Assembly (NCBI GenBank): GCA_902608305.1
Contig: CACLNK010000001.1
Span: forward strand, 12,244 to 76,243
DNA: 64,000 nucleotides
DNA from: an uncultured Pelagibacteraceae bacterium
Lineage (GTDB): Bacteria; Pseudomonadota; Alphaproteobacteria; Pelagibacterales; Pelagibacteraceae
Direction: 5' to 3'
In this document: in pieces, positions 1 to 64,000 of the stretch
Layout of the letters: each line of letters opens with the position of its first letter
Numbering within the stretch: the first letter of the stretch is position 1
Notes under the pieces: generated by a model
Databases searched by the model: none
Seen by the model: only the letters and a program-made list of their open reading frames with translations
Told to the model about the DNA's origin: nothing
Position numbers and translations under genes: made by a program

Positions 1-263
1 AAGAATTAAAATTTGCCCAAAAAGAAGAAATGGATCAACGGAAAGATCTATTAAAAGATTCTATCAAAATTTTAAATGATAGAGAAAAAGAAATTCTCTA
101 TGCTAGAAGACTTGATGATGATCCCATAACATTAGAAGATTTGAGTAAAAAATATAAAATTAGTAGAGAAAGAATTAGGCAAATAGAAAATAAAGCTTTT
201 GAAAAAGTACAAAAACATATGCTAAACTCTGCTAGATCAAAAAATTTACTTCCAGCTAATTAA
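1..263 (+). CDS. rpoH: RNA polymerase sigma-32 factor, 3' part (truncated by window edge)
   Basis: Sigma region 4 HTH (TLEDLSKKYKISRERIRQIENKAFEK); frame open from base 3; adjacency to purA fits alphaproteobacterial rpoH. Confidence 0.85.
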   Translation, partial: ELKFAQKEEMDQRKDLLKDSIKILNDREKEILYARRLDDDPITLEDLSKKYKISRERIRQIENKAFEKVQKHMLNSARSKNLLPAN

Positions 264-265
264 AA

Positions 266-1558
266 CTATAAATCGAAAGGGTTTTCTAAAAGAATCGTAT
301 CTTCTCTTTTGGGGCTTGTAGAAATACTAGAGATTTTAGCTCCAATAAAATCTTCAAGTGCAAATATATATTTTTTTGCATTACTTGGTAATGATTCAAT
401 ATTTTTTATTCCTTTGGTAGGAGATTTCCATCCCTCAAAAACTTTATAGATCGGTTTTATCTTTAATTGATCTTCAGCAGCTGCGGGTAAATAGTTAATT
501 TTTTTCCCGTTCAGCTCATATTGAACACAAATCTTTATTTCATCTAATTCATCCAATACATCTAATTTAGTTAATGCAATTCCATTTATTCCAGAAACTT
601 TTATAGTTTGACGAACAAGTACTCCGTCAAACCAGCCACATCTTCTTTTTCTACTCGTTACCGTTCCAAATTCTTTTCCTTTTTTACCTAAAAACCTGCC
701 AATTTTATCTTTTAATTCTGTTGGAAAAGGACCTTCGCCAACTCTAGTTGTATACGATTTTGTTATACCTAAAACATATTGAATTGAATCAGGTCCACAA
801 CCTGTGCCTGTGGCTGCACTTGCAGCAACCGTATTTGAAGAAGTTACAAAAGGATAAGTTCCATGGTCTACATCTAGTAAAATTCCTTGTGCTCCTTCAA
901 AAAGGATTTTCTTTTTTCTTTTTTTAAATTCATCAATTTTTAGCCAAACGGGTTGTGAAAACTTTAAAATTTCAGGCGCAATTTTTAATAATTGTTTTTT
1001 TAATTCGTCCTTTTTATATTTTTTTTTACCTAGACCCTTTCTAATTGCATTGTGGTGAAGTAAAACATTTTTTAATCTATGATCCAAATTACTTTCAGAT
1101 CTTAAATCCATAACACGAATTGATCTTCTGCCAACCTTATCTTCGTAAGCTGGACCTATTCCTCTTCTAGTAGTGCCAATTTTACCTTTTCCTGCTGCAT
1201 CCTCTCTTATTTCGTCCATCTCTTTATGAAAAGGCAATATAAGGGTTGCTGAGTCTGAGATAATAAAATTATTTTCGTTTACTTCTACACCTTTCAATTT
1301 AATTTCTTTGATCTCATCAAGCAATGCCCACGGATCTACTACAACGCCATTACCTATAACTGATATTTTATTTTTTCTAACAATTCCTGATGGAAGTAAT
1401 CTTAATTTATAAGTTACGTCATCAATTACTAAGGTATGCCCAGCGTTATGACCACCTTGAAAACGAATAACTACATCTGCTTGGTCTGATAACCAGTCAA
1501 CAATTTTTCCTTTGCCTTCATCTCCCCACTGTGAACCTACAACAACAATATTTTTCAT
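266..1558 (-). CDS. purA: Adenylosuccinate synthetase
   Basis: [33 protein letters not shown] motifs. Confidence 0.99.
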
Positions 1559-2370
1559 TATCTAAATTTTTTATATATTATAATCGAATTTAAATGGTTT
1601 ATTGGACCATAGCCCTTACCATAGTTAAGCTTAGATCCTATGGCATGGTTTACATACTTAGTGCCTAACTCACAAGATTTCTTTAATGGTTTTCCACACG
1701 AAAAATATGTAGTAATAGCGCTTGCTAAAGTACATCCTGTTCCATGTGTATTTTTGGTTGCAATTTTTTTATTTTTAAAAATTTTAATTTCATTTTTATT
1801 AACAAATACATCGTTAACAGTTTTTGTATTCAAATGCCCTCCTTTAACTAAAACGTTATTAGCACCTTTGCTAAGCAATATATTTGCTGCATAAATCATA
1901 TCTTCCATATTATTTATTTTTGTTTTGGTTAAAATTTCAGTCTCAAAAATATTTGGAGTTATCAAGGTTGCTTTTTTGATCAATTTATTTTTTAAAATGT
2001 TTATTGCTTTATTATCTATTAATCTTGTACCACCTTTAGCCACCATGACAGGGTCCAAAACTATCTTTGAAATTTTAACTTTATTTAATGCCCTAATTAC
2101 TGAATTTATAACTTTTGAAGAATGCAACATGCCAATTTTGATTGCATCTGGTTTGATGTCCTGGCATGTAAATGTAATTTGTTTAAAAATCTCTTTAGAA
2201 TCAATAGAAACAATTGATTTAACCCCTGTTGTATTTTGAGTAGTAATTGCTGTAATTGCTGTCATTGCATAGGAACCTAATGCTGTAACTGTTTTAATAT
2301 CTGCTTGAATGCCAGCCCCTCCAGAAGAATCTGACCCTGCTATTATGAGAACTTTAGATTTTGGTTTCAA
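1558..2370 (-). CDS. thiD: Hydroxymethylpyrimidine/phosphomethylpyrimidine kinase
   Basis: [35 protein letters not shown]. Confidence 0.97.
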
Positions 2371-2371
2371 T

Positions 2372-3703
2372 TTATTTGATTGTTCTTTTTATTATATCAA
2401 TACACCTTTTATTCAATTTTTTATTATTAGATTCTATCATAATTCTTATCTTTGACTCGGTTCCTGATTTTCTTACTAACAATCTGCCTTTTCCATTAAT
2501 TATTTTGCTTGCAAATTTAATGGCTTTTTTACAATTAATATTATCAATAATATTTTTATCTTTAACTTCTACGTTTTCTAAAATTTGTGGTGTCTGCTTA
2601 AATACATTAAAAAACTTGCTAGCTTTTTTTCCCTTTCTAAGGGAAAACAAAATTTCTAACGCTACTAACAGACCATCACCAGTTGTTGCAAATTTTCCTA
2701 AAATTATATGACCTGATTGTTCTCCACCCAAATTAAACTTATTTTTTTTCATCTTTTCTTTAACATAACGATCACCTACGTCTGCTCTAAGAAACCTTAT
2801 TTTATTTCTCTTAAAAAACTTTTCTAGACCATAATTGGACATTAATGTGCCAATTACTCCGCCACGTAACATTTTTTTATTTTTCCATCTTTTAGCTAAT
2901 GCCGCTATGATTTGGTCTCCATCAATTATATTGCCTTTTTCATCGCTCATTATTACTCTATCTCCATCCCCATCTAGAGAGATTCCAAGATGTGCTTTAT
3001 ATTTTTTAACGACGGCTTGAATCTTTTTTGGAAAAGTAGAGCCACATTTATAATTAATATTTAAACCATTTGGCTTAATTCCGGTTGCGATTACTTTTGC
3101 ACCTAATATTTTTAATAATGTTGGGCCAGATTTGTAACTTGCTCCATTAGCACAATCTATAACGATTTTAAGACCTTTTAAGCTAAAATTTCTTGGAAAA
3201 TTTTTACGTAAAATTTTAATATATTCATCGGTTCCATTTTCTAGTCTTTTAACTCTGCCAAGAACTTTTGGTTTGGAAAGCTGAGTAATAGTTTTTTGAT
3301 CAATTAGAGTTTCAATTTTTTTTTCAATTTTATCTGAAAGTTTTAATCCATCCGGACCGAATAATTTTAAACCATTGTCATGATAAGGGTTGTGTGAAGC
3401 TGTAATCATGATACCCATATTTGCTTTCATGGATTTAGTTAACATTGCAAGCCCGTTAGTTGGCAATGGCCCTAGTGTAAATACGTGCATTCCTGCAGAT
3501 GCTAATCCCGAGACCAATGCAGGTTCCAAAGTATATCCTGATAACCTTGTATCTTTTGCTATTATTGCTGTTTGTTTAGTTTTTTTTTGATTTTTAAAAA
3601 ATGTTCCTGCGGCTAAACCAAATTTAAAAAACATTTCGCCATTGATTTTCTCCTGATTTACTGGGCCTCTTATTCCATCTGTACCAAAATATTTTTTTGT
3701 CAT
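2372..3703 (-). CDS. glmM: Phosphoglucosamine mutase
   Basis: YFGTDGIRG, ITASHNP, DGDGDR, GGEQSGH. Confidence 0.97.
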   Translation of the reverse strand: MTKKYFGTDGIRGPVNQEKINGEMFFKFGLAAGTFFKNQKKTKQTAIIAKDTRLSGYTLEPALVSGLASAGMHVFTLGPLPTNGLAMLTKSMKANMGIMITASHNPYHDNGLKLFGPDGLKLSDKIEKKIETLIDQKTITQLSKPKVLGRVKRLENGTDEYIKILRKNFPRNFSLKGLKIVIDCANGASYKSGPTLLKILGAKVIATGIKPNGLNINYKCGSTFPKKIQAVVKKYKAHLGISLDGDGDRVIMSDEKGNIIDGDQIIAALAKRWKNKKMLRGGVIGTLMSNYGLEKFFKRNKIRFLRADVGDRYVKEKMKKNKFNLGGEQSGHIILGKFATTGDGLLVALEILFSLRKGKKASKFFNVFKQTPQILENVEVKDKNIIDNINCKKAIKFASKIINGKGRLLVRKSGTESKIRIMIESNNKKLNKRCIDIIKRTIK

Positions 3704-4758
3704 TAATTTTTTAATAATTCTCTAAATACTTTAATACCTTGGCTAACTTCATTAACATCGTGTACTCTTAAAATTTGAACGCCCTGCATTAACGTAAATA
3801 ATATTGATCCAAGCGTTCCTCCCAATCTATCTTTACTATCATTTTTTCCAGAAATATCTTTAATAAATTTTTTTCTGGACATGCCGAGTAATATAGGAAA
3901 ACCCAAACTATGAAAAAGAGAAATTTTAGAAATTAATGTAATATTATGTTTCAAGTTTTTACCAAAACCTATGCCAGGATCAATTATAATATTATTATGC
4001 TTAATGCCTTTAAAACGAGCGTACTTTATCTTTTCTTCAAAATAATCATAAATATCTAATAATACATTTTTATATTTTGGATTTTTTTGCATTGTGGATG
4101 GTTTGCCTTGAATGTGATGTATAACAAAAGGCATGTTGTATTTTTTTATAATTTTAATTGATTGATTATCAAATTTTAATCCTGAAATATCATTAATAAG
4201 TTTAATGCCAAGCTTTATTCCTTTTTCCATTATCAAGGATTTTCTACTATCTAAAGATACTGGTATTTTTTTCTTTTTTAATTTTTTAAGAGTTAGTCCA
4301 ATTCTATTCCATTCATTTTTGCTTTTAATTTCTTTAGATCCTGGGCGCGCAGATTCTCCACCAACATCAATAATGTTTGATCCTGCTTTAAATAACTGAA
4401 GAGCGTGATTATAACCTAAATTATTTTTATTATATTTTCCTCCATCAGAAAAACTATCAGGGGTTAAGTTTAAAACTCCCATAATATTTGGAAGATTTTT
4501 AAAACTTAAATTTGAAAAATTTTTTTTTCTTTTCGCTATAATTTTTAAATCTTTGTTAACTTTTTTTTTTAACTCTAATGGTAAATTTTTTATTTCTTTA
4601 ATACTAATTAATTTGCTATTATTTCTCGATAAAATTTCTATATGATCAAAAGAAATTTCTAAATTGCTATTAAGTGGTAATGCCTTTTTCTTTTTAACTA
4701 AGTTTTTTGAATTACTACCATAATGAAAATTACACACTCTTGTGTAATATTTTTTCAT
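3703..4758 (-). CDS. folP: Dihydropteroate synthase with ~90-aa N-terminal extension
   Basis: MGVLNLTPDSFSDGG, IDVGGESARPG, DPGIGFGK, SRK, RVHDV; ftsH-folP-glmM order. Confidence 0.96.
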   Translation of the reverse strand: MKKYYTRVCNFHYGSNSKNLVKKKKALPLNSNLEISFDHIEILSRNNSKLISIKEIKNLPLELKKKVNKDLKIIAKRKKNFSNLSFKNLPNIMGVLNLTPDSFSDGGKYNKNNLGYNHALQLFKAGSNIIDVGGESARPGSKEIKSKNEWNRIGLTLKKLKKKKIPVSLDSRKSLIMEKGIKLGIKLINDISGLKFDNQSIKIIKKYNMPFVIHHIQGKPSTMQKNPKYKNVLLDIYDYFEEKIKYARFKGIKHNNIIIDPGIGFGKNLKHNITLISKISLFHSLGFPILLGMSRKKFIKDISGKNDSKDRLGGTLGSILFTLMQGVQILRVHDVNEVSQGIKVFRELLKN

Positions 4759-4764
4759 TACAAA

Positions 4765-6657
4765 TTAGTGAACAATTTTTGGCTTTAATCCAATAGATCC
4801 TAGTGCTGATCCTTGGTCTTCATCTTCAACTTTTAAATCTTCTTTGTTTGCAGGATATACATTTTTATTAACTAAATTTTCAATTTCTTCACCTGTTAAT
4901 GTTTCGTATGTTAAAAGTGCCTTTGCTAATTTGTGCAAATCATCAAGTTTTTCTGTAAGAACTTTTTTTGCTCTGTCATACCCTTTATCAACAATCTTTC
5001 TTATTTCTAAATCCACTTTTCTTGATGTTTCTTCAGACATATGCTGTTGTCTTGCAACTGATCTTCCTAGGAACACTTCTTCTTCATTTTCTCCATAAGC
5101 AACGGGGCCCAATTCTTTACTTAAGCCTGCTTTCATAACCATTGCTCTTGCTCTTTTTGTAGCTTGCTCAATGTCACTTGAGGCTCCAGTCGTAACCTTG
5201 TCTTCACCAAAAATAATTTCTTCTGCCACTCTTCCTCCCATAGCTATAGCCATTTGAGCGTGTAATTGTTCTCTAGTTTGAGATAACTCATCTCTTTCAG
5301 GAAGCTGCATAACCATTCCTAGCGCTCTTCCTCTTGGTATTATTGTTGCTTTGTGAATTGGGTGAGCTGCTTTTTCATTAATAGTTACTATTGCATGCCC
5401 AGCTTCATGGTAAGCAGTTAATTTTTTTTCTTCTTCTGTCATTACCATTGATCTTCTTTCGGCACCCATCATAACTTTATCCTTAGCTTCTTCGAATTCA
5501 GTATACGTCACTATTCTTTTGTTTTTTCTTGCTGCTAGTAAAGCTGCTTCATTAACTAAGTTTGCCAAATCTGCACCTGAAAAACCAGGTGTTCCTCTTG
5601 CTACAATTCTTAAATTAATATCTGGAGTCATTGATATTTTTTTTACATGTACTTTTAAAATTTTTTCTCTACCAAGAATATCTGGTAGTGATACGACCAC
5701 CTGTCTATCAAATCTTCCTGGTCTTAAAAGTGCAGGATCTAAAACATCTGGTCTGTTAGTAGCGGCAATTATTATTACTCCTTCATTAGTGTCAAAACCA
5801 TCCATCTCTACTAACAATTGATTTAAAGTTTGTTCTCTCTCATCATTGCCACCGCCTAATCCAGCTCCTCGACTTCTTCCAACAGCATCTATTTCATCTA
5901 TAAAAATAATACACGGAGAATGTTTTTTTCCTTGTTCAAACATATCTCTAACTCTTGAAGCGCCAACTCCAACAAACATTTCAACAAAGTCTGATCCTGA
6001 AATAGTAAAGAATGGAACATCTGCTTCTCCAGCTATAGCCCTTGCTAGTAAAGTTTTACCTGTACCTGGGGCTCCTACCAATAAACATCCTCTTGGTATT
6101 TTTCCCCCAAGTCGACTAAATTTTTTTGGATCTTTTAAAAATTCAACAACTTCTTCAACTTCTTCTTTTGCTTCTTCAATACCAGCTACATCATTAAAAG
6201 TTACCTTGCCTTTTAATTCATTCATCATTTTCGCTTTTGATCTACCAAAACCCATAGCACCACCTTTGCCACCTTGCATTTGTCTCATAAAGAAAATCCA
6301 AACTGCAATTAATAACAACATTGGAAACCAAGATAAAAGCACTCCAAACAATGAAGGCATTTTTTCTTCTAAAGGTGCTGCTGAAATACTTACACCTTTG
6401 TTAGTAAGCTTCTCAATTAAGTTAGGATCATTAGGTGAGTAGGTTGAAAATCTACTTCCGTTAGATAAAATTCCGTGAATATTATTTCCTTGGATTTGAA
6501 CTTCGACAACTCTACCATTGTCGACCTCTGATAAAAATTCAGAAAATATTATTGTATCTTTTTTGTTAATCGAGCTTTGTGGATTTTTAAACATATTGTA
6601 TAAGCCAATAGTTAAAAAAACTATTACACCCCACATCGCTAAATTTTTTAAATTCAT
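4765..6657 (-). CDS. ftsH: ATP-dependent zinc metalloprotease FtsH
   Basis: Two TM segments, Walker [26 protein letters not shown]. Confidence 0.99.
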
Positions 6658-6723
6658 ATGATTAAGATAAGAATTATTATTAATTAAACAAGTGTCATTT
6701 TACAACAATATTGAGTTTCAAAG

Positions 6724-7770
6724 TTAATTTTCATTAGAAATTAAGACAGTTTCGTTAACTTTTTCAATGCAGCACCCACCCAGAGTCAATTTTTTAGCCT
6801 TATTAGACTTAATATTATAAATTGCATCTAAAATACTTTTTCCTCTTGGTGCATAGTATCTTTTACTAACTAATTTTAAAATTGAAGAAATACTTCTAAA
6901 AATTACTTCTTCAGATTGATTGAAAAAAAATTTATTCAAAATGTAAATATTTTTTTGTTTAATAAATTTTGCATTATATTGAATATTTTTTTCTACATAA
7001 AAATTTATAGCTCTATCTGCAGATTTAAGATTTTTAATTGTTAGACCTAATTTTTTTTTATCAAACCCTTCTTTGTTTAACTCAAAAATAAGTTTTCTTA
7101 TTCTGGTTCTTTGAAAAAGAAAATTTTTATTAGATGGATCTTTAATAAAAAATTGAAAAACGTTTTTAGAAATATAAATTAAATCTTTTTTTTCAAAATC
7201 GATCATTGGTCTTAAAATTAAAATATTATTTTCTTTTTCTTTAGCAATTTCGCCGAAAGATGAAAGTCCTTTTAATCCACTGCCTCTTAAAAGTCTTATA
7301 AAAAAATTTTCATATAGATCGTCGATATGATGTCCCATTAAAAGTTGATTAATATTATTTTTTTTACATGCATTTTTTAGAAGATTATACCTATTATTTC
7401 TAGCAATTCCTTGGATATTGGAATGAGGTTTCTTGCCTTCCCACTTTAAAATATTACAATCAATATCAAATTTACTTAAAAATAATTTAACTAATTTAGC
7501 TTCCTTTGAAGAATTTTTCCTTAGCTTATGATCTACAATAAAAAATTTAGCATCTAATTTATTTATTAATGAATAACATTTTGTTAAAAATGCCAAAGCT
7601 AGACTGTCTGGACCTCCTGAAACAGCTGCGCCAATTTTAATTTCTTTCTTAGCGTTTTTTTCTAAATAATTTTTAAATTTCTTAAAAATTTTATTAATTT
7701 TTTTATTTTTTAAATGATTAAGAAGTAATTTATGTATTATCTTTTTTGCACTCAAACTTTTTTTCTTCAT
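6724..7770 (-). CDS. tilS: tRNA(Ile)-lysidine synthase
   Basis: SGGPDS PP-loop, VDHKLR, DPSN, RTRIR; start moved to ATG 7770 to reduce overlap. Confidence 0.93.
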   Translation of the reverse strand: MKKKSLSAKKIIHKLLLNHLKNKKINKIFKKFKNYLEKNAKKEIKIGAAVSGGPDSLALAFLTKCYSLINKLDAKFFIVDHKLRKNSSKEAKLVKLFLSKFDIDCNILKWEGKKPHSNIQGIARNNRYNLLKNACKKNNINQLLMGHHIDDLYENFFIRLLRGSGLKGLSSFGEIAKEKENNILILRPMIDFEKKDLIYISKNVFQFFIKDPSNKNFLFQRTRIRKLIFELNKEGFDKKKLGLTIKNLKSADRAINFYVEKNIQYNAKFIKQKNIYILNKFFFNQSEEVIFRSISSILKLVSKRYYAPRGKSILDAIYNIKSNKAKKLTLGGCCIEKVNETVLISNEN

Positions 7771-8695
7771 ATTTTGCTTTTTGAAGAACAGATTGATTTG
7801 CTTTTGGATATTGCTCTTTAACACCAGAGATCATTAAGCAACCTTGATCTTTTTCTCCTATTTGAACTAATGATACACCAAGTTTTAATAAATTTATAGG
7901 AGCCTTATTGCTCTTTGGATATTTTTGATATCCTTCCAAATAAGCTGAGGCAGCGTCTGTATATAGTTGTCTAATTCTAAAAGTTTCTGCATACCAGTAT
8001 TGAGCACTTCCTGCTAATTCATGATCCGAATTAGTGATGACAAATTCTCTAAAAGCTCTTTCTGCAGTATTATAATCACCTACTTTCAAAAAACTTGTTG
8101 CAAATTCATATTGCTTTTCTGGTGTTTCGTTTGGTAAAATTTTTTCTTCTGTTTGAACAACTTCGCTCACAACTGTACTTGTTGTTTCTACTGATTGAGT
8201 TTGTTGTGTTGTTTCGTTTGTAGCTGTATCTTTATAAGAAATTGAACCTAAATCTTGTGGTTCTGAAGATCCTGGTAAAGTTTTATTTTCACTTTCTTTT
8301 GGTGTTAAGACTAATTCTTTTGTATCTTCTAATTCTTGAAACCTCATTTGATTATCAGCTTGAACTTTTGACAATCTACTTGATAGTTTATCTAATTTAA
8401 AATTAATTGATTCAAACTTATTAGTTAATTCTTTAAATTGACCTTCAATCTCAGATAATTTTAGTAAATGCCGTGTTAAAACATCTTCGGCATTTTGATC
8501 AAATTCTATTGTTGAGCTTGAAACAATAGAATCAGAATTAGAATCAGAATAAACAGCTTTTTCAAGAGTTTTTAAATCTTTTTGAATTACTTTAAGAATT
8601 TCCAAAACATTTTTATCCTCTGAAAAAGAGTTTTGAGTAAATAATAAGAAAAATAAAAAAAATGTAATTGTTATTTTTTTTTTAAAACTAATCAT
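7730..8695 (-). CDS. cpoB: Tol-Pal associated TPR protein CpoB/YbgF
   Basis: Signal peptide, coiled coil, C-terminal TPR (AQYWYAE, YPKSNKAP, LLKLG); directly after pal. Confidence 0.9.
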   Translation of the reverse strand: MISFKKKITITFFLFFLLFTQNSFSEDKNVLEILKVIQKDLKTLEKAVYSDSNSDSIVSSSTIEFDQNAEDVLTRHLLKLSEIEGQFKELTNKFESINFKLDKLSSRLSKVQADNQMRFQELEDTKELVLTPKESENKTLPGSSEPQDLGSISYKDTATNETTQQTQSVETTSTVVSEVVQTEEKILPNETPEKQYEFATSFLKVGDYNTAERAFREFVITNSDHELAGSAQYWYAETFRIRQLYTDAASAYLEGYQKYPKSNKAPINLLKLGVSLVQIGEKDQGCLMISGVKEQYPKANQSVLQKAKYEEKKFECKKDNT

Positions 8696-8722
8696 TTAAT
8701 TACTTCTAATGATAATGATGGC

Positions 8723-8760
8723 AAAAAAAAGACCCTAGGCATTTTCACGCCAGGGTCTTT
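8723..8760 (-). terminator. Intrinsic terminator after pal
   Basis: Minus strand AAAGACCCTGGC-GTGAAAAT-GCCTAGGGTC followed by T8. Confidence 0.8.
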
Positions 8761-8774
8761 AATAATATTTTAAT

Positions 8775-9263
8775 TTAATTAGCTTTAACTGTAACTGATC
8801 TTCTGTTTTTCGACCAAGACAATGGATTTGATCCTGAATCAACAGGTCTCTCTTTTCCATAGCTAATTACTGAAATTCTACTAGCAGAAACTCCATACGT
8901 CATTAGATAATCTTTTGCTGCATTAGCTCTTCTCTCACCTAATGCTAAGTTATATTCTCTAGTTCCCCGCTCGTCTGCATGGCCTTCTAACACAACAGTT
9001 ATTTCTGAGTTTTCTCTTAACCAAGTCGCCTGTTTTCTAAGAGTTTCTCTTGAACGAGTTGTTAAGATTGATTCATTCGTTGCAAAGAAAACTCTATCTG
9101 GAACACCTGATGCTAAGTATTCAACTGTGTCTGTTCCAGTATAAACATCACCTTGCATTTGTCCTGCAGTTGTCTCAACTTTTTTTGTAGTAGCACAGGC
9201 TGTTAAAATCAAACCTGCCACAAGTACTAAAAAAGTATTTCTTAAAATTTTGTTCAAAGTCAT
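8775..9263 (-). CDS. pal: Peptidoglycan-associated lipoprotein
   Basis: Lipobox LTAC; OmpA-like domain [28 protein letters not shown]. Confidence 0.98.
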
Positions 9264-9351
9264 TAATGCTCCTTAAGTTGAATAATGTAACTTTTCACAC
9301 CTAAATAGATGTTTCAAGATAAAAAATCAACTTATTTTGATTATTTAACCA

Positions 9352-10692
9352 TTAATTACTCAATAAAGATGACCAGGATGGGTCTGAAGCATCAGTTTTT
9401 GTACGAACTTGCCTCTCATTATAGCCTGTTAAATCAATAGACCATAATTTTGCTGAAAATCCTTCTCCTTTTTCGTCTGTTTTAGTTTCCCTATAAAAAA
9501 CTAAAACTCTTCCATTTGGTGACCATGAAGGAGCTTCTTGATAAAAATTTTCAGTTAATAATCTTTCTCCCGAGCCATCAATTCTCATAACACCTATGTA
9601 AAATTTTCCTTTATGTAATTTTGTAAAAGCAATTAGATCACCTCTTGGAGACCATACCGGTGTTCCGTATAGACCTCTGCCAAATGAAATTCTTTTAACG
9701 TTAGAGCCATCACTTTTCATAACATAAATCTGCTGGTAACCACTTCTATCTGAATTAAAACAAATATATCTTCCATTTGGTGAATAAGAAGGCGAAGTAT
9801 CAATAGAAGGATGATTTGTAATACGTTCAACAATTCTATTTTCTAAGTCCATTGTATAAATGTCAGAGTTACCATCTGAAGCAAAACTCATAATTATTTT
9901 TTTTCCATCTGGTGAAAATCGTGGAGCAAATGTCATTCCTGGAAAATCTCCTACAACTTCTTGAATACCTGTTTCAATATCTAAAAGATAAACTCTTGGT
10001 AAATTTCTAAAATAAGATAAATAAGTTATCATTTGATTGGTAGGATTAAATCTTGGAGTTAAAACTAATTCATTTCCAAGCGTTAAATATTTTACATTAA
10101 AACCATCTTGATCCATTATTGCTAATTTTTTTATTCTTTTTGTTTTGGGACCTTCTTCTGCAACATATATAATTCTTGTATCAAAATACCCTTTTTCACC
10201 AGTTAAGCGTTCATAAACTTTATCAGTAATGATATGTCCTACTCTTCTCCAATTTGTTGGCACCGTCGTAAAAGCAATTGCAAGCATTTCTTTTGCTGCT
10301 AATACATCCCACAATCTAAATTCAACTCTTAAATTTTCATTAATAATTTCTACTTTTCCGGTGATTAAAGCTTGTGCCTTTATTAATTTCCAATCTTCAA
10401 ATCTAGGTTTAAAATGAGCAATGTCAGGTTTTTGTAAAAATGCATCTTTTGTAAGTGGATTAAAAAGTCCTGTTTGTTTTAAATTATTTTCAACTACTAA
10501 TGATATTTCTGATCCGATGTCTTTTATTTTTAAAATTTTTTCAACTTCGACCAGTGATTTTTTATCTGATGCTAGTGGCGAGACAGCCACTGGAAGAGGG
10601 CTTAAATTTCCCCTAGTAATATCTACCTCTATTAAAGCATAAGCTTTAAATTGAATTAATAATAGTATTATTAAAGTTTTTAAAAATTTCAA
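9352..10692 (-). CDS. tolB: Tol-Pal beta-propeller protein TolB
   Basis: PD40 repeats (PRFSPDG, PSYSPNG, PVWSPRG), AIMDQDG; likely TTG start at 10692 giving a signal peptide (track start 10725 overlaps tolA). Confidence 0.96.
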
Positions 10693-10696
10693 ATTT

Positions 10697-11508
10697 TCAT
10701 CCTTCCAACATTTCTCTTGCATCAAAATTTAACTGTAAATCTTTCCATCTTTCATAGCCTGTTGTTGGCACTCTTAATGGTTGGCACAGCCTTATTGCTC
10801 TTAATGCGCTCTCAGCTAACACTTTATAAAAACTTTGTCCAGGTTTATTCATTCTTGCATGATCTAATATTTCAGATTTTATTACTGATCCGTCTGGTTT
10901 TAACTTAAGTTTAATACGAACTAGTAAATTTTCTTTATAAGGCAATCCTAATGGAATACTCCAACATCCAAAAATCTGTGCTTTTAATGCGTCTTCTTCA
11001 CTTAAAGAAAGTCCTGTTCTTTCAACATTCTTGTCCTGAGATTGTGTAACTTTGTCTGTTGTTTGAATTGTTTTTGCTACTTCTTCTTTGGACTTATCAA
11101 TTAATGCAGCTATATTATTTGGGTCAAATAATTCTTTTTTTTCAAATTCAGAAACTTGCTTAACCTCTGTTTCAATTTTTTCTGGATTTTGTTTTTTTTC
11201 TTCTATTTTTTTCACTTTTTTAATTTTTTCATTTGGTAGAGGTACGGCTTCAGGTTTTTCTTTTTTTATTTTTTTTGGTGGAGCTTGTTCTGAAACTATT
11301 CTCTCTTTTTTTTTTTTTTAATTTTTTCAATAATTTTTTTTGCCTTTGGGGCAAATGGAATGTTTGTTTTTTCGGTAATTTGAATTAACTCAATTGAGAT
11401 AATTGGCGGAAGATCAATGGGTTTTTTTGCTAAAAAAGGCAAGCTTAATGTTGCAATTATAATTATTATTAAGTGAAAACCAGATGAAATAATAATATTT
11501 CTAGTCAC
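10697..11508 (-). pseudogene. tolA: TolA split into two ORFs (11296-11508 and 10697-11215) by a frameshift in an A14 run; could be an assembly artefact
   Basis: N-terminal TM with SxxxH motif (SSGFH); Lys-rich linker continues in another frame (RIVSEQAPPKKIKKEKPEAVPLP) into the TolA C-domain (CWSIP...ESALRAIRLCQPL); lies between tolR and tolB. Confidence 0.85.
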
Positions 11509-11513
11509 TTTTA

Positions 11514-11930
11514 CTATCTTTCTTTATAAGGCTCAGAAATTAATGCAACTTTTGTAAATCCTGAGCCAGATAACATGCCCATTATTTCCAAAACTCTTCC
11601 ATAATTAATTGTTTTATCTCCTCTTACATAAATTCTTGTATCGGTTCTATTTTTTGAAACTGCTAATATTTTTGCAATAATTTTTTCATAATCCACTTTG
11701 GATTCTTGTATAAAAATTTCACCTTTTGAATTAATAGTGAGAGTTAAAGGTTCCTGCTCTTCTGGAAGGGAGTCTGCTGAACTTTCAGGTAAATCTACTT
11801 GCACTCCTACTGTTAATAATGGAGCTGTTACCATAAATATTATTAGTAAAACCAACATAACATCAACAAAGGGTGTTACATTAATTTCGCTCATAGGTTC
11901 TCTTGATGAACGTTTTAATTTAAAAGCCAT
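11514..11930 (-). CDS. tolR: TolR
   Basis: EINVTPFVDVMLVLLIIFMVTAP; operon position. Confidence 0.97.
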   Translation of the reverse strand: MAFKLKRSSREPMSEINVTPFVDVMLVLLIIFMVTAPLLTVGVQVDLPESSADSLPEEQEPLTLTINSKGEIFIQESKVDYEKIIAKILAVSKNRTDTRIYVRGDKTINYGRVLEIMGMLSGSGFTKVALISEPYKER

Positions 11931-11932
11931 TT

Positions 11933-12607
11933 CTAAATAATTGATAAAAATCTTTTCGAGAAATTTTCTAATTTTTGGGAATATTTTTTTGAATCACTGG
12001 TAAATTTATTAAATGCAACAACTGCTGGAATTGCAGCTAAAAGACCCAATGCAGTTGCAAACAATGCTTCAGCAATTCCTGGTGCAACGATTGCTAAACT
12101 TGTATTTCTTGAAATTGCGATTGATTGAAAAGAATTCATGATTCCCCATACTGTTCCAAATAATCCAATAAAAGGTGCTGTCGATCCTACTGTTGCAAGA
12201 AATGTATATTTTTTCTCAATTATTTCCATTTGTTGTTCAATATTGATTTCTAACATATTGGACATTTTTTCATCAAGGGTAGAACTTCTTTTAGATTTTA
12301 GTAATACTTGCATAGAATTTTTAAATACATTTGTCATTGGATCTGCAACGTTAGTTGGTAGATTGTTGTAAAAAGATTCTGCTGATTTAGATTTCCAAAA
12401 CTTATTTTCAAAATCTTGACTACTTAAATTGATTCTCTTAAATAATTGTATTTTTTCAAAAATAATTGCCCATGAATAAATTGAACTTACAATTAAAATA
12501 ATTATTACACTTTTGACTATAATATCCGCTCTAATAAACAGTTGTAATATAGAAAAATCTGTACTACTGGCTAAACCAACTGCTTGTGAAGTAATATCTG
12601 CTTCCAT
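11933..12607 (-). CDS. tolQ: TolQ
   Basis: APFIGLFGTVWGIMNSF, VAPGIAEALFATA. Confidence 0.97.
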   Translation of the reverse strand: MEADITSQAVGLASSTDFSILQLFIRADIIVKSVIIILIVSSIYSWAIIFEKIQLFKRINLSSQDFENKFWKSKSAESFYNNLPTNVADPMTNVFKNSMQVLLKSKRSSTLDEKMSNMLEINIEQQMEIIEKKYTFLATVGSTAPFIGLFGTVWGIMNSFQSIAISRNTSLAIVAPGIAEALFATALGLLAAIPAVVAFNKFTSDSKKYSQKLENFSKRFLSII

Positions 12608-12659
12608 TATGGATGATTCACATTAAAATGTGTCATGAATTTGTCTTTTTTTTAACTGT

Positions 12660-13154
12660 CTAGTCTTCAGATTTATAAGTTTCATAGAAAAAACTGGAAA
12701 TTAAGATGGCATCAGCTTTGTTTGAGTCTTTTTTTCTAGATAGTTGTATTGAAAAATGTGGGAATATCTCTATTGCTTTAGTTCTACTTGCATCTTTTTC
12801 AGAGTTTATAAGATTAAAATATTTTTTCCATTTAGCTGGTCTTACAAAATACATTGGAATTTGCATAGCGGCACATATACCTTTTAAAACTCCAAATGAT
12901 TGTCCAAAATTAAACATACTAGTTACACCTTGACCTGGCATTGCCGCAACTTGTTCTATTACAACTTTAATATCTTTTTTTTCAAGATTTTTTATTCTTT
13001 TATGAATTTCGTGATAAATTTGAGCACCATTAACTTGTCTTTTGTTTTTTTTTCCTTCTGCCATATTGGGCATTTCTACAACATCAATAATTTTCCCATC
13101 TTCAAAAAAACATATTGAACCTGTGATTCCTGGATCAATTCCAATAATAAGCAT
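12660..13154 (-). CDS. RuvC-fold Holliday junction resolvase, phage/MOC1-like subtype
   Basis: IIGIDPG, VVIE, GQGVTSMFNFG, PAKWKK, ADAIL acidic catalytic residues; occupies the ruvC position after yebC. Confidence 0.82.
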   Translation of the reverse strand: MLIIGIDPGITGSICFFEDGKIIDVVEMPNMAEGKKNKRQVNGAQIYHEIHKRIKNLEKKDIKVVIEQVAAMPGQGVTSMFNFGQSFGVLKGICAAMQIPMYFVRPAKWKKYFNLINSEKDASRTKAIEIFPHFSIQLSRKKDSNKADAILISSFFYETYKSED

Positions 13155-13879
13155 TAATTACTTCCAAATTTTAAGTTTGTATAAACATGCTGAACATCAT
13201 CGTCATCCTCTAGTGTTTCCAAAAATTTTGTAGTACTTTCTATTTGTTCACCATTAACTTCAACATTATTAATCGGTATCCATTCTATTTCTGTAGAAAT
13301 AAAATTTTTGATTTTCGATTCTAATTTATTTTTTATATTGTATATTTCACTCTTTTCACAATGAATTTCATGAAAATTCTCACTTGAAATACATTCATTT
13401 GCACCAGCTTCTATTGCAAGCTCAAAAACTTTCTCGTCTGATATTTCTTTTTTATCTATTTTAATAACACCCAGCTGATTAAAATTATGTGACGCTGAGC
13501 CTTGTGTGCCCAAATTTCCTCCACTTTTTTGAAAAATAGTTCTTATGTTTGAGGCTGTTCTATTTTTATTATCTGTTAAAGATTCAACAATGATCGCTAT
13601 ATTATTTGGACCAAATCCTTCATATCTTAAACTTTCAAAATTCTCTTCTGTATTGACCGACGATTTGTCGATAGCTCTTTCTATATTATCTCTTGGCATA
13701 TTTTCTGCTCTTGCAGCTTGAATAGCAGATCTTAGTCTTGAATTCATATCGGGATCTTTATCACCTAATTTTGCAGCAACAGTAATTTCTCTTGATAGCT
13801 TAGAAAAAATTTTTGATTTTTGTTTATCAGCTTTACCTTTTTTATGTTTAATTCCTGCCCAATGAGAATGTCCTGCCAT
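13154..13879 (-). CDS. yebC: YebC/PmpR family protein
   Basis: MAGHSHWAGIKHKK, YEGFGP, TDNKNRT, LEDDDDVQHVY. Confidence 0.97.
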   Translation of the reverse strand: MAGHSHWAGIKHKKGKADKQKSKIFSKLSREITVAAKLGDKDPDMNSRLRSAIQAARAENMPRDNIERAIDKSSVNTEENFESLRYEGFGPNNIAIIVESLTDNKNRTASNIRTIFQKSGGNLGTQGSASHNFNQLGVIKIDKKEISDEKVFELAIEAGANECISSENFHEIHCEKSEIYNIKNKLESKIKNFISTEIEWIPINNVEVNGEQIESTTKFLETLEDDDDVQHVYTNLKFGSN

Positions 13880-13881
13880 AT

Positions 13882-14688
13882 TTAATGTGAATTTTTTAAA
13901 TCACCTCCAAATATAAATTGATTTATATTTGTTGCAAGACCAGTTTCTACGTTGCATTCAATAATAGATCCGCACAAACTAGCTTCTCCAGTTGCTGGGA
14001 AATGTTTTACAGAACTTTTTTTTAAAAATCTATTTATTGAATTCTCTTTATTCATTCCTATTACTGAATTATAATCTCCACACATGCCTGCATCTGTTTG
14101 ATAAGCTGTGCCTTTTTTTAAAATCATTGTATCTGAAGTTGGTACATGTGTATGAGTTCCAATCACTAAAGTAGCTTCTCCATCAAATAAATGCCCTATT
14201 GCCATTTTTTCACTTGTAATTTCTCCATGAAAATCAACAACTAAAAAATCATAATCTTTTTTTAATTTATTATTTGAAATAAATTTTTGTGCAGTTTCAA
14301 AAACGTCATCACATTTTTTCATATAAATATTGCCCATTAGATTGAGCACACCAACTTTCAATTCATTTTTTATTGTGTAAATTCCAAAACCCTTGCCTGG
14401 AGAAGTCTGTATCAAATTTTTAGGTCTTAAAAGTCTATTTTCTTTTTCAATATGTGTGCTAGTTTCTTTTTGATCCCACACATGGTTGCCTGTCGTGATT
14501 ACATTAACTCCACAAGCAAATAAATTATTTGTAATTTCTTCAGTAATACCTACTCCTTCTTTGGCTGCATTTTCTCCATTAGCAATAACAAAATCAATTT
14601 TATTTTGTTTAATTTTTTCTGGTAAATATTTTTTAATAGCATTGCAACCCGACTCACCTACTATGTCACCTAAAAAAAGAATTTTCAT
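13882..14688 (-). CDS. YmdB-family metallophosphoesterase
   Basis: GDIVG, NGENAA, TGNH, DFHGEITSEK, GTHTHVPT. Confidence 0.93.
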   Translation of the reverse strand: MKILFLGDIVGESGCNAIKKYLPEKIKQNKIDFVIANGENAAKEGVGITEEITNNLFACGVNVITTGNHVWDQKETSTHIEKENRLLRPKNLIQTSPGKGFGIYTIKNELKVGVLNLMGNIYMKKCDDVFETAQKFISNNKLKKDYDFLVVDFHGEITSEKMAIGHLFDGEATLVIGTHTHVPTSDTMILKKGTAYQTDAGMCGDYNSVIGMNKENSINRFLKKSSVKHFPATGEASLCGSIIECNVETGLATNINQFIFGGDLKNSH

Positions 14689-15233
14689 TGTAAAACATTT
14701 TTATTTGTTATTATATAATCTAATTTTTGGTCATACTTTGACACTGGTATAGAAAATAATTCTTGAAAATCAAAGGCCAGCCCTATTGTTATGATTTTTT
14801 TTTTTTTTTTTAAAGACTGTATAAGTCGATCATAATATCCAGCACCATAACCCAGTCGATTTAAATTTTTATCAAAAGCTACTAATGGAACTAATATGAT
14901 ATCTGGATAAACAACTTTTCCCATACTTGGTTCTGGTATTCCATATTGATTAAGAACAAAAGGCTCATTTAGCGAACATTTAATAAAGTTCATTTTAAAA
15001 TTGTTCTTAATAGCTGGTAATGAGATCTTAATTTTTTTTTTCTCAAATTGTCTAAGAATATCTAAATCACCTATCTCATGATTTACTGGATAATAGCCTC
15101 CAATAATTTTTTTTCTTAAATTAGTTATTTTGTTTAATAACTTGTAAACATTGTTAAATTTAATCTGAATATTGTTTGTATTTCTATTTTTTCTAATTTT
15201 TATAATTTTTTTTCTGATTTTAGATTTTAACAC
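14685..15233 (-). CDS. ygfA: 5-formyltetrahydrofolate cyclo-ligase
   Basis: GIPEP, LVPLVAFD, RLGYGAGYYDR. Confidence 0.95.
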   Translation of the reverse strand: MLKSKIRKKIIKIRKNRNTNNIQIKFNNVYKLLNKITNLRKKIIGGYYPVNHEIGDLDILRQFEKKKIKISLPAIKNNFKMNFIKCSLNEPFVLNQYGIPEPSMGKVVYPDIILVPLVAFDKNLNRLGYGAGYYDRLIQSLKKKKKIITIGLAFDFQELFSIPVSKYDQKLDYIITNKNVLQ

Positions 15234-15239
15234 AACTTA

Positions 15240-15686
15240 TTACTGAATTTGATTGTTTAAATTTGCTTTTTGAATGAAATTTTCAATCTTATCAGCTGCG
15301 TCATCAATTATTTTTTCGTAAACTTCTTTATTCTTTTCTATTTCTTCTTTAAAGTTTGTTTGATTATTCGTTAAAACTTTAATTTCCTTTTCTTTGATAT
15401 CTTTGTATTCATAAACTAAAGATTTTAACTCCTTAAATTTATTAGACAAATCATTTAACTCCTTTTTTTTTTCGTCAATTTTTTTCTTTGTTTCAAAATA
15501 TTCATCCATTATTTTAATAGAGGTAATAAGTAACAATTTATTCTCGCCAATATTACCTAATTCAGATTTTAAATGAGCAAATTTTTTGTTTAGATGTTCT
15601 GATAATTCTCCAAGATGTTCTTCTTGTCCATCATCACACGATAAAAGGAATTCTTTTCCATTAAAATTAATATTTACATTTGCCAT
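15240..15686 (-). CDS. zapA: Cell division protein ZapA
   Basis: VNINFNGKEFLLSCDDGQEEHL N-terminus plus coiled coil; between tkt and ygfA. Confidence 0.85.
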   Translation of the reverse strand: MANVNINFNGKEFLLSCDDGQEEHLGELSEHLNKKFAHLKSELGNIGENKLLLITSIKIMDEYFETKKKIDEKKKELNDLSNKFKELKSLVYEYKDIKEKEIKVLTNNQTNFKEEIEKNKEVYEKIIDDAADKIENFIQKANLNNQIQ

Positions 15687-15994
15687 TTGTCAATTTCCTC
15701 AAGCAGAGTATCTGTTTCCTGATTTAATTCATCTATTTTCTCAGAAAACTCGTTCGCTTTTGATTGTTCATTATTTTTTTGTTTTTTATAGTTATCTAGT
15801 TCCTGTTTAATTTTTTCATATTCCTTAATAAGTTCTTCGTATTTATTTGTAATTTCTTTTTTTTCAATTTCTAATTGATTTTTCTGATAATTTAAATGTT
15901 GTAAATTTTCTTTAAGATTTGTGTTTAAGTTCAAGCTTACTAATTTGTTTAATACCGAATTAAGTTTTTTTTCTTTTTCACTCTGAGTTTTCAT
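15674..15994 (-). CDS. Coiled-coil hypothetical protein upstream of zapA (possible ZapB/ZauP-like)
   Basis: Heptad-rich Lys/Glu/Gln sequence; start moved to ATG 15994 to avoid overlap with tkt. Confidence 0.65.
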   Translation of the reverse strand: MKTQSEKEKKLNSVLNKLVSLNLNTNLKENLQHLNYQKNQLEIEKKEITNKYEELIKEYEKIKQELDNYKKQKNNEQSKANEFSEKIDELNQETDTLLEEIDKWQM

Positions 15995-16044
15995 ATATAT
16001 ATATATTATAAAATTGATTCTTCTTAGTCTAGATAGGATAATAT

Positions 16045-18048
16045 TTGAACAAGCAACATAGAGATTTAGCAAACGCAATTAGGTTTTTATCAATTGATGC
16101 TGTTGAAAAGGCTAACTCTGGTCATCCTGGTTTGCCCATGGGAATGGCTGATGTTGCCACTATACTATTTAAATACTACCTTAAGTTTAATCCAAAAAAT
16201 CCAAACTGGATAAACAGGGATAGATTTGTTTTGTCAGCTGGTCATGGATCAATGCTTCTTTACTCGTTGTTGTACTTAACTGGCTATCAAAGCATATCAT
16301 TGAATGACATTAAAAATTTTAGGCAATTAGATTCCATTTGTGCGGGACACCCAGAATATGCTCCTAACAGTGGAATTGAAACAACGACTGGTCCTCTTGG
16401 ACAAGGAATCGCAAATGCTGTTGGGCTGGCACTTGCTGAAGAAATTTTAAAAAATAAAGTTGGGAAAAATATTATTAATCACAAAACTTATGTTTTAGCT
16501 GGTGATGGTTGTTTAATGGAAGGTATCAGTCACGAGGCATTAAGTTTAGCGGGACATTTGAAACTTAAAAATCTAATATTGCTATTTGATAATAATTCGA
16601 TTTCAATAGATGGTCCTACCAGTCTCGCAGTATCTGACAATTTTAAAAAAAGATTTGAAAGCTATGGTTGGGATTACTTAGATATAAATGGACATGATGA
16701 AAAACAAATTTTTAAAGCACTAAAAAAAGCTCAAAAAGCAAAAAAACCTTTTGCCATTTCATGCAAAACAACAATTGGTTATGGCTCACCTAATAAAGGT
16801 GGTAAAGCGTCATCTCATGGAAGTCCTCTTGGTGAAGATGAAATTAATTTAGTTAGAAAAAAATTAAATTGGAATTATAAATCCTTCGAAATTCCAGATG
16901 AAATTAAAAAAGAGTGGAAAAAAATTGGTGAAAAAGCATCAGCATATGCTGAAAAACATGAGGCTAAATATCAAAAGAGAATAAATAAAATGGGATGGTT
17001 GGGATGGTCATTGACAAGACATTTTAAAAATAATTATCCCCCGGGTTTTAAAAATCATAAGAATGAAATTCATTCATCAATTAAAAAAGTAAAAAAGAAC
17101 TATTTAAAAAGTTTGAATCCTATCGCAACAAGAAAATCATCGGAAATGTTTTTGGAATTAATTACATCACTACCAAATTTAATTGGTGGATCAGCTGACC
17201 TAACTGGTTCAAATAATACAAAAACTAAATATCATAAAATAATTAAGCCAGGAAATTTTAAAGGAAACTATATACATTACGGAGTTAGAGAACATGCCAT
17301 GTGTGGTATTATGAATGGTCTTGCTCTACACTCAGGTCTAATACCTTATGGTGGAACTTTTTTAATATTTAGCGATTATTGTAAACCAGCAATTAGATTA
17401 GCTGCTTTAATGAAACAAAGAGTGATTTATGTAATGAGTCATGATTCAATAGGTCTTGGTGAAGACGGACCAACCCACCAACCGATAGAACATTTAGCTA
17501 GTTTAAGATCTGTTCCTAATTTAAATGTTTTAAGACCAGCAGATGCCGTGGAAACTTTTGAGTGCTGGCAGTTGGCTTTAGAAAAACAAGATACTCCTAG
17601 TATTATCGCTTTAACTAGACAAAAAATTAACCCTGTTAGAAAAGAATTTTCTGAAGAAAATAAATGTTCTTATGGAGCCTATGAAGTTTTGAGGACAAAT
17701 GAAAAAATAGATTTAACTATATTGGCAACTGGGTCTGAAGTTGCTTTAGCTTGTAAAATAAGTCATAAATTGGCCACAGAAAATACTTATTCAAAAGTTA
17801 TATCCATGCCTTGTCATGAAATATTTGATGATCAAAATAAAGAATATAAAGATAAAATTTTGAATGAAACTTCAATTAAAGTTTCCATAGAGGCGGCCAC
17901 TAAAGATTATTGGAAAAAATATGTTGGAGAAAATGGTTTAACTTTCGGAATAAACGATTTTGGAAAAAGCGCACCATACAAGGATATATATAATCATTTT
18001 AATTTAACGACTGAAAATATACTAAATAAAATTAAAAAAATAATATGA
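16045..18048 (+). CDS. tkt: Transketolase
   Basis: SGHPG, DRFVLSAGHGS, GDGCLMEG, YGVREHAM, GEDGPTHQP. Confidence 0.98.
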   Translation: MNKQHRDLANAIRFLSIDAVEKANSGHPGLPMGMADVATILFKYYLKFNPKNPNWINRDRFVLSAGHGSMLLYSLLYLTGYQSISLNDIKNFRQLDSICAGHPEYAPNSGIETTTGPLGQGIANAVGLALAEEILKNKVGKNIINHKTYVLAGDGCLMEGISHEALSLAGHLKLKNLILLFDNNSISIDGPTSLAVSDNFKKRFESYGWDYLDINGHDEKQIFKALKKAQKAKKPFAISCKTTIGYGSPNKGGKASSHGSPLGEDEINLVRKKLNWNYKSFEIPDEIKKEWKKIGEKASAYAEKHEAKYQKRINKMGWLGWSLTRHFKNNYPPGFKNHKNEIHSSIKKVKKNYLKSLNPIATRKSSEMFLELITSLPNLIGGSADLTGSNNTKTKYHKIIKPGNFKGNYIHYGVREHAMCGIMNGLALHSGLIPYGGTFLIFSDYCKPAIRLAALMKQRVIYVMSHDSIGLGEDGPTHQPIEHLASLRSVPNLNVLRPADAVETFECWQLALEKQDTPSIIALTRQKINPVRKEFSEENKCSYGAYEVLRTNEKIDLTILATGSEVALACKISHKLATENTYSKVISMPCHEIFDDQNKEYKDKILNETSIKVSIEAATKDYWKKYVGENGLTFGINDFGKSAPYKDIYNHFNLTTENILNKIKKII

Positions 18049-19049
18049 CAATAAAAATTGGAATTAATGGTTTGGGTAGAATTGGCAGAATGGTCATTAG
18101 ATCTCTTGTTGAAAATAAAAATAAAAACATAGAAATTAAACATATAAACAATAAAACTAATTCTGAAACTAGTAGCCTTTTATTAAAATATGATTCTGTT
18201 CATGGAAAGTTGAATTCGAATATTAATTACAATAAAAATAATTTAATAATAAATAAAAAAAAAATATCATTTTCTCAAGAAACTGAGTTAAGCAAAATTA
18301 ATTGGAAAAAATATGGTGTAGATATAGTTCTAGAGTGTACTGGAAAATATAATTCAAAAGAAAAATGTATTCAGCATATAAAAAATGGAGCAAAAAAAGT
18401 CATTGTTTCGGCCCCTTGTAAAAATGCTGATAAAACTATTGTTTATGGCGTAAACCATAAAACCATAAATAAAAACGATTTAATAATTTCTGCAGCCTCT
18501 TGCACTACAAATTGCTTTGCGCCAGTTGCATTTGTAATTAACAAAGAATTTAAAATAGAAAAAGGTTTTATGTCCACTATTCATTCTTATACATCTGACC
18601 AAAGATTATTAGACAATTCTCACAAAGATCCAAGACGTGCTAGATCTGCTGGACAATCAATTGTTCCAACTTCTACTGGTGCATCAAAGGCACTTGGAGA
18701 AATTATTCCAGAATTAAAAGGAAAACTTGGAGGTCTTGCAATGAGAGTACCAACACCAAATGTTTCATTGGTAGATTTTGTTTTCAATTCTAAAAATAAA
18801 TTATCTGTTAAAAAAATTAATGATTCTTTTATAAAAGCATCAAATAAAGAATTAAAAAATGTTCTTGATACAACTAACGAAAGATTGGTTTCAGTTGATT
18901 TTAACCATAACCCTAATTCAGCTATCGTAGATTTATCTTTAACTAGCGTTGTGGGTGATAATATGGGTAAAGTTTATTCTTGGTACGACAATGAATGGGG
19001 CTTTGCTTCAAGGATGAATGATTTAGTTGAATATATTCATAAAATTTAA
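18045..19049 (+). CDS. gap: Glyceraldehyde-3-phosphate dehydrogenase (GAPDH/Epd family)
   Basis: GINGLGRIGR, ASCTTNC, RVPTPNVS, WYDNEWG. Confidence 0.93.
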   Translation: MTIKIGINGLGRIGRMVIRSLVENKNKNIEIKHINNKTNSETSSLLLKYDSVHGKLNSNINYNKNNLIINKKKISFSQETELSKINWKKYGVDIVLECTGKYNSKEKCIQHIKNGAKKVIVSAPCKNADKTIVYGVNHKTINKNDLIISAASCTTNCFAPVAFVINKEFKIEKGFMSTIHSYTSDQRLLDNSHKDPRRARSAGQSIVPTSTGASKALGEIIPELKGKLGGLAMRVPTPNVSLVDFVFNSKNKLSVKKINDSFIKASNKELKNVLDTTNERLVSVDFNHNPNSAIVDLSLTSVVGDNMGKVYSWYDNEWGFASRMNDLVEYIHKI

Positions 19050-19055
19050 ATTTTA

Positions 19056-20237
19056 ATGAATAAGATCACAGATCAAAATTTAATATTACAAGGTAAAAAA
19101 GTATTGCTAAGAGTTGACTTGAACGTTCCAATGAAAAATAGAGCAATAACAGAAACTTCAAGAATAGAAAAAATATTACCAACAATAAAATTATTAATAG
19201 AAAAAAAAGCTAAAATAATTATATTGTCTCATATTGGTCGTCCAAAAGGAAAAGTTGTGAGTGAAATGTCTTTAGAGCCTATTTCAAAAAAACTATCACA
19301 ATATTTAAATAAAGAAGTTTTATTTAATAAAAATAAAATTAATGAAAATACCATTTCTGAAATAAATAAAGTTTCTAATGGTTCTATTATGATGTTAGAA
19401 AATATTCGCTTCAATGAAGGAGAAGAAACTAATGACAAAGAATTTTCAAAAAAAATTTCAACTCTAGGTGATATATATGTCAATGATGCATTTTCTTGTT
19501 CTCATAGAGCTCATGCTTCAATTGATGGAATTACAAAATATCTCCCTTCATATTTTGGCTTGCAAATTACTGAGGAAATCAATGCGCTTAAAAAAATAAC
19601 TTCAAAAATAAAAAATCCAATAACGCTTATCATTGGAGGTTCAAAAATTTCAACTAAAATTAAAATCATAAAAAATTTAATAAAAAAATTTGATAATATA
19701 ATTATTGTTGGGGGAATGGCTAATACAATGCTAAAATATACCGGTTCAAATATAGGAAAATCAATTTATGAGCATGGTTGTGAAAACTTAATAAAGGAAA
19801 TTTTAGAAAAATCTAAATTATATAATTGTCAAATTAATTGCCCAATAGATGTTGTTGTTGCAAAAAACTTGGACGGACCAGGAAAAAATAAGAATATTAA
19901 AGAAGTAGAAGAAGATGATTTAATATTAGACATTGGATCAAAAACAATTTTGTCTATTAAAGAAATAATTAATAATTCAAATACTGTCTTGTGGAATGGT
20001 CCTGCTGGATATTTTGAAAATCCAAATTTTGAAAATGGCACAAAAAAAATTTTAGAAATAATTAAAGAAAAAAATACAAAAAATAAAATTTTTTCTGTAG
20101 CAGGAGGAGGAGAAACGGTTGCGGCTATAAATAAATTTAATAATTTAAATTCATTCACATTTGTTTCAACTGCTGGTGGAGCCTTTTTAGAATTTCTTGA
20201 AGGCAAAACTTTACCTGGTATAAAAGCATTAAATTAA
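19056..20237 (+). CDS. pgk: Phosphoglycerate kinase
   Basis: RVDLNVP, SHIGRP, LENIRF, WNGPAG, STAGGAFLE. Confidence 0.98.
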   Translation: MNKITDQNLILQGKKVLLRVDLNVPMKNRAITETSRIEKILPTIKLLIEKKAKIIILSHIGRPKGKVVSEMSLEPISKKLSQYLNKEVLFNKNKINENTISEINKVSNGSIMMLENIRFNEGEETNDKEFSKKISTLGDIYVNDAFSCSHRAHASIDGITKYLPSYFGLQITEEINALKKITSKIKNPITLIIGGSKISTKIKIIKNLIKKFDNIIIVGGMANTMLKYTGSNIGKSIYEHGCENLIKEILEKSKLYNCQINCPIDVVVAKNLDGPGKNKNIKEVEEDDLILDIGSKTILSIKEIINNSNTVLWNGPAGYFENPNFENGTKKILEIIKEKNTKNKIFSVAGGGETVAAINKFNNLNSFTFVSTAGGAFLEFLEGKTLPGIKALN

Positions 20238-20238
20238 A

Positions 20239-21249
20239 ATGTCCGAATTAAACAAAATTGCACTAAAAATAATTTCTAATGGCAAAGGAATTCTAGCCAC
20301 GGATGAAAGTACTGGAACAATGACTAAAAGACTTGAAAGTGTCCAAGTTCCTTCAACTTCTGAAAATCGACTGTCATTTAGAGAAACTCTTTTTTCATCA
20401 TCAAGCATGAAAAATTGCATCGGTGGAGTAATTCTTTATGATGAAACCATTAAACAAGTTTCTAAATCAAAAAAAAATATTCCTGAATTAATTGCTGAAA
20501 CTGGAGCAGTTCCAGGTATTAAAGTTGATACAGGAGCAAAAGTTTTGTCAAATTCTATTAATGAAAAAATTACAGAAGGGCTTGATGGATTAAGAGAACG
20601 TTTAAAAGAATATTACAAACTTGGCGCAAGATTTACTAAATGGAGAGCTGTTTATATAATTTCTGAAAAATATCCTAGCAAATTATCTATTCATTCTAAT
20701 GCTCATGCTCTAGCAAGATATGCTGCTTTAGTTCAAGAATCTGGAATGGTACCAATTGTTGAACCAGAAGTATTAATGGATGGAAATCATAATGCTGAAG
20801 CGTGCTTTAAAAAAACTTCTGAAGTTATAAAAAAATGTTTTGAAGAACTATTTTTTCATAAAGTAGAACTTAATGGAACAATCCTTAAACCAAATATGAT
20901 TTTACCGGGAACAAATTCAGGTCAAAAAATTGATAATAAAGAAATTGCTGAAATGACTATCAAATGTCTTAAAGAATCAGTGCCGCCTGAAGTACCAGGA
21001 ATAGCTTTTTTGTCTGGTGGCCAATCTGAAAGAGATGCTACAAAAAACTTAAATCTTATCAACATTCACAATAATACAAATTTCATAATGACATATTCTT
21101 ACGGAAGAGCTTTACAACAGAGTGCTCTAAAATTTTGGTCTAAAAACATAAAAGATGTCGAAAATACTCAAAAAATCTTTAATCATAGAGCTAATATGAA
21201 TTCCCTTGCTGCTCAAGGAAAATGGACAGAAGAGATTGATAAAGTCTAA
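20239..21249 (+). CDS. Fructose-bisphosphate aldolase class I
   Basis: KGILATDES, GIKVD, KWRAV, VPIVEPE, LKPNM Schiff-base Lys, FLSGGQSE. Confidence 0.96.
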   Translation: MSELNKIALKIISNGKGILATDESTGTMTKRLESVQVPSTSENRLSFRETLFSSSSMKNCIGGVILYDETIKQVSKSKKNIPELIAETGAVPGIKVDTGAKVLSNSINEKITEGLDGLRERLKEYYKLGARFTKWRAVYIISEKYPSKLSIHSNAHALARYAALVQESGMVPIVEPEVLMDGNHNAEACFKKTSEVIKKCFEELFFHKVELNGTILKPNMILPGTNSGQKIDNKEIAEMTIKCLKESVPPEVPGIAFLSGGQSERDATKNLNLINIHNNTNFIMTYSYGRALQQSALKFWSKNIKDVENTQKIFNHRANMNSLAAQGKWTEEIDKV

Positions 21250-21859
21250 AATTAATAAAAGTTTTATTTATTTAATTTCTCCAAACAAAATTAAAAACAA
21301 TTATTTTTATATAGATATAGAAAAAATGTTCAAAACTAAGAAAATTAGTTTTTTTCAATTAAGACTAAAAAATCATAGTCTAAAAGATAAAATGAAAATA
21401 GGAAAAAAAATACTTAAAATTTGTAAAAAAAATAAGGTAAAATTCATTGTGAATGACGATCCTTTATTTGCAAAAAAAGTAATGGCTGATGGTTGTCATT
21501 TAGGACAAAAAGATATGGATTATAGAAAGGCTAGAAAAATATTAGGTAAAAAAATTATTGGCGTTACTTGTCATAATTCAAAAAAATTAATTAAAAAAGC
21601 AATAAAAAATAAAGCAAATTACATTGCATTAGGTGCTTTTTTTCCAACAAAGACTAAGCTTGTCAAATACCGCGCGAATATCAAAACTTTAAAATGGGCA
21701 AAAAAAACAACTAATATTCCTATTGTAGCAATAGGTGGTATAAAATTTGATAATTATAATAAACTTTTATTGAATAAAGCAAACTTTTTAGCTATTTCAA
21801 GCTACATTTGGAATAATAAAAAATACAAACCATTAGAAGCTATAAATAAATTAAAATGA
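21236..21859 (+). CDS. thiE: Thiamine-phosphate synthase family protein
   Basis: QLRLK, VNDD, GCHLGQKD, FFPTKTK, VAIGGI; start uncertain (21206 or TTG 21236). Confidence 0.88.
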   Translation: MIKSKINKSFIYLISPNKIKNNYFYIDIEKMFKTKKISFFQLRLKNHSLKDKMKIGKKILKICKKNKVKFIVNDDPLFAKKVMADGCHLGQKDMDYRKARKILGKKIIGVTCHNSKKLIKKAIKNKANYIALGAFFPTKTKLVKYRANIKTLKWAKKTTNIPIVAIGGIKFDNYNKLLLNKANFLAISSYIWNNKKYKPLEAINKLK

Positions 21860-22416
21860 AAATATCTAGTAATGAAATAAGAGTTGGAATGTTGATCGAA
21901 CACAAAGATGACTTATGGCAAGTATTAAAAACACAACATGTAAAACCTGGAAAAGGTGGAGCATTTGCTCAGATTGAAATGAAAAGTGTCAGCAAAAACA
22001 CAAAACTTAATGAAAGATTTAGATCAAGTGATTATGTTGAGAAAGCATCATTAGATGAAATTAAATTCAACTTTTTATATGAAGATGAAACTGACTATTA
22101 TTTTATTAATCAAAAATCTTTTGAACAAATTAATATTAAAAAAAATATTGTAGGTGAAAAAGGCAAAATGCTTACTGAAAATTTACAAGTTAGTATAAAT
22201 TTTTACAATGATAAGCCTTTAGCTGTAGAATTACCAAATCAAGTAACTTGTAAAATTTTAACGACAGATGTTGCCCTAAAAGGTCAAACTGTCTCCTCGT
22301 CTTACAAGCCTGCAACTTTAGACAATGGTATAAATATACAAGTTCCACCTTTTGTTGAAAGTGGAGATATAATCATAGTTGATACAAGAAACATGGAGTA
22401 TATTAAAAAAATTTAA
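21856..22416 (+). CDS. efp: Elongation factor P
   Basis: HVKPGKGGAF, YKPATLDNG, VPPFV. Confidence 0.98.
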   Translation: MKISSNEIRVGMLIEHKDDLWQVLKTQHVKPGKGGAFAQIEMKSVSKNTKLNERFRSSDYVEKASLDEIKFNFLYEDETDYYFINQKSFEQINIKKNIVGEKGKMLTENLQVSINFYNDKPLAVELPNQVTCKILTTDVALKGQTVSSSYKPATLDNGINIQVPPFVESGDIIIVDTRNMEYIKKI

Positions 22417-22422
22417 TTTGTC

Positions 22423-23181
22423 ATGCCTTCTATCTCTGCCAATCTTAATATTATGATTAAAGCAAGCGAAAAAGCTTCCAGAGGTTTAATTAGAGATTTT
22501 GGTGAATTAGAACAATTACAAGTATCAATTAAAGGTCCATCAGATTTTGTAACCAATGCTGATACAAAAGCAGAAAAAATTATTATTGATGAACTCACTA
22601 GATCCCGAAAAAACTATTCTATATTAAGTGAGGAAAGTGGATCAAAAAAAAACAAAGATATAGATAATGTCTGGATTATTGATCCTATAGATGGAACAAT
22701 TAATTTTTTACATGGTGTGCCACACTTTGCAATTTCAATAGCCTTAAAATCAAACAACGAAATTGTATCTGGATTAATTTATGATCCAATTAAAGATGAA
22801 ATGTTTTACGCTGAAAAAAATAATGGAGCATACTTTAATAATAAAAGAATAAGAGTTTCAAAAAGAAAAAAAATGGAAGATTGTTTATTTGCAAGTGGTG
22901 AAATTGACAACGAAAATATTAAACAAAAAACAAATGCTAAACTATCAATAAGAAAATCAGGCAGTGCAGCTTTAGATATGGCTTACGTTGCCAGTGGAAG
23001 ATACGATGGATATTTTCAAAAAAATTTAAATTTATGGGATATCGCAGCTGGTATCATAATTGTAAAAGAAGCAGGAGGCCAAGTTAATGATTTAAATTTA
23101 AAACAAAATAATAATATTAATATTATTGCCTCTAGTTCCTCAATAAACGAAAAATTACTTAAAAATCTTATTAACTTTTAA
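22423..23181 (+). CDS. suhB: Inositol monophosphatase family protein
   Basis: [26 protein letters not shown]. Confidence 0.94.
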
Positions 23182-23216
23182 TTGTTTTCTTAAATTCTTT
23201 TGTTATAAGTTTCGCT

Positions 23217-23447
23217 ATGAAAAAAAATATTCATCCAAATTATCATGCTATAAAAGTTGAAATGACTGATGGCAGTCAGTTTGAAACTAAATCAACTTGG
23301 GGTTCAGAGGGAGAAGTATTAAAATTAGAAATTGATCCAAAATCTCATTCAGCATGGACTGGCGGTAAACAAAAAATTTTAGATAAGGGTCGAGTAAGTA
23401 AATTTAATAAAAAATTTAAAAATTTTAGATCAGAAAACAACAAATAA
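23217..23447 (+). CDS. rpmE: 50S ribosomal protein L31 (Cys-free form)
   Basis: [26 protein letters not shown]. Confidence 0.96.
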
Positions 23448-24005
23448 ATGGCTAACAACACACCACTAATGCCAATGGCCACCGCTGTTTGGTTGGTAGA
23501 AAATACAACTTTAACATTTAAACAAATAGCTAATTTTTGTAATTTACATGAAGTAGAAATTCAAGGAATAGCAGATGGAGAAGTTGCAAAAGGTATAATT
23601 GCTTATAATCCTATTATTTCTGGCCAACTAACTAGAGAAGAAATTTCATTATCATCTAATGATCATAATAGACCTTTAAAAATTAATAGCACTGATATTG
23701 AAATTTCAAGTTCAGAAAATAAAATTAAAAAATATATTCCTTTGTCAAAAAGACAAGATAAGCCAGATTCTGCTTTATGGTTGTTAAAACATCATCCTGA
23801 ATTAAAAGATTCACAAATCGGAAAATTAGTATCAATTACTACAAATTCAGTAAAGGCTATAAGAAATAAAAATTATTGGAACTATAATAATTTAAATGCA
23901 AAAGATCCTGTGGCTATGAGTTTATTTTCACAAAAAGATTTAATGGAAGCAATAGAAAAAGCCCAAAGACGTATAAAAAGAGAAAAAAGTGCTAAAAAAA
24001 AATAA
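23448..24005 (+). CDS. DUF1013 family protein (TrcR-like, alphaproteobacterial)
   Basis: PLMPMATAVWLVENTTLTF, GIADG, SKRQDKPD. Confidence 0.88.
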   Translation: MANNTPLMPMATAVWLVENTTLTFKQIANFCNLHEVEIQGIADGEVAKGIIAYNPIISGQLTREEISLSSNDHNRPLKINSTDIEISSSENKIKKYIPLSKRQDKPDSALWLLKHHPELKDSQIGKLVSITTNSVKAIRNKNYWNYNNLNAKDPVAMSLFSQKDLMEAIEKAQRRIKREKSAKKK

Positions 24006-24079
24006 TTTTTCATATCAAAATAAATTTAATAGACATCAAAATTATAAAATGATATCACACTTTTTTTTTGGAGGTATTT

Positions 24080-24274
24080 ATTAAAATAGAAGTAAAAGAT
24101 AATAATGTTGAACAAGCTCTAAGAGTTCTTAAAAGAAGACTTCAGAGAGATGGCTTCTTTAAGATAGTAAAATTAAAAAATACTTATGAAAAACCGTCTG
24201 AAAAAAAAAAAAGAATTAAACAAGAAAATATTAAAAGAACAAAAAAACTCCAGAAATTAAAAAACAGAATTTAA
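24080..24274 (+). CDS. rpsU: 30S ribosomal protein S21
   Basis: VKDNNVEQALRVLKR, YEKPSEKK; no in-frame ATG; proposed start ATT 24080 behind GGAGGT (track start TTG 24068). Confidence 0.93.
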   Translation: MKIEVKDNNVEQALRVLKRRLQRDGFFKIVKLKNTYEKPSEKKKRIKQENIKRTKKLQKLKNRI

Positions 24275-24278
24275 ATAT

Positions 24279-24355
<77 letters not shown>

Positions 24356-24420
24356 AATAAGATGTGGTTAATAATCATTCATCAAAAATAATTTTGTGAT
24401 CTTGACGCTCGTATGACGTC

Positions 24421-24530
24421 AGGAGGATAAAAATGGCATACATAAGAAAGTGAAAAAGCAAATTCAACGTTGCGATAAGAAAAAGTACGGTCAAAGAATC
24501 TATAAAACTTTTGCTCATCTAATGCTCAAC
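24421..24530 (+). pseudogene. Decayed 5' fragment of a phage-type tyrosine integrase
   Basis: AGGAGG SD then ATG 24433: MAYIRK*KSKFNVAIRK/(frameshift)YGQRIYKTF, resembling the MAxIRKR...IRrKG...KTF arm-binding N-terminus; immediately 3' of a tRNA. Confidence 0.6.
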
Positions 24531-24674
24531 CTTACGATAAAAACTTTTTTCTTTTTTTAAAATATAATCTACGAATAGATCTTTATATATTTGATCATTA
24601 AGAAAATATGTTATATTAGAGTTTATTAGATCAATATGATAAAAAAGCATATACTTTCAATAGCTTGATGAGTA

Positions 24675-25874
24675 ATGAAAATAGCTGTAATTTTTGACGC
24701 AGACGCTACTGGTGGTGGCGGATATTTCCAGTCCTTAAAAACTTCAATTTTACTAAATAATCTAAAATCTTCATCATTTAACTTCATTTTTATCAGAACA
24801 GATAAGAATGATGGTAGTAATAATGATTTTATAAAACATAATATTAAACCTATTCTCTTTAAAAAAAAAAGATTATCAAGATTATATTATAGACTTTCAG
24901 AATCTAAATTCTTAGATTATTTTTTTAAAAAATCTAAGAATCCTTTTAACCAATTTTTAAAAAAAGAAAAAATAGACCTAGCAATATTTTTAGGACCAAG
25001 TGATTTTATAAACTATTGTGAGGATATAAATTTTATCACAAATATTTATGATATAAATTTTAAATTTGAAAATAGCTTTCCTGAGTATAAAAATAGAAAT
25101 TATAGTATGTTTGAGAAAAGTGTTAATTCTGCTTATAGTATTTTAGTTGATACCAAAAGAACTAAGGAAGAACTGATAAAATACTTTAACTGTTACGAAA
25201 AAAAAATTAACATATATCCTTTTGACCCTTACCTCCCTACTGTTTATAACGAAATAAAAGATAAATTTAAGCCTGAAGATTACTTAAAAGCAATAGGACT
25301 AGAAGAAAATGAAAAATTTATATTTTATCCTGCTCAATTTTGGGCTCACAAAAACCACAAATACATTATCGATGCAATTGAAATTTTAAAAGCTCAAAAA
25401 AAAATAAAATTTAAAACTATATTCTGTGGTACTAATAAAAAAAATTTTACATATATAAAAAATGAGATAAAAAAGAAAAAACTAGAAAATGATATTATTA
25501 TATTTCCTTTTCTGAGTAATGAACAAATAATTTCTCTTTACAAAAAAACACTAGCTTTAGTTATGCCAACTTATGTTGCTAGATCTACTCTTACTTTGTA
25601 TGAAGCATTTTTTTTTAAAACTCCAGTCTTATATTCGAACGGTATACTTGATAAAGAGCTAGAACAATTTGTAACAACATTTAACCTAAATAATCCAAAT
25701 GATTTAGCTCAAAAATTAGAAGATCTTATAAATACAAATAACAATTTTAATGAAAAAATTAATAATGCATATTTATATTTTCAACAAAACTTAAAAAATG
25801 AAACAAGAGAAAAAATATTATTAGACATTATAAAAAATTATAAATATATCCAAAAAAGATGGAAAGATTCTTGA
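24675..25874 (+). CDS. Glycosyltransferase, GT4-like
   Basis: FYPAQFWAHKNH, LVMPT...LYEAF GT-B motifs. Confidence 0.85.
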   Translation: MKIAVIFDADATGGGGYFQSLKTSILLNNLKSSSFNFIFIRTDKNDGSNNDFIKHNIKPILFKKKRLSRLYYRLSESKFLDYFFKKSKNPFNQFLKKEKIDLAIFLGPSDFINYCEDINFITNIYDINFKFENSFPEYKNRNYSMFEKSVNSAYSILVDTKRTKEELIKYFNCYEKKINIYPFDPYLPTVYNEIKDKFKPEDYLKAIGLEENEKFIFYPAQFWAHKNHKYIIDAIEILKAQKKIKFKTIFCGTNKKNFTYIKNEIKKKKLENDIIIFPFLSNEQIISLYKKTLALVMPTYVARSTLTLYEAFFFKTPVLYSNGILDKELEQFVTTFNLNNPNDLAQKLEDLINTNNNFNEKINNAYLYFQQNLKNETREKILLDIIKNYKYIQKRWKDS

Positions 25875-25875
25875 T

Positions 25876-26709
25876 TTAATTTTTAAACGACTTTAATATA
25901 TCTGAAAGGTTATCTTTAGGAGTCCATCCTATTTTTTTTATTTTGTTAATATTAGCTATTAAAAAGCTTGTTTTAGAACTATTAACAAATCTAAATTTAA
26001 TTTTTTTATTTAAAATTTTTGATATTTTTAATGGTATATTTTGTAAATTGGTTTTTTTACCTCTCGCTAAGTTATAGATACCTTTAGATTTTAAAACCCA
26101 TAACCACTTTATAATCAAAGATATGTCTCGCGTGCTTATAAAGTCTCTATAATGGTTCAAGTTCTTAAATAATATTTTATCTTCTTTGGTTTTATTAATT
26201 TTATCAAATATTGAAGGAACTACAAAAGAATTTTTTTGGGCTGGATGAGTGAAGCTAAATATACGTCCGATGCAGTAAGGGATATTTTTTTTTAATTTAC
26301 TTTCTACGTATCTTTCAGCTTTTAATTTTGTTTTACCATATTTAGAAATAGGGTTTTTTTTATAATTCTCTTTGATATTAACATTTTTTTTAGGATAACT
26401 ATATACGTGTGAAGTCGAAGCAAAAAAAAACCATTTTAAATTTTTTTTATATTTAAGAATTAAATCAATCAAATTTTTCGTACCAAAATAATTAACTAAA
26501 TAAGCTTTTCTATAATTTTTTTTAACTTCATTTGTTGGTACTATTGCTGCTAAATGAATAATTAAATCAAATTCATTCTTTAAAATCCATTTTTTTAAAT
26601 CTTTTTTTTTTGTTATATCTCCTTTAAAAGAGTTAAACTTAAAGTTTAAAATCCTTTGAATTTCAGAACCAAGTACGCCTGTTGAGCCTGTAATTCCACA
26701 CTTGACCAT
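25876..26709 (-). CDS. NAD(P)-dependent nucleotide-sugar epimerase/reductase (extended SDR)
   Basis: ITGSTGVLG, IHLAA, YGKTK (YxxxK), RDFI. Confidence 0.88.
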   Translation of the reverse strand: MVKCGITGSTGVLGSEIQRILNFKFNSFKGDITKKKDLKKWILKNEFDLIIHLAAIVPTNEVKKNYRKAYLVNYFGTKNLIDLILKYKKNLKWFFFASTSHVYSYPKKNVNIKENYKKNPISKYGKTKLKAERYVESKLKKNIPYCIGRIFSFTHPAQKNSFVVPSIFDKINKTKEDKILFKNLNHYRDFISTRDISLIIKWLWVLKSKGIYNLARGKKTNLQNIPLKISKILNKKIKFRFVNSSKTSFLIANINKIKKIGWTPKDNLSDILKSFKN

Positions 26710-27957
26710 TTATAATCTATCAATCATTAAAAGATGATTTGTTAAATTTAATAAAGAACTTTTTGTAATTGGATTTATATGTAATCCAATAAAAAAACCT
26801 CTGTCTTCTATTGTTTGAGAATTTTTAAAATTTATTTTTGCTTTATTAAGACCGTATAATTCTATGCTTTTTTGATTCATAAAGTTTCCGCTTAAAATAG
26901 GTCTCGTTTCAATATTCTGTTTTTTTAAATAATTCAAAAATTTTTCTTTTTTATGAAGTAAATTTTCATTTATCATTAATGGAAATCCAAACCAACTTGG
27001 TTGTAAGTTTTTAATTTCATTAAAAAATTTAAATTGATTTTTCCATTTTGTTGAAGACTTTAAAAATTCAATAATTTTGGTTCTATTTTTTGATCTTATA
27101 TCCATAAACTTATTTAATCTTCTAAATTGATTTAAGCCAATTGCTGCAGTTATATCTAATGGTCTCAAATTAAAACCTGAATTAATAAAATTAAATGTAT
27201 TTTCTTTTATTTGATTTTTAATCTTTGGATTAAAACCTCTATCCCAGCCATGAGATCTAAGCGAATGTAATAATCTATAATCTTCATCTGTATGACAAAC
27301 AATCATTCCTCCTTCACCAGAAGTAATTTGATGAGAATAGTAAAATGAATATGTGCCAAAATCACCATAAGTTCCTAAAAATTTATTTTTAAATTTGGAA
27401 CCTAAGGATTCACATGCATCTTCAATCAAATATATATTATTTTTTTTGCACAAATTTGAAATTTTTAAAATGTCTGAAGAATTACCTAAAACATGAACAG
27501 CCATAATTACTTTTGTTTTTTTATTAATATTTTTTTCTACTTCTTTATAATCAACGTTAAAACTATCTAAATTTACATCGATAAATTTTGGTTTTAGGCC
27601 TGCTTGTACGAGAGGCCATAATGAAGTTGACCAACAAAGAGCTTGAATAATAAACTCATCATTTTTTTTTAAGTAATTTTTTTTCATTGGATTTACAAGT
27701 GCAAATGCAGCTAGTAAATTTGCTGAGGATCCTGAATTAACCATTAAAGCATGTTTAACGTTTAAATATTTAGCAAATTCATTTTCGAATTCTTTAGTAA
27801 TTGCTCCCATAGTAATTTTTCCCGAAAGCAAAACATCTAAAGCTGATAAAATATCTTCATTAGAAAAAGCATCTTCTAATAAAGTATATTTTTTCAAATT
27901 TTTTTCATTTTCACTTTTTAAATATTTAGTTAAAAAATTTTTAATTTCTTTTTTCAT
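26710..27957 (-). CDS. DegT/DnrJ-family PLP enzyme, ColD-like nucleotide-sugar 3-dehydratase
   Basis: VNSGSSANL, EDACESLG, SFYYSHQITSGEGG (His in place of the Schiff-base Lys), HGWDR, SWFGF. Confidence 0.85.
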   Translation of the reverse strand: MKKEIKNFLTKYLKSENEKNLKKYTLLEDAFSNEDILSALDVLLSGKITMGAITKEFENEFAKYLNVKHALMVNSGSSANLLAAFALVNPMKKNYLKKNDEFIIQALCWSTSLWPLVQAGLKPKFIDVNLDSFNVDYKEVEKNINKKTKVIMAVHVLGNSSDILKISNLCKKNNIYLIEDACESLGSKFKNKFLGTYGDFGTYSFYYSHQITSGEGGMIVCHTDEDYRLLHSLRSHGWDRGFNPKIKNQIKENTFNFINSGFNLRPLDITAAIGLNQFRRLNKFMDIRSKNRTKIIEFLKSSTKWKNQFKFFNEIKNLQPSWFGFPLMINENLLHKKEKFLNYLKKQNIETRPILSGNFMNQKSIELYGLNKAKINFKNSQTIEDRGFFIGLHINPITKSSLLNLTNHLLMIDRL

Positions 27958-28036
27958 AATTATTTAAAGTTAAACTTATATTTAGTATTTAATGAATCTT
28001 TATCAATAAATATTCAAAACATCAAATTTCCAAATT

Positions 28037-28816
28037 TTAATAAGAATTTTTTTTTTTTGGAAATAATTTTTTAATTACATCTTGTTTAAAATTTATGGCT
28101 GCTCTGTCTATAATTTTTGCTAAACTTGCATATTTTTTTACAAATCTATAATTTGTAGAATTTAAACCCAATAGATCATCAGTGACTAAAACCTGTCCAT
28201 CACAATCAATTGAGGCTCCGATGCCTATTGTAGGTACTTTTACTGAACTAGTGATTTTTTTTGACAAAGATTTTTCTGTACACTCTAAAACAATTGAAAA
28301 AACACCTGACGAGGCAAGTAATTTTGCATCGTTAAAAATTTTATTTTTTTCAATTTCAGTTTTTCCTTTAAACCTAAATTTTCCTTTTTCAAATTGTGGA
28401 AGTAGACCCACATGTCCCATCACTTGAACTTTATTTTTGACTAAATGCTTTATAATTTTTATTATTTTTTTTCCACCTTCTAGTTTAACTGCATCACATC
28501 CTGTTTGAGAAATAATATATTTAGCATTTTTAAGAGCTTCTTTAGTATTTTTATATGTTCGATATGGCATATCAACAACCATAAGACTTTTTTTAATTCC
28601 TTTTTTTACACTTTTAGAATGTTCAATCATTGTTTTTAAAGAAACATTTCTTGTTGTATCGTAATTATAAAGTACAGATCCTAAGGAATCTCCAACTAAA
28701 ACAATATCGCAGTGTCTATCTAAAATTTCAGCAATATTTTTTGAATATGCAGTAAGACAAATTATTTTTTTTTTATTTTTTTTTTTTATTATTTTTTTTA
28801 TTTTTTTAGAAAACAT
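28037..28816 (-). CDS. panB: 3-methyl-2-oxobutanoate hydroxymethyltransferase
   Basis: LVGDSLG, VVDMP, AVKLEGG, GHVGL, TIGIGA, DGQVLV. Confidence 0.95.
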   Translation of the reverse strand: MFSKKIKKIIKKKNKKKIICLTAYSKNIAEILDRHCDIVLVGDSLGSVLYNYDTTRNVSLKTMIEHSKSVKKGIKKSLMVVDMPYRTYKNTKEALKNAKYIISQTGCDAVKLEGGKKIIKIIKHLVKNKVQVMGHVGLLPQFEKGKFRFKGKTEIEKNKIFNDAKLLASSGVFSIVLECTEKSLSKKITSSVKVPTIGIGASIDCDGQVLVTDDLLGLNSTNYRFVKKYASLAKIIDRAAINFKQDVIKKLFPKKKNSY

Positions 28817-28817
28817 T

Positions 28818-30380
28818 TTATTCTAACTCAATTGTACTAGGTGGTTTAGAGGTTACATCATAAACCACTCTATTAATTCCCTTAATGTTATTTATAATTT
28901 TATTAGAAATAGATTGCAAAAATTTTTTATTGAAATTAAAAAAATCAGCAGTCATGCCATCTTCAGAAGTAATTGCTCTTAGAAGACAAATATGTTCATA
29001 AGTTCTATTATCTCCCATAACTCCAACAGTTTTCACTGGAAGTAAGGCTGCATAAGCCTGCCATATTTTATGATAAAGGTTATATTTGCGTAAGTGATTA
29101 ATAAAATAACAATCAGCTTCTTTTAAAATATTTATTTTTTCTTTTGTTATAATCCCTGGTATTCTTATTGCTAAACCGGGCCCAGGAAAAGGATGTCTAG
29201 AAATTATTTCTTTTGATAATTTTAATTCCAATCCAAGTTTTCTAACCTCGTCCTTAAATAAATATTTTAAAGGTTCAACTAATTTAAGTTTCATTTTTTT
29301 TGGCAAACCACCAACATTATGATGTGATTTAATTTTTGAAGTTTGACTCCCTGTAACAGATTTGCTTTCAATCAAGTCAGGATATAACGTGCCTTGAGCC
29401 AAAAATTTTACCTTTTTAATTTTTCTAGAATATTTTTCAAAAATCTTGATAAACAATTTACCAATTATTTTTCTTTTTTTTTCAGGATCTGAAACATTTT
29501 TTAATTTATTTAAAAATTCATTAGAAGCATCAACGTAAATTAAATTCATTTTTAATTTTTTTTTAAATGTATTAACTACTTGGTTTTCTTCATTTTTTCT
29601 TAATAATCCTGTATTAACAAAAATACAAGTTAGTTTTTTTCCGATTGCGCTGTTAATTAGTCTGGCAACAACGCTACTATCAACTCCTCCTGATAAAGCA
29701 CATATAACTTTTACATTGCCAACTTGTTTTCTAACAGATTTAATTAATTTAAATTTTTGCTGTTTAGAAGACCAATTTCTTTTAGCTTTGCATATTAGAA
29801 ACAGGAAATTTTTTAATAAAATTTTTCCTTTATCGGTGTGAGTTACTTCTGGATGAAATTGTACTCCATAAAGTTTTTTTTTGTTATTTTCTATAATTGT
29901 TAAATTTGAATTTTTGCTTGATGCAATTATTTTAAATCCTTTTGGTAGTCTGGAAACTTGGTCTGCGTGACTCATCCAAACATTATTTACATTGTTTTTA
30001 CTAAAGAAATTTTTAACTAATAAACTATTATTTTTTTTTTTAACTTTTGCTAAACCAAACTCTCTAAATTTTGATTGCTTAACTTTGCCTCCCATTATTT
30101 TTGAAATTATCTGATGACCAAAACATATACCTAAAATTGGTATGTCTAATTCAATAATTTTCTTATTAAATTTAATTTTATGGTTTTGATAGACGTTAAG
30201 TGGACCACCTGATAAAACTATTCCCTTTACGTCCTTAAAAATTTTTAAATTATTTGTTTTTTTATGACTTATAATTTCAGAAAAAACTCCTAACTCTCTA
30301 ATTCTACGCGCTATTAATTGCGTAAATTGAGAACCAAAGTCAATGATTAAAATTTTTTTTAAATTATTGTTTAGACTCAT
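28818..30380 (-). CDS. guaA: GMP synthase (glutamine-hydrolysing)
   Basis: [46 protein letters not shown]; start probably 30380. Confidence 0.98.
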
Positions 30381-30801
30381 CTTTTGCTTCAATATTTGTT
30401 AATCTTTCATCAATACTTTTAGTTTTATCACAAAGAGTTGAGCAAATAATTTTAAATTTTTTTGTTAAATCTTTAACTTCTGAAAAATTTGAATTTTTTA
30501 GTTTAATGTCTATTAACATATATAACGCATCTTCATTATCTGGCTCTAATAACAAAGTGGTTTCTAAATATTTTATTTCTTCTCTTTCATTTTCTTCTGA
30601 TTTGTAAATTTTTGCTAAATAAAGATATGATTCAGCGTCTTTTGGATTAAAAACAATATTTCTCTGAAATAAAAATTTTGAATCTTCCAATTTTTTTTTA
30701 TCATACATTTTCTTTGCTTCGTCAAAAAAATTGTCTTTTGCACTAGCTGTAATATTAAAAAAAAAATGAATTAATAGGGTACAAATAAATAGCTTTTTCA
30801 T
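30364..30801 (-). CDS. Secreted TPR protein
   Basis: Signal peptide, two TPR-like repeats ([23 protein letters not shown]). Confidence 0.75.
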
Positions 30802-31877
30802 TAAAATTTACTTTCTTTCTTAACTTCGTCTATATTATGTACCATACTTTCGTAAAAACCAGCTTTGGTAATTTTTAAAAATTTAGATTTATTTCTTAAA
30901 TTAATTATTTTTTTCGACCCTAAATACCCCATAGATGATTTAAGGCCTCCAATTAATTTATATATAATTTTTTCAAGATCACCTTTATATTTAACTAACC
31001 CTTCTACGCCTTCTGGAACATATTTTGATGTATCTTGTTGAATTTTTTGAAAATACCTTTCTGCTGATCCTTTGTTCATAGCTCCAACAGAGCCCATGCC
31101 ACGAAAATTTTTGTATAGTTGGCCATTTTTTTTTATTAGTTTACCAGGTGTTTCTTTAGTTCCAGCAAACAATGAACCTATCATCACGGCATCAGCACCT
31201 GCAGCCAAAGCTTTTGCAATATCTCCTGAAAATTTTATTCCTCCATCAGAAATTATTGAAACTTTTTTATTTTTTGTTCCTTTTTTTACTTCTAAAATTG
31301 CACTTAATTGTGGGACTCCTATTCCCGCCACTAGTCTTGTAGTGCAAATAGAACCGGGGCCAATTCCAACTTTTATTATATCTACACCAAGTTTTATTAA
31401 AAACTTAGCTGCTTCAGCTGTAGCTATATTTCCAGCACAAAGTGTTGTGTATTTTGATTTCTTTTTTTTAATTTTTTTAATTATTTCAGATACCTTTTTA
31501 GTATGAGCGTGTGCGGTATCTACAACAATTAAATCTACTTTTTCTTTTAATATTGCCTCAGCTCTTTTTATTTCTTTTGGGCCAGCCCCGACCGCAGCCC
31601 CAACTATAAGTTTTTTTTTTTTAACTTTATTAATTTCATAAATTTGTTTCTTAATATCAAGATTTCTATGAATAATTCCAATACCCCCAGCTTTGGCAAT
31701 GGCTATTGCCATTTTAGATTCTGTTACTGTATCCATGGCTGATGACAGAATAGGTATTTTTAAAGTTAAATTTTTTGACAAAATAATTTTAGTGCAAACG
31801 TCTGAGGGCAAAACTTCAGAATATCTAGGAGCTAGAGTAACATCATCGAAAGTAAGTGCTTCTTTTATAGGACCCAT
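30801..31877 (-). CDS. guaB: IMP dehydrogenase lacking the CBS subdomain
   Basis: LTFDDV, SAMDTVTE, GPGSICTTR, RGMGS, VPEGVEG; only 358 aa. Confidence 0.97.
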   Translation of the reverse strand: MGPIKEALTFDDVTLAPRYSEVLPSDVCTKIILSKNLTLKIPILSSAMDTVTESKMAIAIAKAGGIGIIHRNLDIKKQIYEINKVKKKKLIVGAAVGAGPKEIKRAEAILKEKVDLIVVDTAHAHTKKVSEIIKKIKKKKSKYTTLCAGNIATAEAAKFLIKLGVDIIKVGIGPGSICTTRLVAGIGVPQLSAILEVKKGTKNKKVSIISDGGIKFSGDIAKALAAGADAVMIGSLFAGTKETPGKLIKKNGQLYKNFRGMGSVGAMNKGSAERYFQKIQQDTSKYVPEGVEGLVKYKGDLEKIIYKLIGGLKSSMGYLGSKKIINLRNKSKFLKITKAGFYESMVHNIDEVKKESKF

Positions 31878-31914
31878 ATTAATGTATATATGTTTTTTTA
31901 AAAATTAAAAGTCT

Positions 31915-32526
31915 CTAACGTAAATTTTTACAAATAATAAAATTTTCTTTGGAATCTTTTCTACTGGACTTTGGTTTAAATACATTAACTTTTTTAAATA
32001 CATTGTTTGCCATACTAACTACCTCATTAAAAGTCGAACCCATGAAGATTTTTGAGACAAATTTACCGTCTTTGCTCAAAATATCTTTAGCAAAAATTAT
32101 TGCCTCTTTGCATAGTTCTCCAGTAGAAATTGAATCAACGCTTTTATTTCCTGTAGTATTAACTGCCATATCAGAAACAACTACATCAACTTTAGATTTA
32201 AAATGTTCTTTAATTTGAGCTTGAAAATCTGTCTCTGTAAAATCACCTGTAATCTGTGATGTATTATTGATGTTTTCCATTTTTTTTAAATCAATAGATA
32301 AAATTTTTCCACTTTTTACTTTCTTTACTGCATATTGTGACCATCCTCCAGGAGCGGCTCCAAGATCAATTAAAGAAATACTATTTCTTAAAATTTTAAA
32401 TTTTTCGTCAATTTCTTGTAATTTATAAGCAGATCTAGATCTATATCCATCAACTTTGGATTGTCGAACATAAATGTCTCTTCTTTGTCTGTTGATCCAA
32501 TTTTTTGAAATTTTATTTTTTTTCAA
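31915..32526 (-). CDS. rlmE: 23S rRNA Um2552 methyltransferase
   Basis: YRSRSAYKL, DLGAAPGGWSQ, SDMA, KPKSSR. Confidence 0.96.
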   Translation of the reverse strand: MKKNKISKNWINRQRRDIYVRQSKVDGYRSRSAYKLQEIDEKFKILRNSISLIDLGAAPGGWSQYAVKKVKSGKILSIDLKKMENINNTSQITGDFTETDFQAQIKEHFKSKVDVVVSDMAVNTTGNKSVDSISTGELCKEAIIFAKDILSKDGKFVSKIFMGSTFNEVVSMANNVFKKVNVFKPKSSRKDSKENFIICKNLR

Positions 32527-33438
32527 TTATTGATTAAACCTTAAACTTTTGAGTATAGTATTTCCATCTAGATTTTTAATATCTATTGTTACATTTTTAT
32601 CTAATCGCATATCTTTATTGTCTTTCCATATTCCTGCAGCAAGATGCATAATTCCTATTTTGTAATTTGGTAAATATGGTTCAACAAAAGTTTGTTCTTT
32701 ATCATCATATTTAGGAAGAAGATTGCTTGCTATCCAATTGCAATTCAAAGGTAAAAATTCAGTTTCAACATTATCAATATAAACACTCATGTTAATAGCG
32801 AGTCCTTCTGAACCAAAAATTTTTCCTGCCTTAAGAGTTGTTGCAAGGTTATGCTGCCAACTTTTCCAGCATGGTGAATTATGTTGCATCGAAAAAACGC
32901 CAATGTTTACGTGTGGAGCAAATGCCAATTTTCTAGCTTTATTTAAATTAATTTTTGAACTTATTGCATGTTTAAAATTTTGAGATTTGATAATAGCTAT
33001 TTTTCCAAAAAGCCATCTAACTTTTGACATAATCTTATACCCTGGACTGAATGTTTGAGTAATGCCAAGTTTGCCATTTTCACAAGCTTTAAAATATAAT
33101 TCAATTGATTTCCAATCATTGACCCATGCGTCACAATCAATCCATAAATATTTTTCATAATTTGGAAAATATTTAGGAAGAAAAGCTCTTGATACTTGGC
33201 TTTTAAGCCATTCTTTTCCTATAACTTTAAATGCAGAAACATCAATATCCCATTCTGCACTTTTTATTTCATCAACTTTTTTTCTTAAAGTATTTTTTTG
33301 ATCTTGTTTTAGGCCAGCATCTAAAACACAAATTGCTACATTTTTACTTTCATCAAATCTTTTAATTGAATCGATTAATTCGTTTAATAACTCAAAATAA
33401 TCAGAGTTTGCTAATGAAATGATTGCATTTTTTTTCAT
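32527..33438 (-). CDS. GT-A fold glycosyltransferase (GT8-like)
   Basis: RAFLPKYFP, YLWIDCDAW (DxD), NIGVF, IMHLA. Confidence 0.7.
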   Translation of the reverse strand: MKKNAIISLANSDYFELLNELIDSIKRFDESKNVAICVLDAGLKQDQKNTLRKKVDEIKSAEWDIDVSAFKVIGKEWLKSQVSRAFLPKYFPNYEKYLWIDCDAWVNDWKSIELYFKACENGKLGITQTFSPGYKIMSKVRWLFGKIAIIKSQNFKHAISSKINLNKARKLAFAPHVNIGVFSMQHNSPCWKSWQHNLATTLKAGKIFGSEGLAINMSVYIDNVETEFLPLNCNWIASNLLPKYDDKEQTFVEPYLPNYKIGIMHLAAGIWKDNKDMRLDKNVTIDIKNLDGNTILKSLRFNQ

Positions 33439-34242
33439 TTATAACACATCTTCAAAATCTTCATTTTCATCATTTAGATTTTTAATATTGTGTTTTTTAT
33501 TCAACTTTTGATAATGAATAAAGCTTAAAGGAATAATGCATAAATATATTGTGCCAGTTATAATCATTACTTTAAAAGGATATATTAATAAAAGACCAAA
33601 AAATAAAACTATCCCAAATAACAAAAAAATAGTCATACTTCTAGGAACAATAATTTTTTTGAATGAATAAGTTGGAAACTTGCTTATTAAAAGAAATGAA
33701 ATTGCTATAAATAAAATTGGTACTGATAATTTATAATTAACATTAAATAATTCAAGTTCACTTAAACTATATATTAAAGGCATTAAAACTAAAATACCTC
33801 CTGATGGAGATGGTATTCCTTGAAAAAAATTATCTTTCCATGAGGGTTCCTCATTAGAATTAACATTAAATCTAGCAAGTCTTAAAGCTACGCACACAAC
33901 ATAAATTAAGCATATTAACCAACCAATTTTTCCTAAATTGTTTAAAGACCAAAAATACATTATAAAAGCTGGAGCAACACCAAAACTTATTACATCTGTT
34001 AGTGAATCTAGCTCTTTTCCAACTTTTGTAGTAGCTTTAATTAATCTCGCTATACGACCATCCAAACCATCAATTAAAGCTGCAAATACAATTGCTATAA
34101 TAGAAAGCTCATATTTTGCATCAATTGCAAATTTAATTGAACTTAATCCTACACATACTCCAATTAAAGTAAGTGTATTTGGTAAAATCATTCTCACTTT
34201 TTTTTCTGAGACTAATCTAAAATTACTTTTTGGTTGTTCCAT
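33439..34242 (-). CDS. pssA: CDP-diacylglycerol--serine O-phosphatidyltransferase
   Basis: PNTLT, DGLDGRIAR, GKELDSLTDVISFGVAP, LRLARFN. Confidence 0.95.
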   Translation of the reverse strand: MEQPKSNFRLVSEKKVRMILPNTLTLIGVCVGLSSIKFAIDAKYELSIIAIVFAALIDGLDGRIARLIKATTKVGKELDSLTDVISFGVAPAFIMYFWSLNNLGKIGWLICLIYVVCVALRLARFNVNSNEEPSWKDNFFQGIPSPSGGILVLMPLIYSLSELELFNVNYKLSVPILFIAISFLLISKFPTYSFKKIIVPRSMTIFLLFGIVLFFGLLLIYPFKVMIITGTIYLCIIPLSFIHYQKLNKKHNIKNLNDENEDFEDVL

Positions 34243-34246
34243 TTAA

Positions 34247-34894
34247 TTATTTTCTAGCTAATAATGTTTCTCCAGCAATAGCTTGTTGGTTTGCTTTAAT
34301 AAGAGGATTATAATTTTCAAAATATATCTCTGCTCTACTTCCAAATCTTATTATTCCAATTCTAGAGCCCTGTTGTAATTCCTGGTCTTTTGAAGTTTCA
34401 CAAACAATTCTTCTTGCTATTAATCCGGCTATCTGAACTACAACAATATCTTCACCTTGTTTATTTGTAATTTTATAATAATTTCTCTCATTGTCCTCGC
34501 TTGCTTTATCTAACGAAGCATTTAAAAATTTTCCTGGTTTATAAAGAATTTCCGAAACTTTTCCAGCACATGGCGATCTATTTACATGGCAATCAAAAGC
34601 ATTCATAAAAATACTAATTTTTTTAAAATTTTTATTTTCCAAACCAAGTTCTTTAGGTCCTTTTGTTTCTGTTACCTCTAAAACTAATCCGTCTGCAGGG
34701 CTAACCAAATAATTTTCATCATTAATTGAAACTCGTTCAGGATCTCTAAAAAAATAATAAATCCAAACTGTAAGCAATAAACTTATTAATCCTAAAAAAC
34801 TGCTTACAAAATATAGAACTATTGTTATGAAAACAGCTATAATTAAAAATTTATAACCCTCTGAATGAATTTTTGGAAAAATCTTATCTAGCAT
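34247..34894 (-). CDS. psd: Phosphatidylserine decarboxylase proenzyme
   Basis: FFRDPER, SPADG, HVNRSP, QIAGLIARR, FGS cleavage site. Confidence 0.95.
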   Translation of the reverse strand: MLDKIFPKIHSEGYKFLIIAVFITIVLYFVSSFLGLISLLLTVWIYYFFRDPERVSINDENYLVSPADGLVLEVTETKGPKELGLENKNFKKISIFMNAFDCHVNRSPCAGKVSEILYKPGKFLNASLDKASEDNERNYYKITNKQGEDIVVVQIAGLIARRIVCETSKDQELQQGSRIGIIRFGSRAEIYFENYNPLIKANQQAIAGETLLARK

Positions 34895-34972
34895 AATCTT
34901 TAATTTGATAATTCTTGATTAATATGTATATAAAACTCCAAAATTCAATTAATAAGATATATTGTTAAATAT

Positions 34973-36187
34973 ATGAGCAAAATTAAGGTTAAAAACCCAA
35001 TAGTCGAGTTAGATGGCGATGAAATGGCTAGAGTAATATGGGCTTTTATTAAAAACAAGCTGATATTGCCCTATATGGATTTAAAAATAGAATACTTTGA
35101 TTTGGGAATTAAGAGTAGAGACAACACTTCTGATCAAATTACCATTGAATGTGCTAATGCAATAAAGAAAAATGGTGTTGGAATTAAATGTGCCACCATA
35201 ACACCTGACGAAGGTAGGGTTGAAGAATTTAGTTTAAAAAAAATGTGGCGTTCACCCAATGGAACAATTCGAAATATTATTGGGGGAACTGTTTTTAGAG
35301 AACCTATAATATGTAAAAATATTCCAAAACTTGTGCCCTCTTGGACTAATCCAGTAATAATTGGTCGTCATGCTTTTGGAGATCAATATAGAGCAACAGA
35401 TTTTAAAGTACCAGGCAAAGGTAAATTAGAAATTAAATGGACGGCAGAAGATGGGAGTGGTGAAAAAAAATATGAAGTATTTAACTTTCCTGGTCCAGGA
35501 ATTGCTTTATCAATGTACAACTTGGATAAATCTATCGAAGATTTCGCAAGATCTTGCTTTAACTATGGATTGATAAAAAAATGGCCTGTTTATTTTTCAA
35601 CCAAAAATACAATATTAAAAACTTATGATGGAAGGTTTAAAGATATTTTTGCTCACATTTTTGAAAGAGAATTTAAATCAAAATTTGAAAAAAATAAGAT
35701 CACATACGAACATAAATTAATTGACGATATGGTCGCTTGTGCAATGAAATGGAGTGGTAAATATATTTGGGCATGCAAAAATTATGATGGAGATGTTCAG
35801 TCAGATACCGTTGCTCAAGGCTATGGATCTTTAGGTTTAATGACCAGTGTTCTGCTTGCACCAGATGGAAGAACTATGGAATCGGAGGCTGCCCATGGAA
35901 CTGTCACAAGACATTTTAGATTACATCAACAAGGAAAGGAGACTTCAACTAATCCTATTGCTTCCATTTTTGCTTGGACAAGAGGTTTAAAACATAGAGG
36001 CGATTTAGATAATAACGAAGAACTAACAAATTTTTCATCAACTTTAGAAAAAGTTTGTATTAATACTGTCGAAAGTGGGTCAATGACAAAAGATCTTGCA
36101 ATCTTGGTTGGACCTTCAAATAAATATATGACAACCAATCAATTTTTGGATGAATTAGATGGTAATTTAAAGAAAAAACTAAATTAA
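34973..36187 (+). CDS. icd: NADP-dependent isocitrate dehydrogenase
   Basis: [42 protein letters not shown]. Confidence 0.98.
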
Positions 36188-38845
36188 AGATTTTATTTTT
36201 TCAAAAGCTTCATCAATCTTATTTATTTCTAATCCACCAGCTTGTGCAAAATCAGATCTTCCACCACCGCCCTTCCCTCCAACTATCTCTGAACCAGCTT
36301 TTGCAAGTTTTACTGCATCATACTTTTCCTTAAGCTTATTTGTTACACCCACAGCTAAGCCGATTTTGTTATCTTTGCTTGCAAATACAACGACTATTCC
36401 TTCTCCTAATTCTTTCTTTCCAACATCAACTATCTTTCTCAGGTCTTTTGGGGATAAGTCATTAATTTTTTGAAATCTAACTTTTACATTTTTAATATTT
36501 TGATCGTTAATTATATTTTTTTTTTTATCAGATAAAATGGATTTGACTAAAAGCTGTTCATGTTGCTTAATTAAATCTTTTATTAAAACTTGCTGATTTT
36601 TGTTTTCTAAATTTGGCTTTCCTCCAAACTTAATAATTTTTGCTGCTAAATCTTTAACTTTTTCTTCACTCTCCTGGCTTGAAAGATCTGATAATTTTTC
36701 TTTTTCACTTAAATACTCTTGCAGCTGTTTATCTCTCAAAGCTTCAACTCTTCTAATACCTGCTGCTATTGAAGATTGGTTAATTATCTTAAATTTTCCA
36801 ATATCCCCTGTGTTTCTAACATGCGTTCCACCACATAATTCGGTAGAAAAATACTTATCTTTTTCATCCCCCATAGATAAAACTCTTACCTCATCGCCAT
36901 ATTTTTCACCAAACAAAGCTAAAGCACCATTATCTACGGCCTCTTTTGGAGTCATTATTCTTGTTCTAACGTCAGATTTTTTTTCAATCATTGAGTTAAC
37001 ATGGGTTTCTATTTTTTTCACTTCTTCAGGTGAGATAGATTTCATATGACTAAAATCAAATCTCAATCTATCTGGCGCAACTAATGAACCTTTTTGAATT
37101 ACATGAGTTCCTAATACTCTTCTAAGGGACTCGTGCAATAAATGTGTTACAGAATGATAAGCTCTAATGTTTTCTCTTCTGTTAATATCTATCTTCATTT
37201 CAACATTTTCATTTAACCTAATAGAACCTTTAACTATTTTTCCATAATGGATAAAAAGGTCTCCTAATTTTTTTTGAACATCAATTACTTCAAAAATAAA
37301 TTTTTCAGAAGAAATCGTTCCTGTATCACCAACTTGTCCTCCAGATTCCCCATAAAATGGTGTTTGATTACATATTATTATTCCATCCTCTCCATTGTTT
37401 AATGAGTCAACTTCTTTGCTATTTTTTAATAAAGAAATAACTACACCTTCAGCTTGATTAGTTTCATATCCTAAAAATTCTGTTGGGCCCAATTTGTCTT
37501 TTATACCAAACCAAATTTCATCGATAGAATCATCTCCAGAACCTTTCCAATTTTTTTTAGCAAGTTCTCTGCTTTCTTTCATCAGAGATTGAAATTTTAT
37601 GTAGTCAACTTTTAAAGATTTATTTTTTAAAATATCTTCTGTTAAATCTATTGGAAATCCATAAGTATCATAAAGTTTAAATGCTACTTCACCAGATAAA
37701 ATTTTGTCAATTTTTGAAATCTCATCATTTAAAATTTTTATTCCACGCTCCAAAAGAACTAAAAATTTTTCTTCTTCCATTCTTAAAGTTTCTTTAATCA
37801 AAGATTGTGCTCTGTTAAGTTCAGGATAATTATCTGACATTTCTTCTTGAAGTGTTTTAAATATATTAAAGAATATTGGTTCTTTTGCTCCTAGTAGGTG
37901 AGAATGTCTCATTCCTCTCCTCATTATTCTTCTAAGTACATAACCTCTACCTTCATTAGAAGGTAAAACTCCTTCAGCAATTAAAAATGAACTTGCTCTT
38001 AAATGATCGGCAATAACTCTAAAGCTTGAAACATTTTTTTCGTCTGGTTTTTTATTGACAGCATTAGAAGTTGCTTGAATTAATTTTTTAAAATGATCGG
38101 TTGTATAATTATCATGACTTCCTTGTAGTAAAGCTGAAATTCTTTCTAATCCCATTCCAGTATCCACAGATGGTTTTGGCAAATCAATTCTCTTGTCTTT
38201 GGTAATTTGTTCAAATTGCATGAAAACTAAGTTCCAAATTTCAATAAATCTATTTCCATCTTGATCTTTTGTTCCGGGTAATCCACCTTTTAGATGTTCG
38301 CCATGATCAAAGAAAATCTCAGAACAAGGCCCACATGGGCCTGTTTCTCCCATAGACCAAAAATTATCTGAAGTTGCTATTCTAATTATTCTACTTTCGT
38401 TTAAACCAGCTACTTTTTTCCATAAATTAAATGCATCATTATCTTCCTTAAAAACTGTTACATAAAGCTTGTCTTTGTTAATTCCAAATTCTTTTGTAAT
38501 TAAATCCCAAGCCAAACTAATAGCTTTTTCTTTAAAATAATCTCCAAAAGAAAAATTACCTAGCATTTCAAAAAATGTATGATGTCTTGGGGTATAACCC
38601 ACGTTTTCTAAATCATTATGTTTGCCGCCTGCTCTTACACATTTTTGTGAAGTGGTTGCTCTTTTATAATTTCTTTTTTCTAAGCCAGTAAAAACATTTT
38701 TAAACTGGACCATTCCAGAATTAGCAAACATTAAAGTAGGATCATTATTTGGAACTAAATTGCTAGATTCAACAATCTTATGATCGTTTTTTTCAAAATA
38801 CTTTAAAAACGTATTTCTTATTTCTTTTAATGATTTGCCAGTCAT
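36179..38845 (-). CDS. alaS: Alanine--tRNA ligase
   Basis: [48 protein letters not shown]. Confidence 0.99.
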
Positions 38846-38893
38846 ATTTTTAAAATACAGCTTTTTTATTTGATGTCTAGATAACTGTAAGGG

Positions 38894-38922
38894 AAAAAAG
38901 GCGCTTAAAATAAGCGCCTTTT
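38894..38922 (-). terminator. Intrinsic terminator after recA
   Basis: Perfect inverted repeat AAAAGGCGCTTA-3nt-TAAGCGCCTTTT, T6 tail on minus strand. Confidence 0.85.
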
Positions 38923-38944
38923 ATTAACTAAAGATGGCTTTTAA

Positions 38945-40066
38945 CTAATTCTTTTGTGTTGGAATTTCTTCCTTAGGATCAATTTTATCTTTTTCTTGAT
39001 CTAATGGGTTGCCTTCTATCTTTTTAGATATAACTCCAGCTTTTTCTCTTATTGCTATTTCAATTTCAGCTGCAACTTTTGGATTTTGTTCTAAATAAAT
39101 CTTAGCATTTTCTCTGCCTTGACCTATTTTTTCTCCTTTATAAGCATACCACGCGCCTGATTTTTCAACTATATCGGCTTTAGCTCCAAGATCTACTAAC
39201 TCTCCAACTTTACTAATTCCTTTGCCATACATCAAATCAAACTCTACAACTTTAAAAGGTGGTGATACTTTATTTTTTACTACTTTCACTCTTGTAGAAT
39301 TTCCAATAATTTGGTCTTTATCTTTTATTGCTCCAATTCTTCTAATATCCATTCTCACTGAAGAATAAAATTTTAATGCATTTCCTCCTGATGTTGTTTC
39401 AGGACTTCCAAACATCACTCCAATTTTCATTCTTATTTGGTTTATGAAAATAACCATTGTATTTGTTCTAGAAATTGAGCTTGTAAGTTTTCTTAATGCT
39501 TGACTCATTAATCTTGATTGAAGACCTACGTGATGATCTCCCATATCACCTTCAATTTCTGCTCTTGGAGTAAGTGCTGCAACTGAGTCTATTACTAAAA
39601 CTGAAACTGATCCTGATTTTATTAGTGTGTCAGCTATTTCTAATGCCTGTTCACCTGTATCAGGTTGCGAAATTAATAATTCTTCAGTATCAACTCCTAA
39701 TTTTTTTGCATATACTGGGTCTAAAGCATGTTCTGCATCTACAAAACCACATATACCTCCGTTTTTCTGAGCTTCGGCAACAACTTGTAAAGCTAGCGTA
39801 GTTTTTCCTGATGACTCAGGACCATAAATTTCAATAACTCTTCCTTTTGGCAAACCTCCTATACCTAATGCCAAGTCTAAACTTAAAGATCCTGTAGAAA
39901 TAGATTCAATATCCATTGCTGTTTGTTGGCCAAGTTTCATTACTGAACCTTTGCCAAAAGTATCTGTGATTTGACTGATTGCTGCGTCTAAAGCTTTATT
40001 CTTTTCCTTTTTATCTAAATCTTGGTCTTTTGTAGATTTAACTACTTTTAGGTTGTTTTTAGTCAT
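38945..40066 (-). CDS. recA: Recombinase A
   Basis: [39 protein letters not shown]. Confidence 0.99.
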
Positions 40067-40116
40067 TTTTACCTCTTTTTTTTATAATAATTAGTGTTCG
40101 AATCATATTTTTAAAT

Positions 40117-40131
40117 GTACACATTTTGTTC
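40117..40131 (-). promoter_or_regulatory. LexA (SOS) box upstream of recA
   Basis: Minus strand GAAC-AAAATGT-GTAC, matching the alphaproteobacterial GAAC-N7-GAAC/GTAC box. Confidence 0.8.
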
Positions 40132-40179
40132 TCATTATCAATATAATAATTGCTAAACCTTATAAAATGGTTGATTTAC

Positions 40180-41478
40180 TTAGTTAATTTGAAGGTGTTC
40201 CAATGTCAATAATCCAATAGACTGCAATAACTTGAATTGAGATAGTAGATAATTTCTTTCAGCGTTAGCAAAGCTGATTTTTGAATCTAAAAGTAAACTA
40301 TTAGATTGAATAACGTCTAGAGTAGATCTTCCAAGGCCAGACTCATATTCAACTGTAATCCCTTCATTTGCTATTTCTGCTGCTTTAACCTGAGATTTAA
40401 CTGAATCTAATAAACTTTTTGATGATTGAAAGTTAGACCAAGCACTTGCAACATCTGTATTATTTGTTTTGATCGCATTATCTAATAACAATTTTTTTTG
40501 ATATTTTATATTTCTATTTTTATTAACTTCAGCTTTATTTTTTCCACCAGTATAAAAAGGCCACTTAACTGTAGCTTTAAGTATTTTTTTATCACGTTCA
40601 TTATAAGTAGAGCTTAAGTCTTCAGTTTGTGAAGCTTCAAAGGATAAAGATGCTGAAGGTAGCATATCTGACTCAGCTATTCGTATGTCTTTTTCTGACT
40701 GTAAATATTCTAATTTAGCAATAATTAATATTGGATTTCTCTTTTTAGAAATATTATTAGCTTCATTTAAATTTTTAGGAATTTTAATATTTAGTTTTGG
40801 ATTTTCATTTAAATCATCAAAATTAATAATTGTACCAATAACATTTTCATAAACTAGTCGACTTGTCATAGTATCATTTTTTGCTTGTATAAATTTTGCT
40901 TTGGCCCCAGCTAATGAAGACTCGGACTGTGCTAGGTCTGAAATAGTAATTTGTCCTCTTTCTAATCTTGCTTGATCTGTCTCTACTTGTCTATCAAGTA
41001 GACTGATATTGCTTTGGTTAATTTTTAATTTTTTATTTGTAAAAATTAATCCTGTATATGCCTCTACAGCTTTATAAAGTATTTCTTGTTCTACTTTTAA
41101 AATTTTTGCTTTAGCTAAATCCATGCCAATTTTACTTTTTTCTAAATCTGCACTTCTACTTTTTCCATCGTATAAAGTTTGTTCAATCAATATGGATTTT
41201 GTTAATGGATCAACATCGGTAATTGTTGCATCTTCTCCACTTTGGTTTGTAAGTTTAGTTGTATCTTCTCTACTTTTAGTTCCTGTGATAGTTATAGTGG
41301 GTAAAAATTCGCTTTTCGAAATGTTTAAATTTTCTTGTGAAATATTTATATTTTCTCTCTCTGCATTCAAAACTAGATTATTTTTATAAGCTTCTAATAA
41401 TGCTTCAGGCAAAGTTACAGCTAATAAGTTAGTGTTAAAAAGAAAACTTATAAAAAAAATAATAAATATTTGTTTCAT
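40180..41478 (-). CDS. tolC: TolC-family outer membrane protein
   Basis: Signal peptide, two OEP repeats, RSTLDVI, QTLYDG/WPFYTGG. Confidence 0.88.
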   Translation of the reverse strand: MKQIFIIFFISFLFNTNLLAVTLPEALLEAYKNNLVLNAERENINISQENLNISKSEFLPTITITGTKSREDTTKLTNQSGEDATITDVDPLTKSILIEQTLYDGKSRSADLEKSKIGMDLAKAKILKVEQEILYKAVEAYTGLIFTNKKLKINQSNISLLDRQVETDQARLERGQITISDLAQSESSLAGAKAKFIQAKNDTMTSRLVYENVIGTIINFDDLNENPKLNIKIPKNLNEANNISKKRNPILIIAKLEYLQSEKDIRIAESDMLPSASLSFEASQTEDLSSTYNERDKKILKATVKWPFYTGGKNKAEVNKNRNIKYQKKLLLDNAIKTNNTDVASAWSNFQSSKSLLDSVKSQVKAAEIANEGITVEYESGLGRSTLDVIQSNSLLLDSKISFANAERNYLLSQFKLLQSIGLLTLEHLQIN

Positions 41479-42401
41479 TAAGATGCAAATCTTATGTTAT
41501 TAATTTGGTGAAATTTATTTAAAGTTAAAACTACTTTCGAAATTTTTGGCATATCTTTAAACATTTGTAATGTTACTCTTTCATAAGTCATCATAAATCT
41601 TTTAACTTCTTTATTTGTCATAACCTTTGAATTAATATTTTTTTTTGTTTTTAATTTTCTTTCTTGTTTAATTCTCCAAGATCTTAACAAATTAAAGCTT
41701 TGAGTTTTTAGATATATAACGCTCGCAAGTTTAGAGTATAATTTTTTATATTTAGTTTTAAGTTGAAAATTTACATATTTTCTCCATTTAGCTGACGTGT
41801 CTTCATTTTTTTCCATTAAATTTACAGGTTGTATCAATTGTTTATTTTTTTGAGGTCTAGCTCCTACACACCAACCTTCCAAAATAACAATATCTGGTTT
41901 TTTTTTTAATTTATACCACTTATTTTTTTTAAATCTATCATCTATAGATTTATCAAATTTAGGTAATGATATTAATTTAAAATTATTAGTATTTAATTTT
42001 CTAAAAAAATTAAGAATTATTTTAACATCATGTGTTCCTGGAACACCTCTTGTTTGCAATAATGGGTGTACATTTTTTGATAATTTATATCTTTCTTTTA
42101 TTGTTTTATAAAAATCATCAATAGAAATAACAAAGGTTTTTTTTTTAAAGTATTTTTTTAATATAATGGAAATAATAGATGTAATCGTTGTTTTGCCTAT
42201 TCCTTGTCCTCCTGACAAACCAAGAATTAATGTTTTAGATTTATTTTTTTTTTGATCAACAATCCAAAAACATAAGGGTATCAAGTAAGTCTTTAACATT
42301 TTCTCTTTATTTTTAAATTTTTCTTTTTTTGTTTCCTGTGAAGAAATAAACTTAAAACAATCAGTTTTTACCTTTAAAAAACATTCATTAAATAATTGCA
42401 T
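41478..42401 (-). CDS. P-loop kinase, GLYK/Tda10-type D-glycerate 3-kinase-like
   Basis: GGQGIGKTT, SIDDFY, RGVPGTHD, PKFDKSIDDR, LEGWCVG. Confidence 0.75.
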   Translation of the reverse strand: MQLFNECFLKVKTDCFKFISSQETKKEKFKNKEKMLKTYLIPLCFWIVDQKKNKSKTLILGLSGGQGIGKTTITSIISIILKKYFKKKTFVISIDDFYKTIKERYKLSKNVHPLLQTRGVPGTHDVKIILNFFRKLNTNNFKLISLPKFDKSIDDRFKKNKWYKLKKKPDIVILEGWCVGARPQKNKQLIQPVNLMEKNEDTSAKWRKYVNFQLKTKYKKLYSKLASVIYLKTQSFNLLRSWRIKQERKLKTKKNINSKVMTNKEVKRFMMTYERVTLQMFKDMPKISKVVLTLNKFHQINNIRFAS

Positions 42402-42409
42402 TAAACAGG

Positions 42410-42778
42410 TTATTTTTTGTCTAGTGGATGATTTTCACCGTCGTTTATAACTATATTTTCTAACTCAAAAGGTTTTACTCCTTCTATGCACGCAACATTC
42501 AACATATAAACTTTATCATGATTGCTTCTTGGATTTGAATAAGTATAAATTCCACACTTTGAGCAAAAATAATGTTCAGCTACTTTTGTATGATATTGAT
42601 AAAGTGTTAAAAGTTCTTTTCCTTTTATAAGTTTAAAATTTCCTGGGTCAACTGGTGTCATTATGTAACCTCTTCTTTTACAAAGAGAGCAGTTACATCT
42701 CACAAGTTTTTCAAATCCCTCTTCAGGTAACTTCACCTGAATTTCTACTCCACCACAATGACAAGTTAATTTTTTCAT
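42410..42778 (-). CDS. GFA/CENP-V family zinc protein
   Basis: CHCG, CNCSLC, FCSKCG; start 42778 or 42799. Confidence 0.9.
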   Translation of the reverse strand: MKKLTCHCGGVEIQVKLPEEGFEKLVRCNCSLCKRRGYIMTPVDPGNFKLIKGKELLTLYQYHTKVAEHYFCSKCGIYTYSNPRSNHDKVYMLNVACIEGVKPFELENIVINDGENHPLDKK

Positions 42779-42826
42779 TAGTTTATTTATAAATTTCATA
42801 ACACGATTTTTCTTATCTGATAATAG

Positions 42827-42835
42827 TTATCCACA
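42827..42835 (+). promoter_or_regulatory. Consensus DnaA box in GFA/umuD intergenic region
   Basis: Exact TTATCCACA; function not demonstrated. Confidence 0.45.
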
Positions 42836-42937
42836 ATAACATTTAGTCCTGCTTCAAATGTTCATGTTTTGATTCACTTCTGATTCACTTGTGGACTCAA
42901 AATACAACCTGATTGACTATATCTTAAATATCATATA

Positions 42938-42952
42938 GAACAAAACAAGAAC
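42938..42952 (+). promoter_or_regulatory. LexA (SOS) box abutting the umuD start codon
   Basis: GAAC-AAAACAA-GAAC perfect alphaproteobacterial consensus. Confidence 0.88.
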
Positions 42953-43348
42953 ATGAAACTAACAGTCCCATTTTACTTACATAAAGCAGGTGCGGGTTTC
43001 CCCTCTCCTGCTACAGATTACATAGAAGAAGACGTTGATCTAAATATTCATCTAATCAAAAATGTTCCTGCAACTTTTATTATTAGGGTTCAAGGAAAAT
43101 CAATGATGGAAGTTGGGATCTACGATGGAGATTTATTGGTTGTTGATAAAAGCCTTAAACCAAAAAATTTTTCTACTGTGGTTGCGAATGTTCACGATGA
43201 ACTTGTAGTAAAAAACTTTGTTAAAGAAAAAGACGAACAATTTCTTACCTCTAGTTCAAAAAAAATTGAAGATAAAATTATTATAAATAACGATTCAGAA
43301 ATTTTTATTTGGGGAGTTGTCACTTATGTCATCCACTCAGTATACTAA
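42953..43348 (+). CDS. umuD: DNA polymerase V subunit UmuD (S24 peptidase)
   Basis: AGFPSPA cleavage region, GKSM Ser, DGDLLVVD, VVK Lys, IWGVV. Confidence 0.93.
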   Translation: MKLTVPFYLHKAGAGFPSPATDYIEEDVDLNIHLIKNVPATFIIRVQGKSMMEVGIYDGDLLVVDKSLKPKNFSTVVANVHDELVVKNFVKEKDEQFLTSSSKKIEDKIIINNDSEIFIWGVVTYVIHSVY

Positions 43349-44606
43349 AAAAATAGCATTAATTGATTGCAATTCTTTCTACGTCTCTTGCGAAAGATTA
43401 TTTAATCCCAAAATCCGAAATAAACCTGTTGTTGTCTTATCAAGTAATGATGGTTGTATAATTTCAAGGTCTAATGAGGCAAAGACTCTTGGTATTAAAA
43501 TGGGTGATCCCTACTTTAAAGCTAAAGATATAATACTTAAAAATAACGTTCATGTATTTTCTTCAAATTATTCTTTGTACGGAGATCTTTCTAGAAGAGT
43601 CATGAGAACTTTAAAACGTTTTAACTCTGAAATAGAAATTTACTCTATAGATGAAGCTTTTTTAGATTTAACTAATTTTCCTGATGATGAAGTAGAAGAT
43701 GTGGGAAAAGAAATTAGAAGCATCGTATTACAATGGACAGGAATACCCACTAGTATTGGAATTGCAAAAACTAAAACTCTAAGTAAAATTGCCAATCATA
43801 TTGCAAAGAAAACAAAGTCTGGCATTGTAAGTTTAATAGGCATTAAAGATATTGATCCTATATTAAAAAAGGTAGAAATTAATGATGTTTGGGGAGTTGG
43901 TAAACAACTTACAAAGTTTTTTGTTCAAAATGGAATTCATAATGCCAAACAATTAAAAAATATATCTAATACTTGGATAAAAAAAAGTTCCAATGTTTTA
44001 AGTTCTAGAACTGCTATGGAGCTTAGAGGTATTTCGTGTATAGCTTTGGAAACTCAAAATTCAAAAAGAAAAAGTTGTGTGGTCTCAAGATCATTCGCAA
44101 AAAAAGTAGAAAAACTTCAAGAACTACAAGAGTCAATCACAAGCTATTGCTTAAATGCTGCAGAAAAAATTAGATCAGAATCTTTAATTGCAAAATCAAT
44201 AACAATATTTATTAGAACTAGTCCTTTTCAAAATCAATTTGCTTATTATTCAAATTCTAAAACTATAGATTTACCAATAGCAACAGACAATAGTATTGAG
44301 ATAGTTAAAACTGCACTAACTGGATTAAAAGATATTTTTAAAAATGGATATAGATATCAAAAAGCTGGAATAATGTTATCAGGTTTGTCTAGTTCGCAAG
44401 GAAGTAAAAATTTATTTTCTTCTATCAAAGATGTTAAAATTAAAAACCTAATGAAGTCCATAGATAATACTAATTATAGATTTGGTCGATCAACTTTAAG
44501 TTTGGCTAGTGCTGGAATAAATAAAAAATGGAACATAAAAAGACAATACTCGTCAAAAATTGATACTGCTGATTTTAATTTTTTACCAACGATAAAAGCT
44601 ATTTAA
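43326..44606 (+). CDS. umuC: DNA polymerase V subunit UmuC (Y family)
   Basis: DCNSFYVSCE, SNDGC, YSIDEAF, VWGVG, SRSF, YQKAG. Confidence 0.95.
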   Translation: MSSTQYTKKIALIDCNSFYVSCERLFNPKIRNKPVVVLSSNDGCIISRSNEAKTLGIKMGDPYFKAKDIILKNNVHVFSSNYSLYGDLSRRVMRTLKRFNSEIEIYSIDEAFLDLTNFPDDEVEDVGKEIRSIVLQWTGIPTSIGIAKTKTLSKIANHIAKKTKSGIVSLIGIKDIDPILKKVEINDVWGVGKQLTKFFVQNGIHNAKQLKNISNTWIKKSSNVLSSRTAMELRGISCIALETQNSKRKSCVVSRSFAKKVEKLQELQESITSYCLNAAEKIRSESLIAKSITIFIRTSPFQNQFAYYSNSKTIDLPIATDNSIEIVKTALTGLKDIFKNGYRYQKAGIMLSGLSSSQGSKNLFSSIKDVKIKNLMKSIDNTNYRFGRSTLSLASAGINKKWNIKRQYSSKIDTADFNFLPTIKAI

Positions 44607-45468
44607 GATTTTCAATATTATTAATATTTTCTAAAGAATTATTCAGTTCTGTTATATTTTCACGTCCCGAGAGAACAAAGACTGAAATGATCATCGCTAT
44701 AACCAATGCAACTGGGATAAGTGTAATAATTGAAATGTGTTTTAAAATGAGAAAAATATAAACAACTAGAAAAATTATAGATCTAATTACAACAGTAGAT
44801 TTAAAAACAGCAATAATTGAAAGAGAATGTTTTAAAAGATCGATAAAACTCATCTTGGATGGACCAAAATATCTAGGCCCTCTAATTGAAGAAACAGATT
44901 TACGTACTTTTGCTGTCTTTGATAATGAGCCAGAAAAACTGCTCCAAGTAGCAGCTTCATCAGTCATTTTAACTACTGTGGATTTTGGTAAACAAGTATA
45001 ATTTCCAAACTTAATGGATTGTCCTGTAAAAACGTAGGCTAAACACTTATGAATCAAATAACAAAATTTAAATATAAATCCTTCTGACCTTTCAATTCTG
45101 TCTCCCGTAATAACCACATTGGGATATTCCTTGGCTTTTTCAATAAGCAATTTTATTTCTTCAGGCCTATCTTCTCCATCACCATCCATCGGTATTACAT
45201 AATCAACATCTTCTTTTTCATTAATATATTTTAATCCGGCAGCATTACATCTTGCATGACCTATATTCTCTTTCATATTAATAACTTGAACTGATTTTAA
45301 ATTATTTAGATTTAAATTAACTTCAGATCTTTGTTCAGTTGATGCATCATTAACAATTATAACTGAAGCTTCCACATCCAAACTTGTAATTTCTAAATCA
45401 ATATTTTCTAAAAGTTTAAAAACAGACTGCCAGTCATTATAAATAGGAATGAGTATTTTAATTTTCAT
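44599..45468 (-). CDS. GT2 polyprenol-phosphate glycosyltransferase-like
   Basis: ILIPIYND, VNDAS, MDGDGED, RYFGPSKM, two C-terminal TM segments. Confidence 0.85.
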   Translation of the reverse strand: MKIKILIPIYNDWQSVFKLLENIDLEITSLDVEASVIIVNDASTEQRSEVNLNLNNLKSVQVINMKENIGHARCNAAGLKYINEKEDVDYVIPMDGDGEDRPEEIKLLIEKAKEYPNVVITGDRIERSEGFIFKFCYLIHKCLAYVFTGQSIKFGNYTCLPKSTVVKMTDEAATWSSFSGSLSKTAKVRKSVSSIRGPRYFGPSKMSFIDLLKHSLSIIAVFKSTVVIRSIIFLVVYIFLILKHISIITLIPVALVIAMIISVFVLSGRENITELNNSLENINNIENLK

Positions 45469-46298
45469 TTTAATGGTGGAAGTTTACCAACAACTTTCTT
45501 TTTTGATTTACCAACTCTTACTTCATCAAAATAAAGTACCTGTCCAGGGACATCTTGTTGATTATTTTTATTTCTCCATCTAGACATAAAAGATCTGTAA
45601 ATTCCAAACTTAAAATAAACTTTAGGTTTTTTCTTAACTAAAGTTTTTCCTTCATATTCATATTTTAATTCGTTATTGATCCAAGTTTTAAAAAAACCAT
45701 CTGGCTTAATAGACCATTTGGCATGTACTAATACGTCAGTCCATTTGCCTCTCATGTCTTCATCTGATGCAACTGTATATAAAACAGAACATTCTGATCC
45801 TTCGGGTATACAATCAACAAAATCTTTCTCAATATGGTAACCACCAGCTATTCCCCTATTTGGATTCTGATTTTCAAAAGCAAAAATTGGTCCAATGCCT
45901 GAGTTATAAAATTGGCCAAACATTGCTTTAGAAGGATATATAATTGGAAAATCTTTTGGAATAAAAATACTCCATGCATACCACCACTCACCAGGACCAA
46001 AACGTGTTCCGCTTAATTCATGTCTTTCTCTATCTTTTTTACAGTCACTCCATCCGTCATCATATCCACAATCTCCGGGTTTTACTTCAAATCTAATTGA
46101 TTTTTTTCCAGCTCTAACAGGATGACCGTCTTTTTTATTAACAACTTGTAGACCATGTTTTTTAAAATCTTTTTCTAAACTTTTATTATATTTACCACCT
46201 CCAGAGGCAACATCTTTTGGTAATCGAAAATGATAATCTGCAAAAACATTATTACACCACAACAAACCCAGAACCACGATCACTAAAAGTTTTTTCAT
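45465..46298 (-). CDS. Secreted polysaccharide lyase-like beta-jelly-roll protein
   Basis: Signal peptide; SIRFEV, DRERHEL, WYAWSIFIP, GQF, GKW, YFKFGIYR, YFDEV. Confidence 0.7.
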   Translation of the reverse strand: MKKLLVIVVLGLLWCNNVFADYHFRLPKDVASGGGKYNKSLEKDFKKHGLQVVNKKDGHPVRAGKKSIRFEVKPGDCGYDDGWSDCKKDRERHELSGTRFGPGEWWYAWSIFIPKDFPIIYPSKAMFGQFYNSGIGPIFAFENQNPNRGIAGGYHIEKDFVDCIPEGSECSVLYTVASDEDMRGKWTDVLVHAKWSIKPDGFFKTWINNELKYEYEGKTLVKKKPKVYFKFGIYRSFMSRWRNKNNQQDVPGQVLYFDEVRVGKSKKKVVGKLPPLK

Positions 46299-46301
46299 AA
46301 A

Positions 46302-46721
46302 TTAATCTCCAATCAAATGATGTGATAATATTCTTGTATGATGTTCTAGTCGATGCTCAAATAAATAAAGTCCTTGCCAAGTACCTAACATAAGTCTTTT
46401 GTTTTTTAGACTTAATGTTAACTGGTTATTAGTAAGCACTGATTTTATATGAGCAGGCATATCGTCCTTACCTTCTGTTGTATGTTTATATAGCTTATCA
46501 TCCATCGGAGCTAATTTATCAAAAAAATTCTTTAAATCATACAAAACATCAGGATCAGCATTTTCTTGGATAACTAGTGATGCACTTGTGTGCAAAATAT
46601 TAATATTTAATATTCCATTGTTAATTTTTTGTTCATTTAACCAGCCTAAAGTCTTTTCTGTGAAATCATAAAAACCCTGACCTTTAGTTTTTAATATTAT
46701 TTCATGGAACACTTGTTTCAT
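46302..46721 (-). CDS. yjbQ: YjbQ/UPF0047 family protein
   Basis: HTSASL, ENADPDV, DDMPAHIKS, LGTWQG. Confidence 0.93.
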   Translation of the reverse strand: MKQVFHEIILKTKGQGFYDFTEKTLGWLNEQKINNGILNINILHTSASLVIQENADPDVLYDLKNFFDKLAPMDDKLYKHTTEGKDDMPAHIKSVLTNNQLTLSLKNKRLMLGTWQGLYLFEHRLEHHTRILSHHLIGD

Positions 46722-46725
46722 ATAT

Positions 46726-46809
46726 TCAATTTTTCTTTTTCTTCTTTTTCTTTGTTCTTTTGTGTTTTTTATGACGTCTTCTAGTTCTTCCGCTTGATAT
46801 TCTTTTCAT
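46726..46809 (-). CDS. 27-aa highly basic small protein (not in ORF track)
   Basis: MKRISSGRTRRRHKKHKRTKKKKKKKN*; GGAGGT 6 nt before ATG; fills the intergenic gap almost exactly. Confidence 0.6.
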   Translation of the reverse strand: MKRISSGRTRRRHKKHKRTKKKKKKKN

Positions 46810-47478
46810 TTAATTACCTCCATATATAACTTTAAAATCTTCTTTTTCTGTACAGAAATAATGTAACCAAATAGAAATATAAGTATAAATTGCAAACACA
46901 AACATCGATTGTGAACCTGTAGCAATTGCGAAAGCAAAAGGAATCCCTATTGCAAAAACATACATTGCATTGGAAGACCATTTAAAAATACCCCTATTTT
47001 CAAAAGGCATATCTCTATATTTTGGATCAAAATGATCTGCGCCGGCAGCACGCAAAAAACCAAAATATTTCTTAACTGAATAGATCGTATAAACACCTGG
47101 AATAAATAAAATTATTGATAATATCCAAGCTAACCATCCAGGTTTATATAGAGAGCCATAATCAACAAAACACAATACAATTGCTGAAAGTCTTGAAATA
47201 ATTAAAATAAAAAAAATTATCACATAACCTTTAAATCCAATCGTATTACTTATTGATTGCCAACATAGTTCAGATCTCCAACATATCCACACATAAGCTT
47301 GATGAATTAAAGGAATAGACATAGCCATTGTAAACCAGCTTAAAGCACTAATTCCAAGAAATGTATTAGTATTACTATCAAGATCAACTAGTTGAGCGCC
47401 TATATAAAATAAAACAATAGTCCCACCCAAATGCCAGATTTGGTGCTTAAAGAAAAAGCTTAATTTATTCTCAGTCAT
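46810..47478 (-). CDS. Integral membrane methyltransferase, PEMT/ICMT-like
   Basis: About 5 TM helices; FGFLRAAGADHF, RGIFKWSSNAMY, TEKED resemble the G-x-F-x-x-x-x-N-P-M-Y...E motif. Confidence 0.6.
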   Translation of the reverse strand: MTENKLSFFFKHQIWHLGGTIVLFYIGAQLVDLDSNTNTFLGISALSWFTMAMSIPLIHQAYVWICWRSELCWQSISNTIGFKGYVIIFFILIISRLSAIVLCFVDYGSLYKPGWLAWILSIILFIPGVYTIYSVKKYFGFLRAAGADHFDPKYRDMPFENRGIFKWSSNAMYVFAIGIPFAFAIATGSQSMFVFAIYTYISIWLHYFCTEKEDFKVIYGGN

Positions 47479-48826
47479 TTAAAAAACAAATCTTCATGTT
47501 CTCTTTTATTATATTAGGACCAATACATCCCTGTTCCTTACTCCACACACCTATGACTCCATTATTTTTTGCTCTTATAATATTATTAATATTTCTATGC
47601 CATTCTGGTCTTGAAGCTAAATGATAAGATAAATTACCTGCATGCCACTCGTCTCCTTGAACAATTTCTATTTTATTTTCATAGTTTTTGTCCCATAATT
47701 TTTGAACTTCATCTGCAATTTTCTTACCTTCATAATCAGTTCTTTTATCTGTTTCAGTTATAGAAACATAAGCATAAGCAAAAGGAGAAAAAATAAATAA
47801 AATTAGGAAGACTGTAGTAAAGCCTTTTATTTTATTTAAATTTATTTGTGATTGAAAAATATAAATCACCAAAACTCCAAAGAATAAATAAAAAGGTGTC
47901 ATCCACATTGTCCTGATCTTAACTCCCATAATCATAGAAGTTAAAAATACCAAAGCTATTGGGACAATGTTTATTGCTAATAAAAATAATAATTTATTAT
48001 CTTTAAAATTAAATTTAGTTTTGAATTTACTATTTAGAAATAATAACATTAAAAAGAAAGGTATTAATATTCCAATTTGTTTTCCTAAAAAGATTAGCGG
48101 ATGAATAATGTGGTCTAAGAAATTTTGTTCTCCTGATCCTGTTCTGTGTAGACCATAGCTAATTGTTATATAGTCATTTTCAGTTAACCAAATTAAATGA
48201 GGTAGTAAAATTATTAAAAAAGGAATTAGAGATACCATGCATTTAAAATCAATTTTCTTTTTAATAAGCATATAAAGAAAAAGGAAATCCATAGATAAAA
48301 GTAAATATATGAACAAATAATGAGATAGGATGCCAAAGGCTGCAAATGTTCCAAATAATAGCCAATCAGTATATTTATTATTTTTAAAACCCTTCCAACA
48401 ATAAAATACTGTTAATGACCAAAAAGGTAATTCACAAACATAAACATTAAACTCTGGCGTGGTATAGTTATAAAAGTAAATTCCTTCTAAAAGTAAAATA
48501 GATAAAAAACTATAAATTTTGTTTTCAAAAAAATCTTTTGATAAGCTCCATATAATAAAAAAAGAAAAAACAACACATGTCTGACTAAGTAAGTAGTATG
48601 CCCAATCATTATTTCCAAATATTTGATAAAAAGTTTCAACTAAGAATGCGCTCATTGGAGGATGTTTATTAAATCCCCAATCCAAATTACTTCCCCAAGC
48701 TAAAGCTTCGATGGTATCTAGGGGTAAATTATTATTTGTTAATGTTGGTATCAAGGTCCAGACAATTAAATGTGATGTAATAAAAATGTAAAAAAAATTA
48801 TTTATATTTCTTTTATTATTGAACAT
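47471..48826 (-). CDS. ArnT/Rgt-like GT-C membrane glycosyltransferase
   Basis: PLDTIEALAWG, KHPP, many TM helices, PHLIWL; start probably 48826. Confidence 0.82.
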   Translation of the reverse strand: MFNNKRNINNFFYIFITSHLIVWTLIPTLTNNNLPLDTIEALAWGSNLDWGFNKHPPMSAFLVETFYQIFGNNDWAYYLLSQTCVVFSFFIIWSLSKDFFENKIYSFLSILLLEGIYFYNYTTPEFNVYVCELPFWSLTVFYCWKGFKNNKYTDWLLFGTFAAFGILSHYLFIYLLLSMDFLFLYMLIKKKIDFKCMVSLIPFLIILLPHLIWLTENDYITISYGLHRTGSGEQNFLDHIIHPLIFLGKQIGILIPFFLMLLFLNSKFKTKFNFKDNKLLFLLAINIVPIALVFLTSMIMGVKIRTMWMTPFYLFFGVLVIYIFQSQINLNKIKGFTTVFLILFIFSPFAYAYVSITETDKRTDYEGKKIADEVQKLWDKNYENKIEIVQGDEWHAGNLSYHLASRPEWHRNINNIIRAKNNGVIGVWSKEQGCIGPNIIKENMKICFLND

Positions 48827-48907
48827 TTGTCTAAATTTATATGAATTAAGCAGTATTGACACCTAATAATTGTTGAATATACTCCGGCACATTTTTAAAC
48901 AAGAAAT

Positions 48908-49324
48908 ATGGCAAAAATTTCCAAAACATATATCCCAAATTTAAAAGAAAAATATATGTGTGAAAAACACAAATTATTTTTTAAAAAAAAACTTATTGAA
49001 TGGAAAACTGAGATTGTAAGATCTAATAATGAAGCTTTATATAATAGCTCATTAGATGATAATAGCGCTTCTGCTGATATTGTGGATCAAGCAAGTTCAT
49101 ACACAGAAAAAAATGTTGAGATGAAAGCAATAAATAGACAAATCAAACTTATTTCTAAAATTGATCAAGCTATAAAAAAAATTGAAAATGGAACATATGG
49201 TTTTTGTGCAGAAACAGGAGAACCAATAGGAATTAAAAGGCTTATAGCAAGACCTGTTGCCACGCTATGCATAGCGGCTCAAGAAAAACATGAGAAGGAA
49301 GAAAAAGTTTACGCTGACTTTTAA
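48908..49324 (+). CDS. dksA: RNA polymerase-binding factor DksA
   Basis: Coiled coil with ADIVDQA tip, YGFCAETGEPIG, RLIARPVATLC. Confidence 0.93.
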   Translation: MAKISKTYIPNLKEKYMCEKHKLFFKKKLIEWKTEIVRSNNEALYNSSLDDNSASADIVDQASSYTEKNVEMKAINRQIKLISKIDQAIKKIENGTYGFCAETGEPIGIKRLIARPVATLCIAAQEKHEKEEKVYADF

Positions 49325-49968
49325 GGTTTAGGTATAATTTCTCCTCTATTCATAAAATCATATCCTTTAATAACAGCGTCTCTTTTTGAAATTTCTAAAT
49401 ACCATCTAGTCAAATTCTTATAATTATTAATCCCAATATCATGCCAATCATGTCTTGCAATCCATGGAAAAGTTGCAACGTCAGCAATTGAGTAATTATC
49501 TCCTGCTAGATATTTTGATTGCTCTAATCTTTCATCTAAATCACCATATATAGTTTTGGTTATTCTAAAGTATCTTTCCTCCCCCCATTTATCCTTTCCA
49601 GAATTGTAACGATGAAATTGATGGTGTTGTCCTAGCATTGGGCCAACGTAAGCCATTTGAGCCATTAACCACTGGTTAATTTTTGTTCTATCTTTTTGTT
49701 CATAAAATTTATTACTTTTTTCTCCAAGATATATAAGGATAGCTCCAGATTCAAAAACAGCTTCTTTATTATTTTCATGATCAATAATTACTGGAATTTT
49801 ACTAAAAGGACTAATTTTTCTAAATTCAGGATTAAATTGTTCACCCTTTGAAAATTCTCCTCCAGGATTAATATTTATTTTGGTAACTTTGTATTTAAAA
49901 CCAATTTCTTCAAGCATAATTGAAATTTTTTTACCATTTGGAGTATCTGCTGTTAAAAGTTCTATCAC
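49321..49968 (-). CDS. Glutathione S-transferase (YfcG/YghU-like)
   Basis: TPNGKK, KIPVI, FESGAILIYL, YSIADVA. Confidence 0.92.
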   Translation of the reverse strand: MIELLTADTPNGKKISIMLEEIGFKYKVTKININPGGEFSKGEQFNPEFRKISPFSKIPVIIDHENNKEAVFESGAILIYLGEKSNKFYEQKDRTKINQWLMAQMAYVGPMLGQHHQFHRYNSGKDKWGEERYFRITKTIYGDLDERLEQSKYLAGDNYSIADVATFPWIARHDWHDIGINNYKNLTRWYLEISKRDAVIKGYDFMNRGEIIPKP

Positions 49969-50980
49969 TTTTTAACGCCTAATCTTTCATGAACGCTCTT
50001 AGAAGTTGTTGAAAATTCAAACCTTAAGTTTTCATCTGGTCTTGCATATTTAAAACAACCTCTTGCAGCTAGTGCACCTTCATGAAAGCCAGAAAGAATT
50101 AATTTTAATTTACCAGAGTAAGTACATATATCTCCTATAGCAAATATTCCTTTATGATTTGTTTCAAAGTTTTCTGTATTAACCGGAATGTGCTTTTTAT
50201 TTAAATTTAATCCCCAATTAGCAATTGGTCCAAGCTTCATAATTAATCCAAAAAAACCTAAAAGGTAATCTGTTTCTATTTTTTGGATACTTTCATCTTC
50301 ATGTTTAATTTTAATACTTTTAATTTTTTGATCACCTTCAACTGAATTTAATTGATATTTTGTAAATAATTCAATTTTGCCTTCTTTGCTTAATGTTTTA
50401 ACTTTATCAACGCTTGCTTGCGATCCTCTAAATTCGTCTCTTCTATGTATTAATTTAACTTTAGAGTTAGCTGATAATTCAATTGCCCAGTCTAAAGCTG
50501 AATCTCCACCTCCAAATATCGAAACTCTCTTGTCTTTAAAGATACTTTTGTCTTTAACAGAATATAAAATTTCTTTTTCTTCAAATTTTTCACATTCTTT
50601 TACTAAAAATTTTCTTGGTTCAAAAGAACCTACTCCACCTGCAATAATAATATTTGGTGCTTTAAATTCTTTTCCTTTTTTAGTTTTAATTAACCAATTA
50701 TTTTTATCTTTTTTTATTTCTTCGACCCTGTCGCTTAAATGAAAATTAGTTTTAAAAGGTTTTATTTGTTTAATTAAATTATTAGTTAATTCCTCACCTG
50801 TACATACTGGTATCGCTGGAATATCGTAAATAGGTTTGTCGGGATAAAGCTCTATGCATTGTCCTCCTATTTTATCTAAGTTATCAACAACTTCACATTT
50901 TAATCCAATAATACCAAGTTGGTGAACACAAAAGAGGCCTGTGGGTCCTGCTCCTATAACTAAAACATCTGTATCAATCA

Positions 50981-50981
<1 letters not shown>
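49965..50981 (-). CDS. Thioredoxin-reductase-fold ferredoxin--NADP+ reductase
   Basis: GAGPTG, GGQCIELYPDKPIYDIP, GGGDSALDW, HRRDEFR, AIGD; no CxxC. Confidence 0.9.
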
Positions 50982-51352
<371 letters not shown>

Positions 51353-51373
51353 CTATTTTTAAAGAATATAAAA

Positions 51374-52144
51374 TTATTTAGATCTTGTGTTCGTACTTTG
51401 CATTGCAGCAACCCAGATAACTAAACCAAATGCGATTTTATTAACAAAGTCTGCTAAGTTATAAATCATGTTTAAAGAGTTGTCATCTACACTACCAATT
51501 ATGTAGCCAAATACATAGCCTAGTGGGTATATACACCAGCCAACGGTAACAATCATTCTTAAAATACCAAAAGCAGTTACAAAAATTTTATTTCCACTTT
51601 TTGCCGCTGCTTTGCCAGCTTCACCAGAAAAGATTTCATATAAAACAAAAATCCATCCACCAATACTGATTGCTAAACCAAGAACTGGTTTGATGTGTCC
51701 TGTTTCTCCTGCATAAGCTCCACCTACCATCACAAGTGATCCAATTAAAAGCCTCCAAAATATTCTATTTGAAATTTTTCTGACTATTGCCAAGATTAAA
51801 TAAAACTCAACCATCTGCAGTGGCATAGTGATAAACCAATCAATATATCTATACACAGTTGGTGAATCTGCTGTTTGAACCCAAGCACCTCTCATATACA
51901 TGTAGTTTATAAATGCAATACCAGTGATTAAACCAGCTACAGTTACTGGTGTTCTCCATGCGACAGCTACTGAGTTTCTTTCAAAGAAAAAAAACGCCGT
52001 GGCAGCTAACATGCCCATTGAAATCACCCAAAACGTAATTCCAACAAAATCATCAGGAGCTAATATAGCTTCATTTGCATTTGCTGCTCTCGATAATCCT
52101 ACAAAAGCTACAAGAATAAAAGCAAAAAACTTTAATTTACCCAT
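51374..52144 (-). CDS. Proteorhodopsin (DTE, Gln spectral tuning = blue type), His75-to-Asn variant
   Basis: Signal peptide plus 7 TM; RYIDWFITMPLQMVE; NLADFVNK retinal Lys236; GIAFINY where GIAFxHY is expected. Confidence 0.95.
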   Translation of the reverse strand: MGKLKFFAFILVAFVGLSRAANANEAILAPDDFVGITFWVISMGMLAATAFFFFERNSVAVAWRTPVTVAGLITGIAFINYMYMRGAWVQTADSPTVYRYIDWFITMPLQMVEFYLILAIVRKISNRIFWRLLIGSLVMVGGAYAGETGHIKPVLGLAISIGGWIFVLYEIFSGEAGKAAAKSGNKIFVTAFGILRMIVTVGWCIYPLGYVFGYIIGSVDDNSLNMIYNLADFVNKIAFGLVIWVAAMQSTNTRSK

Positions 52145-52359
52145 AAAAAACTCACTCTTTTGATTATTTTTTATTTTAATCTAAATCCAAACTAGGGTCA
52201 CAACAAAGTTATAACCAAAGTTAGTTTAACACTAGCAAAAAAAATAGTTAATTGCAGAGTTATTTGACATTTATTTATGTTGATTTTATTAAGTTTTTTA
52301 ATTTAAATACTGTCGCGTTGTAAAAACCATATAGAAAACTAACAAAAAAAACAAATCAA

Positions 52360-54258
52360 ATGAATAACAAATTTAATGAAATTTATTCAAATTCAATTAA
52401 AAATCCTGATGAATTTTGGAAAAAAGTATCAGATGACATGTTTTGGTTTAAGAAACCAACAAAAATATTAAATAAATCCAACCCTCCTTTTTATAAATGG
52501 TATGAAGATGGAGTTACAAACACTTGCTACAATGCATTAGATGTTCATATTGACAAAGGTCGAGGCGACAGAACTGCTTTAATATATGATAGCCCCATAA
52601 CAGATAACAAAAGTAAATTTACATATAAAGAGTTAAGAGAAAAAGTTTCAAAGTTTGCGGGTGGATTAAAAAATCAAGGTATAAATAAAGGAGACAGAGT
52701 CATAGTTTATATGCCTATGATTCCTGAAGCTGTTATTGCTATGCTTGCATGTGCAAGAATAGGTGCGATCCATTCTGTAGTATTTGGGGGTTTTGCTTCA
52801 AATGAATTAGCTAATAGAATCGATGATAGTAAAGCCAAAATTTTAATCACCGCTTCTTGTGGTTTTGAGCCAGGAAGAACTGTTGAATATAAGCCTCTTG
52901 TTGACGAAGCTTTGAAGTTAGCTTCACACAAAATTGATAAACTTATTTTATTTCAAAGACCAGGTCATGAAGTAAAACTTAAATCACCAAAAGAAATAAA
53001 CTGGGAAGAATCATTGTCTAATGCAAAAAATGTTGATTGTGTTGAAATGAATTCAAACGAATTTGCTTATATTTTATATACTTCAGGTACAACTGGCCTA
53101 CCAAAAGGAATTGTTAGAGACATTGGGGGTCATATTGCAGCTCTTAAATGGACAATGAAAAATATTTACAATATTGATGAAAACGATGTTTGGTGGTCTG
53201 CAAGTGATATTGGCTGGATTGTAGGTCACTCTTATATTGTGTATGCTCCACTATTTAAAGGGTGCACAACCGTTTTGTTTGAAGGAAAACCTGTTGGAAC
53301 TCCAGATGCAGGCGTTTTTTGGAAAGTTATTTCAGATTATAAAGTTAAATCTCTTTTTACGGCCCCAACAGCTTTTAGAGCAATTAAAAAAGAAGACCCT
53401 GAAGGTAAATTTTTTTCAAAATATGATTTGAGTTCATTTGAATCTTTATTTTTGGCAGGTGAAAGAGCTGATCCCGATACAATTAAATGGGCTGAAAAAT
53501 TATTGAAAGTTCCAGTTATTGATCATTGGTGGCAAACCGAAACGAGTTGGGCAATCAGTTCTAATTGTACAGGAATAGAAATGCAAAAAACTAAATATGG
53601 CTCAGCATGTAAAGCTGTTCCAGGTTATGATGTTAAAGTTATAAAACCAGATCAATCTTTAGCAAAACCAAATGAAATGGGAGATATTGTTGTTAAACTC
53701 CCTCTTCCTCCAGGAACTTTTCCAACACTTTGGAATGCTGATCAAAGATATAAAGAAACTTATATGTCGAATTATCCTGGCTATTATCAAACTTATGATG
53801 CAGGGCATATTGATGATGATGGTTACGTTTGGATTATGTCTAGAACAGATGACATCATTAATGTTGCCGGACATAGGCTTTCAACTGGTGCAATTGAAGA
53901 AGTATTGTCTGAACATCAATCTGTTGCAGAATGTGCAGTCATTGGTATTGCAGATAAGTTAAAAGGTCAATTACCGATGGGCTTGCTAACACTTAAGTCT
54001 GGAGTTAAAAAAAGCAACGAAACTATATCTAAAGAATGCATTCAAATGGTCAGAGAAAAGGTTGGGCCTGTTGCTTCATTTAAAACCGCTATCGTTATAA
54101 AAAGACTACCTAAAACAAGATCAGGCAAAATATTAAGAGGAACAGTTAGAAAAATTGCAGATAATGAGTCTTATAAAATGCCTGCAACTATTGATGATCC
54201 TGCAATTTTAGATGAAATTAAAGCTGATTTAAAAAAACACAGTATTTTAAAATTTTAA
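52360..54258 (+). CDS. prpE: Propionate/acetate--CoA ligase
   Basis: HSVVFGGF, YTSGTTGLPKG, SDIGW, DHWWQTE, PKTRSGKILR. Confidence 0.88.
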   Translation: MNNKFNEIYSNSIKNPDEFWKKVSDDMFWFKKPTKILNKSNPPFYKWYEDGVTNTCYNALDVHIDKGRGDRTALIYDSPITDNKSKFTYKELREKVSKFAGGLKNQGINKGDRVIVYMPMIPEAVIAMLACARIGAIHSVVFGGFASNELANRIDDSKAKILITASCGFEPGRTVEYKPLVDEALKLASHKIDKLILFQRPGHEVKLKSPKEINWEESLSNAKNVDCVEMNSNEFAYILYTSGTTGLPKGIVRDIGGHIAALKWTMKNIYNIDENDVWWSASDIGWIVGHSYIVYAPLFKGCTTVLFEGKPVGTPDAGVFWKVISDYKVKSLFTAPTAFRAIKKEDPEGKFFSKYDLSSFESLFLAGERADPDTIKWAEKLLKVPVIDHWWQTETSWAISSNCTGIEMQKTKYGSACKAVPGYDVKVIKPDQSLAKPNEMGDIVVKLPLPPGTFPTLWNADQRYKETYMSNYPGYYQTYDAGHIDDDGYVWIMSRTDDIINVAGHRLSTGAIEEVLSEHQSVAECAVIGIADKLKGQLPMGLLTLKSGVKKSNETISKECIQMVREKVGPVASFKTAIVIKRLPKTRSGKILRGTVRKIADNESYKMPATIDDPAILDEIKADLKKHSILKF

Positions 54259-55551
54259 CGGTTTACCATTCGCTTTTTCGATTAGCTTACCATCCCAAAC
54301 AATTGCTTTTCCATTCACGATCGTTCCTAAAGGAAAACCTTTTACTTCGTAGCCATCAAATGGAGTCCAGCCACACTTACTTACAATCCAATCGTTTTTA
54401 ATAACTTTTTTCATATTCATATCCACGATGGTTAAATCAGCATCATATCCTTCTTTAATGTAACCTTTGTTTTTTATTCCAAAAATTCTTACAGGGTTTT
54501 CACAAACTAATTTTATAAATTTCTCCAATGTTAACTTGTTATTATTAATGTGGTTAAGCATAATAGGAATAAGAGTCTGTACACCAGGCATTCCAGATGG
54601 CGACTGAGGATACTCTTTCTTTTTGTTCTCTAAACTGTGTGGGGCATGATCTGAACCAATGGTATCAACTATTCCTTCTTTAACTGCTTTCCAAAGCATA
54701 ACTTGATGTTTTTGATCTCTAATCGGGGGATTCATTTGTGAAAGTGATCCGAGTTTATTGTAACAATCAGGTGCGCTTATTGTGAGATGCTGAGGAGTAA
54801 TTTCAAAACTTACATTACCTTTATACCTTGATAAAAATTCCACTTCTTCTTTTGTGGTAACGTGTAAAACATGTATTTTTTTATTATAGCGTTCAGCAAT
54901 TTTGACTACTCTTCTAGTGGATGACATTGCACATTCTTCGTTTCTCCAAAGAGGATGTGAACTGACTTCACCTTTTTTTATGAATTTTTTTCTGAGATTA
55001 AGAATATCTTCATCTTCTGAATGAATAGAAACAATTTTAGAACTATTTGAAATAACCTTTTCTATATCTTGTTCATCTTTAACTAAAAGATTTCCTGTAG
55101 AAGAACCTGCAAATAATTTTACTCCACAACATCCTTCAAGTTTATCTACATTTTTTAAATCTTCCATATTTTGAGGAGTTGCGCCAAAGTAAAAAGCATA
55201 ATTAGAAAACATTCTATTTTTTGCCAAGCTAAGTTTTTTATTAAATTCCGTTTGGTTCGATGTAGGTGGATTAGTATTTGGCATTTCGAAAACCGAAGTT
55301 ACTCCACCTAAAACTGCAGCTTTGCTTCCAGATTCTAAATCTTCCACATCTGTTGAGCCTGGTTCTCTAAAATGAACTTGTGTATCTATACAACCAGGTA
55401 AAACTGTTAATCCTTTTGCATCAAAAGTGTTTTTTGAGTTATTTTCAATCTTGCCAATTTTTTCAATTTTACCATCTTTTATTCCAATATCTTTATCTTT
55501 AAGATCGTTGTCTATATAACAAAAGCCGTTTTTAATGATTAAGTCTAACAT
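54247..55551 (-). CDS. pyrC: Dihydroorotase
   Basis: DTQVHFREPG, EMPNTNP, QMNPPIR, GSDHAPH. Confidence 0.88.
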   Translation of the reverse strand: MLDLIIKNGFCYIDNDLKDKDIGIKDGKIEKIGKIENNSKNTFDAKGLTVLPGCIDTQVHFREPGSTDVEDLESGSKAAVLGGVTSVFEMPNTNPPTSNQTEFNKKLSLAKNRMFSNYAFYFGATPQNMEDLKNVDKLEGCCGVKLFAGSSTGNLLVKDEQDIEKVISNSSKIVSIHSEDEDILNLRKKFIKKGEVSSHPLWRNEECAMSSTRRVVKIAERYNKKIHVLHVTTKEEVEFLSRYKGNVSFEITPQHLTISAPDCYNKLGSLSQMNPPIRDQKHQVMLWKAVKEGIVDTIGSDHAPHSLENKKKEYPQSPSGMPGVQTLIPIMLNHINNNKLTLEKFIKLVCENPVRIFGIKNKGYIKEGYDADLTIVDMNMKKVIKNDWIVSKCGWTPFDGYEVKGFPLGTIVNGKAIVWDGKLIEKANGKPLKF

Positions 55552-55594
55552 TTCGTAGAAAAGTAATTATATTATAAATGATTAGCAATCAAAT

Positions 55595-56479
55595 ATGAAT
55601 ATTAATAGTGCTTGTATTTTAGAAGACCGAGGTATTCTGTTCGTGGATGGGGAGGATGCTAAGGATTTTTTACAAAATATTATAACCAATGATATAAACA
55701 AAGTTAATGATGCTAACTCATGTTTTGCTTCACTGCTAACGCCTCAAGGAAAGTTCTTATTCGATTTTTTAGTTATTAAACACAAGAAAGGATACTTTAT
55801 TGATTGTGAAAAAATACAAATCAATGATCTATTTAAACAACTTTCTTTATATAAATTAAGATCTAACGTCCAAATTTTAAACTTGAGTAACGAGTTCGTA
55901 GTTGTTGCTTTAAGCTATGAAAAGTTTAATTCAATCAAAAGTTCTAAAGATAAATTAGGATTTACAATTAAATATGAAGAAGACCCTATTTTACTAGATC
56001 CAAGAAATAAAAGGCTTGGAGCTAGATTGGTTATAAATCTTGAAAAACTTTACTTATCATTAAAAAAACTTGACTTAAAATCTGTTAAACCAGAAGAATA
56101 TTATAATTTAAGTTTTGATTTAGGTGTTCCCCAACAAAATACAAATAAGCTTAAAGATAAAATATTTGGAATAGAGTGTAACTTTGAAGAACTTAATGCA
56201 ATTGATTTTAAAAAAGGATGTTATGTTGGTCAAGAAAACACCTCAAGAATTAAACTTAAAAATAAATTAACAAAAAGGTTATTACCAGTCAAAATAATTG
56301 AGGGAAATATAAGTGAAGGAGATATAATTTTTAACAAAGACACTGAAATTGGAAAAGTCTTAATTGATCAAAATTATCCCTTTGCGGTAATTAAATATAC
56401 CTCTGAAAAATTCGATTTTAATTCAATTTTTAAAATCAATAATGCGAAAGTTAAAATAATAAAACCCAATTGGCTTTAA
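55595..56479 (+). CDS. ygfZ: Folate-binding Fe-S maturation protein YgfZ
   Basis: LLTPQGK, KGCYVGQE signature. Confidence 0.93.
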   Translation: MNINSACILEDRGILFVDGEDAKDFLQNIITNDINKVNDANSCFASLLTPQGKFLFDFLVIKHKKGYFIDCEKIQINDLFKQLSLYKLRSNVQILNLSNEFVVVALSYEKFNSIKSSKDKLGFTIKYEEDPILLDPRNKRLGARLVINLEKLYLSLKKLDLKSVKPEEYYNLSFDLGVPQQNTNKLKDKIFGIECNFEELNAIDFKKGCYVGQENTSRIKLKNKLTKRLLPVKIIEGNISEGDIIFNKDTEIGKVLIDQNYPFAVIKYTSEKFDFNSIFKINNAKVKIIKPNWL

Positions 56480-56496
56480 TTTAAAACCTCTATACT

Positions 56497-56868
56497 TTAT
56501 TTTAAAAATTTACTTAAATTTGGTTTAAAATATTTTGGCCCCTTCATCACTTTTCCCATCTCATTATAAATTGGCTTTCCATCTTCACCTGGTTTGCTCA
56601 TATTTGATTCTTGAACTTCATTGAAACATTTATCTAAATCGATGCCAAAAGCGTGGCCCGCACCATACGTTACATACAATATGTCTGTTAGAGCGTCAGC
56701 CACTTCTAATAGATCTTTCTCTTCTATAGCTATTCTTAATTCTTCTAATTCCTCTTTAATTAAATTGTATCTAAGTTGATTAATTTGATCTGTTCCGAAT
56801 GAAGCTTTATTCTTTACTTCCTGGCCAAAGGTATTCATAAATATTTTTACTTTTTCAAAATTAGTCAT
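56497..56868 (-). CDS. MazG-like all-alpha NTP pyrophosphohydrolase
   Basis: LIKEELEEL, EVADALTDILYV, SNMSK, GKVMKGP. Confidence 0.88.
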   Translation of the reverse strand: MTNFEKVKIFMNTFGQEVKNKASFGTDQINQLRYNLIKEELEELRIAIEEKDLLEVADALTDILYVTYGAGHAFGIDLDKCFNEVQESNMSKPGEDGKPIYNEMGKVMKGPKYFKPNLSKFLK

Positions 56869-56935
56869 TTTACTCCTGTAAGATTCTTTTATATAAGTAT
56901 ATATGATAATTAGAACAACTCGAAAAATTTAACAA

Positions 56936-58324
56936 ATGAAATTTAGAAAAGAATCTGATAGCTTGGGTACAGTTTTAGTACCTGCAGATAAATATTGGGG
57001 TGCGTCCACCCAAAGATCTAACAAATATTTTAATATTGGTGATTTTTTAGTAAGACCAATTGTTATTCAATCTATTGCGATGATCAAAAAAGCTGCAGCA
57101 ATAGTCCATACAAAAAATAGAGATATGGATAAAAAAATTAGTAGAGCAATCATTAAAGCAGCAAACGAAGTGATATCTGGCAAACATAAAGCTCATTTTC
57201 CTCTAAAAGTCTGGCAAACTGGATCGGGTACACAAACTAATATGAATGTTAATGAGGTAATAGCCAATAGAGCAATTGAAATTCTCGGTGGAAAGAAAGG
57301 AACTAAAAAACCAGTACATCCAAATGACCATGTTAATAAATCACAATCTACAAATGATGTTTTCCCAACTGCAATGCATATGGCTATAGCAATTAGAACA
57401 AAAGGAAAATTAATACCGTCTCTTAAATTACTTAATTCAGAATTAAAAAAAAAAACTAAACAATTCAGTAAAATTATAAAAATTGGAAGAACTCATCTTC
57501 AGGATGCAACGCCAATAACATTGGGACAAGAATTTTCAGGGTATCACTCACAATTAAGCAAATGTATTGAAAGAATTGAATTGGCACTTGAAGAAATATA
57601 TTTTTTAGCCCAAGGTGGAACAGCGGTAGGCACGGGTTTAAATACCAAAAAAGACTTTGATAAAAAAATAGTAACTGAATTAAAAAAAATTACTAAACTT
57701 CCTTTTAAACCATCACCAAATAAATTTGCCGCATTAGCTTCTCACGACGCTATAGTGAATTTTTCTGGAACAATGAATACAACTGCAGTTTGTTTAATGA
57801 AAATCGCAAATGACATTAGGTTTTTAGGATCTGGTCCAAGAGCTGGATATGGAGAATTAATATTACCAGAAAACGAGCCAGGTTCATCAATTATGCCTGG
57901 AAAAATTAATCCAACACAATGTGAAGCTGTTACTATGGTTTGCGTAAAAGTAATTGGAAACCATAACGGTATAACAATGGCAGGTTCTCAAGGACATTTT
58001 GAGTTAAATGTTTTTAAACCTTTAATAATACATAATATATTGCAATCTATTCATATAATGGCCGACTCTTCGAAAAGTTTTGCAAACTATTGTGTTAGAG
58101 GTTTAAGAGCTAACAAAAAAAAAATTCAAGAACTTTTAAATAATTCTTTAATGCTTGTTACCGCTTTAGCTCCAAAAATAGGATATGATAATGCCGCAAA
58201 GATTTCAAAAAAAGCTCACAAAAATGGAACTACGTTAAAAGAGGAAGCTATAAAATCTGGTTTAATAAGCAATAAAGAATATAATAAAATAGTAGATCCA
58301 AAAAAAATGATCAAACCTTATTAA
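56936..58324 (+). CDS. fumC: Fumarate hydratase class II
   Basis: [40 protein letters not shown]. Confidence 0.98.
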
Positions 58325-59789
58325 TTTCATTAAATATTTCGTTAAAAAATTTCTTTAAATCAAAAAAACTATTAATTTTTACATGATCACTAAGATTATA
58401 ATTTTTCAAAAAAAGTTCAATATCTTCAAATGGGTAATTTTTCGTTTTTGGATAAATTTCAAATTTATAAATTTTTAAATCATTTGTATTTAAATTTTTA
58501 TCAATTTCAAAAATAATTTTATTTAATGGTTTTCTTAAATTTTTAGGAACTTGAAATCTTTGATAAAATTTTTTTTCATTAGTAATATCAAGCACTGCTT
58601 TGGTTCTTAACAAATTATCTTCGTTTAATTTTGTTAATTGACTATCGTATAAAGTTAAAAAACCAAATCTTTCGGAAATTAATTTAGTATTATCAAATTT
58701 CATTTTACCATTATTAAAATTAATAATAAATTTTGCCTGATCAAAAATTTTGTTTTTGCTTAAGTTATTAATATCAATTGTTAAGTTTCCATTAAAATTT
58801 TTATGAAAATAAATATCACTATTTATTAAATCATTAACTAAAAATTTTTTATCAAATATTCTGGATAAATTCATTTTATCTACAACAAAATTAATATTAA
58901 AAAAGAAAGGATGAAAATTAATTTTACCATGTGTAGAAATTTTGCTATCATTTATTTTGGAATCTTGTGATGAAAAAATTAATAATTTATTATCAAACTT
59001 AACATTTGTTTTAATTCTAGAACCAATAAAATTTATTGTTTGATTCCCAGTATATTGAATATTCTCTTTAAGAATATCTTTTTGCAGATTGCTTTTTACA
59101 ATAAGATTGATTTCTTTAAATTTTAATAAAAATTTTGATTTTCCTAAATTATTTAAATCACTAGTCCATTTTAAGTCAAACGATGTATTAAAACCTTTTC
59201 CATATATATTTAATTTATTGTGATTTGTTTTATCGTTAAAAAAAGCATCTAAATTATCAATTGTAAATATAGCTAATGCTCCATGGTCATTATTTTGTTT
59301 TAAAAATATTTTACTTTTTTTTATTAAAATTTTTTTTTTTGAAGCCTTATTTTGCAAATAATCACTCAAAAATTTCCATGAGCTATTATTCAAATTAAAA
59401 ATTGATTCTTGAAATAAAATTTTATTAATTTTTAATTTTTCTTGTTTATAAAGATTACCGATAGATATATAAATTTTTAATTTTTTTATTTGTCCAAACT
59501 CATCAACTTTATCTTTTGTTTCCAAATGTAGCGTGCTATCAAATATTTCAAAATAGGGCGAAGGTAATTTTATGTACTTAATATTTTTTGATAAAGTGAT
59601 TTTAAGTTTAAATTCTTCTAATAATTTAATTTCCAGTTGTTTTTGAAGACTTTCATAATTATATAAAGATGGTATTGATAGATAGAAAATATAAGAAAAT
59701 AAAAAAACAATAGTTAAAATTAAATATCGATTAAAATGGCTTATTTCATTTAAAGAACTTATTATTTTTTTTATTTTTAGCTTTTTCAT
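58311..59789 (-). CDS. Membrane-anchored hypothetical protein, possibly AsmA-like
   Basis: Single N-terminal TM then beta-rich periplasmic region; family call weak. Confidence 0.5.
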
Positions 59790-59824
59790 AAATTAACATA
59801 TTTGAGATATATTAATAAATTGTA

Positions 59825-61852
59825 ATGACAAATTTAGAATATTTAAATAGTCTAAATAAAGCGCAAAGAGAAGCGGTTTTTTATTTGAATGGACCATTAT
59901 TAATTGTTGCTGGAGCTGGTTCAGGTAAAACAAAAGTCCTAACTTCTAGAATTGTACATATTATTAGAGAAAAAAAAGCCTATCCTAATCAAATTCTTTC
60001 AGTCACTTTTACAAATAAAGCTGCCAAAGAAATGCAAAATAGAGTTAGTGATATTCTTAAAAAAGAAGCAATTGGATTATCTTGGCTTGGAACTTTTCAT
60101 TCAATAAGCGCAAAATTATTAAGAAAACACGCACAAGCAGTTAATTTACATTCAAATTTTTCAATAATTGATCAGGATGATCAAGTAAGATTAATTAAAA
60201 ATATTTGTAAAGCAGAAAACATTGACATTAAAAAAATTTCACCGAAATATATTTTAACTATTATTGATAAGTGGAAGAATAAAGGTTGGTATCCTGATCA
60301 AGTAATTATTAAAAAAAAAGATTTATTAGAAAAAGGTTTTTTATCAATTTATAAAATTTATCAACAAAAACTAATAGATCTTAATGCCTGTGACTTTAGT
60401 GATTTAATATTGCACTGCGTAAAAATTTTTGAAAAATATCCTGATATAATTGAATTATATTCAAAAAATTTTAAATACATTTTAGTCGATGAATATCAAG
60501 ATACTAATTTTATACAAAGTAAATGGTTAAATTATTTGGCCAAGCATAATAAAAACATTTGTTGTGTAGGAGATGATGATCAATCAATTTATAGTTGGAG
60601 AGGTGCTGAGATTAAAAATTTTTTAGACTTTGATAAAATTTATGAAAATACTAAAATTATAAGACTGGAAAAAAATTATAGATCTACACAAAATATTTTA
60701 TCTGTTGCATCACAACTTATTAAAAATAATCAAAGTAGAGTAGGAAAAAATTTGTATACAAATGGTGAAGAAGGAAAATTAGTTTCGCTTAACTGCTTTA
60801 GAAGTGGAAAAGATGAGGCGATAGGATTAGCTGATCAAATTGAAAAATTAAAAAAAAATTATTTATTAAACAATGTTGCTATTCTTGTAAGAGCAATTTT
60901 TCAAACTAGAGAGTTTGAAGAAAGATTTTTAAAAATTGGTTTGCCTTACAGAATTATTGGAGGCACAAAATTTTATGAAAGAGCAGAAATTAAAGATTGT
61001 GTTGCATATTTAAGGATTGTTTATCAAAGTCAAGATGATTTATCTTTTGAGAGGGTTATTAATAATCCCAAAAGATCAATTGGAGATACAACTATAAAAC
61101 AAATCAATGAATTTGCAAAAAAAAACAATTGTTCTTTAGAAATTGCTTCAAAAAAACTAATTGAAAAAAACCTAATAAAACCCAAAACAAAAATTGGATT
61201 AAATTCTTTTCTAAATTTAACTAACAAATGGAGAAATGATTTTAATGTAAAAAAAATTGGACATATAAAACTTTTACAAATTATCCTTGATGAGTCTGGT
61301 TACAGTAAAATGCTTAAAAATAAAAAAGATTTAGAAAATGAAAATAGATTAGAAAATATTAAAGAATTATTAAATGCAATGAAAGAGTTTGATAATTTAG
61401 ACAGTTTTTTAGATCATGTTGCTTTAGCGACATCAATAGACCAGGATTGGAAAGGTCAAAAAGTTAATTTAATGACCATGCATGCATCAAAAGGGTTGGA
61501 GTTTGATGTAATTTTTTTACCTGGCTGGGAAGAAGGTCTTTTTCCCCACCAAAAATCTATCGAGGAAAAAGGTGAGAATGGTTTAGAAGAAGAACGAAGA
61601 TTAGCTTATGTCGGTATAACGAGAGCAAAAAAAATTGCAAACATATCTTTTGCAATGAACAGATACTATCAGGGTGACTGGATTGATAGCCTTGCCTCAA
61701 GATTTATAGATGAATTACCTAATGAAAATATTGAGAAAAATAATTTTTTTGAAGGAAGCCAAAATAAAGATTTTGATTTCAACCAAGATATTGAATTTGA
61801 AAACGAAATTAAGAGTCCTGGATGGATAAGATATCAAAAAAGAATTAAATGA
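59825..61852 (+). CDS. uvrD: UvrD/PcrA DNA helicase
   Basis: AGAGSGKT, TFTNKAA, DEYQD, GDDDQSIY, NYRS, HASKGLEF, EERRLAYVGITRA. Confidence 0.96.
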   Translation: MTNLEYLNSLNKAQREAVFYLNGPLLIVAGAGSGKTKVLTSRIVHIIREKKAYPNQILSVTFTNKAAKEMQNRVSDILKKEAIGLSWLGTFHSISAKLLRKHAQAVNLHSNFSIIDQDDQVRLIKNICKAENIDIKKISPKYILTIIDKWKNKGWYPDQVIIKKKDLLEKGFLSIYKIYQQKLIDLNACDFSDLILHCVKIFEKYPDIIELYSKNFKYILVDEYQDTNFIQSKWLNYLAKHNKNICCVGDDDQSIYSWRGAEIKNFLDFDKIYENTKIIRLEKNYRSTQNILSVASQLIKNNQSRVGKNLYTNGEEGKLVSLNCFRSGKDEAIGLADQIEKLKKNYLLNNVAILVRAIFQTREFEERFLKIGLPYRIIGGTKFYERAEIKDCVAYLRIVYQSQDDLSFERVINNPKRSIGDTTIKQINEFAKKNNCSLEIASKKLIEKNLIKPKTKIGLNSFLNLTNKWRNDFNVKKIGHIKLLQIILDESGYSKMLKNKKDLENENRLENIKELLNAMKEFDNLDSFLDHVALATSIDQDWKGQKVNLMTMHASKGLEFDVIFLPGWEEGLFPHQKSIEEKGENGLEEERRLAYVGITRAKKIANISFAMNRYYQGDWIDSLASRFIDELPNENIEKNNFFEGSQNKDFDFNQDIEFENEIKSPGWIRYQKRIK

Positions 61853-63546
61853 TTGATAAAAGAATTAAACAATTAAGAAATAAATTTAATCGATTTAATA
61901 TTGATGGATATATAGTTCCAAAAAATGATGAATTTTTTTCTGAATATGCCGTTGTAGATCGTTTAAAAATTATTTCTAATTTTAGTGGATCAGCTGGATT
62001 AGCAGTTGTTTTAAGAAAAAATAATTATTTGTTTGTTGATGGAAGATATACAATTCAAGCGCAACAACAATCTGGCAAACAATTTAAAATAATCGAGATT
62101 CATAAATTTCTACCTCATAAGATCATTAAAAATCTAACACTTGGATTTGACCCAAGCTTACTTACAAGAAAACAATTAAATGTCTATTTTGGCAACTCAT
62201 TAATGTTAAAACAAATAAATAAAAACTTAATAGATGAAATTTACAAAGAAAAATCCTCTAAAACAAAAACCTTTTTTTCTTTGAATAATAAAGTTGCCGG
62301 CGAAACTTTCAAGTCAAAATTAAATAAAATTAGAAATATATTAAAATTAAATAAAGCTGATTACTTATTTGTAAGTGCTCCAGAAAATGTGGCTTGGACT
62401 CTAAATATTCGCGGATCGGATAATCCAAATAGTCCTATACCCAATTGTCGTTTAATAATTGGAAAAGACAAAAGTTTATTTTTAATTACACAAAAAGAAA
62501 AAGTTTTAAAAATAATTAAAGATAAGAAACTGTCTCAAAAACAAATAATAAATCCCAGTAAATTTAAAAATTTAATTAAAGAATTAAAAGGGAATAAATT
62601 TGTTATAGATTCTTTGTCTTGTTCAGTTATTAATGAAAATATAATTAAATCAAAATTTCATATTATTAATATAGATGATCCTTGTTATAAATTAAAATCA
62701 ATCAAAAATTCATCTGAAATCAAACATATGATTAATGCTCATATTGAAGATGGTGTTGCTTTAACTAAATTTATTTATTGGATAAAAAATATTAATAAAA
62801 AAAAAATAACTGAAATTGATTCACAAAATAAATTAGAAAAATTTAGAAAACTTAATAAAAATTATTTATTTCCTAGTTTTAATACAATAGCTGGTACCGG
62901 ATCCAATGGTGCCATTGTTCATTATAGAGCATCCAATAAATCTAATAAAACTATTAAAAAAAGTGATATTTTTTTATGTGACTCAGGTGGTCAATATAAA
63001 TTTGGAACAACGGATGTAACAAGGACTATTTGTTTTTCTAAACAAAAAAATTCTATTAAAGATATATTTACTAAAGTATTAAAAGGTCACATTGCTGTTG
63101 CCACAACTAACCTAAAAAAATTTAATACTGGAAAAAAAATTGATGCTAGAGCTAGACATTTTTTGAAAAAAGATGGACTTGACTATGCACATGGCACAGG
63201 ACATGGAGTAGGTTTTTTTTCTAACGTTCATGAAGGTCCTCAATCTATAACTAAAATTAATACTGTTAAACTCGAAAAAGGAATGATTGTTAGTAATGAA
63301 CCTGGATATTATAAAAAAGGACATTATGGAATTAGAATAGAAAACTTGGTTTATATAAAAAAAATTAATAAAAAATTAAATTTTGAAAATTTAACACTTG
63401 CACCAATTGAAAAAGATCTTATTAACTTCAATCTATTGACCTATAGAGAGAAAAATTACTTATTTCAGTATCATTTAAATGTTTATTCAAAAATATCAAA
63501 GTTTTTAAATAACAATGAAAGGAAATGGTTAGCTAGTCTTATTTAG
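61849..63546 (+). CDS. Xaa-Pro aminopeptidase (M24)
   Basis: FSGSAG, DGRY, DSGGQY, TTDVTRT, HGTGHGVG, HEGP, SNEPG, GIRIEN. Confidence 0.93.
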   Translation: MIDKRIKQLRNKFNRFNIDGYIVPKNDEFFSEYAVVDRLKIISNFSGSAGLAVVLRKNNYLFVDGRYTIQAQQQSGKQFKIIEIHKFLPHKIIKNLTLGFDPSLLTRKQLNVYFGNSLMLKQINKNLIDEIYKEKSSKTKTFFSLNNKVAGETFKSKLNKIRNILKLNKADYLFVSAPENVAWTLNIRGSDNPNSPIPNCRLIIGKDKSLFLITQKEKVLKIIKDKKLSQKQIINPSKFKNLIKELKGNKFVIDSLSCSVINENIIKSKFHIINIDDPCYKLKSIKNSSEIKHMINAHIEDGVALTKFIYWIKNINKKKITEIDSQNKLEKFRKLNKNYLFPSFNTIAGTGSNGAIVHYRASNKSNKTIKKSDIFLCDSGGQYKFGTTDVTRTICFSKQKNSIKDIFTKVLKGHIAVATTNLKKFNTGKKIDARARHFLKKDGLDYAHGTGHGVGFFSNVHEGPQSITKINTVKLEKGMIVSNEPGYYKKGHYGIRIENLVYIKKINKKLNFENLTLAPIEKDLINFNLLTYREKNYLFQYHLNVYSKISKFLNNNERKWLASLI

Positions 63547-64000
63547 CATTTTCATCCATTCATCTTGGGTAAGTACTTTTATGTTTAATTCCTTTGCTTT
63601 TTTAATTTTTTTGTTAGTTGGTTTTTCTCCAATGACTAAATAATTAAGTTTTCTATTAACATTACTTATTATTTTTCCAGACTTTTGCTCTACTAAAGAT
63701 TTGGCTTCTGCTCTACTCATTTCTTTTAATTTTCCCGTAAACATAAAAGCTTTATTTTTTAGAATTCCGCCTTTTTTAGTAGATATTGAATCAAAAACTT
63801 TCATATTTTTATTCAATTTCTCTAGAATATCGAGGTTAATTTTGTTTGAAAAAAAAACTCTAATTGACTTAATTTGAGTTTCGCCAATTCCATCAATATT
63901 CGATAAATTTTCGATATTATCAGTTTTCAATAATTTATAAAAGTTTTCAAAATTTTTTAGGTGTTGTGCTAAAAGTTTTGCATTTTCTTGTCCAATATGG
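63529..64000 (-). CDS. ligA: NAD-dependent DNA ligase, 3' part (HhH + BRCT), truncated by window edge
   Basis: Frame open to edge: HIGQENAKLLA, IDGIGE, FTGKL...SRAEAK BRCT. Confidence 0.93.
   Translation of the reverse strand, partial: HIGQENAKLLAQHLKNFENFYKLLKTDNIENLSNIDGIGETQIKSIRVFFSNKINLDILEKLNKNMKVFDSISTKKGGILKNKAFMFTGKLKEMSRAEAKSLVEQKSGKIISNVNRKLNYLVIGEKPTNKKIKKAKELNIKVLTQDEWMKMLNKTS

Follow-up and report, generated by a model that had tools for sequence, protein, structure and literature searches.

Can a proteorhodopsin (PR) that has lost the histidine partner of its proton acceptor still pump protons, and what kind of cell would retain it? The question is raised by a gene in a 64,000-nucleotide window (the whole stretch of DNA analysed here) from an uncultured Pelagibacteraceae bacterium, which has asparagine at the position of His75 in GPR. 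The role of deep-ocean proteorhodopsins is itself described as an open question (Olson 2018, PMC5864233; Hays and Fuchsman 2025, PMC12598773). Surveys sort PRs by residues 97, 101, 105 and 108, so that a protein of this kind is counted as an ordinary blue pump. Asn75 sequences are already in print; the feature itself appears undescribed. The terms histidine, His, H75 and pKa are absent from the main text of Olson 2018 (PMC5864233), and the available main text of Hays and Fuchsman 2025 (PMC12598773) has neither histidine nor His75 and no residue-level description. None of the papers listed by full-text literature searches reports a naturally occurring Asn75 in SAR11; these searches cover subscription journals poorly, so an earlier mention is possible.

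The gene and its locus

The gene (51374..52144, minus strand) encodes 256 amino acids with the motif DTE-Q and a hydrophobic, signal-like stretch at the N-terminus. The product matches PF01036 with 144.5 bits and possesses both the type-1 rhodopsin domain and the Schiff-base lysine, Lys236; NCBIfam assigns it to no family. GPR numbers are the protein positions minus five (the convention of Olson 2018). The helix C core of Arg99, Asp102, Thr106, Gln110 and Glu113 (51806..51850, minus strand) is intact, as are Asp232 and Lys236 (51437..51451, minus strand). These residues, together with Trp39, Pro66, Met107, Ala143, Leu157 and Ser160, were each verified as the earlier note had listed them. The equivalents of the DTE pump residues Asp97, Thr101 and Glu108, with Arg94 and Asp227, are all present, and the nearest relatives retain DTE. 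An AlphaFold model of the protein has a pLDDT of 58, too poor for structural use.

A propionate/acetate-CoA ligase in divergent orientation (52360..54258, plus strand) is the conserved upstream neighbour, and ferredoxin, thioredoxin-reductase-like, GST-like and dksA genes (48908..51301, no strand assigned) are the usual downstream neighbours. The order acyl-CoA ligase, proteorhodopsin, ferredoxin/reductase is identical in all nine loci compared at the level of nearest neighbours, and the gene is therefore placed as a normal SAR11 proteorhodopsin. Neither a transducer nor a flotillin gene is found among its neighbours. In a tree the protein falls among SAR11 PRs, separate from the FArhodopsins; it is about 70-78% identical to His75 SAR11 proteins, and its closest match among 400 sampled Pelagibacteraceae genomes is no closer than 73%. 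A promoter scan gave no excess over shuffles. The gene is present in contigs of four DNA and four RNA runs, a contig-level count of presence only.

The host (G000) belongs to the Pelagibacteraceae by its relatives; its genome is 62% complete and its 16S is 97.2-97.4% identical to those of two complete genomes of the same genus. Two further features were noted. A gene pair at 42953-44606 of the window is presumably umuD-umuC-like, encoding an error-prone polymerase; we assign it from motifs that we take to be characteristic. A heme-copper oxidase subunit on another contig (G000:C41) is about 40% identical to the versions in G126, G023 and G285 and 75% to that of G019, and by these identities is a different oxidase type from the former three.

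Asparagine at position 75

The codon AAC (51905..51907, minus strand) places Asn80 at the His75 position, as the earlier note had read it; translation and alignment to the blue PR structures 4JQ6 and 4KLY confirm the assignment. In that alignment Asn80, Pro66, Met107, Ala143, Leu157 and Ser160 face His, Ser, Val, Gly, Phe and Gly, respectively. The codons of Met107 (V102; 51824..51826), Ala143 (G138; 51716..51718), Leu157 (F152; 51674..51676) and Ser160 (G155; 51665..51667) all lie on the minus strand. With Asn80 in place of His75, the protein stands outside the canonical His-Asp DTE proteorhodopsin pumps.

The substitutions mark a clade, as had been proposed. Of the 119 matches kept from the first search, 38 (the query counted in) reach 80% identity, and 37 of these have Asn at position 80; of the 81 below 80%, seven have Asn and the other 74 His. 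One tandem record of 376 residues with a partly duplicated rhodopsin (P0016), probably a misassembly, was excluded from the counts. In a 293-member cluster Asn is present in all 13 full-length sequences among the 15 members listed, the other two being fragments. Within the subclade of 36 proteins defined by Met107, Leu157 and Ser160 (each 36/36 by definition), Asn80 is likewise present in 36 of 36 and Ala143 in 31, the remainder having Thr. The earlier note needs one correction, for Pro66, which is found in 25 of the 36 and is not fixed. A sequencing or assembly error at 51907 is practically inconceivable and was ruled out: AAC does differ from CAC by one base, and His predominates in the loosely matched contigs of four RNA runs (other SAR11 genes included), but Asn is encoded by both AAC and AAT in independent assemblies and is present in all the full-length members listed for that cluster, and the site is spanned by a 174-nt contig from an RNA run that differs at one other letter.

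Asparagine is the usual natural alternative to His75, to judge from three tallies. The alignment of both queries' matches has 123 Asn and one Thr against 110 His; six motifs searched in the Station ALOHA catalogue gave 54 Asn and two Tyr with no Gln, Arg or Asp; and distant representatives at 50% identity that cover the site have His in 82 of 107, Asn in 18 and another residue or a gap in seven. This preference does not distinguish tolerance from selection. Five distant PR-like DTE proteins (P0240, P0242, P0245, P0248 and P0251; 45-52% identity) also have Asn75, with long N-terminal extensions, and are possibly eukaryotic.

Recurrence and depth

An exact-pattern scan of GTDB species genomes, which may miss variants, found five further Asn75 genes, with the motifs DTQ-Q, GTS-Q, DTL-Q, ETM-Q and DTE-L. 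Forcing the Asn75 proteins to be monophyletic on the PR tree (37 chosen rows, LG+G4, seven trait columns removed) was rejected with a p-AU of 2e-5, or 1.9e-4 when one nested row was left out; a single origin is rejected on this tree. Starred branches of a host tree built from flanking genes (42 loci) force six changes at position 75, a minimum, and those of a quick 66-row PR tree only two. The direction of change is set by the outgroups, which carry His. Some of the changes could stem from recombination, whether of entire genes or of parts. A short recombined tract around codon 80 gave no signal in third-position identity, a comparison of low power (0.615 for Asn-Asn, 0.632 for Asn-His and 0.648 for His-His pairs). 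Asn75 is, as far as these sequences go, recurrent and present in several deep-water lineages.

Some of these genes differ in other ways. One (L035 / L043, genome G402) has the motif GTS-Q, in which Gly takes the place of the acceptor and Ser that of the donor, together with Trp155. Three green-type genes (DTE-L; L038, L088 and L090) show near-zero synonymous change and a mutual dN of 0.012-0.031 across the three sequences. A sister clade (P0029, P0034, P0037-P0039, P0120 and L070) has Asn75 and an intact DTE-Q with Trp at G138; this Trp would likely block the site of the retinal ring, which makes the clade a good candidate for an opsin without retinal.

The earlier note had suggested a low-light lineage, and depth labels bear this out. 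Supplementary file 3 of Olson 2018 (PMC5864233) lists 1510 representatives from Station ALOHA: 260, 281, 149, 293, 415, 85 and 27 at 25, 75, 125, 200, 500, 770 and 1000 m. All 54 with an Asn motif (37 AFINY, 17 AFVNY) come from 200-1000 m, with three at 200 m, 40 at 500 m, nine at 770 m and two at 1000 m; neither motif occurs among the 690 representatives from 25-125 m. The His counterparts number 289 and 139; depths were read for 22 of the former. AFINY is commoner than AFIHY at 770 m, by eight to six, assuming that the file is grouped by depth, and a sequence that by eye is a very close relative of our protein carries the 770 m label. The tally is of one station and counts representative labels, not abundances, with many partial sequences and related rows. 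Three Asn75 single-cell genomes belong to a set described as epipelagic (PMC10308929), and Asn75 cells are therefore not restricted to dark water.

Retinal supply

The stretch between atpF and ispH is about 4.3 kb long in three relatives whose genomes are complete or nearly so, and crtI-crtB-crtY-blh occupies it. In the host atpF and ispH are adjacent with a gap of 54 nt (G000:C3:51140-51195), the operon is missing there, and none of the four genes has a match elsewhere in the 62% complete genome. The junction is also empty in G401, G402, G404 and G405, that of G404 retaining 33 codons that match the end of blh; the operon is thus missing at all five assembled Asn75 junctions, the host included, while G403 is without that contig. 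By comparison, blh was found in 327 of the 400 sampled family genomes and in 163 of the 173 of high quality, but in none of five Asn75 genomes, one of which is also among the 400. Seven high-quality His75 genomes lack blh, and since ispH is likewise missing or cut in them the absence is attributed to an assembly gap; at the five Asn75 junctions, which are assembled across, a gap is ruled out.

Operon loss was rejected as a sufficient cause of Asn75. The junction is without the operon in four genomes of genus g9; three of them have the gene, and these keep His75, with Met102 and Trp155 and, in two, a Gln donor. At locus level in this genus (L119, L120, L123 and L124) His75, Met102 and Trp155 occur with Gln at the donor in three, R94K in two and one in-frame TGA, and the operon is lost at the junction where assembled. 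In another genome (G149, L143) the PR gene directly precedes a short blh-like remnant and then ispH, where related g4 genomes retain crtY-blh.

In bulk data crtY and blh are reported as nearly undetectable at depth (Olson 2018, PMC5864233). An RPE65-type oxygenase was not found in the 62% complete host genome. Photolyase was found in none of four incomplete Asn75 genomes and in the single control, a weak contrast. A bacterium without known retinal genes is reported to make a functional rhodopsin (PMC7734400).

The host has a second rhodopsin gene (G000:C4:12142-12837; L049 1501-3699), with the motif DTT-T, no signal stretch and His75 kept, followed by a Band-7/flotillin gene; by its sequence it is a FArhodopsin. 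A FArhodopsin is carried by four of six Asn75 genomes (the host and three of the five others), against seven of the 400 sampled, G223 being one of the seven; the tallies include G223 and G068, on which none of the conclusions depends.

Constraint on the protein

Relaxed selection, one of two alternatives offered in the earlier note, is borne out by the dN/dS values. Nei-Gojobori pairs with the signal region excluded (pairs that share branches, the Asn75 DNA being mostly metagenomic) gave a pooled dN/dS at dS 0.03-0.35 of 0.21 for 38 Asn75 pairs against 0.054 for 27 His75 pairs. For neighbouring genes the values are 0.116 (35 pairs) and 0.048 (13 pairs), and six genome-only Asn75 pairs have 0.22-0.29 for the rhodopsin against 0.07-0.08 for its neighbours. 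The Asn75 values are two to four times those of His75 genes, yet remain well under 1 even as dS approaches 1. Selection on the Asn75 genes appears relaxed but purifying.

The His set has 135 fixed sites. In the Asn set 74 of these are still fixed (at least 99%), and Trp34, Glu50, Arg94, Trp98, Trp159, Trp197, Tyr200, Pro201, Asp227, Asn230 and Lys231 are present in all 123 Asn75 proteins. Glu108, in contrast, is lost in 82 of the 123, a sample biased toward the clade of the second query, against one of 110 His75 proteins. The pattern is that of a retinal core held under constraint with the residues of the proton path loosened. Together with Trp at 138 or 155 in sister clades, the loss of Glu108 points to a wider trend away from pumping.

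The retinal pocket

Several co-substitutions had been placed near retinal, and the alignment with PsFAR upholds this: Met107, Ala143 and Ser160 fall opposite its residues 84 (a blocker of the polyene site), 120 and 137 (both at the beta-ionone site). In PsFAR His84 and Glu120 are reported to occupy the retinal site, with Trp at 137 in another subgroup; only the double revertant binds retinal, either native blocker alone preventing binding (bioRxiv 10.1101/2025.04.29.651185). In sister lineages position 143 or 160 is occupied by Trp (G138W in six and G155W in one of the 123 Asn75 proteins, and more among loci). Residue 77 of our protein is Ala, as in PRs; Ser of the FArhodopsin type is found there in only one of the 123. 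Leu157, which we take to correspond to Gly156 of xanthorhodopsin, may lie at the carotenoid window. At that position, where carotenoid-antenna rhodopsins usually have Gly, Leu is reported to leave an opening in archaeal clade B (PMC12137139). Met107, Ala143, Leu157 and Ser160 probably reshape the pocket rather than close it.

Function

The His-Asp pair is reported, second-hand, to lift the pKa of the PR acceptor by some 0.8-2.2 units, and the laboratory mutant H75N to speed the photoreaction and cycle (PMC6656774); the PR pKa is tabulated as 7.5 (PMC8292405). The pair is termed "fully conserved" in a 2025 paper, which links it to shut-off at low pH and reports that His-to-Met rescues pumping there (PMC12002130). 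The Trp34-His75 contact has been described (PMC4374980) and modelled as a pH throttle (2026 preprint). Olson 2018 tested 20 proteins in E. coli, of which one from deep water, a DTQ-Q protein from 770 m, pumped (PMC5864233). Its catalogue sequence has AFINY and Met102; the ETM-Q, ETL-Q and ETV-Q proteins, which gave no signal, also have Asn75, and the backbone of the DTE-Q control has His. These readings assume that construct and catalogue entry are the same. Asn75 with Met102 is thus compatible with pumping; since the DTQ-Q protein keeps Gly138, Phe152 and Gly155, it provides no test of the pocket formed by Ala143, Leu157 and Ser160.

The published effects of the pair and the pumping relative together make a blue pump without the His-Asp pH gate the best reading. 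We give about an even chance to the full proposal, namely that such a pump, under relaxed selection and dependent on outside retinal, serves a deep-water Pelagibacter lineage. The protein would likely still bind retinal, scavenged from outside or obtained by another route, and pump protons outward under blue light. As in the laboratory mutants, Asn75 would uncouple Asp97 from the His gate that turns pumps off at lower pH, and the pKa of Asp97 is predicted to be lower and less sensitive to pH. Dim water would make the gate dispensable, Asn being the one replacement that the structure commonly accepts. Subsurface water is less alkaline, for which reason Asn75 may even be mildly favoured. The gain in energy at 500-1000 m would probably be very small. 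The break-even is quoted as about 50 umol photons, a level that light beneath the euphotic zone does not approach (PMC12598773). A functionally shifted rhodopsin and relaxed selection, posed as alternatives in the earlier note, are accordingly not exclusive, and each holds in part.

The main rival to the pump reading is a blind or near-blind opsin, its pocket filling in at the FArhodopsin positions for want of a retinal supply and its role in the membrane independent of light; we regard this as unlikely, though it deserves serious attention. Three substitutions at PsFAR blocker positions, where one native blocker suffices, the Trp residues of the sister proteins, the empty operon junctions and the frequency of FArhodopsins in Asn75 genomes all speak for it. 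But Met, Ala and Ser are far smaller than the His/Phe, Glu/Gln and Trp of the FArhodopsins, there is no variation in the lysine, counterions, donor or aromatic cage, Ser77 is all but missing, and the Asn75/Met102 relative pumped.

A bolder proposal, which we hold to be doubtful, is that mesopelagic SAR11 repeatedly and under selection made a His-less PR for scavenged retinal, in which Asn75 would keep Asp97 deprotonated in deep water of lower alkalinity and the Ala143/Leu157/Ser160 pocket would load retinal from the membrane. If true, it would define a class of pumps peculiar to depth and make visible an evolutionary path from pump to a retinal-less state, which the FArhodopsins would have reached separately.

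Slow decay, by which a gene of dwindling use in dark water drifts toward loss, Asn75 and the pocket changes being tolerated along the way with no new function, seems to us decidedly unlikely. It would explain the raised dN/dS, within genome-only pairs as well, the mixture of degenerate motifs (GTS, ETM, ETL and DTL), the stop codon that interrupts one related gene of the deep type and the many deep SAR11 reported without the gene (PMC12598773). It fits poorly with a dN/dS far below 1, the 74 fixed sites, a replacement that is almost exclusively Asn and a large subclade fixed for its changes; the rise in dN/dS is, moreover, partly common to neighbouring genes.

Very unlikely is a light sensor whose slow cycle reports dim or bioluminescent blue light. 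Gln110 blue tuning, the retained retinal core and the fact that related Asn75 clades have often lost the donor would suit it, and a sensor role has been proposed for deep PRs (Olson 2018, PMC5864233). In place of the features of haloarchaeal SR and Proteo-SR, though, we find a carboxylic donor, Glu113, and no adjacent Htr-like transducer; a search for MCP domains found none in three incomplete genomes. These observations, with the faster cycle reported for laboratory H75N (PMC6656774), count against the slow or sensory cycle entertained in the earlier note.

Comparison with known systems

Position 75, taken with 102, 138 and 155, supplies a new marker, one that follows depth and the loss of retinal synthesis. 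The closest known proteins are the blue DTE-Q PRs (Med12, 4JQ6; HOT75, 4KLY/4KNF; surface SAR11), which have the same locus and fold family and share Arg94, Asp97, Thr101, Gln105, Glu108, Asp227, Lys231 and Trp34. Our protein differs from them in Asn for His75, V102M, G138A, F152L, G155S and a higher dN/dS, and its host lacks crtIBY-blh at the usual site.

The deep SAR11 DTQ-Q protein (HOT229_2_0770m_rep_c426637_1, PMC5864233) resembles it in Asn75, Met102, Gln105 and deep-water origin, but has Gln at the donor site and keeps Gly138, Phe152 and Gly155. The laboratory mutants GPR H75N and Gloeobacter H87M are altered at the same position, with a lower acceptor pKa and faster cycle reported; they are engineered single changes, whereas Asn75 in SAR11 is natural, recurrent and accompanied by pocket co-substitutions. 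Deep blue PR groups 1 and 4 (Hays and Fuchsman 2025, PMC12598773) are described as deep-specific SAR11 clades absent from the surface, a depth pattern resembling that of the Asn75 clades, to which they may correspond.

FArhodopsins (PMC10308929; bioRxiv 10.1101/2025.04.29.651185) are likewise reported from deep or lower-photic SAR11 and have altered pocket positions 84, 120 and 137, PsFAR also being without the His. They are nevertheless a separate paralog beside flotillin, with an aromatic blocker and no donor, and the host's own copy on contig C4 is 41% identical to the Asn75 protein. The latter has no adjacent flotillin, a non-aromatic Met107 at the position of residue 84 and Ala77 in place of Ser54; it keeps the usual PR locus and the motif DTE, not the DTT, DTL or DNI of the FArhodopsins.
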